A stretch of 40,111 bases of DNA, taken from positions 1 to 40,111 of IMG/VR virus record IMGVR_UViG_3300031912_000032. One strand, written 5' to 3'. Shown piece after piece: positions 1-40,111 of this stretch; within the stretch, counting starts at the first letter, position 1; each line of letters opens with the position of its first letter. This DNA is from a virus. Its lineage: Duplodnaviria; Caudoviricetes. The notes under the pieces are model-generated. The model worked only from the letters and a program-made list of their open reading frames with translations. It was not told where the DNA came from and made no database searches. The position numbers were made by a program, and so were the translations under genes.

Positions 1-1
1 T

Positions 2-3000
2 GATTCGTCGCCTACTCTAACGTGCAGTGCGTCTAATACCTGGGTTACATCCGTTATAGCTCTGGCTCCGAGTGCGGGTGGCACTCTGGCATTTGATGCT
101 GCTTCGACTACTGCTGCGATTACTGCACTTGGTAACTCCTTCACTCCGCCGGCAGTAACTGCCGGATTTGCGGGTGATTCCTCGCTTATCATGGTAGTTG
201 GTACTGGAAGTAGCAGTAGCCTTTCCATTACGTCTAGTACCAACGTCCCGCCATCTGGCTGGACGAATAGTGCCGGGTTTGCCACTAGTACCGGGAATAC
301 TACTAACCACCGTGTTGCCGGTACTATGTATCAGACGGGGATTGCCTCTGCCGGTAGCGTAGTGCCTGGCTCCGATAGCTTTACCACCGTCGCGGCACAG
401 ACGTTTGCGTTTTGTTCTATCCAGGTTCTTGTCCAGGACGTTCCAGGCTCAACGACTTATTCCGTTGCTGGCTCGGCTCCGGCAGCTTCCAGTAGCAATG
501 GTACTGTAGGGCTCAATGGAGTCCTGACGGGCTCCGCTCCGGCTTCCGCTAGCGCGAGTGGTTCCGTTACGAGCACCGGAGTTATAACAGGCTCCTCGCC
601 TCCCAGTTCTTATGCTACTGGTACTGTTTCCTCAGTTTTCAGGATAGCAGCTTCATCGGCTTCTACGTCAGGCACTAATGGTGCGCTAGGTACGCTTGGC
701 GTTCTTGCTGGATCCGCGTCCTCTACCGTTTCCGCTAACGGTGCGGTAAGTCTTGTTAAGGCTCCTATTGAGCTGGATGGTAGTTCGGTTGCATCCTCTA
801 CGGCTAATGGCGCGTTTGCGGCTGCTGTCTATGTCGTATCGGGCTCTGCTGATTCAGGCCCTGCCAATTCGGCTAGCGGTGCCGTAATCAAGATTGGCTC
901 TCCGGTAGTTACTCAGGACGGCCGGGTTAGTACCAAGGTTACTGGGACGAGTGTTGGGCCAGCCGTCACCGGGACCTATTCCTGGAACGTTGGTGATCTA
1001 CTGGTCGCTCACCTAGGTATGGACAACATCCTGGGTGCGATCAGCTTTAGCGCAGTTCCCAGCTTTAGTGCCTGGACTGACCTGACTGATAATAGTGTTG
1101 GATCGGGCACTAACGGCCTCCGGAACCGTGCCGCCTGGTGCCAATGTACTACCGCATTTACTGGTACTGCGTCGGTAACAGCTACCGTACCATCCTCTGC
1201 GGCAAACGTCCTAGAGCTATTCATCATAACTGGTGAGGATTCAGCAGGAGCGCTACGCGGGCAGAATAACGCGACTTCCCTGACTGCGGTGCCTACGTTT
1301 ACCATAACTGCTACTGCTGGTGGGGATTTCAACGGGACTACCCTGATACTTGGGACTTCTGCCATCCCGAGTGGTACGGCGGCAAATACTGCGTCGGGCT
1401 GGCCGGTAGTCCAGTCCTCGGCAACGACGTATGGGACTACCGGCGGCCAGGCAAAGTCAAACGTCTCGCTGGCATGGGCGGTAGGCACACAGTCGGTCGT
1501 TGGTGCTGGTAGTGTAACGGGAAACTGCCAGGCCGGAGCCGGTACTAACGGGACTGTTACGGACGGCTTTATCGTCGCCTCTCTGTCGCCAGGCCCGGTA
1601 ACGTTTGAGGTTGATGGCTCCTCGGATACTACAGGCGTACTGTCCGCCAATGGTACGCTAGGCACTGTGGGCGTCCTCGCGGGTAACAGTATCAATAACG
1701 TATCGTCTGCGAGCGGTACCGTTGTTGCCGCAATGGCGTTGACCGGATATGCTCCTGCCGTATCAACAGGCGATGGCTCGGTTGCTAGCTTCCGGATCGT
1801 AGCGGGCTCTGCTGCCTCTACTTCGCTAGCTAATGGTACATTCGGGCTACTCGCGGCACTATCAGGAACTGCGGCTAGCGTATCAGCCGCGAGCGGAGCC
1901 GTTACTCAGGTCATGGCTCCGGCCGGTACGTCCAGTACGGTGTCGCTGGCTAATGGTACTGTTACCTGGACTGCGGTCATATCCGGTCTGTCTACGATTG
2001 CGTCTATCGCTAATGGTACGTTCGGTGCGGCTGCCCTATCCGGTTCATCCTCATCGGCTTCGCTCGCGTCCGGCTCTCAGACGTCAGTCCTGGCTGTCTC
2101 AGGATCAGCCGCATCCTCCTCACCGGCAGCCGGAACTGTTTATGCTACCCTAACACTTAATGGCTCGGCTGCGTCCTCGTCTGTAGCCAATGGTGCATTC
2201 GGGCTAATTGGGGTATTTGCGGGTTCATCAGTAACCGGGAGCGGTGCGGCCGGTACCGTCTCCAGTCTCCTTGCGGTAACTGGTTCTGGGATTACGGCTA
2301 GCCAGGGTAATGCTAACGTCGCGATTACTGCGGGAGCACAGACTTACGTTATAGCAGGGCAGTCTGCGTCTGTATCGTCGGCCAGTGGTACGGTTATCCT
2401 GCAGGGAGTCACATCCGGTAGTGCGATCACAGCTAGCTCGGCATCAGGAGCCTTGACGCTGGCTGCGGCCGTATCCGGTAGTTCATCTACGGTTAGCCAG
2501 GCTACTGGCTCTCTAAGCAGGACCGGCATTCTTTCCGGTAGCTCCATCACTATCTCTACGGCAAACGGTTCCCTTACCGCTGTAGGTGTGGTATCCGGCT
2601 CCTCTGCCGTATCCTCGTCCGCGAATGGCTGGCTCGCGGGAGGCCCTGTATCCGGAAGCTCTCTAACGGCCTCTACGGCTTCCGGGAGCCTAGGACTCCG
2701 GGCCGTCCTTGCGGGAAGCTCTACGGCCTCCTCCGTCGCGTCCGGTGCTATTGTCGCGGTAGGCGTCCTCTCCGGCTCTAGTGTGACCGGGAGTATGGGC
2801 ACCGGAGCGGTGTCCATATCAAAGGCTCCGCTCACGCTCTCCGGCTCCGGGGTAACGCCATCCTCCGCGAGCGGAGCCGTTACCGGGCTCCTCGCGGCTC
2901 TAGGAAGCTCTCTAACGGCTTCGACGGCCGGAGGGACGCTAGGACTCCGGGGAGCCGTCTCCGGAGCCGCTACGGCCGTCTCCGTCGCGTCCGGGGCCGT

Positions 3001-3304
3001 TTACGCGGCCGGAGTCCTCTCGGGAACCGGAATTACGGCTAGTTATGCTCACGGATGGCTCATCGAGGCAGCCCGTATCTCTGGCGTGAGCATTACGGCA
3101 TCCGGAGGCGATGGGACTCTCCTGCCTCCGTTCGTCGCCGGAGCCCTACCTTCCAACCTCTCGTCCACTGTCGTCTATACACGATGGATCCTAAAGGCTG
3201 ATGTCTCTCGCGACGATTCAGCTACCGGCTCTCCGGTCGTATACGCAAAGTCCAATAATGCTACCACTACAACCAATTCAATTAGTTCCGAGGTGACACG
3301 ATGA
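2..3304 (+). CDS. Large Ser/Ala/Gly/Thr-rich virion protein (putative head fibre/decoration or displaced minor tail), 5'-truncated
   Basis: Frame is open from base 2 through the ATG at 191, so the gene begins upstream of the window. It has many ~21-aa repeats of the type SGSSxTxSxAxGxL interrupted by beta-rich globular segments, and lies just upstream of scaffold and capsid. Confidence 0.6.
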   Translation, partial: DSSPTLTCSASNTWVTSVIALAPSAGGTLAFDAASTTAAITALGNSFTPPAVTAGFAGDSSLIMVVGTGSSSSLSITSSTNVPPSGWTNSAGFATSTGNTTNHRVAGTMYQTGIASAGSVVPGSDSFTTVAAQTFAFCSIQVLVQDVPGSTTYSVAGSAPAASSSNGTVGLNGVLTGSAPASASASGSVTSTGVITGSSPPSSYATGTVSSVFRIAASSASTSGTNGALGTLGVLAGSASSTVSANGAVSLVKAPIELDGSSVASSTANGAFAAAVYVVSGSADSGPANSASGAVIKIGSPVVTQDGRVSTKVTGTSVGPAVTGTYSWNVGDLLVAHLGMDNILGAISFSAVPSFSAWTDLTDNSVGSGTNGLRNRAAWCQCTTAFTGTASVTATVPSSAANVLELFIITGEDSAGALRGQNNATSLTAVPTFTITATAGGDFNGTTLILGTSAIPSGTAANTASGWPVVQSSATTYGTTGGQAKSNVSLAWAVGTQSVVGAGSVTGNCQAGAGTNGTVTDGFIVASLSPGPVTFEVDGSSDTTGVLSANGTLGTVGVLAGNSINNVSSASGTVVAAMALTGYAPAVSTGDGSVASFRIVAGSAASTSLANGTFGLLAALSGTAASVSAASGAVTQVMAPAGTSSTVSLANGTVTWTAVISGLSTIASIANGTFGAAALSGSSSSASLASGSQTSVLAVSGSAASSSPAAGTVYATLTLNGSAASSSVANGAFGLIGVFAGSSVTGSGAAGTVSSLLAVTGSGITASQGNANVAITAGAQTYVIAGQSASVSSASGTVILQGVTSGSAITASSASGALTLAAAVSGSSSTVSQATGSLSRTGILSGSSITISTANGSLTAVGVVSGSSAVSSSANGWLAGGPVSGSSLTASTASGSLGLRAVLAGSSTASSVASGAIVAVGVLSGSSVTGSMGTGAVSISKAPLTLSGSGVTPSSASGAVTGLLAALGSSLTASTAGGTLGLRGAVSGAATAVSVASGAVYAAGVLSGTGITASYAHGWLIEAARISGVSITASGGDGTLLPPFVAGALPSNLSSTVVYTRWILKADVSRDDSATGSPVVYAKSNNATTTTNSISSEVTR

Positions 3305-3711
3305 GTGATACCACATCCCTGTTCTTTTACCAGAACAATGACATCGTCGTCATAGCAAAATTTCCTGATATAACTGACGGCACTGGGGTAACGACCGAAT
3401 TCTGGTACAAGGACAATAAGTTTACGGCAGATACCGACCCATCGTCAACTATGTATGTGGGCGATGCCCTGACGGTAGGGACTGACGGTATCTGGTTTAC
3501 GCAGTTCCATATACCAGCGACTCATAACGCACTTACCGGAGCATTCTGGTGGCGTGTTGATGCTATTGACACCCAGAATCACCGGAGGACGGCACAATGC
3601 GGGACTCTACTAGTGGAGGCAGTGTTATGGCTGAAAAGACGCCTCAGGAAGTCCGGTCTACTGAAAGGCTTATGCATTACTGGGCTGAAGGTGCGGGCCG
3701 TGCTAAGATAA
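3301..3711 (+). CDS. Small Ig-like/BppU-N-like virion protein
   Basis: ATG overlaps the upstream stop; RBS GAGGTG; beta-strand pattern ending GAFWWRVDA...GTLLV. The last ~28 aa overlap the next gene and may be spurious. Confidence 0.45.
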   Translation: MSDTTSLFFYQNNDIVVIAKFPDITDGTGVTTEFWYKDNKFTADTDPSSTMYVGDALTVGTDGIWFTQFHIPATHNALTGAFWWRVDAIDTQNHRRTAQCGTLLVEAVLWLKRRLRKSGLLKGLCITGLKVRAVLR

Positions 3712-3887
3712 ACTGGGGAGTCCCAGGGGATTTTGATAGGTGCCTCACAGAGCTTGGCAAGTACGTAGGCCCTGAGATAGTCAAGGGTCTTTGCGCTAAT
3801 CTCCATCATCGTGCTACCGGAGGATGGCCAGGCCACGCTCCGGGAGTTGAAGAAGCAATGGCCAAGGCAAAGAGCAAGAAAGGCTAG
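3627..3887 (+). CDS. Conserved actinophage head-region hypothetical protein (WGxPGDFxRC...GLCANLH...ATGxWPG)
   Basis: GGAGG at 3615-3619 precedes ATG 3627; motif recalled from actinophage head modules. Confidence 0.65.
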   Translation: MAEKTPQEVRSTERLMHYWAEGAGRAKINWGVPGDFDRCLTELGKYVGPEIVKGLCANLHHRATGGWPGHAPGVEEAMAKAKSKKG

Positions 3888-3913
3888 GACTTCCGTCCGG
3901 CCTTTCCCGGAGA

Positions 3914-3919
3914 TATAAT
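3914..3919 (+). promoter_or_regulatory. Putative -10 box (TATAAT) upstream of scaffold/capsid
   Basis: Perfect TATAAT in a short intergenic gap, 30 nt before the scaffold ATG; no clear -35. Confidence 0.5.
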
Positions 3920-3949
3920 CCGTAGTTAGCTCGTGGACAGGAGACGAGA

Positions 3950-4564
3950 ATGAGTGAGGATGCTGGAGCCGCTACCGATGCCGGAACGGCTGACGTAGAT
4001 GCTGATGCCATCGCGGCCGGAACGGACGCGGTAGATGCTGAAGCGGAACAGCTTCTGGGAGATATGCTCGACAAGGACCCAGACGCTCTGGCGAGCGAGC
4101 TAGATAAATGGCGTAAGGAATCCCGTAAGTGGGAGAGTCGCGCCAAGCAGAATTCCGATGCGGCCGCACGGCTCAAGGACATCGAGCAGAAGAACATGAC
4201 TGAGCTTGAGAAGGCTCAGGCGGCACAGCGAGAGGCAGAGGAGCGGGCCATAACGGCCGTCGCTACCCACAATCGAGTCATGGCTGCGGCCGCTCACAAT
4301 CTCCCGGTAGAGCTTATCGATGATCTCGGCTCCGGAACGGAGGAGGAGATCAATGAGCGCGCGGAGAGATTTGCGCGAGTTATCCAGGGAGCGGCACAGG
4401 ATATTGCGAATGACATACTCGCGCAGAACGCAAACCGGAACGGTATGCCAATGGGCGCACGCCCAGTCGAGTCGATGAGACCAGGATCAGCGCCAGCCAG
4501 CGGTGGAACGCCAACGACGGCTGAGGACTGGTTTAGGCAACTAGTAAATCAGCGAAACGAATAA
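3950..4564 (+). CDS. Capsid scaffolding protein
   Basis: Acidic N-terminus, coiled-coil KWRKESRKWESRAKQN...MTELEKAQ, immediately upstream of the capsid gene. Confidence 0.85.
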   Translation: MSEDAGAATDAGTADVDADAIAAGTDAVDAEAEQLLGDMLDKDPDALASELDKWRKESRKWESRAKQNSDAAARLKDIEQKNMTELEKAQAAQREAEERAITAVATHNRVMAAAAHNLPVELIDDLGSGTEEEINERAERFARVIQGAAQDIANDILAQNANRNGMPMGARPVESMRPGSAPASGGTPTTAEDWFRQLVNQRNE

Positions 4565-4578
4565 TAGAAAGGCAAACC

Positions 4579-5764
4579 GTGCCGACGTATGGAACACACA
4601 TCGGCCGTACCACCACTGGCTCTGATCCACTCGTCCCGGAGCCTCTAGCTACGGCCATCATTCAGGAAGCGCCCAAGGCCTCAGCCGCGCTTACCCTGAT
4701 GAACAAAACGGTCTTGTCCGCCAAGACCCAGCGCATGCCCGTCCTCGATGTCCTCCCGGTCGCATATTGGGTTGGGGGTGATACAGGAATGAAGCAGACG
4801 AGTATGCAACAGTGGAAGAACGTGGTCATGGTTGTAGAAGAACTCGCCTGCATTTTACATCGTTCCTATTCCAGAAGCCTATCTGGATGACGCGGACGTA
4901 CCACTCTGGAACGAGGTTCAGCCTCGCATTACAGAGGCTGTGGGTCAGCTCATCGACCTGGCTGTTCTCTGGGGGATCAACAAGCCAACGACCTGGGGCG
5001 AAGCCGTCTTCACCGGAGCCGGTAAGTCCGGCCACTACGTCATCCAGGGGACCAACGTTGACCTGGGCCAGGACGTTGCCAAACTCGCGCAGCAGATGGC
5101 TCTTACCGGCTATACGGTTAACGGCTTTGCGGCAATGCCGGGAATGTCGTGGCAGCTGGTCGGTATGCGCTCCGCGCAAGGCGTCCCGATTTACCAGCCG
5201 GATATGACAGATACTCCCGGTGGGACGCTCTACGGCTACGACATGTCCGAGGTCAACAATGGGTCCTGGCAGATGGGCCTTACCGGAGCCGTCATGCTCT
5301 GCGGCGACTTTACTAAGTCGATCATCGGAATGCGGCGTGATATCACCTTCAAGATGTTCACTGAAGGCGTTATCTCCGACGACACCGGCAAGGTCATCCT
5401 CAACCTCATGCAGCAGGACTCCGTGGCGATGCGGATGACTATGCGGCTCGCGTACGCGACCGTCAACCCGGTCACGATCATGCAGCCGTCGGCCGTTATC
5501 TCCGGGACGAACCCGCAGCGGTGGCCGTATGGCGCAGTCCTGCCAGTCGGCGCAACCGCTCCTACGGCGGCAGCGCTCAACGTCATCCAGGCTCCTCCGT
5601 ATCCGTATACTGGCTCATTCGCCTACGATCCTACGGAAGCAGAGCTTGACAACCCGCAGGAGACGGAGAGTGCGAAGGCGCATTCGGCCGCACAAGAAGC
5701 CAATGAGCGCGAGGTAAGCGAGCGGACACGGGCTCGCTCGCGCGCTCCACGCAAAGCGGAGTAA
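4579..5764 (+). CDS. Major capsid protein (HK97 fold), frame broken by an apparent 7-nt insertion at ~4851-4860
   Basis: RBS AGAAAGG plus GTG. ORFs 4579-4890 and the +1 frame ending at 5764 join to give ...EELACIVPIPEAYLDDADVPLWNEVQPRITEAVGQLID...; typical motifs PVAYWVGG, GDFTKSIIG, NLMQQDSVAMR. Confidence 0.85.
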
Positions 5765-5767
5765 GCC

Positions 5768-6067
5768 GTGACGAATTACAAGCAGACGGCGCATACGGCT
5801 GTTGGTGCGTCGGCTACGCCTATCGACGCGGGAGCCGGTAGTACGTATGGCTCGTTCTACCTGCGAGTCGTTAGCCCGGCTCCGGATAGCACGGTTAACC
5901 TGGAAACAAGTCCGGACGGTACAACCTGGACCGTCAAGGCTTCTGTCAAGGGTGACGGCTGGGGCTACGCGAATTCCGACCACCGTACAAGGCAGGCCCG
6001 TAGCAACGTTACCAGCCTTGGTACTGGCGCGGCACCGCTTTCAGCCATCGTCACCTGCTATCCATGA
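5768..6067 (+). CDS. Small virion protein downstream of capsid
   Basis: Position; beta-sandwich-like VNLETSPDGTTW motif. Confidence 0.55.
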   Translation: MTNYKQTAHTAVGASATPIDAGAGSTYGSFYLRVVSPAPDSTVNLETSPDGTTWTVKASVKGDGWGYANSDHRTRQARSNVTSLGTGAAPLSAIVTCYP

Positions 6068-6103
6068 ACCTGATGATTACGGCCCGGCAGGAAGGAGAGG
6101 GAT

Positions 6104-6760
6104 ATGAGAATCGGTGATCCCACGCTGCCGACGCTCGCGAGCCCGGACGATATCGTAGATAGGCTGGGCCGTAATCTCAACCAGGTAGAGGCAGCCCGGA
6201 TCGATGCCCTGCTTCGCGACGGCTCTGCGCTTGTCCGGCGATACTGCCGGCAGGACTTTATGAAGGAGGTGGGGCTTACTGAGATATTCGTGGCGGATGC
6301 CGGAGAGATCCGGCTTAGCAATCGTCCGGTTACCGCAGTCAATTCCGTCGTGTGGAAGTCAGGCAACCCGGCTCTCCTGGGCGATATGACTATTTCCTGG
6401 TACATATTCGATGGGATTGATAAGATTACCATTCCGTCACCGTACCAGAGTGGCATCATCAACCTGCCGTACATGTGGTACCTGACGTCGTGGTACTCCG
6501 ATTCCTTTGCGGTGCAGTATGACTACGGCTATGCAAATCCTCCACTAGAGGCCGTAGCCGTCCTCTGTACCGCGATCATATCGGAGCTAGCTACGCCTAC
6601 GATGTCGGCTACTCTTCAGAGTGAGTCGATTGGCCCCTACTCCTACTCGATGCGTCGTACGTCCGGAGCCGGGCTCAATGCGGCTCTAATGGATGCGGGT
6701 ATGGCTACTGCGCTCAAGGACTTCCGCCGGCCAGCCGGGACGATAGCGGTGAGAATCTGA
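6104..6760 (+). CDS. Head-to-tail adaptor
   Basis: LASPDDIVDRLGR...LLRDGSALVRRYC...SESIGPYSYS pattern; synteny. Confidence 0.8.
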   Translation: MRIGDPTLPTLASPDDIVDRLGRNLNQVEAARIDALLRDGSALVRRYCRQDFMKEVGLTEIFVADAGEIRLSNRPVTAVNSVVWKSGNPALLGDMTISWYIFDGIDKITIPSPYQSGIINLPYMWYLTSWYSDSFAVQYDYGYANPPLEAVAVLCTAIISELATPTMSATLQSESIGPYSYSMRRTSGAGLNAALMDAGMATALKDFRRPAGTIAVRI

Positions 6761-7107
6761 TGCACCCGCTTCCGTACTCACAGACAATAACCCTGATACA
6801 GCGTGTCCTGTCGGCTACCAAGGACCAGTACGGCAACGACGTTTATACAGACGTTCAGTCAGACGTCCCATTCTGTGTCGTAGCTCCGGCGATTAGTACC
6901 GAGGACATTCAGTGGACGGAGCACGTTAGTACGGACATTACCGTGTTTGTCCCGGCCGGTACCGTTGTTGGCCCACTAGACGCATTCCTGATCAATGGGA
7001 ATAAGTACGAGGTTCATGGTGACCCGAATCAGTATCAGTCGCCTTTCTCCGGGCACTATGGGCCTACCCAGATCCGGGCTTCTAAGGTTACAGGAGCTTC
7101 AGTATGA
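6760..7107 (+). CDS. Head-to-tail stopper
   Basis: DQYGN motif, KYEVHGDP, size and synteny. Confidence 0.75.
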   Translation: MHPLPYSQTITLIQRVLSATKDQYGNDVYTDVQSDVPFCVVAPAISTEDIQWTEHVSTDITVFVPAGTVVGPLDAFLINGNKYEVHGDPNQYQSPFSGHYGPTQIRASKVTGASV

Positions 7108-7439
7108 GTGTTCATTTCAACCCGGACCATCGTGGCGTAGAGAGAATGCTTAATGCGACATTCATGCGGGAGGCAATGCTCCGGATAGCGGAGGAGATAA
7201 AGTTCAGGGCTATAGCGATAGCTCCTGTTGACGTTAGGGATAAGCATCCTGGCCGGTACAAGGCAAGTTTCCACACTCGCGTTCACTCGCACGGAGGAGC
7301 GAGGCATGATAGGGCAGAGGCTATTGTCTGGAATGACTCTCCGGAAGCCCTGTATGTCGAATGGGGTCATCACGGACGCGAGCCGTATCACGTCCTAGCT
7401 ATTGCCTCGTTCCTGCAGCATAGGATCAGGCATGCCTAA
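7104..7439 (+). CDS. HK97 gp10-like neck/tail completion protein
   Basis: APVD...GRYKASF...ALYVEWG pattern; synteny. Confidence 0.7.
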   Translation: MSVHFNPDHRGVERMLNATFMREAMLRIAEEIKFRAIAIAPVDVRDKHPGRYKASFHTRVHSHGGARHDRAEAIVWNDSPEALYVEWGHHGREPYHVLAIASFLQHRIRHA

Positions 7440-7824
7440 CCTAGTCCCGGAATTCCCGGATGCGGAGAGTGTGCTGATGTACGCTCTTGTCCCGATGGAG
7501 CCTAGCATTCGTTTTGTCACTTCCATGCCGGCCGAGGTGCCGGTGATTACCGCGAGGATTCACCGTATTAGTGGATCTAACCGTAACATTGGCGTTGACA
7601 GCCCGATTATTGATATTGATGTATTTGGCCCTAAAGCTCAGGTCGGTTCCGTGTCGAATGCCGCTCGCGCGATACAGAGTGATATCTTGTCGCTTATGAG
7701 CGTACAAGTGATGAATGGAGTTATACAGCACGTCACGACCGTTAATGGACCTCGCTCACTACCGGAGGCTAACCCTGATCTAGTCCGCTATTCCGCAACG
7801 TACGAAATGCATATACACCCCTGA
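7432..7824 (+). CDS. Tail terminator
   Basis: FPDAE...IHRISGS...IDIDVFG; precedes major tail; ATG 7432 overlaps upstream gene. Confidence 0.7.
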   Translation: MPNLVPEFPDAESVLMYALVPMEPSIRFVTSMPAEVPVITARIHRISGSNRNIGVDSPIIDIDVFGPKAQVGSVSNAARAIQSDILSLMSVQVMNGVIQHVTTVNGPRSLPEANPDLVRYSATYEMHIHP

Positions 7825-7834
7825 AGGGAATGAA

Positions 7835-8551
7835 ATGCCGCCAGATAAAACGCAGGAAGCTCCGCAGACACTCGATGCCGGGACCTACGGCCTGACTCCT
7901 CCTGCGACCGGAACCTACAAGGACAATACCCTCCTCTATGCGGCCGGAGATGTGGTCGTATGGGTTGGCATGCCGAACAACGCGAGCCCGCCACAAGGGT
8001 TTGAGGACCCAACTACCCTTGGCACCGGCACCTACAAGTGCTGTGGCTGGGCCGATACCTCCGGGTATATCTTTAAGCTTGACGAAACAATCAAGGATAT
8101 TCCGGCCGCAGGCGTCCTCACGCCAGTCCGGTCCATCCTTACGGGTGGCGTCAAGACGGTCCAGTCCATCTTCCTAGAGGCGACAAATCCATACGTCCTC
8201 TCGCTCTACGATGACGTGCCTATCTTCCCGGTAGCGTCCTCTCCGCTCAAGCCGGCCACGACTCCGCCACCGCCTCTTCCGGCCAACTCCGCGCTCTATA
8301 TCATCCCGGACCCACCGGCCGATAATCGTTACTCCTTTATCTTCGACAGTATCGACGGGACCAAGCAGATGCGGCTGTATGCCCCGTTCGCGAAGGTAAC
8401 GGCGCGAGGCAACCATCAGGTCCAGCAGGGCGACATTATCATGACGGACCTTACGTTCACATTCTATCCCGGCACAATCGGGACGGCACAGAACGCAGTC
8501 GCTCAGCGCGCCATTAACTATGGCAAGTCTATGACGGCCTACTTTACGTGA
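7835..8551 (+). CDS. Major tail protein
   Basis: Synteny; actinophage tube-like pattern (FIFDSIDG...RLYAP...LTFTFYP). Confidence 0.8.
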   Translation: MPPDKTQEAPQTLDAGTYGLTPPATGTYKDNTLLYAAGDVVVWVGMPNNASPPQGFEDPTTLGTGTYKCCGWADTSGYIFKLDETIKDIPAAGVLTPVRSILTGGVKTVQSIFLEATNPYVLSLYDDVPIFPVASSPLKPATTPPPPLPANSALYIIPDPPADNRYSFIFDSIDGTKQMRLYAPFAKVTARGNHQVQQGDIIMTDLTFTFYPGTIGTAQNAVAQRAINYGKSMTAYFT

Positions 8552-8934
8552 TGGCTACTCCGCTAGGGCCGGTAGACCGGCACGATGATGACGAGGAGCA
8601 AGAGGTTGATATTGACCTTGACCTCCTCGATGAGGAGCTACGTCGCGAGGCTCTAGGCCAGGCGACTACGGTCAAGCTGGATGGGAAGGTAATTCACATC
8701 CTCCATGCCGGCGACTGGTCCTCTTCCGCAATGTCCGCAGCCACTCAGGGCCAATGGGAGGTCTGGGCGCGAGAGGTGATCGAGGACGATACAGAGTATC
8801 AGACCTGGCTAGATGCGGATCTCCGGAATTACCAGATGGAAGCCGTGTTTGCGGAATGCGCTAGGCAGGCCCGGCTTAACATGGGAAAATCCAGAAGGCC
8901 ATCTGGCTCACGGCATCGTTCCAGGAGGAGATAG
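8548..8934 (+). CDS. Tail assembly chaperone (short form)
   Basis: Between major tail and tape measure; slippery site near its end. Confidence 0.8.
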   Translation: MMATPLGPVDRHDDDEEQEVDIDLDLLDEELRREALGQATTVKLDGKVIHILHAGDWSSSAMSAATQGQWEVWAREVIEDDTEYQTWLDADLRNYQMEAVFAECARQARLNMGKSRRPSGSRHRSRRR

Positions 8935-9374
8935 AGGCAGACTTTGCCAGGTATTACCATCTAGACTTCCTTGACCTCTACCGGAGGAATAGCGGGCTTA
9001 CCTGGCGGAAGATGCTAGCTCTCATCGACGGCCTGCCACCGGAGAGCCTATTGAATACTGCGATACGAAACGGTACGGCAGAGGAAGTCCTCGCGACACG
9101 CTCTGGTGATCCGTCACAGGCTCGATGGAGTAATCTGGAGAACCTTATCGCTACACTAATCGATGAGATGCGGAATATGGGATGGATGTACGCCCAGGCC
9201 CATTCCGAGACAAAGATCAAGCGGCCGGACCCAGTTATGCGGCCAGGAATCCGTAAGCATCAGTTCCGTGTCATATCGCTAGAGGACGCAAGGCGAATGG
9301 ACCCACGGCTCCGGGACGTACCGGATGAGGAAGCCCAGGCTAAACTCGACCAGATGACTAGGGGAGGTAAGTAA
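8548..9374 (+). CDS. Tail assembly chaperone, -1 frameshift long form
   Basis: After G GGA AAA the -1 frame reads KIQKAIWLTASFQEEIEADFARYYHLDFLDLYR... and runs into the 9012-9374 ORF. Confidence 0.8.
8883..8889 (+). promoter_or_regulatory. Programmed -1 frameshift slippery heptamer GGGAAAA
   Basis: X XXY YYZ in the correct phase; standard for siphovirus tail chaperones. Confidence 0.85.
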
Positions 9375-12319
9375 TGGCTGACATTTTTGTAGGCTCCGTC
9401 TCTGTGGGCGTTGTACCGGATGCCCGAGGATGGCAGCGCTCTCTCCAGGCCCAGCTAGTACCATCCTCTCAGCTAGTCGGCCAGCAGGTAGGCAACAATA
9501 TATCAAGCGGCATTGTACAGAGTCTTGGCAGTAACAAGACAAGGATGGCTAAGGCCGGAGCGGAAAATGCCGGTGCTTTCTCGGAAGGTTTTAAGAAACG
9601 GCTAGAGGCTGCGCTCAAGACACTGCCCGATGTGAAGATCGATGCCGACTCTAGTAAGGCTGACCGGAGGATTGCTGAGCTACGTGCAAGGATGACAGAG
9701 ATTCTCTCAAAGGAGATAGGAGTAGACCTTTCCGGTAAAGAGGCAATGGCTGAGATTGGGAAGATTGATGCCGGGCTAAAGATACTCAGCAAGGATGCTG
9801 ATATCAGGGTGCGGTTTGATGCTAAGTCCGCTCGCGCAGAGATAGCAAAGCTCAAGTCTGATATCAGCGGGACAGCCGGACAGCGTGGCGGGATACTCGG
9901 CTCACTCCAGAATATTATTCCTGGCATGGGCGGTGTGGGCGGTGCCGCCGGACAGGCTGCCGGTGGAGGTGGGGGATTCGGCGGATTCGGTCTTACTAAC
10001 CCATACGTTCTTGGCGGTGGTGCCGCCGCACTTGCGGGCATACTTCCGTTCGCCGGCCAGGCTCTAGCGGGCACGATAGTTGGTGGCCTAGGTACCGGGC
10101 TCGCGGGTATTGGAGCGGCCGGAGCCTTTGGCCTAGGGACGACTCCGGCTAATCCGGCACAAATGATGGCTGCCCAGCTAGCTGTTACAAAGGCTCAGGA
10201 TACCCTGAATAAGCTCCGGGCTAGTGGTAAGACTACAACGACTCAGCTAGCAGTCGCTCAGTCTCAGCTCGCAATTTCTCAGGCTAAGCTAACAGCCCTA
10301 CAGAAGGCAAACATAAATGAGACCACTAAGGGACAGCAGCAGGTACGTCAGGCATTTTCCAACCTCAAGACCAACGCGATAGCCGACCTTACTAAGATTG
10401 GCGCGGCGTTTGTCCCTGTAATGACGAATATCGCAAATACGGCCTCTAAGGTACTGGGGAAGATGACGCCAGTATTCTCCGGAGCTATAAGGATTATCGC
10501 TGGGCCCGTAGAGAAATTTGTAGATACCGTACTGAATGCCTTTGCCCGTCCGGCCGTTGTTAAGTCCATCCAGGACGTAGCTAACGCATTCGTCAAGATA
10601 CTCAATGCCTTTGCTCCTGATATACCTGGTATTGCCGACTCTCTCGCGCAGTCTATCTCCCGGATGGCTGATGCTGTCGCAAAGAACCCGAAGGCGATGG
10701 CGGACTTCCTTAACTTCCTGTTCCAGATTCCCATAGCTATCTTTGACGCTCTCGCCTGGCTTGCTAATCTCGCGACGTGGATTGAGACACACTGGGGTCC
10801 CCTATGGAAGAAAGTACGCAAGCCCGCGACCGATGCCATGAAGTTTATCGTTTCAGACATCAAGGGATTCGCAGATCTCGTTATTGGCATATTCAAGATC
10901 CTGATTGATATCATTACCTTCCACTGGGGCAATCTCTGGCGCGACCTGAAGAACCTAACCAGGCAGGAATGGAACAACCTACGCAACATGTTCCATGACG
11001 GTCTTAGCCTTATTGGAGACCTCTTCCATAACCAGTGGCATTCAATCCTGAACTTCCTCCATATTATCTGGAATGATATCAGGTCCCTATCAGAGAATGT
11101 CTGGAACAGTATCTGGAACAATACCATTGGCCGGGCAATTCGCGGAGGTCATGACCTTGAGGTTATCTTCAATGATGTCAAGGCACGGGTTATCCAGTAC
11201 TGGCACGATGTTCAGTCGGGCTCTGAGAACATCTGGAATTCGATATGGAACAATACAATCGGCCGGGCTATCCGTGGATGGCACGATCTGATGAATGTGT
11301 TCACTCGCCTCAAGAGCGACGTAATCAACTGGTTTCATGATGCAGCCAACTGGCTTACCTCGGCCGGATCGAATATTATCAGCGGGCTCTATAATGGCAT
11401 CCTGAGTGCTATCAAGGGAGTCGGCTCCTGGATCAATAACAATGTAGTCCAGCCAGTAGTCAATGCCGTAAAGCACTTCTTTGGGATTGCCTCGCCATCG
11501 ACGGTTATGATTGGAATAGGTAAGGCGATTACGGCCGGGCTCCTTCACGGTATCTTCTCTGCCGGCGACCTAAAGAATTTTGTCGGCAAGGTATTTGGCG
11601 GATGGCCGCAGGCCCTAGGTGCGCTTGTTAACAAGTCGCTGGTTAATATCGCTAAACTCCCGCAGAAGGCTCTACAGGCCCTAGGGTCATTCGCCGGTAA
11701 GGTCGGGAGTAAGATCAGTGGTTTCTTTAGCAAGGTATTTGGTGGTGGAGGAGGCTCCGGGGTTCAGCGCTGGGCCGGAGTAGTCGCCCAGGCCCTATCC
11801 ATGCTTGGGCTCCCGCTTTCCCTTGCCGGGCAGGTTCTCTATCAGATGCAGACGGAATCCGGAGGCGATCCTAATGCGATCAACCTAACAGACATTAACG
11901 CACAGATGGGTGATCCGTCGCGAGGACTTCTCCAGACGATTATGTCAACGTTTATGGCTTACCACGTACCGGGTACGTCAATGAATATCTATGACCCTCT
12001 CGCGAATGTCGCGGCCGCCATTAACTATGCGAGAGCCCGCTACGGGCCGACGCTAATGAGCGGTGGGATGGGTATGGGCTCCGGGCACGGTTATGATACC
12101 GGAGGCTGGCTTCCGACCGGGCTCTCTATGGCATACAACGGTACCGGCTCGCCGGAGCTAATCGTACCTCAGAAGCAGCTATCGGTAGCTGGCGGCACTC
12201 ATTACCACGCTCACTTTGACGGGCTTACCGGGCAGGCTATCGAGGGATACGTCCAGGGAGCATTTGCCGCAATGAATATTAGGGAAGGTCATCTAGCGAG
12301 AGTTGGGAGGCGACAGTGA
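9374..12319 (+). CDS. Tape measure protein with C-terminal lytic transglycosylase (SLT) domain
   Basis: 981 aa helical protein with Trp/Phe periodicity; SLT motifs ESGGDPNA, GLLQ, DPLANVAAAINYARARYG. Confidence 0.9.
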   Translation: MADIFVGSVSVGVVPDARGWQRSLQAQLVPSSQLVGQQVGNNISSGIVQSLGSNKTRMAKAGAENAGAFSEGFKKRLEAALKTLPDVKIDADSSKADRRIAELRARMTEILSKEIGVDLSGKEAMAEIGKIDAGLKILSKDADIRVRFDAKSARAEIAKLKSDISGTAGQRGGILGSLQNIIPGMGGVGGAAGQAAGGGGGFGGFGLTNPYVLGGGAAALAGILPFAGQALAGTIVGGLGTGLAGIGAAGAFGLGTTPANPAQMMAAQLAVTKAQDTLNKLRASGKTTTTQLAVAQSQLAISQAKLTALQKANINETTKGQQQVRQAFSNLKTNAIADLTKIGAAFVPVMTNIANTASKVLGKMTPVFSGAIRIIAGPVEKFVDTVLNAFARPAVVKSIQDVANAFVKILNAFAPDIPGIADSLAQSISRMADAVAKNPKAMADFLNFLFQIPIAIFDALAWLANLATWIETHWGPLWKKVRKPATDAMKFIVSDIKGFADLVIGIFKILIDIITFHWGNLWRDLKNLTRQEWNNLRNMFHDGLSLIGDLFHNQWHSILNFLHIIWNDIRSLSENVWNSIWNNTIGRAIRGGHDLEVIFNDVKARVIQYWHDVQSGSENIWNSIWNNTIGRAIRGWHDLMNVFTRLKSDVINWFHDAANWLTSAGSNIISGLYNGILSAIKGVGSWINNNVVQPVVNAVKHFFGIASPSTVMIGIGKAITAGLLHGIFSAGDLKNFVGKVFGGWPQALGALVNKSLVNIAKLPQKALQALGSFAGKVGSKISGFFSKVFGGGGGSGVQRWAGVVAQALSMLGLPLSLAGQVLYQMQTESGGDPNAINLTDINAQMGDPSRGLLQTIMSTFMAYHVPGTSMNIYDPLANVAAAINYARARYGPTLMSGGMGMGSGHGYDTGGWLPTGLSMAYNGTGSPELIVPQKQLSVAGGTHYHAHFDGLTGQAIEGYVQGAFAAMNIREGHLARVGRRQ

Positions 12320-13218
12320 CCCTAGCTCCGACGTATACAATACCGTACCTAAGTTATATTGACCCTGACGCTCATGAATGGATCTTGTCTGATCTCGGAC
12401 TTCCTAACGGCTATGTCTGTACTGGGATATCCGGAGCTACCGGCATCCCGGTATCGCTCCAGTCGATTCCCGTCCTAGGCGGTACGGCCGTCCCACTCCT
12501 CTACCTTCCGCAGCCGAATACACTTACCCTGGGCGTGTACCTAGAGACACCTCCAGGAGGTACGGAGAATGACTATTACAAATTGCTTGATGCTTTCGTC
12601 CGTGCCTTCTATAACCGGCGCAACGATGTACCGGCTCCGGGCTATCTTGTTGTTGGGCGTCCGGACGGTACGAAACGGCAGCTTGCGGTCTACTGTATTG
12701 CGGGCCTTGATACGGCCGATCACGGAATCCTGAATGCCGTTTACGGGCTAAGTCTTGAGGCTCCTGATCCACACTGGCAAGATCAGCAGGCCCAGCAGGT
12801 TCTCTATTCGCTCTCTACGGCTACCGGCATCCTCCCTCTCCTCCCGGTGTTCCTAGGTGGCGGTACAGTCCTAGGGACTTCCCTAGTCGTTAACGATGGG
12901 GGAGCTATCGCCTACCCGGTATGGACGATTACCGGACCTGGGACTCCAACGATCCAGAACATCACTACGGGCCGACAATGGTCTCTGGGTACCGCGATAC
13001 CAGCCGGGCAGATTGTGACAGTCAGTACCGTCCCTAATCAGCAATACGTCTATAACAATACGACGGCCACTTCATGGTGGAACAATCTTGTAATCTCAAC
13101 CTCTCGCGATCTATGGAGTCTACAGGTAGGAGATAATCAGATCAATATCCAGCTTTCTGGAGCTACCGCGAATAGTTCCATTCAGCTTAGCTGGACGAGG
13201 AGGTGGCAGCGGGCTTGA
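12316..13218 (+). CDS. Distal tail protein (Dit)/minor tail
   Basis: Follows TMP; LEAPDPHW, VNDGGAIAYPVWTITGP, LWSLQVGDNQI motifs. Confidence 0.8.
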   Translation: MTLAPTYTIPYLSYIDPDAHEWILSDLGLPNGYVCTGISGATGIPVSLQSIPVLGGTAVPLLYLPQPNTLTLGVYLETPPGGTENDYYKLLDAFVRAFYNRRNDVPAPGYLVVGRPDGTKRQLAVYCIAGLDTADHGILNAVYGLSLEAPDPHWQDQQAQQVLYSLSTATGILPLLPVFLGGGTVLGTSLVVNDGGAIAYPVWTITGPGTPTIQNITTGRQWSLGTAIPAGQIVTVSTVPNQQYVYNNTTATSWWNNLVISTSRDLWSLQVGDNQINIQLSGATANSSIQLSWTRRWQRA

Positions 13219-16109
13219 CTAATCCTGTTGTCGTATCGGTGGGTGTCGGCACCCGTAGTGTTACCGCTACCTGTGCCGGGACATATGCGCGTCCTCCGGC
13301 CGCAAATAACCTGCTTGTTGCGGCAGTAGCGGGTTCAGCTACGGCTACGGCTAACTGGGCCGTTGCGCAGCATTCCGGGACGACTGGATGGACTCTGGTT
13401 CCTGGAAGCTCAATCGGGAGTAACGGCGCGACTAGCTTCTGTGGAGTGGCATTCTTTACTAAGGTGGCGACTGGCTCGGATGCCGTTCCGTCCTTTGACT
13501 GTACGCTGGGGTCGGTCAATATTGGCTCTTGGTGTACTATATGGGAAATATGGAACCCTAACTCGTCTCCTATTGATACTGTCGGTACGGTGGCCGGTGG
13601 AGCTACGGCCGTCTCTAAGACTTCGCTGTCGGTCTCAACCTCGGCTTCGCCATCCGATCCTGGCGATATTGTCCTGTACGCTACCTCTACCGCACAGAGT
13701 ACCAATGGTCCTGCTACCTATTCGCGAGCCGGTAACGCATCGGCCGATGTCGCGAATGATGGCGGTAATGCCTATAACACCCATTTTGATTTCCAGGGGT
13801 ACTGGGGCCAGCGCTGTTCTACTACGTCTGTAATGACTATGGCGCCAGCGCTATCCAACGCCCAGCCTGTCTTCTGGTCCGGAGCTATAGTCTGTATTCT
13901 TGGCGGGACGGCTACGGCTCCGGCCGGTGCGCCCGCTCCGGTAGGAGGCCCGTGGACTAACATGGGATCTCCTGCTACGTCGCTGGATATTGTCTGCGGT
14001 TATGTAGGCGACGTTATCATTGTTGCTAGCAAGGTCAGTAACGCAACCAATAATGTGAGCGGCGTATCCGACTCTGCGGGCCTTACTACTGGCTGGACCA
14101 AGATCCTGGGGCCATTTACCGACACAAGTGCCTCGCCACATACCCAGGACATCTGGATGGGCCAGGTTACCGGGACAGGGAATACTACCCTTAACTTTAC
14201 GTTCAGTTCAGCCATCGGCTCTGCCGGAACTGAATTTGACGCGATTGAGTTTTCTAACGGGCAGGGGAGTGTAGCCGGACAGTCGGACTGGACTACATGG
14301 TCGTCCGATAAGGGAAGTACGCAGAATAACACGACGGCTAGCACGACGGTATCCTGGCCGGCTATTGCGCCGGCAAAGATCAACGGCGAGATATTCATCG
14401 GCAAGGCCCGTATCCCGTCCGGAGGCCCGTACGGAGCCGTAACCCCTGCTCCACTCGGGAATGTCAAGAATTCAAATAACAACCCAGTCCTCTTCAATTC
14501 CGGCGGTGCCGTAACAACATCGACTAGCGCATCGCTTGCCGATCAGGCTTCAGCGGCATCGTACGTTGTCCAGGCTCTAGTTAGCCAGGCCGTAACATTT
14601 CCCGTAGCAGGATCATCATCAACGGCTAGTCCTGCGTCAGGAACGCTTGGCTCAGGGATGGTAACAGCAGGCTCGTCATCGGCTAGCAGTTCTGCTTCCG
14701 GGACGTTTACCGGTGCGATTCCTACAGCCGCTTCCTCGGTAACGGCTACGGTCGCGAGCGGGACGTTTAGCGGCGGGCAGCTAGCTATATCAGGATCGTC
14801 ACCAGCTAGCTCGTATGCTGAGGGTGCCTTTACGGCCGTTTACGCTATATCCGGGCAGTCTAGCACCCAGTCTGCTGCTTACGGGCCTGCTTTTGCTAGT
14901 TCCGTATTTGTACCTCCTCCAGGAGGTTCTCAGCTACCTATCACAATTTACTGGTATGACGCTAACTTTAATCTTAGGGGAATTATTCCGTTCTACTCAA
15001 TCGTTGCTACGCTCAACTACAACGCAGCCGGCTCCTGGGTTATCGTCCTCCCATACTCGCAGGATATGTGGAACATGGTTATGTCCGGCGATATCATTAT
15101 TCATGTCGACTGGATGGGCCTTTATCAGTTTGGCGGCAAATGCGAACAGCCGGAATACTCCGACTCAATACCCGGCTCACGCGGGGCAGGTACGTCGCCT
15201 GGTAAGTTCATTACCCTGTCGGGTGCCGATTACCTCGGGATTATCGCTAACCGGATTGCCTACCCGGCTCCGGCTACGCTATGGACCGGGCAGACAGGCA
15301 CGGCTAAGGATTCAGTTACGGCAGTAGCCTGTGAGACGGCAATCAAACATTATGTTACCAATAACCTCGGCTCCGGAGCCGTAGCGTCGCGACGTGTAGC
15401 ATTCCTGACTATTGCGGCAGACTTGCATAGAGGAGCGAACGTTAGCTACACGGTTCAGTTCCTGAGTGGCGTTGATCTCAACCTCATGGATATCATCCGG
15501 ACGCTAACGATTAACGGTGGCCCGCTAGGGGTGAAGGTTACTAAGAGCGGAGCCGGGCTTGTCTTTGACTGCTATGTACCTCGCGACCTATCTAAGACTG
15601 CCTGGTTTAGCGAAGCCCTAGGCAACCTAACGTCCGTCGCTCTCTCGATAACCGACCCAACCGTAACTAATGCGCTGGTCCAGGGAGCTTCTACTTTCTA
15701 TGAGGCGAACACTACATATCCGAGTATGTGGGATAGGGTAGAGGACTTTGTAGACCAGTCGAGCCAGACGGATTCGGTTCAGGTTCAGCAGAGTGGGATA
15801 GCGGCTCTAGGTGGAGGTGCGGCCGGGCCTTCACTCTCCGTTACCGCATCCGACATCCCGTACCTAACGTTTGGACGTGACTATGGGCTAGGCGATACGG
15901 TAACGGTAGAGGTTGTACCGGGAGTAACGTATCAGGATATTGTAAGCTCCGTTACCCTAACGGCTGACCCATCCCAGCAACCGCCCATATTTGTTGTCCC
16001 AACGATAGGCGCGAGCCAGTCCGTTACGGCTTCCGATTCAAAGGTAATATCACACCTGCTCGCTCGCGTACGGCTACTGGAAAAGAAACTAGCGGCACAG
16101 AGAGGTTAG
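13215..16109 (+). CDS. Minor tail protein: C-terminal siphovirus Gp37-like hub domain with ~570-aa N-terminal extension
   Basis: TTG 13215 after GAGGAGG overlaps the Dit stop. C-terminal ~390 aa carry NAAGSW...FGRDYGLGDTVTV...RVRLLEK; the N-terminus has beta-rich domains plus SGSS repeats. Confidence 0.75.
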   Translation: MTNPVVVSVGVGTRSVTATCAGTYARPPAANNLLVAAVAGSATATANWAVAQHSGTTGWTLVPGSSIGSNGATSFCGVAFFTKVATGSDAVPSFDCTLGSVNIGSWCTIWEIWNPNSSPIDTVGTVAGGATAVSKTSLSVSTSASPSDPGDIVLYATSTAQSTNGPATYSRAGNASADVANDGGNAYNTHFDFQGYWGQRCSTTSVMTMAPALSNAQPVFWSGAIVCILGGTATAPAGAPAPVGGPWTNMGSPATSLDIVCGYVGDVIIVASKVSNATNNVSGVSDSAGLTTGWTKILGPFTDTSASPHTQDIWMGQVTGTGNTTLNFTFSSAIGSAGTEFDAIEFSNGQGSVAGQSDWTTWSSDKGSTQNNTTASTTVSWPAIAPAKINGEIFIGKARIPSGGPYGAVTPAPLGNVKNSNNNPVLFNSGGAVTTSTSASLADQASAASYVVQALVSQAVTFPVAGSSSTASPASGTLGSGMVTAGSSSASSSASGTFTGAIPTAASSVTATVASGTFSGGQLAISGSSPASSYAEGAFTAVYAISGQSSTQSAAYGPAFASSVFVPPPGGSQLPITIYWYDANFNLRGIIPFYSIVATLNYNAAGSWVIVLPYSQDMWNMVMSGDIIIHVDWMGLYQFGGKCEQPEYSDSIPGSRGAGTSPGKFITLSGADYLGIIANRIAYPAPATLWTGQTGTAKDSVTAVACETAIKHYVTNNLGSGAVASRRVAFLTIAADLHRGANVSYTVQFLSGVDLNLMDIIRTLTINGGPLGVKVTKSGAGLVFDCYVPRDLSKTAWFSEALGNLTSVALSITDPTVTNALVQGASTFYEANTTYPSMWDRVEDFVDQSSQTDSVQVQQSGIAALGGGAAGPSLSVTASDIPYLTFGRDYGLGDTVTVEVVPGVTYQDIVSSVTLTADPSQQPPIFVVPTIGASQSVTASDSKVISHLLARVRLLEKKLAAQRG

Positions 16110-16110
16110 T

Positions 16111-16932
16111 ATGGTTACTTATGACGGACGACCAAGCCCGTTCACTCAGCTAACGTCCACATCTGACTGGGAATCGCTCTTCTCATCGGCCGGTATCGCG
16201 GACGGTATCGACAATGTCAATAGCGCAGGCCTTGCACCTTCCCTGGATACCCCAGGCCGTAACGCAGTCATGACGGCCGGCCAGTGCGTTATCAAGGGTG
16301 CGCTATGGCGCGCTGATGCCTCCGTCTCTACGCCTATTCCGGCCGCGTCCGCACAGAATAGGTATGACAGGCTAGTAATTCAGCTTAGCCGTGCGGCCGC
16401 AACAAGCCCAGCTTACGTCCAGCCGGTTATCGTTCAGGGCACTCCGGGAGCGAGCCCGGCTGTCCCGCCACTCATCCAGAACCCTACCGGCATATTTCAG
16501 ATTCCGGTTAGCCATTGGCTATCCCAGTCTACCGGCGCACTCTCTGCTCTTGTCGATGAGCGTGACTTTGTGTTTGACGTCTGGCATAACTTCCCGGCTC
16601 CTCTTCCGTCTGGCTTCGCGAATAGCGGTTCATGCCGGTACAAGATGGTCCAGTCAAGGTATGTCTTTCTTCACTTCGCTGTAACGGTATCTACCGGAGC
16701 CGCATCCGGAGGCCCGGCTCTATATCAGATGCCAGTGGCCTACTCACCTACCGTAGCACAGAGGATGTCGGGAATGGGATATTACGCCAACGGGCAGATT
16801 ACCCCAAGTATCGCGAGCATGCGAGGTTCCGTCAATACGGACGGGACGATTCAGCTACTTGGCTTTCCTGGTGGTGCGGTCAACACCGGCATTACTGAGA
16901 TCGACTATAGCGGGTACTATGCGCTTGACTAA
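16111..16932 (+). CDS. Minor tail protein
   Basis: NRYDRLVIQL...VQGTPGASPAVPPL...FQIPV...VDERDF pattern of actinophage baseplate/minor tail proteins. Confidence 0.75.
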   Translation: MVTYDGRPSPFTQLTSTSDWESLFSSAGIADGIDNVNSAGLAPSLDTPGRNAVMTAGQCVIKGALWRADASVSTPIPAASAQNRYDRLVIQLSRAAATSPAYVQPVIVQGTPGASPAVPPLIQNPTGIFQIPVSHWLSQSTGALSALVDERDFVFDVWHNFPAPLPSGFANSGSCRYKMVQSRYVFLHFAVTVSTGAASGGPALYQMPVAYSPTVAQRMSGMGYYANGQITPSIASMRGSVNTDGTIQLLGFPGGAVNTGITEIDYSGYYALD

Positions 16933-17200
16933 GCTCCGTGTATCGGTAGACCTTGTTGCGCTAGTCCTCGCGATAGCGCTAGGGCTCGCGACAGTCCTCC
17001 TTATAATCGTGGTGATGATAAACGTTATCGACCATCAGACTCCGACACAGACGCTAGGCGAGAATGCGACGCAGGTAATTACGACAGTAGTTGGTGGCCT
17101 TATCGGAGTCCTTGGAGGGTACGTCGGAGCGCGGGTAAACCAGCGCAACAGTAATAACAGTGATGGGGATAGGAGGGATGATGGCAAGGGGATGTCTTAA
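16919..17200 (+). CDS. Putative holin (2 TM segments)
   Basis: Two hydrophobic segments and a charged C-terminal tail, just upstream of the endolysin. Confidence 0.55.
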   Translation: MRLTKLRVSVDLVALVLAIALGLATVLLIIVVMINVIDHQTPTQTLGENATQVITTVVGGLIGVLGGYVGARVNQRNSNNSDGDRRDDGKGMS

Positions 17201-17236
17201 CTGGCTGCCTGATCAGGTGATCAGCTGGCTAAGGCG

Positions 17237-17242
17237 TATACT
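17237..17242 (+). promoter_or_regulatory. Putative -10 box TATACT upstream of the endolysin unit
   Basis: TATACT lies 20 nt before a strong RBS/ATG (GAGGAGG...ATG 17262). Confidence 0.4.
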
Positions 17243-17261
17243 AATCGGAGAGGAGGAACAA

Positions 17262-17483
17262 ATGCCCATCAAAGAACGTCGCAGAATCCGGGATGGTGAT
17301 GAATACACCATCGATGAGGATGTGGAGCTGGAGGAAGTACCTCCTCGTCCGGAGCCTCCGGTAGAGGTCCAGGGAGAGCCATGGGGCTGGACAAAGCCTG
17401 GGCCTAGACCAAAGGGATGGCGCGAGGACGGCCGGTATGGGCCGGACGATGGCCCTAGCGAGCAGGAGGGAAGATGGCCCTAA
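17262..17483 (+). CDS. Hypothetical Pro/Glu-rich protein (73 aa)
   Basis: Strong RBS; 3' end overlaps the endolysin start. Confidence 0.55.
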   Translation: MPIKERRRIRDGDEYTIDEDVELEEVPPRPEPPVEVQGEPWGWTKPGPRPKGWREDGRYGPDDGPSEQEGRWP

Positions 17484-18334
17484 CTCGCGTATGGACGCCT
17501 AGCGGTAACTACTCCGGGGGAAGTACCAAGCGGCTCATCGTTATCCATACGATGGAAGGCTTCACCGGGAGCAACGGAGCCTATGACTGTGCCAAGTATT
17601 TCCAGACGGACTGTGGCGCTAGCTCACACGTCTGTATCGACAATAACCGGGGGAAGGTCTGGGAATGCGTTAGCCGTGGGAACGGCGCATGGACGCAGTG
17701 TAACTACAACTCCGTCTCCGTTAGCGCGGAGCAGAGCGGGTATGCCTCATGGAGCCGGGACTACTGGCTTAACAACCGGTCAAACCAGCTACATAACATG
17801 GCCGACTGGATTGCCGAGGAGAGCAAGAAGCTCAGCATCCCGATAACGGACCTTTCATCTAGCCAGGCACAGGGCGGGTCATGGGGAGTCTGTTACCATT
17901 CGGAGCTAGGCTCATCCGGATGCGGGCATTCTGATCCAGGAGCTGGGTTCCCACTAGACAAAGTCCTTGAATGGGCCAGGGGTGGGACGACTACGCCGCC
18001 ACCAGTAGAAGAGGAAGAGGAGGAGGACGACATGGGGACATTCTGTTTTATACCGCCATTCGACGGCAAGGACGTAGGCGTCTCACTCGACAAGTATTAT
18101 ACGCACGTAGGATTCTGTTGCGATCCTGGCCGAGTTGGCGGTGGCACCGTCTCCGTCCGCGTCGCATGGCACATAGTTGGGACGGGACCTAACCAGTTCC
18201 GTACTCAGACCATCAATCTCGATACCGACAATCCGAAGGGACACGTCAACTTTACTGGCGGTAATGTGGACGGATGTAGCTTCCTCCGCAACGATGAACT
18301 ACCAATCACCCTCTTTCCCAACTTCGGGATGTAG
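17474..18334 (+). CDS. Endolysin, N-acetylmuramoyl-L-alanine amidase (Amidase_2)
   Basis: IVIHTMEG, SSH, SVSAEQ, CYHSELG...HSDPG Zn-amidase motifs; PPPVEEEEEEDDM linker to a C-terminal domain. Confidence 0.85.
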   Translation: MALTRVWTPSGNYSGGSTKRLIVIHTMEGFTGSNGAYDCAKYFQTDCGASSHVCIDNNRGKVWECVSRGNGAWTQCNYNSVSVSAEQSGYASWSRDYWLNNRSNQLHNMADWIAEESKKLSIPITDLSSSQAQGGSWGVCYHSELGSSGCGHSDPGAGFPLDKVLEWARGGTTTPPPVEEEEEEDDMGTFCFIPPFDGKDVGVSLDKYYTHVGFCCDPGRVGGGTVSVRVAWHIVGTGPNQFRTQTINLDTDNPKGHVNFTGGNVDGCSFLRNDELPITLFPNFGM

Positions 18335-18348
18335 CTGAAAGGAAGACA

Positions 18349-18513
18349 ATGTCATACGTACCTGTCAATCTGTGGGTCCCGGATACCGTAGAAGGCCCCA
18401 CCGTCACATCCGTCAACCTCAAGCTCTGTGAGACGTGCCATGCTCCAATTCCGGAAGATCTGATGGATGATCACGTCGCGAAGTCCCATCAGCAAGCGCC
18501 CACACCTACGTAA
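18349..18513 (+). CDS. 54-aa C2H2-like zinc-finger microprotein
   Basis: Not in the ORF track. RBS AAAGGAAG; MSYVPVNLW...LCETCHAPIPEDLMDDHVAKSHQQAPTPT fills the gap exactly. Confidence 0.6.
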   Translation: MSYVPVNLWVPDTVEGPTVTSVNLKLCETCHAPIPEDLMDDHVAKSHQQAPTPT

Positions 18514-18522
18514 GGAGCGGGC

Positions 18523-18801
18523 ATGGCTGTCAGCGCAGACATGAGTGTGGATAACGCAAATCCTGCTCATGGCGATACCATTACCGTTACCTATACGGTC
18601 ACTGGCAACGATGCCATTCCCCCGCAAGGAGCAACGATCGGTGGCCGTGTCGTGGTCGGAGGCGAGCCATTCGACCTTTCGGCATCAGTCACTATGCCGG
18701 GTACTCCGGCCGCTCCGGAACAGTATGCGGAGCCGGTCCTAGCCGGAGTTAACTTCAGTGCTACGGCTAATCCGGCCGTATGGACGGCCGTGATTCCGTG
18801 A
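18523..18801 (+). CDS. Hypothetical Ig-like protein (92 aa)
   Basis: RBS AAGGAG; VDNANPAHGDTITVTYTV pattern. Confidence 0.6.
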   Translation: MAVSADMSVDNANPAHGDTITVTYTVTGNDAIPPQGATIGGRVVVGGEPFDLSASVTMPGTPAAPEQYAEPVLAGVNFSATANPAVWTAVIP

Positions 18802-18938
18802 GTGAGATCAAAGGCTCCGTTACCATTGGCGGAGTCACATACCTCACGAGTGTCCCGGTTACCCTACCGGAGCCCGTACAGGCAGAGGAGGTGACCCGTG
18901 AAGAAGGTGCTACTCGCGCTTCACCCGTTCACAGATGA
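18798..18938 (+). CDS. 46-aa microprotein, partial paralog of the preceding gene
   Basis: GTGA overlap; MSEIKGSVTIGGVTYLTSVPVTLPEP... Confidence 0.4.
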   Translation: MSEIKGSVTIGGVTYLTSVPVTLPEPVQAEEVTREEGATRASPVHR

Positions 18939-19071
18939 GAAGGCACAGACCGTGGCCGACGATATCCGGAACCGTGGGGACATCTACTACACGGATGCCT
19001 CCGGCTCTACCGTCAACGTAACGGTAGGGGACGTTACCGTGGAGGACGTGCCAGAGCAGGTAGGCCAATGA
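18898..19071 (+). CDS. 57-aa hypothetical protein
   Basis: RBS GAGGAGG plus GTG; MKKVLLALHPFTDEKAQ...VTVEDVPEQVGQ. Confidence 0.55.
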   Translation: MKKVLLALHPFTDEKAQTVADDIRNRGDIYYTDASGSTVNVTVGDVTVEDVPEQVGQ

Positions 19072-19219
19072 CCTGGTGGTACTGGCTGCTGGTCGCGGTG
19101 CTCGCGCTCGGGACGCTCGCGTTCTTTGCACTGCTGGCATACGTGATCCACCTGCTCGCCCACGTGTGGAACCCGTGATGGCCAGGCATTGCGGGGGCGT
19201 TACTGTGGAGGATGTGCCA
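19027..19219 (+). repeat. 27-bp imperfect direct repeat (19027-19053 and 19193-19219)
   Basis: ggggacgttaccgtggaggacgtgcca vs gggggcgttactgtggaggatgtgcca, 24/27 identical. Confidence 0.75.
19068..19178 (+). CDS. 36-aa single-pass membrane microprotein
   Basis: ATGA overlap; MTWWYWLLVAVLALGTLAFFALLAYVIHLLAHVWNP. Confidence 0.6.
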   Translation: MTWWYWLLVAVLALGTLAFFALLAYVIHLLAHVWNP

Positions 19220-19827
19220 TCCTTACCATCGAGGAGCTAGCGCGACTGGAAATTGAACAGGTAAAGCGCGAACGGGAGACAACGGAGCCCGACCCAGACA
19301 TGTGGCGATGGTCGCCTCTTGAGATCTGGGAATTCGCACGGATGCTTGAGGTTGCGCGACAGCTAGCCGCAGACGGCCTCCGTAGGCTCAGGTTCGCGGA
19401 GGCCGGAAGCGGTATCGGCACAAAGCTCTATCTAGCTCAGAACAAGTTTGATATGAGTGCTACAGGCTTTGAGATTAACGAGGAGTATATCACCCAGGCC
19501 CGCAAGCTTGACGTCTGTACGAACAAGTGGGACCTACGGAAGGCTCATCCTCCGTGGAGGCTTTACGACATCGTCTATATGGCCCGGCCATTTAAGGATG
19601 ATGATTACGAGGTACAGTGGGAGCGCGAGGTTCACGACCGTATGCGCGATAAGGCCGTCCTCATCTCGGCATATGCGGCCGTGAAACCTTATAGCTGGCC
19701 CTGCTATTACCGGGCTCCGTTCCGTGGAGTGTGGATGAAGACACCGAGGACGGGGCAATATAGTCAGATGATTCAACGTAGTGCCACTGGTTCTGATCCT
19801 CTGGTTCCGGAGCCTGGTCCTCGATAA
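19189..19827 (+). CDS. Class I SAM-dependent methyltransferase with capsid-N-arm-like C-terminal tail
   Basis: Motif I FAEAGSGIG, GFEINEEY, YDIVYMARPF; start uncertain (TTG 19189, or ATC 19219 after GGAGG). Confidence 0.8.
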   Translation: MRGRYCGGCAILTIEELARLEIEQVKRERETTEPDPDMWRWSPLEIWEFARMLEVARQLAADGLRRLRFAEAGSGIGTKLYLAQNKFDMSATGFEINEEYITQARKLDVCTNKWDLRKAHPPWRLYDIVYMARPFKDDDYEVQWEREVHDRMRDKAVLISAYAAVKPYSWPCYYRAPFRGVWMKTPRTGQYSQMIQRSATGSDPLVPEPGPR

Positions 19828-20164
19828 GCCCTGGGAATCTACCGGGCTCCTCCGGGCTCTCCGGGCTCTCCGGCTCCTCGCGTCTATGCCGTCCGGGACC
19901 TCCGGCATATCTGTGCTTGCCCACTTTTCGCTTCCTGAACATAAGGCTCTCCGCTCGCTCGCCTAGCTCTGATTCTAATACGGAGAGCGATGGACACGCT
20001 ACCCCTAGCGAGCGATGGCATTCCGCACGGCCTGCCGGGCTCCGGGCTCCGGGAAGCTCCGGGCCGTACCCGCACCGGAGCGAGCCGTAGAGCCCGCTAC
20101 GGGCCTCTCCGGAGCCGGGGGATATCTCCGGTAGGCCGGAGAGCCCGACGCTTCTAAAGGCTTC
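19828..20164. other. Convergent intergenic region with several inverted repeats (terminators or structured RNA)
   Basis: Stems 19885-19909, 19946-53/19981-88, 19955-62/20008-15, 20085-20102 and 20101-20146. Confidence 0.5.
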
Positions 20165-20584
20165 CTAGCCCGGTACCGGGACTGTCTTACCGCACTGTTG
20201 ACAGACTTGGTACTTCCGGACGTAAAGGAATCCCCTGGAGACGGTACGCCAGTGCTTGTGGCGGCAATGCTTCGGGCTCTTACGCTTTGGCTTCCGGACT
20301 CGTCCGGGCTTGCCAGCACCCATCTTCCGCTTGCGTTGTTGCTCGCGCCATTTCCTCCTGGCGTAATCTTTAAGCTTCTGCTTAACCGGCCGCTCGCGAA
20401 GTCTCTTCTCGCGTGCCTGCTGCCGGTCGTATTTGGCCTTGTTCATGATCTTGTAGCTAAACGGCCCAGTCTTTACGCGGACCAGTCCGGACTTAGTTAG
20501 GTCTGCGTCACTCACCTTATGCCAGGGAGTGCCTTCCGGGGCAAAGTTATTACGGTGCGGCTCTTCTCCTCCGTCAGGCGGCAT
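20165..20584 (-). CDS. Basic hypothetical protein with C-terminal zinc-ribbon-like motif
   Basis: Lys/Arg-rich; CRH...CQQCGK; last gene of the left-transcribed arm. Confidence 0.6.
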   Translation of the reverse strand: MPPDGGEEPHRNNFAPEGTPWHKVSDADLTKSGLVRVKTGPFSYKIMNKAKYDRQQAREKRLRERPVKQKLKDYARRKWREQQRKRKMGAGKPGRVRKPKRKSPKHCRHKHWRTVSRGFLYVRKYQVCQQCGKTVPVPG

Positions 20585-20813
20585 TGCTATGTCCTCTCCG
20601 TTCGTGGAAGTGACCTAGCTCCTCCGGCTTAGTATCGTGAAGCCGGTCATGAAAGATACGCCAGGCTTCCTCTAGGTCGCCTCCGATACCCATCGGCTTT
20701 AGCTCCCACATACCGGCAAGGTCGCCTCTATGTCTATGAGTCATATGAAGGCAGAACGTTGACAGGTCCATATGATCGGCGCATTGAACCTTCTCACCCT
20801 CAGTCGGGATCAA
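20574..20813 (-). CDS. Small His-rich protein
   Basis: HMTHRH...FHDRLH...GHFHE; overlaps both neighbours. Confidence 0.6.
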   Translation of the reverse strand: MIPTEGEKVQCADHMDLSTFCLHMTHRHRGDLAGMWELKPMGIGGDLEEAWRIFHDRLHDTKPEELGHFHERRGHSNAA

Positions 20814-23070
20814 TTACCCACATCCTTTCAACTTTCACCGGAGTACCGAATCCGGCGATACGGTTACCAGCAATCACGACGACATCGTGGTTGACGTGAA
20901 TCCGCTCTATCTCCCGGAGGAGGTCTGGAAATTTCCAGCGGTTGATACGCGCATAGACTTCCTCCTCTCCGGTATCGAACATATGAAGCGTAGCGCGCTT
21001 AACAAGATCCGGCCGTTTAAGCTCCAGTATGATCTCCTCATACTCGCGCCCGGTACGGCTCCGTTCGTCCTCGACAATGTCCTTGATCTCAACGCGGCGT
21101 ACCATACCGAAGTAGACTACGCGAGGTCCAGGGACGTATCGTGTACCGGGCTCCCACTTAGGCACCTTCATACCGGCCAGGAAGTCACCGTTATGGGACG
21201 GTAGCGGGATACCGGAGCCTTTCTGTTTCCGGATCCAGCGGCGTACCGTCGCGAGCCTCCGCTCTGTCCGGTAGAGCCCGAATGGATCGCGGGCTTCCGA
21301 GAATGTCTCCATCTTCCGGATGCGCTCAAGCCCGACTCCGGGCACGGCCGTAAGCTCTACCCATTCATCGGCATGGCCGTATGCCTCAATCCGGCTAGCC
21401 ATCTTGGGGCCGACACCGGGAATCTGGCGCCAGCCGGCGACAAGCGAGCCTTGCGGCTCCTGGCCGTCCTGACAGATTACCTGCGGCCGCCAGGTACTCT
21501 GGCTAATCCCTATCTGCGGAGGCCGGATATCTATTGAATGAGCGAGTGCGTCTTGCATGAGACGGAACTGCTGTTCCTTGTCGGCCTTCTGAAGTGATGC
21601 CGCGTAAAACTCTAGCGGGTAATGAACCTTGAGCCAGGCAGTCCAGAATGCGAGGAGCGAGTAGGAGACGGCGTGCGCGACGTTAAAGGCATAGGTACCG
21701 GCCGTAACGAGACGGTGCCATATCTGGTCGGCTAGCTCGTGATCGATGCCGTGGAGCCGCTTTGCGCCTTCCGCGAACAGATCGAAATTCTGCTGGAATG
21801 CGGCCTGCCCTGATTTCTTAGCGATAATCCTCCGGATATGATGGACGTTAGTCCATTCAAGTCCACCGACTTCTTTAAGGCAGCGGAGGATATGCTCCTG
21901 ATAGATCATCTGCCCGTAGGTATGGGCGGTGATCTCATCCACAATAGGGTGAAGTGAGGCTGCGACATTTCGCCCATGTCGAACTTCCACATACTCAGCT
22001 GTCTGTCCGGAGAACAATGGACCGGGACGAGATAGAGCATTGATGTCGGTGATATGCCCGAAGTGCTCTGGGCGTACATCCCGGCATACCAGACGTGTGG
22101 CGCGACCTTCAAACTGAAATACTCCACGGACGTCATTCCTCCGGAATACATCAATGGTTTCCGGGTCATCGTCGGGAATCGCATAGAGATCCTCCAGGGT
22201 AAGGCCGGCCATATTAAGACACCGGGTTATCATGCCTAGAGTCGAGAGCCCTAGGAAGTCAAGCTTGAGAGCGTCCACATACTCCGCGTCATACTTGTCG
22301 ATGCTGACTACCCGCTCTCCGTCCCTTCCGGTATAAACGGCGCAGACGTCGGTGAGCGGGCTATCCGCAACGAGGAGCCCGCAGGCGTGAATAGAGAGCC
22401 CACGGTAGTTACCCTCTAGCCGGATAGCCTTGGCAAGGTCAGGATGAATGTTGAGGACTTCCTGCGCGGCCGGGAACAGTTCAAAGGTGTCCTCTAGGGT
22501 TGCGTCGGCTCGCGAGTCGCCTCCGCTCCGTTCTATCGCGAGACTGGCAACAGTCTCCTTAGCCCAGATGGGTATCTGGTATACTCGCGCTATGTCCTGG
22601 AGGGAATTCTTGGCCTTGTACTTGATGAAGTTGCCGATGTGGCCTACCCGGTCAGCACCGTACTTGTAGGCGATATAGTCATAGACCTTAAACCTTTCCT
22701 CATCAGAACAATCCACGTCTATATCTGGGGGATCGTGCCGGGTAACGTCAAGGAATCGCTCAAAGATCATACCAGGGTAACGGTGCGGGTTGACTTCGGT
22801 TATCCGGGTTATGTAGGCTACGTCGCTCGCGGCAGTAGAGCCGCGCCCAGGTCCGATCGTTACTCCGTTGTCCTTAGCCCACCGTATGGTATCGGACGTA
22901 AAGAGCATGAAATCTGCCAGGCCTTTGCCGAGGATCATATCCATTTCCATTTTGATGCGCTCGCCATGCCAATCTTGATCCTTAGCCGACAAGCTTCCTA
23001 GCTTCCGATAGTTCCATCCAAAGCGAAGCCATTGCCACAGCAGGTCTTCAGCCGATAGAATGTTCTTCAT
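20800..23070 (-). CDS. dnaE: DnaE-like DNA polymerase III alpha, catalytic part (no PHP domain)
   Basis: GPGRGS, FERFL, PDIDVD, HACG, KLDFLGL, GVFQFE, ALSRPGP, IYQE, YAFNVAHAVSY, WLKVHYPLEFY; own RBS GGAGGAAAGG before ATG 23070. Confidence 0.93.
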   Translation of the reverse strand: MKNILSAEDLLWQWLRFGWNYRKLGSLSAKDQDWHGERIKMEMDMILGKGLADFMLFTSDTIRWAKDNGVTIGPGRGSTAASDVAYITRITEVNPHRYPGMIFERFLDVTRHDPPDIDVDCSDEERFKVYDYIAYKYGADRVGHIGNFIKYKAKNSLQDIARVYQIPIWAKETVASLAIERSGGDSRADATLEDTFELFPAAQEVLNIHPDLAKAIRLEGNYRGLSIHACGLLVADSPLTDVCAVYTGRDGERVVSIDKYDAEYVDALKLDFLGLSTLGMITRCLNMAGLTLEDLYAIPDDDPETIDVFRRNDVRGVFQFEGRATRLVCRDVRPEHFGHITDINALSRPGPLFSGQTAEYVEVRHGRNVAASLHPIVDEITAHTYGQMIYQEHILRCLKEVGGLEWTNVHHIRRIIAKKSGQAAFQQNFDLFAEGAKRLHGIDHELADQIWHRLVTAGTYAFNVAHAVSYSLLAFWTAWLKVHYPLEFYAASLQKADKEQQFRLMQDALAHSIDIRPPQIGISQSTWRPQVICQDGQEPQGSLVAGWRQIPGVGPKMASRIEAYGHADEWVELTAVPGVGLERIRKMETFSEARDPFGLYRTERRLATVRRWIRKQKGSGIPLPSHNGDFLAGMKVPKWEPGTRYVPGPRVVYFGMVRRVEIKDIVEDERSRTGREYEEIILELKRPDLVKRATLHMFDTGEEEVYARINRWKFPDLLREIERIHVNHDVVVIAGNRIAGFGTPVKVERMWVIDPD

Positions 23071-23099
23071 GACGTCCTTTCCTCCGGAGATCATACATG

Positions 23100-23621
23100 T
23101 CAGGCCTTAATGAGCTGGGTTACTAGGACTTTGTTCCGTTCTACGATACCGGCGATGAGATTGATCCCTACGATGAACTTCCATCCCTCCCCGGAATAGG
23201 ACGAGTGCTTGTCATAATAGGGATTGTTGAAGATACGATCCCACGTCTCCTCCGACCAGAATGACTTATGGTCCGGATCAGAGTGAGCTAGCTCCGTATT
23301 CCAGTACGGGACTACGACGTTAAGATGTCCTCCGGTAAAGAGGACTCGCTGGCACTCGCGAAGGAGAGCAAGAGGATCATGGACGTGCTCAAGAAAATGG
23401 ATGGCGTAGATAGCCGACACCGTTTCGTCATCGTACGGGATTGGGTCCTTGTCGGCATCCCACTCCGGAAGGTCGAGCGCGACCGTTCCGGCGATGAGCT
23501 TCCTCCCGGCTCCAAGGTTAAGTGCGAGGCCCGGCTCATCACGCCGGAAGTCCGGGACAGTCCGGTCAATGCCGATTTGTAGGAAGTCTATAAAGTCAGA
23601 TGGACGTTTGTAGGTTACCAT
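23100..23621 (-). CDS. SAM-dependent methyltransferase (Methyltransf_11-like) between the DnaE halves
   Basis: LNLGAG, PIPYDDETV, IHFLEH, LRECQRVL...GG, DPDH. Confidence 0.85.
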   Translation of the reverse strand: MVTYKRPSDFIDFLQIGIDRTVPDFRRDEPGLALNLGAGRKLIAGTVALDLPEWDADKDPIPYDDETVSAIYAIHFLEHVHDPLALLRECQRVLFTGGHLNVVVPYWNTELAHSDPDHKSFWSEETWDRIFNNPYYDKHSSYSGEGWKFIVGINLIAGIVERNKVLVTQLIKA

Positions 23622-24553
23622 GGTTTTAGGTCATCCTCGCTAATGGGGTACTGTAGTCGTTTCGCCTTCGGCAGGGTTACGTTACACCTACCGGCTATTA
23701 TAGCCGTATTCTTAATGGCCTCCCAGGCCTCGCTCCGGGAGAGTCCTGTCTTCATGAGACGTTCGCCTAGGGCCTTATCCGACTCCGGGAATGTCATTGG
23801 CACGGCATAATTCCATTCTCGCATCTGATCCTCTACGGTATGCGCTCCTCTCCGTACTGCGTGGAGGATAGCCTGCATCTCGGAATCCTCCGGATGCGGG
23901 TAATGGATATCCTGCGTTACGACTAGCGGTACTCCTGTCATCCGCGAGAGTTTCGCATAAGCAGGGTTCATGGTACAGCTACGCTCTAGCTCATAGAACG
24001 GCTGGACCTCTAGGAAGTAACGGTCACCGAACAGATCCTGGAACCGGCTGATAAGAGCTTCGGCATCATTCCAGGCTTCCCCCGGCCGTCGCTCCTCTCC
24101 TCCCGGAACGGGGATTCCCTTTCCTCCAAGTAGACTACAGGCGAGCAGTGATCCAGAGCACCCGGATAGTACAAGCAACCCGTCCGAATGTTCCTGAAGA
24201 TTCCTTCCAGAAACAGTAGGATAATAGTAACTATCAAGATAAGACTGAGTGACAATCCGGTTGAGATTCTTGTAGCCATCACTATCTCCCGCTAGGATCG
24301 TGAGGTGGTATTTGAACTGCTGTCTGTTCTCGTCAACGGCTCCGGTATATGCCTCGATTCCAAAGATGGGCTTGATGCCCTTTGTGATAGCTGCCTTCTC
24401 AAACTGGAAGTGTGAGGAGACGTTGCCGTGTTCGGTCAGAGCCATGGCCGAATAGCCTAGCTCCGCTGCCCGTTCTACGTGCTGTGCCGGGGTACCGAAG
24501 CCGTCGCCTAAGAATGAGAACGTAGTATGGTGGTGTAGACTTACGAATCTCAT
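23615..24553 (-). CDS. dnaE: Stand-alone PHP domain of DnaE (N-terminal part)
   Basis: SLHHHTTFS, ALTEHGNV, GIKPIFGIEAY, HLTILA, LSGC, TQDIHY; metal ligands appear retained. Confidence 0.9.
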   Translation of the reverse strand: MRFVSLHHHTTFSFLGDGFGTPAQHVERAAELGYSAMALTEHGNVSSHFQFEKAAITKGIKPIFGIEAYTGAVDENRQQFKYHLTILAGDSDGYKNLNRIVTQSYLDSYYYPTVSGRNLQEHSDGLLVLSGCSGSLLACSLLGGKGIPVPGGEERRPGEAWNDAEALISRFQDLFGDRYFLEVQPFYELERSCTMNPAYAKLSRMTGVPLVVTQDIHYPHPEDSEMQAILHAVRRGAHTVEDQMREWNYAVPMTFPESDKALGERLMKTGLSRSEAWEAIKNTAIIAGRCNVTLPKAKRLQYPISEDDLKPW

Positions 24554-24559
24554 TTGGCA

Positions 24560-25015
24560 TCACCTCCCAAGCCCGCGATATTGGCACTTGGCCTCGTGAT
24601 GCGGCAGCGGGTAACCGCAGCCAGGGCACGCCTCATTATCTGGCCCATTGATCGTGTCTGTCCTTCTGCTGGCCGGGCCGGATATCTTGATCCATGTTGA
24701 TCCAGGAGTTGATTCCTCGGGCCAGTATGCCGGCACAGTAAAGTAAAGTGGTCCTGGAAGCCGGACTCCCCCATCATCCTGGAGCTTAACTGCCCATACG
24801 TGCTCTATGATTAGCGGGAGCAGGAATTCATCATTGAGAAGATCATCCTCTATCTCGATGAGCACCACGTACTTGTCCAGGTCCATACGCTTCCTCTTTC
24901 TTGCCGCCCCATAGCCAGCTAGGAAGTCAAGCTGATCCTCTCCCGCTAGCGGAGTACCTGGGGTTATCAGTACTCCGTCTATTATCATTCCCTCGCCAGG
25001 GAACACAAAACTCAT
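24560..25015 (-). CDS. Hypothetical protein
   Basis: ATGA-coupled start at 25015; C-terminal CPGC...H...C; possible internal start at MDLDK. Confidence 0.5.
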   Translation of the reverse strand: MSFVFPGEGMIIDGVLITPGTPLAGEDQLDFLAGYGAARKRKRMDLDKYVVLIEIEDDLLNDEFLLPLIIEHVWAVKLQDDGGVRLPGPLYFTVPAYWPEESTPGSTWIKISGPASRRTDTINGPDNEACPGCGYPLPHHEAKCQYRGLGR

Positions 25016-25368
25016 CCGGGCTCGCCTAGCTCTCCCCACTTAGCTCCTTTGTTCTGGAGCCGGAGATAGAATCCTGCGAAGTTGATGATGTCGACTGCGC
25101 CGTTCTCATAGAATTCATTGCGCTTCCATGAGAACAGCCGGAGCCGGAATGCGTTGTCTAGGATATCGTGGACAAGTCCCTTCCATCCACGGATCTTCCA
25201 GAACAGGTCATCCGGGTTGTCCGGATCGGTGTAGCCTCGCTCGCAGATAATCGCTAGAGCGTCCGTAAACGGGCCGGAGAGCTGCCCTACCGCGTCCGCG
25301 TTAGGGTCGAGCCCTATGGCCTCTAGGTAGGTGTATGCCGCGTCACGGTGGTTCTCGTTCGTCTCCAT
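25012..25368 (-). CDS. Nucleotide-modification-associated domain 1 (DUF1599/MazG-like) protein
   Basis: RGY...WKIRGWKGLVHDILDNAFRL...VDIINFAGF resembles the Nmad1/DUF1599 pattern; neighbourhood fits. Confidence 0.5.
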   Translation of the reverse strand: METNENHRDAAYTYLEAIGLDPNADAVGQLSGPFTDALAIICERGYTDPDNPDDLFWKIRGWKGLVHDILDNAFRLRLFSWKRNEFYENGAVDIINFAGFYLRLQNKGAKWGELGEPG

Positions 25369-26121
25369 TTACTCGCCTTTCCGTGGAGTCTGGTATATTC
25401 TCATGAGCCTTTCCCTGTCCTTCGCCGGCATATGGGCTAGCTCCGTTAGTATTCTATCGCGAGCAGCCTCCGGCACGCTATCCGGCTGATTGATCAGCTC
25501 GTAATGAGGCTGGTTATCTGCGACGCTACTCCAGTATGCCGCTACGCGACGGAGCCCCATGAAGAGACGGCCCTGTGCCGTCGCGTCATCCAGAGCATAA
25601 TGCGGCCGGAGGCCGGAAAGCTCAAGAGGCCCGGCAAGACTCCAGATCATTCTTTCCGGGAGCCCGTTATAACTGGGCTGGTTTACTAGGCCGTTCGCGT
25701 AGCTCCGGATGTCGAGACCTGAGAAGCCTAGAGGATTGCGGCCGCAGTATCGCCACATATAGAAGTTGATGAATGCGAAGTCGAATGCTATGGGCCAGCC
25801 TACCGCGATAAGGTTATGACTTCCTAGCTCGTGCTCAAGCCAGTTCTTGAAGTGGATCGTAGCGTGATGTGCTGGGACCTGTCCCTCCTGGAGGATGTTC
25901 CAGGCTTCGGCCTGAGCGGGCTCGCGCCACCATTTCATGGTCGCGTCATTCGGCCTGGAACCTTCGGCTGGCTCGATAGAGGAGTACCATCCGGCCAGCT
26001 CGTTGCCGGCAGGGTCAAACGCGACGGCCCCTAGGCCAATCATTGAATTGATACCGGGAGCCGGGCCGTCCGTCTCAATGTCGATAGAGACGAATATCTC
26101 AGGCTGGGTCTTGGTCTTCAT
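25369..26121 (-). CDS. DnaQ-like (DEDDh) 3'-5' exonuclease
   Basis: SIDIETDG, AFDFAFI, HYALDDA. Confidence 0.85.
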   Translation of the reverse strand: MKTKTQPEIFVSIDIETDGPAPGINSMIGLGAVAFDPAGNELAGWYSSIEPAEGSRPNDATMKWWREPAQAEAWNILQEGQVPAHHATIHFKNWLEHELGSHNLIAVGWPIAFDFAFINFYMWRYCGRNPLGFSGLDIRSYANGLVNQPSYNGLPERMIWSLAGPLELSGLRPHYALDDATAQGRLFMGLRRVAAYWSSVADNQPHYELINQPDSVPEAARDRILTELAHMPAKDRERLMRIYQTPRKGE

Positions 26122-26398
26122 CGTACTCTCCCCTGACTTGTTCGATGGTCCAGATACCGTTGAGCGTTTCCGTGGTCGGGTAATTACATTCCTTACAGCA
26201 GAATAGGACCACGGTTATCCTGTCCCACTGTAGGCGAGGATGGGCTGGTCTTGGCGGAGAATAAACGCCACGGATGTCCCAGATGTGTACGTGCTCTTCC
26301 TTGCCTAGCTTCCGGAGAGCGTCTGAGATTACGTTGCGGGCTTCGGCTAGAGAGCGTTTCTCTTCCGCAATCTGGCTGAGTATTGCTTCCTCAGACAT
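26099..26398 (-). CDS. Hypothetical protein (possible Zn-binding)
   Basis: HVHIW...CCKEC; coupled overlaps. Confidence 0.55.
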   Translation of the reverse strand: MSEEAILSQIAEEKRSLAEARNVISDALRKLGKEEHVHIWDIRGVYSPPRPAHPRLQWDRITVVLFCCKECNYPTTETLNGIWTIEQVRGEYDEDQDPA

Positions 26399-26696
26399 GA
26401 CGTCTCCTATCGACAGGAGCTGGAGCTAGCCCGGCCTCATTCTCTAGCTGGTCGAGTAGCCTACGTAGGTCATTGACTATGTATTCAGGGTAAACCTTTC
26501 TCTTTCCATAACCCTTCCCGTAGCCTATGTGGAATCTACGGCTGTCCCATAGCTCGCGTTCTAGCCAGGCGTTCCTACCTTCCTGGCGCTTAGATACGTA
26601 GACATCTATCATGTTCCACATAAGATAGAGCATCGATCCGGCCGGCCAGGAGTCAGGATCACTTCCGTCCGTATAGCCGCCGAGAGGCTCGCTCAT
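26391..26696 (-). CDS. Hypothetical protein
   Basis: RBS AAGGAGG and ATGA overlap with the ThyX stop. Confidence 0.55.
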   Translation of the reverse strand: MSEPLGGYTDGSDPDSWPAGSMLYLMWNMIDVYVSKRQEGRNAWLERELWDSRRFHIGYGKGYGKRKVYPEYIVNDLRRLLDQLENEAGLAPAPVDRRRHV

Positions 26697-27577
26697 TGCG
26701 GCCTCCTTGCTGCTAGATGATGGAGTGGTTCGTGCGGGCTGATATCGGTCCACGTCTCCGGCCGTTCGCCTTTAGCGTGGTGCGCCTCTACTCGCTCGCG
26801 GATAACGCAGTAACGGTCGGCCGGGCCCATGAACTCGCATTTCCCGGTAGCGTAGCATACCGGCCGGAAAAGACTCGCGATAGCTATCTGCTGCCATCGC
26901 TCCTCTTCCGGGCCGTACGCGAGGACGGCTTTTATCATCTCAAGCCATACGGCCTTCCACTCGAACTGAGCCTGAGAGCAGAGCCGCATTCCGGCGTGGT
27001 CGATGAGATTCCGGAGATTGGTATGGTAGTGAATCCGGGTGCCGATGTTCGTCGGGAGGAGCCCGCGAGCGTCCTCCGCAGGCGTACCGGCCTCGACTAG
27101 GGCATTATAGGCCCAGCCGATACGGTTAACGGTATCCTCCCATACCTTCCGGGCCGGAGCGTCCTCTGAGAGAACCTCAATCGATGGAGGCAGCCCGGTC
27201 TCAAATGCGGCATTCTCCTTTACCGCGAATCGCATCGACTCCTGGACGAACACGGCTGTACGCTGCCGGACCATCTGATGGGTAAAGGCACGGGTGACGC
27301 CCTGGATCAGGAATGAGAAGTGAACCCATTCAAGAGGAGCCGAGATCTTGCTGGCCTTGAAGCTCTCGACCCACCCCAGGGCCGTATTCTTTGATATCTT
27401 CCGTGGATCATCGACCACGACGCCACGGTAAAGCTCTGCCGGAGTCGCAAGTACACGGAGCGGGTTAGCCGTCTGGTCGTAGAGGACTACGGATGGCCGT
27501 AGCGGCTCGCCTTTCTCCGTTAGCGGCTCCGCGCGGTACATCGCCTCATCCGCGTACCGGGCTATCTTGTTATCCAT
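26693..27577 (-). CDS. thyX: ThyX-like flavin-dependent enzyme (divergent)
   Basis: VTRAFTHQMVRQRTAVFVQESMRF, EDARGLLP, NLRNL...RLCSQAQFEW; RHR is RQR. Confidence 0.8.
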   Translation of the reverse strand: MDNKIARYADEAMYRAEPLTEKGEPLRPSVVLYDQTANPLRVLATPAELYRGVVVDDPRKISKNTALGWVESFKASKISAPLEWVHFSFLIQGVTRAFTHQMVRQRTAVFVQESMRFAVKENAAFETGLPPSIEVLSEDAPARKVWEDTVNRIGWAYNALVEAGTPAEDARGLLPTNIGTRIHYHTNLRNLIDHAGMRLCSQAQFEWKAVWLEMIKAVLAYGPEEERWQQIAIASLFRPVCYATGKCEFMGPADRYCVIRERVEAHHAKGERPETWTDISPHEPLHHLAARRPQ

Positions 27578-28235
27578 TATCTTCCTCCCACATTTCGATA
27601 TCTAGCTCTAGTAGATACCATAGCTGTTCTAGGTCATCTACCCTGGTTCCCCTAATCCGGACGTCATAACCGGCAAGGTCCTGATTGTACGGCTGGTCCC
27701 GGATATAGATGTTCCGTATCCCTAGCCTGTCCGCATCGGCCGTCTGTTCCGGGAGGTCATCGACTACTGCGATAATCCGGAGGAGCCCTACCTGCTCCAC
27801 TAGGTCGGTATACTTGCTCCCTTCATCTAGTCCCTCAAAGATGACTGCGTCGTATTCGATCTCATTACGACGGAGCCATTCACGGGTGTCCGGATCGATG
27901 TTGTCTAGCCGGAGATAGGGTCTGGTGGTACAGATCCATAGATCCACTCCGGCCGCGCGGATCTTCTGGGTTAGCTCGCTCGCGAAGGGATAGGCTGGCA
28001 TAAAGCGCTTCAGGCCTCCCTGGCGGTACGCGAGTTTACATTCCCGGTACTCGTGATGCGGTACACCCATAAATTCTGATAGCCTGATGCCAGGGTTGAT
28101 ATCTGCCGGATGCGGCATCGGACGGCCTAGCCACGCTTCTGCGAACCGGAGGAAATGAGAATGGTAATCGCCTAGCGTCCCGTCGATATCGAGCCCGATG
28201 ACCGGACGGTTAGCCCGTGACTTAAACTCGTTCAC
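27570..28235 (-). CDS. HAD-family 5'(3')-deoxyribonucleotidase-like phosphatase
   Basis: GLDIDGTL, ICTTRP, K, VVDD, QPYN. Confidence 0.85.
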   Translation of the reverse strand: MNEFKSRANRPVIGLDIDGTLGDYHSHFLRFAEAWLGRPMPHPADINPGIRLSEFMGVPHHEYRECKLAYRQGGLKRFMPAYPFASELTQKIRAAGVDLWICTTRPYLRLDNIDPDTREWLRRNEIEYDAVIFEGLDEGSKYTDLVEQVGLLRIIAVVDDLPEQTADADRLGIRNIYIRDQPYNQDLAGYDVRIRGTRVDDLEQLWYLLELDIEMWEEDNG

Positions 28236-28992
28236 GGATAGCCTCCATTACGGCTGGGTAGACTTCATGGACTAGGACGCTCTTGGTCCAGGCACCGTAC
28301 CGTCCGGCACGGAATATCTCGGGATGGCAGTCGCAGTCGGTAGAGAGTGGCTTGACGACCGGAACGGCATTACACCACCGGGGTGGAGGTAGCTTCCATT
28401 CCGTCGTCAGGTAGCCGAAGACATTGGATATCCGGTACCATGGCTTCTGGGGGGTGCCGTCACAGAGAATGGAATTCTTCTCTGTGAGCCCCTGACTTGT
28501 ACTCCCGTTAGCCCAGATCGACATGCCCCGGAATTCATGCTCCTTGTAGCAAAGATACTGAGCCGGGATGGTCGAGACGATAAGAGCGGGCTCCGCGAGC
28601 GGGAGGGAATTCATGACGCCGTGAGATACGGAACGTTCCCATAGCTCGACCTTACCGCTCTCGATAAGGTCACCCCACATCCGCTGATATGTCTTGCGGA
28701 TATCCCAGGCGTCATGTTCTCCTACAAAGTCCTCTGGAGATACCTTCCCCTGCCAGGCATCCCCATATACCTTCCGGCGATATCCCTCCGGGCTTCCGTT
28801 AAGCGAGTAGGAGACGCGGACGTGTGGAACGTCCTCATATCCGGGAATGGGCGCGTGAAGGTACTGGCACCCGTAGAGCCTGGATGGCTCCGCATTAGCG
28901 CTTATGATAACGGCCTCATGGCCGGAGCCAGCGACTGCCGAAGCAGCCGCCAGCCCAGCCGGGCCGCATCCCAGAATGGCGATACGGCTCAT
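28222..28992 (-). CDS. FAD-dependent oxidoreductase (Glf/HemY-like superfamily)
   Basis: IAILGCGPAGLAAA, GCQYLH, IVSTIP, GRYGAW; start taken at MSRIAILG. Confidence 0.75.
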   Translation of the reverse strand: MSRIAILGCGPAGLAAASAVAGSGHEAVIISANAEPSRLYGCQYLHAPIPGYEDVPHVRVSYSLNGSPEGYRRKVYGDAWQGKVSPEDFVGEHDAWDIRKTYQRMWGDLIESGKVELWERSVSHGVMNSLPLAEPALIVSTIPAQYLCYKEHEFRGMSIWANGSTSQGLTEKNSILCDGTPQKPWYRISNVFGYLTTEWKLPPPRWCNAVPVVKPLSTDCDCHPEIFRAGRYGAWTKSVLVHEVYPAVMEAIRERV

Positions 28993-28996
28993 GGTT

Positions 28997-29080
28997 CTAC
29001 TTGTCCCTGGTAACGTGAGCTTCCTCACAGGCGCTGACGGTACCGGCAAGGACAGCGACGATGGCCCTGAGGTACCTCAT
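28997..29080 (-). CDS. Possible 27-aa micropeptide
   Basis: ATGA overlap with the upstream stop; MRYLRAIVAVLAGTVSACEEAHVTRDK; stops 4 nt before the oxidoreductase ATG. Confidence 0.35.
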   Translation of the reverse strand: MRYLRAIVAVLAGTVSACEEAHVTRDK

Positions 29081-29187
29081 GGCTCAATCACCGGGAAAGC
29101 CTGGAACACCTTCTGGTAGATGTTCACGGGCCTCTCCGGAATATCACCGGGAGCCGTGCCGCCTGAAGCGCCATTCGGATTGAACAT
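29077..29187 (-). CDS. Small hypothetical protein (36 aa, possibly longer)
   Basis: GGAGG then ATG; MFNPNGASGG...FPVIEP; upstream frame is open. Confidence 0.4.
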   Translation of the reverse strand: MFNPNGASGGTAPGDIPERPVNIYQKVFQAFPVIEP

Positions 29188-29275
29188 TGTTTCCTCCATC
29201 CATTTCCTGACTTCGCGCTTTAGCTCGCGGATACGAGCTAGGACTATCTGCTCTTTCTCCTCCCTGCTAGTGCCC

Positions 29276-30248
<973 letters not shown>

Positions 30249-30256
<8 letters not shown>

Positions 30257-30449
30257 CTGCCTTTGCCTTTCTTTCGTGCGTATGGTCTAGTCGGGATTGA
30301 TGGAGACGATGGTCTGCCTCGTGTTCTCCTTTCGTGATGAACCGCAGAAACGAATGCCGCTTCGCGATATGCTTACCTAGCCACTCGCCTGACTGTCCGT
30401 CTGGACTGACTAGTACGTCGTGACTTTTCCTTGACCCTTTCGATGTCAT
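30249..30449 (-). CDS. Small His-rich protein
   Basis: KHIAKRH...EHEADHRLH...DHTHE; fills the gap between the ATPase and SSB. Confidence 0.55.
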
Positions 30450-31296
30450 CGATCATTCTCGCCATTGCCGTGTAGTCTCCGGATTCGACATCGCGCGAGA
30501 AGCCAAGAGCATCGTAACGGTCCTTGGCCCACCACGGAGGATAAGGCTGGAATAGGGCACGCCGGATAATAGCATCCCCCGTGGCCTCCTCCTCTCGCGA
30601 TTCGCGCGATACGGAGTAGTATATTCCAACTCCGGCCTGACCGGAACAGTAGTCTGATATCTCGCCTTTCTTACCGAGGAGTAGCGGGATGACGCGGCTC
30701 TCGCCTTCCGCGTCCTCTACCGTCATTGACTGAGTAATGAAGATAGAATTGAAGCGGGCATTGATGATAGTATCATACCACCGCTTGAATCCGTTCTGGT
30801 ACTTCTGGTGTTCCCGGACATCAGGGATGTCGAGATCACGATGAGGGTTCTTAGCATTGACCTTCGCGAGGATCCAGCGCATGTAAAGCTCTTGCATTTT
30901 CGTGCCAGAGTCACATACTAGCCAGTCACGGTCGCCTAGCTCATTAACGGCCTTCCGGACTCCGGCGACGGCGTGCTCCCAGGTAGGAGCCGGCCATAGA
31001 CGGGCCTGGGAGCCGGTGACCTTGGCCGAGACGGCACCCTCTAGCTCTGTAGAGAGGAACACGATATTGTCTACGTAGCTACTCGCGTACGCTCCTCCGG
31101 CGAGCACGGTCTTGCCGTGTCCGGATGGTCCGTGAATAAGGATATTGGTAGCCGGATTAAAGGAAGCTAGCTGGACTTCCTCTATTTCTACGGTTGCCTC
31201 AATCATAGAGGCCGGAGAATCGCCATCCTCTACCGTCCGTCGCCTCACGGCCCGTGCCGGACGTAGGGCTCCTGGGCCTGCTTTCCTAGGCGGCAT
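30373..31296 (-). CDS. AAA-family ATPase (AAA_24/Sak4-like recombinase)
   Basis: Walker A HGPSGHGKT, Walker B LVCDS, WAKDRY. Confidence 0.75.
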   Translation of the reverse strand: MPPRKAGPGALRPARAVRRRTVEDGDSPASMIEATVEIEEVQLASFNPATNILIHGPSGHGKTVLAGGAYASSYVDNIVFLSTELEGAVSAKVTGSQARLWPAPTWEHAVAGVRKAVNELGDRDWLVCDSGTKMQELYMRWILAKVNAKNPHRDLDIPDVREHQKYQNGFKRWYDTIINARFNSIFITQSMTVEDAEGESRVIPLLLGKKGEISDYCSGQAGVGIYYSVSRESREEEATGDAIIRRALFQPYPPWWAKDRYDALGFSRDVESGDYTAMARMIDDIERVKEKSRRTSQSRRTVRRVAR

Positions 31297-32290
31297 TATG
31301 TCCTCCCGCTGATTTCCGGTAATTCTTGTATGGGTCAGCCTGAATGAAGTTATGCTTTAGGACGGACTTGTAGGATTTACTTCCATGCTCATGGAGAGTA
31401 CACGGTCCCCAGAACGGGCACATTCGCGGGCAATCTCTTGTTGGAGTCTTGGTTAGAGGAATGGTACCGTCGCGAACGGCATTCATGACGGCAACCTCAT
31501 CGGCTATCCGCTTGAGCTGGGTTACCTGCTCCGGAGGAGTACGCTCGATAGGATTGGGACGAACGAACATATCAGGAGACTGGCGCTTAGATACGGAGCC
31601 GTCCTTGTTGAGGTAATGGCCTTCCTCATCCTGCTCTCTCTGGTCTGGCTTCGCCTTCCGGAGAAAGTTGTACTGGATGCCGGCTATCTCCTCGCCTTCC
31701 CTCAGGGTACCGTTAGCACGGAGAAGATGACTCGCCACGGCCCAGTAGGAACCTCCCTGATCGTCTAGTTCTAGGTAGGCCGTATCAACCTGGGAAGCCG
31801 TCTTGTGCTCTAGGAGGTATATCTTGCCATCCAGGAGATTGCGGAACACGCCATCCCAGTGGGACTCAAAGACCACTATTGGCTGGTCCTTTCGCCTAAT
31901 CGTTATGGCAAAAGGCTGCTCTATTGCAATGATAGACCATTGCGGGTCAGTCCCGTAATGGTCTACGTATCCCTCAAGCATTGCGATGCCTAGCTCACGA
32001 GCATCCTCCCAGATGGGCTCGTCATAGTCCTCGCCTAGGTAGGTCCGGAGCGAGAGCGTCTCATCGCCATACCAGTCCTCAAAGGTGTCGGCCGGATGCG
32101 GGCCTCTCCGCGTACCCTTGAGGTACCATTTCGCCAGAGCCTCGTGAATGCCGATACCGAACCAGAGGCTGTCGGGCCGTACGCCCCTCGGCCGGTAGCC
32201 CATACGGTACTCTTGCCACCACCTCCACGCACAGCGCTTAAAGACTGCGCGCTCACTCGTCCGGAGGACGGGAAGATCAACGGTCGTCAT
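31286..32290 (-). CDS. PD-(D/E)XK Cas4/RecB-like exonuclease
   Basis: FKRCAWRW, GIGIHEAL, IEQ, WDG, LLEHKT, C-terminal CPRMCPFWGPC. Confidence 0.85.
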   Translation of the reverse strand: MTTVDLPVLRTSERAVFKRCAWRWWQEYRMGYRPRGVRPDSLWFGIGIHEALAKWYLKGTRRGPHPADTFEDWYGDETLSLRTYLGEDYDEPIWEDARELGIAMLEGYVDHYGTDPQWSIIAIEQPFAITIRRKDQPIVVFESHWDGVFRNLLDGKIYLLEHKTASQVDTAYLELDDQGGSYWAVASHLLRANGTLREGEEIAGIQYNFLRKAKPDQREQDEEGHYLNKDGSVSKRQSPDMFVRPNPIERTPPEQVTQLKRIADEVAVMNAVRDGTIPLTKTPTRDCPRMCPFWGPCTLHEHGSKSYKSVLKHNFIQADPYKNYRKSAGGHNAA

Positions 32291-32454
32291 TCCCCTGCCT
32301 CTCTATGGTCCTTGTCGTGCTCTACGATGCGGTAGAGCGGCACTATCATTGAGCACGTCTCGCAGATAATGCAGCTAAGCTCTCCGGACGGAGCATGTTT
32401 TAGCGCTACCTCTTCCGGCATGATTACCGATACCTTAAGGATTACGTTAGCCAT
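32287..32454 (-). CDS. 55-aa C2H2-like zinc-finger microprotein
   Basis: Not in the ORF track; MANVILKV...ICETCSMIVPLYRIVEHDKDHREAGE; ATGA overlap with the nuclease. Confidence 0.6.
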   Translation of the reverse strand: MANVILKVSVIMPEEVALKHAPSGELSCIICETCSMIVPLYRIVEHDKDHREAGE

Positions 32455-32534
32455 TTCTCTTCCTTCCGCACCGTCTAAGGCCGTTGCCGACTTGTAATCC
32501 GCGTACGGGCTCGCCTTTCTCTGGGCCTGTGGGA

Positions 32535-32598
32535 GCAGGCCCGGCCAGGTTCCGTTCCGGGGGAGCGTGGGTAGGGACGGATTACTGGCCGGGCCTGC
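32535..32598 (-). terminator. Long hairpin directly after the 32602 stop (terminator or RNA-stabilising element)
   Basis: 14-bp perfect stem gcaggcccggccag/ctggccgggcctgc plus an inner stem; no U-tract. Confidence 0.55.
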
Positions 32599-32601
32599 CG
32601 T

Positions 32602-33405
32602 CTAAAAGGTGGCAGCCGGCGATTCCTCTTCTGAGGATGCGGCACGCTTCCGGCGTGCCGGGCCGGGAGCCTTACCGTTACCGCTACGCGGGCTCCTACG
32701 GGCCGTAGCGGGCTTCGCCGGAGCCGTCCGGGCTCCGCGTCCGCGAGCGGGCTTCTCGGGCTCCTCGGGCTCCTCGGGCTCGCTCGCTGCCTCGCGCTCC
32801 GCGCGTCGTGCTTCACGCCGTTCCACGTTGAAGTCGGACTTCTGGAAGTGGCTGTAGAGCTGGATGCCGAGCATGATCAGGCGATCAGAGGGAATCTCAT
32901 CGAGATTCCCGACGTTCGCCTCCATCCACTCGACATAGTCGAGCATGGTCGGACTCGGGTTCTTGTCGAGGTACTTCTGGAAGTCAACCTCGCCATTCTC
33001 CTCCGGGACTTCCGCCTCCGGCTCTGCAGCCTTGGTCGTAGTCCTACGCTTGGGAGGCATTGCCATCCCTGCCTTTCTTTTGGTGATCCGGGCTTTCCCG
33101 GATGAGAACTTACTAGGCACATCTTGAGTATACTCGGTCTCAGTCCTCTTTACTACCCTTTCACTCGTAGATTTACCGGAATGTACCTCAAAGGTAAAGA
33201 GAGCATTCTGCCCACGGTCGCGCATCTCCTCACGCATGTAAATACGGAGGAGCCCGCGTCCTCGGTCTGGGGTGTCAAACGCTTCCGCGTTAAGGCCGTG
33301 CTCCCAGGCGATGTTCAGGATGCGCCTCGCTCGCGCTTCCGTAAAGCCGAAGCGCTCCTGGAGAACCTTGAGCGCTCCGTTACCGTGGATGCCGTAGGTC
33401 TCCAT
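32602..33405 (-). CDS. Hypothetical protein with basic/acidic tail; main start probably internal (33066 or 33060)
   Basis: RBS AGAAAGG before ATG GCA ATG CCT; the upstream 113 codons are in frame and have their own ATG. Confidence 0.6.
   Translation of the reverse strand: METYGIHGNGALKVLQERFGFTEARARRILNIAWEHGLNAEAFDTPDRGRGLLRIYMREEMRDRGQNALFTFEVHSGKSTSERVVKRTETEYTQDVPSKFSSGKARITKRKAGMAMPPKRRTTTKAAEPEAEVPEENGEVDFQKYLDKNPSPTMLDYVEWMEANVGNLDEIPSDRLIMLGIQLYSHFQKSDFNVERREARRAEREAASEPEEPEEPEKPARGRGARTAPAKPATARRSPRSGNGKAPGPARRKRAASSEEESPAATF
33127..33132 (-). promoter_or_regulatory. Putative -10 box TATACT (in palindrome GAGTATACTC)
   Basis: AT-rich patch ~60 nt upstream of a strong RBS. Confidence 0.4.
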
Positions 33406-33411
33406 TAGTCC

Positions 33412-33594
33412 TCATCTTTCCGTTTCCGGACGAGGAGCTATCTCGTCCGCGTACGCGAGGACAAAAGCATCTTCCTCATCTGTCGTATCGCTGTACCAGC
33501 GCTTCCTGATAATCCGGAGAGCGTCTGCGATTGCCTCATACCAGGAATCGTCCTGGCCTGGAGTCCATCCGGTCGCCTTAAACTCGATAGGCAT
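33412..33594 (-). CDS. Hypothetical protein (60 aa)
   Basis: TAATG coupling to the helicase. Confidence 0.55.
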   Translation of the reverse strand: MPIEFKATGWTPGQDDSWYEAIADALRIIRKRWYSDTTDEEDAFVLAYADEIAPRPETER

Positions 33595-35498
33595 TAGTCC
33601 CCATCCTTTCCCAGTACCATTTCCGAGAGCTTACGCGGGCTCGCCTCCAGGACGGCCTCACGCTGCTCCTCGGTCAGGCCGGCCATCCACGAGTCTACCG
33701 TACCCGCGCTCACGAGCCGGTAAACGATAACCTGGTGGATACGGCTAACACGGTGAATCCGGGCATTGAGCTGCTCATCGTCATCCGATATCCAGGGCTC
33801 ATCAATAACGACCATCTCATCGGCAGCGTCTAGGGTAATCGACTCGCCTCCGGCCTTCCGGTTAAGGCAGACTACCTGAAGGCTATCGCCTGGATCCTGG
33901 AAGCGCGCTACGAGGTCTGAACGGTCACGGTCAGAGGTAGCTCCGGTAAGCGTCAGGACTTCAAAGCCTTCCTTACGGAGGACACTTGCGGCAAGCTCTA
34001 CAATCTCCGTAAAGGAGCTAGCAACTACAACCTTAGCTCCGGTACCCTCGCGCTCCTGCATAAACTCTACAAGCCACTCTAGCTTGTTAGACGGTAGAGC
34101 CGGCAGAACCGTACGGCCTTCGCCTATCGTCGCGCTCGCATTGGCTATCTGCCGGAGCCGCGTTATTTCCGCGAGGACTCCGCTTGCCGTCATGCGCTTG
34201 CCGTCCGCGTTGATCTCCGCGTCGGACTCCATCTGCTTATAGAGCCGGGCCTGCTCATCGGTAAGGTCAAGCTGGACGTAGCACGGGCTCTCTGGGTTCT
34301 TAGGGTCGATAGGCGTACCCGCATAATAGATCGGTGGCAGATCCTTAACGACGTCAGCCTTGGTACGCTTGAGGTAGTACGGCCGGAGCATAGCGTCCCA
34401 CGCGTCCTGGTCCTTTGGCTTCGGAACCTTCGCACCTTGTGCGATAACCTTGCCATACTTGCCGTCCTCGACTCCGAAGTGCTTCTCGGCCCAGTTCCAG
34501 AAGGATGGAAACATATCGGGCCGGACCCAGTTAAGCGTGCCCCAGGCCTTGGTAAGGTTAGACCGGAAGGGAGTCCCGCTTAGCGCGATAGCAAGCCCAT
34601 CTTCCCGGAGGTTACGCCGGAGCATGACGGCTCCGTACCGCTGTTGGGTAATGTTCTTGGACTGGTAATTGAACCGGGAAGCAAGGAGGTTATGCGATTC
34701 GTCAAGAACGATCGCATCCCACATCGGCTTGAAAAGGAAAGGCCATAGGGCTTCCTTCTCATACTTGTGAGACGGATGACCGTCCGGACGGCTCACGTAG
34801 CCGTAGAGGCAGGCTCCTGCCGTCTCTGGGCAGATCTCAATGCGCTTGGCACGGACCATCTCGATGTTGATAATAAGCATACGTGGAGCGTCCGGGTAGT
34901 CCTCACCGTACCACTCGAATTCCTGGAAGATCGCCTCACGCTCTTTCCGCGAGCCCTGGCAGACGAATGTCTCAATGCCGGGAGCCCAGCGTAGCGTCTC
35001 GCGCTCCCATACCGTCCGGGTAGCCGTACGCCGGCAGCCGACAAGAATGGTAGTGGACTTTGCCTCGATAAGAGCCGCGAGCGTCTCAAGCGTCTTGCCG
35101 AGTCCAGGGTCATCGCCTAGGATTACCCGGCCTCCGGTCAGGAGGAATCCGGCACCATTGATCTGGAAAGGACGGTTAAGCATCGCGTCGTGAAGAGCCG
35201 GGCTCTCCTCAGCTACGCGGAAGAGGTCAACACTCGCCTGGTCGCCTTCGCGAAGTTGCTCAATCATTCGCTCCTTCTCAACCTCGGCACGCGCCCATAT
35301 CGCAAGCGGAGGGAGAATCTCAAGATCGGAGCCGATAACCTGTCGGAAGGCCCGGCAGGTGTCCATGGTAAGCGGGTAGGTCCACTCCCCGTAGCGCTTA
35401 CGGGCTCCGGGGACCTTAACGGCCCAGGCTCCGGGAGAGCCTGCGAACGGGAAACGGGCCATAATCCGCTTCCCATCCGTCGTAACGATCGCCTTCAT
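33594..35498 (-). CDS. SNF2-family DNA helicase
   Basis: DDPGLGKT, VLDESH, LSGTP, KRTKADV, GGESITL, RIHR. Confidence 0.9.
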   Translation of the reverse strand: MKAIVTTDGKRIMARFPFAGSPGAWAVKVPGARKRYGEWTYPLTMDTCRAFRQVIGSDLEILPPLAIWARAEVEKERMIEQLREGDQASVDLFRVAEESPALHDAMLNRPFQINGAGFLLTGGRVILGDDPGLGKTLETLAALIEAKSTTILVGCRRTATRTVWERETLRWAPGIETFVCQGSRKEREAIFQEFEWYGEDYPDAPRMLIINIEMVRAKRIEICPETAGACLYGYVSRPDGHPSHKYEKEALWPFLFKPMWDAIVLDESHNLLASRFNYQSKNITQQRYGAVMLRRNLREDGLAIALSGTPFRSNLTKAWGTLNWVRPDMFPSFWNWAEKHFGVEDGKYGKVIAQGAKVPKPKDQDAWDAMLRPYYLKRTKADVVKDLPPIYYAGTPIDPKNPESPCYVQLDLTDEQARLYKQMESDAEINADGKRMTASGVLAEITRLRQIANASATIGEGRTVLPALPSNKLEWLVEFMQEREGTGAKVVVASSFTEIVELAASVLRKEGFEVLTLTGATSDRDRSDLVARFQDPGDSLQVVCLNRKAGGESITLDAADEMVVIDEPWISDDDEQLNARIHRVSRIHQVIVYRLVSAGTVDSWMAGLTEEQREAVLEASPRKLSEMVLGKDGD

Positions 35499-35507
35499 CG
35501 TGGCCTC

Positions 35508-35777
35508 CTACTCGTCCGCGACAACGAGGACGTTCTCACCCTCGTGCTCAGTCCAGTCCAGGACCGTGTAGCCCCAGCCGGGACCTTCCGCGATCTTCTC
35601 GGCTTCCTCCCAGGAGTCAGCCTCTACGGTAGAGCCGTAGCCACCGTCCACCGTCATCGTCCGGTACTTCGCCATCTCTCTCGCCTTTCGCTCGCCTAGG
35701 TCAAGTCTACCGTACGTACGGAGCTTTGGGAAGAGGTCTGCAGGGATCTCTACGGGCCGTAGCGGCTCCGGAGTCAA
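35508..35777 (-). CDS. Hypothetical protein
   Basis: Fills the gap; TTGA overlap. Confidence 0.5.
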   Translation of the reverse strand: MTPEPLRPVEIPADLFPKLRTYGRLDLGERKAREMAKYRTMTVDGGYGSTVEADSWEEAEKIAEGPGWGYTVLDWTEHEGENVLVVADE

Positions 35778-35848
35778 TAATCACCTCTGAATATGATCAG
35801 GATTATCGCTAGAAAGATGATCGCCGTGGCGATGGTGATCATTGTCAC
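35774..35848 (-). CDS. 24-aa membrane micropeptide
   Basis: MTMITIATAIIFLAIILIIFRGDY abuts both neighbours exactly. Confidence 0.45.
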   Translation of the reverse strand: MTMITIATAIIFLAIILIIFRGDY

Positions 35849-36250
35849 TTATACCGGACTCCAGCCGTGAGCTTGGAAGGCCCTGAGCAGACCAACGGCC
35901 GCAGCCGAGACGGCCGGGCCGGAGCCGACGCGGGAGATGCGGGCAACGTTCGCGAGGTCTGGGCTAACTACGGTCGCGACCGGGGTACCTCCGGAGAGGA
36001 TGAGAGTCGATACCCACGGGACGTCAGAGTCTGGCGTATAGTCCCGGAGGAGGTTGGCCATAGCATCTCCACGGCACTCCGGCCCGGTGTTGGTAACGAG
36101 GACTATCTGGCCGTCCGGATCGATGGACTGGTAATAGCTACAGTCGAGCACAGGCGAGATAGTAAGGACGGACGGCTTCACCGTCGTAGTCGTTGTGGAG
36201 CTGCAGCCCACAAGGAATATGGCGATCGCAGCGACGATGTAAGCTCTCAT
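35849..36250 (-). CDS. Lipoprotein
   Basis: Signal peptide with lipobox LVGC followed by a Ser/Thr linker. Confidence 0.7.
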   Translation of the reverse strand: MRAYIVAAIAIFLVGCSSTTTTTVKPSVLTISPVLDCSYYQSIDPDGQIVLVTNTGPECRGDAMANLLRDYTPDSDVPWVSTLILSGGTPVATVVSPDLANVARISRVGSGPAVSAAAVGLLRAFQAHGWSPV

Positions 36251-37050
36251 AGCTTGCCGCCATGGATGGCGCTCTGTTCGCGCCAGTCCGGAATGTAGAA
36301 GTCAAGCATCTTCTGCCAGGCCGTCCGTACCGGCTTATCCGGGGCATTCGTATAGTCCGGCCACCGATGGTGGATGATCGCCATACATTCCCGTTCTGCG
36401 GCTGCTCTTTCTTCCGGACTGTAGACTGTGCTCAGGCCTCCGGCCGCATAGCGCTTGCCTATCGACTCGACCCAGACGTCGGTATGGACTCGCCACGGGA
36501 TACCGTGGGCGATACCTTCGCGAGCCAGCTCCGCGTCATCGCCATGAGCGTGAAGTAGCGGGTCAAAGTTGCCGAGACGGAAAGCTTGCTTCACATTAAT
36601 GGCGAAGCACTGGAAGCCCCAGCCTCCGGGGCATAGGATGGGGCCAGAGAGACGCGAGACGGCTCCCCCGGTAAAACGATCGTGGATAGACCGGACGGCT
36701 CCGACGCCCAATACTCCAGGCCTTGCTGCCTCATAGATTAGCTCGCCAAAGTCAGAGCCGTGAGCCGGGCGCATATCATCATCCGAGATAATGATGGCCC
36801 GCTCTTCTTGCTTCATAGCGTACCGGATAATGTAGTTGCGGGTAGCTCCATATCCGATAGGCGTACTCTTTGGGAGGATACGTATGCCTACGTCCCTACG
36901 ATACCAGCCTTCCTGTTTCCGCAGAGCCGAGCATAGCTTGTACTCCTCCGGCCGGATGATAAGCTTGATAGGCATTCCTTGCTCAAGCCAGCGTGGGACG
37001 ATAGCCCGTATGTTGCCGGGACGGCCGATAGTCGGGATGTAGACAGTCAT
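36247..37050 (-). CDS. GT-A fold glycosyltransferase (resembles phage DNA-base/TET-associated GTs)
   Basis: VYIPTIGR, GYGATRNYI, IIISDDD, GDDAEL, GGLST. Confidence 0.75.
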   Translation of the reverse strand: MTVYIPTIGRPGNIRAIVPRWLEQGMPIKLIIRPEEYKLCSALRKQEGWYRRDVGIRILPKSTPIGYGATRNYIIRYAMKQEERAIIISDDDMRPAHGSDFGELIYEAARPGVLGVGAVRSIHDRFTGGAVSRLSGPILCPGGWGFQCFAINVKQAFRLGNFDPLLHAHGDDAELAREGIAHGIPWRVHTDVWVESIGKRYAAGGLSTVYSPEERAAAERECMAIIHHRWPDYTNAPDKPVRTAWQKMLDFYIPDWREQSAIHGGKL

Positions 37051-37328
37051 AGCATTTCCGATACCTTGACGGTAAAGTACCGGATTGACTTGTAACGGTT
37101 CCGGCCTTCGCCTTTGTAAGAGACCACGCGAATGGTCGTCTCCGTCTCGGAAATAGCGTGAGCCTCCATCGACTCTACCTCCTCCGGCTGGGGCATTAGC
37201 GGAGGACGGGCCTTGGGGTCGCTAATGAGGTGGTACTGGACGGCCTGAGCGATCATGAGCTTGATAGGGTCGAGAGTCCTACGCTTCCGGGTGAAGTCTG
37301 GATCGAACCGACTGCGGTGACTAGCCAT
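37047..37328 (-). CDS. Hypothetical protein
   Basis: RBS AGAAAGG; ATGA overlap with the GT. Confidence 0.6.
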   Translation of the reverse strand: MASHRSRFDPDFTRKRRTLDPIKLMIAQAVQYHLISDPKARPPLMPQPEEVESMEAHAISETETTIRVVSYKGEGRNRYKSIRYFTVKVSEML

Positions 37329-37356
37329 TGTCTCGCCTTTCTATGGGGTTAGGGAA

Positions 37357-37362
37357 ATTATA
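37357..37362 (-). promoter_or_regulatory. Putative -10 box TATAAT
   Basis: Perfect TATAAT about 29 nt before ATG 37328. Confidence 0.55.
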
Positions 37363-37372
37363 CCGTATGTGG

Positions 37373-37405
37373 AACGGCTCCGGTAGCCTAAGCTCCGGAG
37401 CCGTT
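37373..37405 (-). terminator. Hairpin after the DUF6011 gene
   Basis: 11-bp stem aacggctccgg/ccggagccgtt; overlaps the -35 region of the next promoter. Confidence 0.55.
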
Positions 37406-37412
37406 AAACGGA

Positions 37413-37976
37413 TTACTTAGCCCAGCAGACCGGACCCTGCCGCCGTTCACGGCTAACCTCATCGGTAAGCGGGAGCCCGCACTTCCAGCAGCGGCAGTGC
37501 TCGTCCGCAAAACGGATTCCGCACTTCTCCACGCCTTCCGCGAGAATCGAGCGGAGAGCCTTAATGGCCTCTCCCTGGGAGATCCGGATAGGTCCCTGTC
37601 CACCGAGGTACCGCTTCACGAAACGGTAACCGGGCTTCCGGCCTTCCTTGACGTACCAGAAGTCATAGTCCTGGTCCTTACGCGTGCTCTCCGTCGCATA
37701 GTAACCCTGGGTTACCACGCTGAAGTCCTCGCGCTCCGTCGCCTTCCGCTCCGGGCACTCGCCGGAGAGGTGGCTGACGTTCCAGCCTGTTCCGGAGTCA
37801 CGCCGGTCAATCCGGCCTTCGCCTTCGCCTACCGGGTTACCGCACAGGCAGCAGGTTCCGGCAAACTTGTTCGGCCGGTAGTCCTCGCCCCGCTCGCTCG
37901 CCTCCAGGGCATAGCAGTTCCGGACCAGGAGCGCGCTCTCGTGCCGCTTTCCGCAGTTCCCGCATCGGATACTCAT
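37413..37976 (-). CDS. DUF6011-like zinc-binding protein
   Basis: C-terminal CWKCGLPLTDEVSRERRQGPVC; N-terminal CxxC modules. Confidence 0.7.
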   Translation of the reverse strand: MSIRCGNCGKRHESALLVRNCYALEASERGEDYRPNKFAGTCCLCGNPVGEGEGRIDRRDSGTGWNVSHLSGECPERKATEREDFSVVTQGYYATESTRKDQDYDFWYVKEGRKPGYRFVKRYLGGQGPIRISQGEAIKALRSILAEGVEKCGIRFADEHCRCWKCGLPLTDEVSRERRQGPVCWAK

Positions 37977-38023
37977 CGTCTCGCCTCGCCTCCGGACTCC
38001 ACCGTAGGAGCCCTACGGGCTCT

Positions 38024-38029
38024 AGTCTA
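38024..38029 (-). promoter_or_regulatory. Putative -10 box (gggTAGACT)
   Basis: Actinobacterial TAnnnT, with TTTTCA 17 nt upstream, ahead of the DUF6011 gene. Confidence 0.4.
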
Positions 38030-38097
38030 CCCGGCTGCAAGAGTGTTGAAAAGCCGTAGGTCCCAGAATCTAAACCCGCGCTGGGAGGAGAGCTAGC

Positions 38098-38182
38098 GAG
38101 GCCCGGCTCACGGACATGAACCGGGCTTCGATAGAATCGGCTTAAGCCAGGACGAGGGTACTAGGATTATCCTCGTCCTGGC
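38098..38182 (-). terminator. Tandem hairpins after the 38183 stop
   Basis: Stems 38146-38182 (gccaggacgagg/cctcgtcctggc) and 38098-38129. Confidence 0.6.
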
Positions 38183-38716
38183 CTAAACGGCTAGCTCGTA
38201 TTCCCGGCTGCTTTCCTGGAACAGCAGCTCTTCCTCTAGCGCACTAAGCTCATCGCTCATGCTAAGGAAGATTGCCTGTGTCCTCAGGATATCGCGGCTG
38301 GCGAATTCCCAGTCCGGGTATTTCCTTGCCATCCGCTCTGCGTCGCGGAAATGGACTTCTGCGCGCCCACGATCTGACCTGAGCTTCCCAATCCTCTTCT
38401 TCAGGTACCTGAAGAAGTCCAGGGTGAATCCGCTATCGTCCAGGATCATCTCGAATGATGGGTCCTTCCGGATTGCGGTACGGACCTGGGCGAAGATATC
38501 ACTGATGTACTGGCAGGACCGGCAGGCAGGCCTGAGGCAGTCGCACGCCTCCTCGCGCTCGCACGGAGCCTGGCGGTATATTCCATCGATAACCTGAATC
38601 CAGGCCCGGTAAATGCCGCCAGGCGGTAGCATCACCCCCTGTCCATCTCTCCCTCCGAGGATTTCCTTCAGCTCCTGGAGTTTTCCCTGGCTGAGTGGAG
38701 CCGGGTTCCTATACAT
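38183..38716 (-). CDS. Hypothetical protein with Cys cluster
   Basis: C-x5-CDC-x4-CRSC followed by a helical C-terminus. Confidence 0.55.
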   Translation of the reverse strand: MYRNPAPLSQGKLQELKEILGGRDGQGVMLPPGGIYRAWIQVIDGIYRQAPCEREEACDCLRPACRSCQYISDIFAQVRTAIRKDPSFEMILDDSGFTLDFFRYLKKRIGKLRSDRGRAEVHFRDAERMARKYPDWEFASRDILRTQAIFLSMSDELSALEEELLFQESSREYELAV

Positions 38717-39497
38717 TGTCTTCCTCCTGTTCCGCCCACTTCCTTAGGTAGGCGATGTCATTCTCTAGTTCCGAGATAAAGCTGAGGAGAATATCTGCCC
38801 GCTCCTCGCTCCATTCGTGCCTGGTAATGAGTCCGGTGAACCGGACGAGTGCGGAATCCCCACGCTGGAGGATGCGGAATGCGTCCTTCCAGTCAAGCTC
38901 CTCGTCCGGTGGCTTCCTCCGTGGGAGCCGCTTCATCCGCTTCTCGTCGCGCCTACATTGGTCGCAGAGGACACGATCGTGGTGGTACTCACGCTCCTCA
39001 GTCCCGCGCCGTAGCTCATAGAGCCCGATAATACGCTCACACTCCTCGCACCGGTCATAGTCCTCCTCTTCCTCCGGCCAGTCCTCCTTATTGCTGCTTT
39101 CTCCAGCAACTGCCATTATCTTGGCTTTGCTCCATCGGCCTTCCGGTTTGCCGGGTGGAATTTCCCTGTTCGCCATATCATCAGGACCCCAGCCCGCATA
39201 ATAAGCCGACTGGTAAACTGCGTACGATCCAAATACCTTCCGGAAGGTATTTGGGAACCTGTCCGCTATCGCCCGGTAATCTTTCACCGTACTGAATGCC
39301 GGGTAGTTATCCCCCCATTCCTCGTGCAGCTCGTTAAGTAGCCTCTCCAGCCGTCCGAACGCACCGGGACGAATTCCCCTCATCCCCATCGGCTCGCAGC
39401 GGAGTGCCCAATCACCCCAGGCCCACTGGATACCGTCGGTCTGCTCCCTTAGCTCGCGCGCTTCCGCCTTGAGCTGTTCATCCGCAAGTCGGGTCAC
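38709..39497 (-). CDS. LmbU-like DNA-binding protein with CxxC pair
   Basis: QWAWGDW...STVKDYRAIADRF...R resembles the LmbU-family pattern as recalled; CEEC...CDQC. Confidence 0.4.
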   Translation of the reverse strand: MTRLADEQLKAEARELREQTDGIQWAWGDWALRCEPMGMRGIRPGAFGRLERLLNELHEEWGDNYPAFSTVKDYRAIADRFPNTFRKVFGSYAVYQSAYYAGWGPDDMANREIPPGKPEGRWSKAKIMAVAGESSNKEDWPEEEEDYDRCEECERIIGLYELRRGTEEREYHHDRVLCDQCRRDEKRMKRLPRRKPPDEELDWKDAFRILQRGDSALVRFTGLITRHEWSEERADILLSFISELENDIAYLRKWAEQEEDNV

Positions 39498-39718
39498 TAT
39501 TCCACCTCCTCGTATAGGTCATCCACGGAGACGCCAAGGATGCGTGCGATCTGCTTCTGGTATCCTGGGCGCGGGACGGCGAACCCAGCCATCCAGCGAC
39601 CTATCTGGTCCGGGCCGCAGCCTAGCTCTTCCATGAGGCCCTGCGGCGTTAGCCCCGCCTCGCGCATGGCGTCGATAAGCGCATCCGGCGAGAATACCGT
39701 CTCGGTTGTCCTACTCAT
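39497..39718 (-). CDS. XRE/Cro-family helix-turn-helix protein
   Basis: GLTPQGLMEELGC...IGRWMAGFAVPR...IARILGVSVDDL. Confidence 0.85.
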   Translation of the reverse strand: MSRTTETVFSPDALIDAMREAGLTPQGLMEELGCGPDQIGRWMAGFAVPRPGYQKQIARILGVSVDDLYEEVE

Positions 39719-40111
39719 TGTCGTCTCCTTCCTGAAGCTTCCTGAGCCATTCGTCTGCCTCGTCTCCTACGGACTTCCCGCGCGCTAGCTTCGCGCGGTA
39801 GTCCTCCGGGTTGACCGAGTGCGGGACTAGCGCGGGAACCTCGTACGTCTCCGCGATAAACTCAAGCCACGAGTGCGGGAGCGTAAATACCGGCTCGATA
39901 AGGAGGATGGCCGCTATCCGCGCATACTCCGCGCGGTACCCCTGAGTAGCCGGGATGACCTTACCGCCTAGCTCGACAACCCCGAGTACCGGCGCGTCCT
40001 TGCCGAGGTACGAGTTGATGACCTTAAGATCAGTGGTCGCGTAGATCCCACATGAGCAATCCGGGACGGGGACCCGGCTGTGTCCTTCCTCGTCTCCTTT
40101 CAGGACCATAC
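39711..40111 (-). CDS. Conserved actinophage hypothetical protein, 5'-truncated
   Basis: PVPDCSCGIYA...VLGVVELGGKVI...GYRAEYARI; runs off the window edge. Confidence 0.6.
   Translation of the reverse strand, partial: MVLKGDEEGHSRVPVPDCSCGIYATTDLKVINSYLGKDAPVLGVVELGGKVIPATQGYRAEYARIAAILLIEPVFTLPHSWLEFIAETYEVPALVPHSVNPEDYRAKLARGKSVGDEADEWLRKLQEGDDNE

Follow-up and report, generated by a model that had tools for sequence, protein, structure and literature searches.

The T4 CTS, which is carried by IPI-III and related proteins, is an N-terminal peptide of 10 residues that binds the scaffolding core and is cut off by gp21; several genes per genome encode it, and it has been proposed as a means to put varied proteins in heads (PMC9026906). 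Encapsulin cargo loading peptides (CLPs) are terminal peptides on enzymes that dock in an interior three-fold pocket of an HK97-fold shell, and they are not copies of the shell protein (10.64898/2026.07.21.739788). A penton is missing at the portal vertex, so that contacts have to be compensated there; in Oshimavirus the N-arm of an extra protein, the portal vertex protein (PVP), is described as joining the capsid sheet there (PMC12407722). Capsid N-arms themselves are described as binding neighbouring subunits (10.1101/2022.09.09.507160), pairing across capsomers (PMC10276861) and becoming ordered on expansion, when they move from the prohead interior to their sites (PMC9958956).

The locus described here lies in a window of 40,111 nt (the whole stretch of DNA that was analysed), in which the C-terminus of a small methyltransferase carries a copy of the N-arm of the phage's own major capsid protein. 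This tag resembles the T4 CTS in being a short terminal peptide on unrelated small proteins (PMC9026906), but it is mostly C-terminal, is 18–19 residues long, copies the capsid's own arm and occurs once per genome. It is C-terminal in the window and in 16 other carriers, and N-terminal only in five sister records. Sharing of one peptide by unrelated small proteins, as with the CTS, is seen in 10 unlinked carrier groups plus the enzyme, whereas several tagged proteins per genome are not seen (two extra copies in 0 of 23 records). The tag is like the CLPs in being a terminal peptide on an enzyme that is predicted to dock on an HK97-fold shell (10.64898/2026.07.21.739788); unlike the CLPs, it copies the phage capsid's arm, and the shell is not an encapsulin but a siphophage capsid accompanied by scaffold, neck and tail genes. 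PVP differs in being a dedicated globular protein, and the accessible part of its description reports no arm copy or carrier swapping (PMC12407722). By analogy, the tag may work like the T4 CTS or an encapsulin loading peptide, yet it lacks their defining features (terminus, copy number, shell type).

The arm copy at the enzyme C-terminus (19759–19815, + strand; Y-x5-R-x5-DPLVPEP) reads YSQMIQRSATGSDPLVPEP, and the N-arm motif of the major capsid protein (4588–4644, + strand; residues 4–22, placed by sequence and alignment) reads YGTHIGRTTTGSDPLVPEP. The two are identical at 13/19 residues and 38/57 nt, and in the 10-codon core (19786–19815 versus 4615–4644) 4/30 bases differ, all at synonymous third positions. 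Re-reading of the sequence confirms the 13/19 identity and the four synonymous differences given in the original prediction, which had placed the start of the capsid protein at 4588; the gene starts at 4579 (GTG), and 4588 is Tyr4. In the window, the arm copy is followed by GPR and a stop codon at 19825–19827. The 28-residue tail aligns to the capsid arm with a BLOSUM62 score of 67, compared with 40 for the next best match in the six frames of the window, and none of 150 shuffled tails scores above 58 (mean 39.8). Within the genome, the tail has its best match in the capsid arm. The assignment of the tail as an arm copy draws on its sequence, conservation, codon usage and single copy per genome.

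The window, a 40-kb part of siphophage record G000, encodes scaffold, capsid, neck, tail and endolysin proteins on its + strand, and its replication genes lie on the − strand; complete relatives are 61–70 kb, and the phages carrying the arm copy form a soil phage family. The head scaffolding protein is encoded by a gene of its own (3950–4564, + strand), and the capsid protein is therefore taken to be without a delta domain, with the motif at its true N-terminus. The major capsid protein gene (4579–5764, + strand; assigned by sequence and fold) encodes an HK97-fold protein of the Muddy/Oxtober96 kind and is frameshifted in the window by 7 extra bases near 4852–4858. The same shifted letters occur in 4/4 near-identical assemblies (L027–L030) and in contigs of 3 runs, all of which may represent one field site. 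Either the phage is defective or the gene is recoded, and because the window's copy of the phage may be decaying, the argument here is built on intact relatives. An intact close homologue of the capsid protein has about 44% identity to those of the mycobacteriophages NoShow and Muddy and of Rhodococcus phage ReT1, and its nearest structures are Oxtober96 and Muddy (Z 23); this likeness makes an actinobacterial host likely for the window phage. Tyr4, Arg10, Asp16, Pro20 and Pro22 are invariant in the arm among 91 capsid sequences. In a monomer model of a close homologue (P0270), residues 1–21 are coil with a helix from residue 22, and the arm is extended with a pLDDT of 39–54, as expected of an arm that binds a neighbour (10.1101/2022.09.09.507160). 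By sequence, the arm aligns with Muddy residues 13–20. According to the model, the segment copied by the tail is the HK97-fold capsid N-arm, extended before the first helix. The C-terminus of the capsid protein is formed by a charged, variable extension of ~70 residues (window about 5560–5764; P0270 residues 340–400), which is absent from Muddy and is predicted to form a long helix in the P0270 model.

Elsewhere in the window, two very long Ser/Ala/Gly/Thr-rich proteins (191–3304 and 13203–14900), without a PHROG match over these parts, are probably fibre or surface-layer-like appendages; one is encoded amid the head genes and the other is fused ahead of a minor tail protein. A DnaE-type polymerase is split into two genes (20800–24553) that form one piece in G021 and G092, and a second, unrelated methyltransferase (23100–23621, phrog_6636) lies between them. 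The gap between the converging arms (19828–20165) contains clustered direct and inverted repeats of the CCGGGCTC type, which could be a terminator region or a structured RNA; similar G+C-rich repeats seem to come after the enzyme in some relatives.

The tagged enzyme (19189–19827, + strand) is encoded by the last gene of the rightward late arm. Its start is uncertain: gene callers place it at TTG 19189, whereas the best ribosome site (GGAGG, 19207–19211) stands seven bases ahead of an in-frame ATC at 19219, where most homologues start, so that 19207–19221 may mark the true start on the basis of sequence and alignment. The enzyme queries used here began at 19213, which is Cys9 of the ORF opened by TTG 19189 and not a start codon. 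A 22-nt direct repeat (20/22; 19032–19053 and 19198–19219) flanks a small hydrophobic ORF (about 19068–19178) just before the enzyme, which suggests, from the sequence, a recent insertion that disturbed the enzyme's start. The methyltransferase core reaches about residue 180 of the 204-aa query, and EAGSGIG, GFEI and DIVY are conserved in homologues. The enzyme model has a pLDDT of 92.9, and all 50 best of the 449 chains at Z of at least 8 in structure comparison are methyltransferase folds. With its Rossmann core, glycine-rich motif I, acidic end of strand 2 and motif IV strand, the protein is a small class I SAM-dependent methyltransferase.

By fold, the enzyme most resembles a bacterial DOT1L-like protein, yeast Dot1p, a Salinibacter protein and Sulfolobus aKMT, at 10–18% identity, with PDB 9NE1, 1U2Z, 5FAD, 5FA8 and 5BXY among the top Dot1/aKMT structures. 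The top scores are Z 15.2 (rmsd 3.4, 165 aligned residues) and Z 14.8 (3.4, 171), and Dot1/aKMT proteins take ranks 1–3 in VIA and ranks 1–2 in Foldseek (rank 1 aKMT); other methyltransferases are tied with them within 1 Z (5FTW, 14.6; 2P8J, 14.3). Pfam DOT1 matches 6/126 members of the enzyme family, weakly (best E 0.0045), and Atlas matches fall in generic methyltransferase clusters only. Like Dot1 and aKMT, the enzyme has a minimal Rossmann core and no DNA-recognition domain, although identity is only 10–18%. As a best guess from the models, it is probably an N-methyltransferase of the Dot1/aKMT type acting on protein lysines. The window's clade has no cultured member, and among 50,697 GenBank phage records the enzyme has no match at E 0.1; the single match of the tail there (E 3), in the middle of a protein of Streptomyces phage Speedwell, was rejected as chance. 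No PHROG family was found for the enzyme or for the small carriers tested.

The tail is widely retained on the enzyme. A search found 187 enzyme homologues, and tail classes were counted on the 120 matches listed: 90/120 end in Y-x5-R-x4-6-D[PA][LFV][VI]xxP, 9 have a looser form, 14 have another tail, and 7 are short or unparsed. Long retention of the strict or loose form (99/120 of the matches listed) suggests that the cargo may matter too. In the 28 distinct tails with DNA, the Asp, Val and last Pro are invariant, and the Pro and Leu nearly so. First and second codon positions are fixed, whereas third positions use all allowed bases; selection therefore acts on the peptide, which upholds that part of the original prediction. 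Within its 19 residues, the tag keeps the spread-out positions that are invariant or nearly so in the capsid arm (Tyr4, Arg10, Asp16, Pro17, Leu18, Val19, Pro22). Recent gene conversion from the capsid gene was rejected, given that tag and arm share codons hardly more often in own-genome pairs (45/96) than in foreign pairs (577/1419). Remote homologues of the enzyme, sought among 1.84 billion representatives, are without the tail apart from one loose case, P0132 (41% identity), whose looser arm-like tail is possibly an independent fusion. Along the enzyme tree, tail types have been swapped, with 11 changes for the Ser type among 71 rows. Copying of another protein by tail-less enzymes was rejected, their ends matching nothing above background in their own genomes (3 genomes), as was a mini-peptide starting at the conserved Met, for which no consistent ribosome site or promoter was seen by eye or found otherwise and upstream of which the conserved Tyr sits.

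The motif also occurs on proteins unrelated to the enzyme. A first pattern, the codons of GSDPL[VI][PQH]EP, gave 108 loci in IMG/VR with 101 in-frame matches. By rule, 67 of these are capsid arms, and 5 are enzyme tails; inspection by eye sorted the remaining 29 into 17 sister-phage capsid arms, 5 tails at the C-terminus of other ORFs, 5 leaders at an N-terminus and 2 unclear cases. The 117 loci found with a second pattern in IMG/VR and JGI metagenomes were enzyme tails in 59 cases and ends of other ORFs in 36; a further 11 were N-terminal or long, and 11 were out of frame. About as many in-frame matches as out-of-frame ones are therefore expected to be chance (L357, L382, L401, L452 and copies). 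After pooling and de-duplication, the motif ends 22 non-enzyme ORFs, of which 1 was dropped as chance (L357, which lacks the EP and was removed before carriers were counted), 5 are free peptides and 16 are other ORFs. These 16 distinct carriers fall into 10 groups without a BLAST link. Of these, 14/16 stop exactly two residues past the last Pro, a condition that the search pattern did not contain; most overlap the start codon of the next gene. The motif is not specific to the enzyme: genomes keep, once each, not the enzyme but a mobile capsid-arm peptide, for which the methyltransferase is the commonest carrier.

Copy number was determined by a position-weight scan of 24 records, 23 of which contain the capsid arm. 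Exactly one extra copy was found in 20 of the 23, none in 3 and two in 0; true matches scored 31–50 bits and everything else at most 7.2. Records without an extra copy are G058 (a 13-kb fragment), G099 (complete) and G104 (77% complete), and 10/11 records that are at least 90% complete have one copy. G030 and G031 are near-duplicates in this count, and most records were reached via the enzyme or the motif, which biases 'at least one copy' upward but not 'never two'. G021, G030 and G033, first chosen because their close enzyme has no tail, each carry the tag on another ORF. In cultured NoShow (first 50 of 52.8 kb), ReT1v-1 and Muddy, no second copy of the own arm was found. The arm copy is dispensable in relatives, and not every member of this capsid family has the device.

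In sister phages, three of them ~100 kb in size, the copy is flanked by a VG15/MuF-like head gene and a small conserved gene; in records long enough to include the scaffold and capsid genes, it lies upstream of both. It occurs there as a free peptide of 48–60 aa that is acidic at its start and basic at its end (L396, L428, L441, L442, L467; gene-called as P0390–P0396, two of which are 92-aa fusions with the preceding ORF) or as an in-frame leader in the same starting register as the capsid protein (L249, L284, L323, L328, L336). A conserved head-module protein of 88–96 aa (…AIRAVGRVRPNT…RIPDxW; L506:7066-7344, L200:18549-18839, G099 34476–34742) has no Pfam or PHROG match, and in five sister records the arm copy is fused in frame ahead of it as a leader, after which a second start follows. 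Within the window's clade, the tag is found either at the late arm's end (on the enzyme, and in G033) or, on the opposite strand, in a group of small genes next to the DNA polymerase (G021, G092, G090). The tagged gene is opposite in strand to the structural genes in G021, G030/G031 and G092.

Tag and own capsid arm vary together at clade level. Among 33 pairs, the 15 whose tag has Ser ahead of the Asp all have Ser in the own arm as well, and the 18 with a non-Ser tag all have a non-Ser arm; the G100 pair, added later, breaks the rule, so that 33/34 pairs fit. This pattern amounts to about two changes on a tree of capsid cores built without the arm. Permutation over 30 pairs gives p 5e-5, whereas permutation within clades gives p 0.054 (10 pairs), 0.58 (15 pairs) and 0.016 (5 pairs). 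The near-duplicates G041, G008 and c50436 were removed before permutation, the tree excluded the window's broken capsid, and the pairs c54114, c133532, c20996 and c50436 were joined only by equal length of their source sequences. Some letters are private to a tag and its own arm (RISRT in G092, ISRSSGSD in G093, RTAxG in G040). Roughly one in two paired tags falls one residue short of its own arm, and the G005 tag does not single out its own arm in the genome by alignment score. Among themselves, the tags are related (Met-Ile before the Arg); they share Met where capsids of this clade have His or Gly, and are closer to sister-phage capsid arms. The expected covariation of tail and own capsid holds between clades and is weak or absent within them; the tag follows its own capsid loosely and moves between genomes as a module.

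Docking at an N-arm site of the head, as put forward in the original prediction, is still the best class of explanation. The reading that we tentatively favour, on sequence evidence, is that the enzyme tail is a spare capsid N-arm, kept once per genome on interchangeable carriers, which would bind the arm groove of its own head where a missing neighbour has left it empty. The arm's invariant residues are kept, there is one copy per genome and the copy probably originates in the head cluster; a spare arm for a vacancy is therefore the simplest account. The carrier is attached at the end that corresponds to the capsid's free N-terminus, and the tag stops where the capsid body would begin, an arrangement that would fit a site whose owner subunit is absent. 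The tag would plug into such a vacant arm-binding site, most plausibly around the portal vertex, where it may affect assembly or stability, and the enzyme would be carried on the head as a passenger of the tag. Probably, a duplicate of the 5′ end of the capsid gene became a small head-module peptide or leader, as in the sister phages, and in the window's clade the copy would then have moved away from the head module and become joined to the 3′ end of the ORF where it landed, most often that of the enzyme.

The tag could instead be an address label that, like the T4 CTS, loads useful cargo (the methyltransferase, or small Cys/His-rich or acidic proteins) into or onto the head, so that the enzyme methylates virion lysines or is injected at infection. 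Diverse small carriers with one terminal peptide are the pattern described for T4 internal proteins (PMC9026906), the wide retention of the tail among the 120 homologues listed and the swapping of tail types along the enzyme tree point the same way, the top fold matches are protein-lysine methyltransferases, and lysine methylation of the capsid is reported in virions (PMC13288928). We nevertheless think such a label rather unlikely as the whole explanation: T4 tags several genes whereas none of the 23 records has more than one, some carriers (48–60 aa) are barely more than the tag, and tail-less enzymes persist in genomes that tag another gene. Spare arm and cargo label can both be true. Competition between the copy and native arms during expansion, which would time maturation or poison the heads of competing relatives, is consistent with the passage of arms from the prohead interior to their sites (PMC9958956) and with about half of the tags matching arms of other clades better than their own, but tag type goes with own capsid type at clade level, and such a modulator is very unlikely.

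Capsid-sensing defence and competitor decoys are known (CapRel, DSAD1), and a host sensor, protease or chaperone that recognises the capsid arm might be titrated by a spare copy or have the methyltransferase brought to it. A single carrier-indifferent copy, its early-strand location in several genomes and the resemblance of tags to capsid arms of a wider phage group would suit a decoy; we consider it unlikely, given the head-module location in sister phages, the retention of the whole 19-residue set that is invariant in the capsid, and the lack of an identified host target. That the two similar sites in each genome act as DNA or RNA (as recombination site, operator, or translational coupling or arrest signal), or are a neutral relic of recombination with the capsid gene, is highly improbable: carriers other than the enzyme mostly overlap the next gene's start, but no coupled gene follows the enzyme in the window, third codon positions alone are free in the 28 distinct tails, and codon sharing is nearly the same in own and foreign pairs. 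Least credible is the proposal of the original prediction that the enzyme methylates the capsid arm and that its tail blocks the active site as an autoinhibitory pseudo-substrate. The mean pLDDT of 79 for tail residues 191–200 in the enzyme model could mean packing on the enzyme, yet the same motif is found at the end of unrelated non-enzymes and as a free peptide within the sister phages' head module, 14/120 of the homologues listed have another tail, tail-less enzymes occur beside the same capsid arm, and there is no lysine in the tail or in capsid residues 1–25.

A parallel to the spare arm is found in T4 itself. The T4 gp61.1 protein (54 aa, annotated as hypothetical; NC_000866.4 18966–19130, L512) aligns without gaps to gp23 residues 57–93, with 14/37 residues identical and a score of 82, compared with at most 46 in 500 shuffles. 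Like the tagged proteins of the window's clade, it is a small protein that copies its own capsid arm from a gene outside the head cluster, and with its basic end it has the layout of the free peptides of the sister phages (L396, L428, L441, L442, L467); it differs from the tag in also copying the protease cut site (maturation site) upstream of the arm. No description of its function was found in the open-access literature. By this comparison, gp61.1 is a parallel and not an explanation, and the spare-arm design appears to recur. It is possible, though doubtful, that tailed phages share a general device in which one spare copy of the own N-arm, as a mobile peptide, completes the shell at the portal vertex and serves as a self-matched hook, which here would tether a Dot1-like lysine methyltransferase to the head, marking the phage's own virion or being delivered with it, and that gp61.1 would be the same device.

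No description of such a capsid-arm copy was found in the open-access literature, and the device would be a hitherto undescribed means of building a head or of attaching a protein to one. Where the portal takes the place of a penton, arm contacts are lost, and how a shell of identical subunits makes up for them has been worked out in cryo-EM maps of individual cases. An arm supplied by a separate gene would answer this need simply and reusably, and T4, with its gene 61.1, is a model phage in which the idea can be tested. Being only 19 residues long and compatible with carriers of 30 to 190 residues, the tag would also lend itself to display on, or loading into, HK97-fold shells. Should the enzyme be a head-bound lysine methyltransferase, capsid methylation, which has been ascribed to host enzymes (PMC13288928), would have a phage-encoded route as well.
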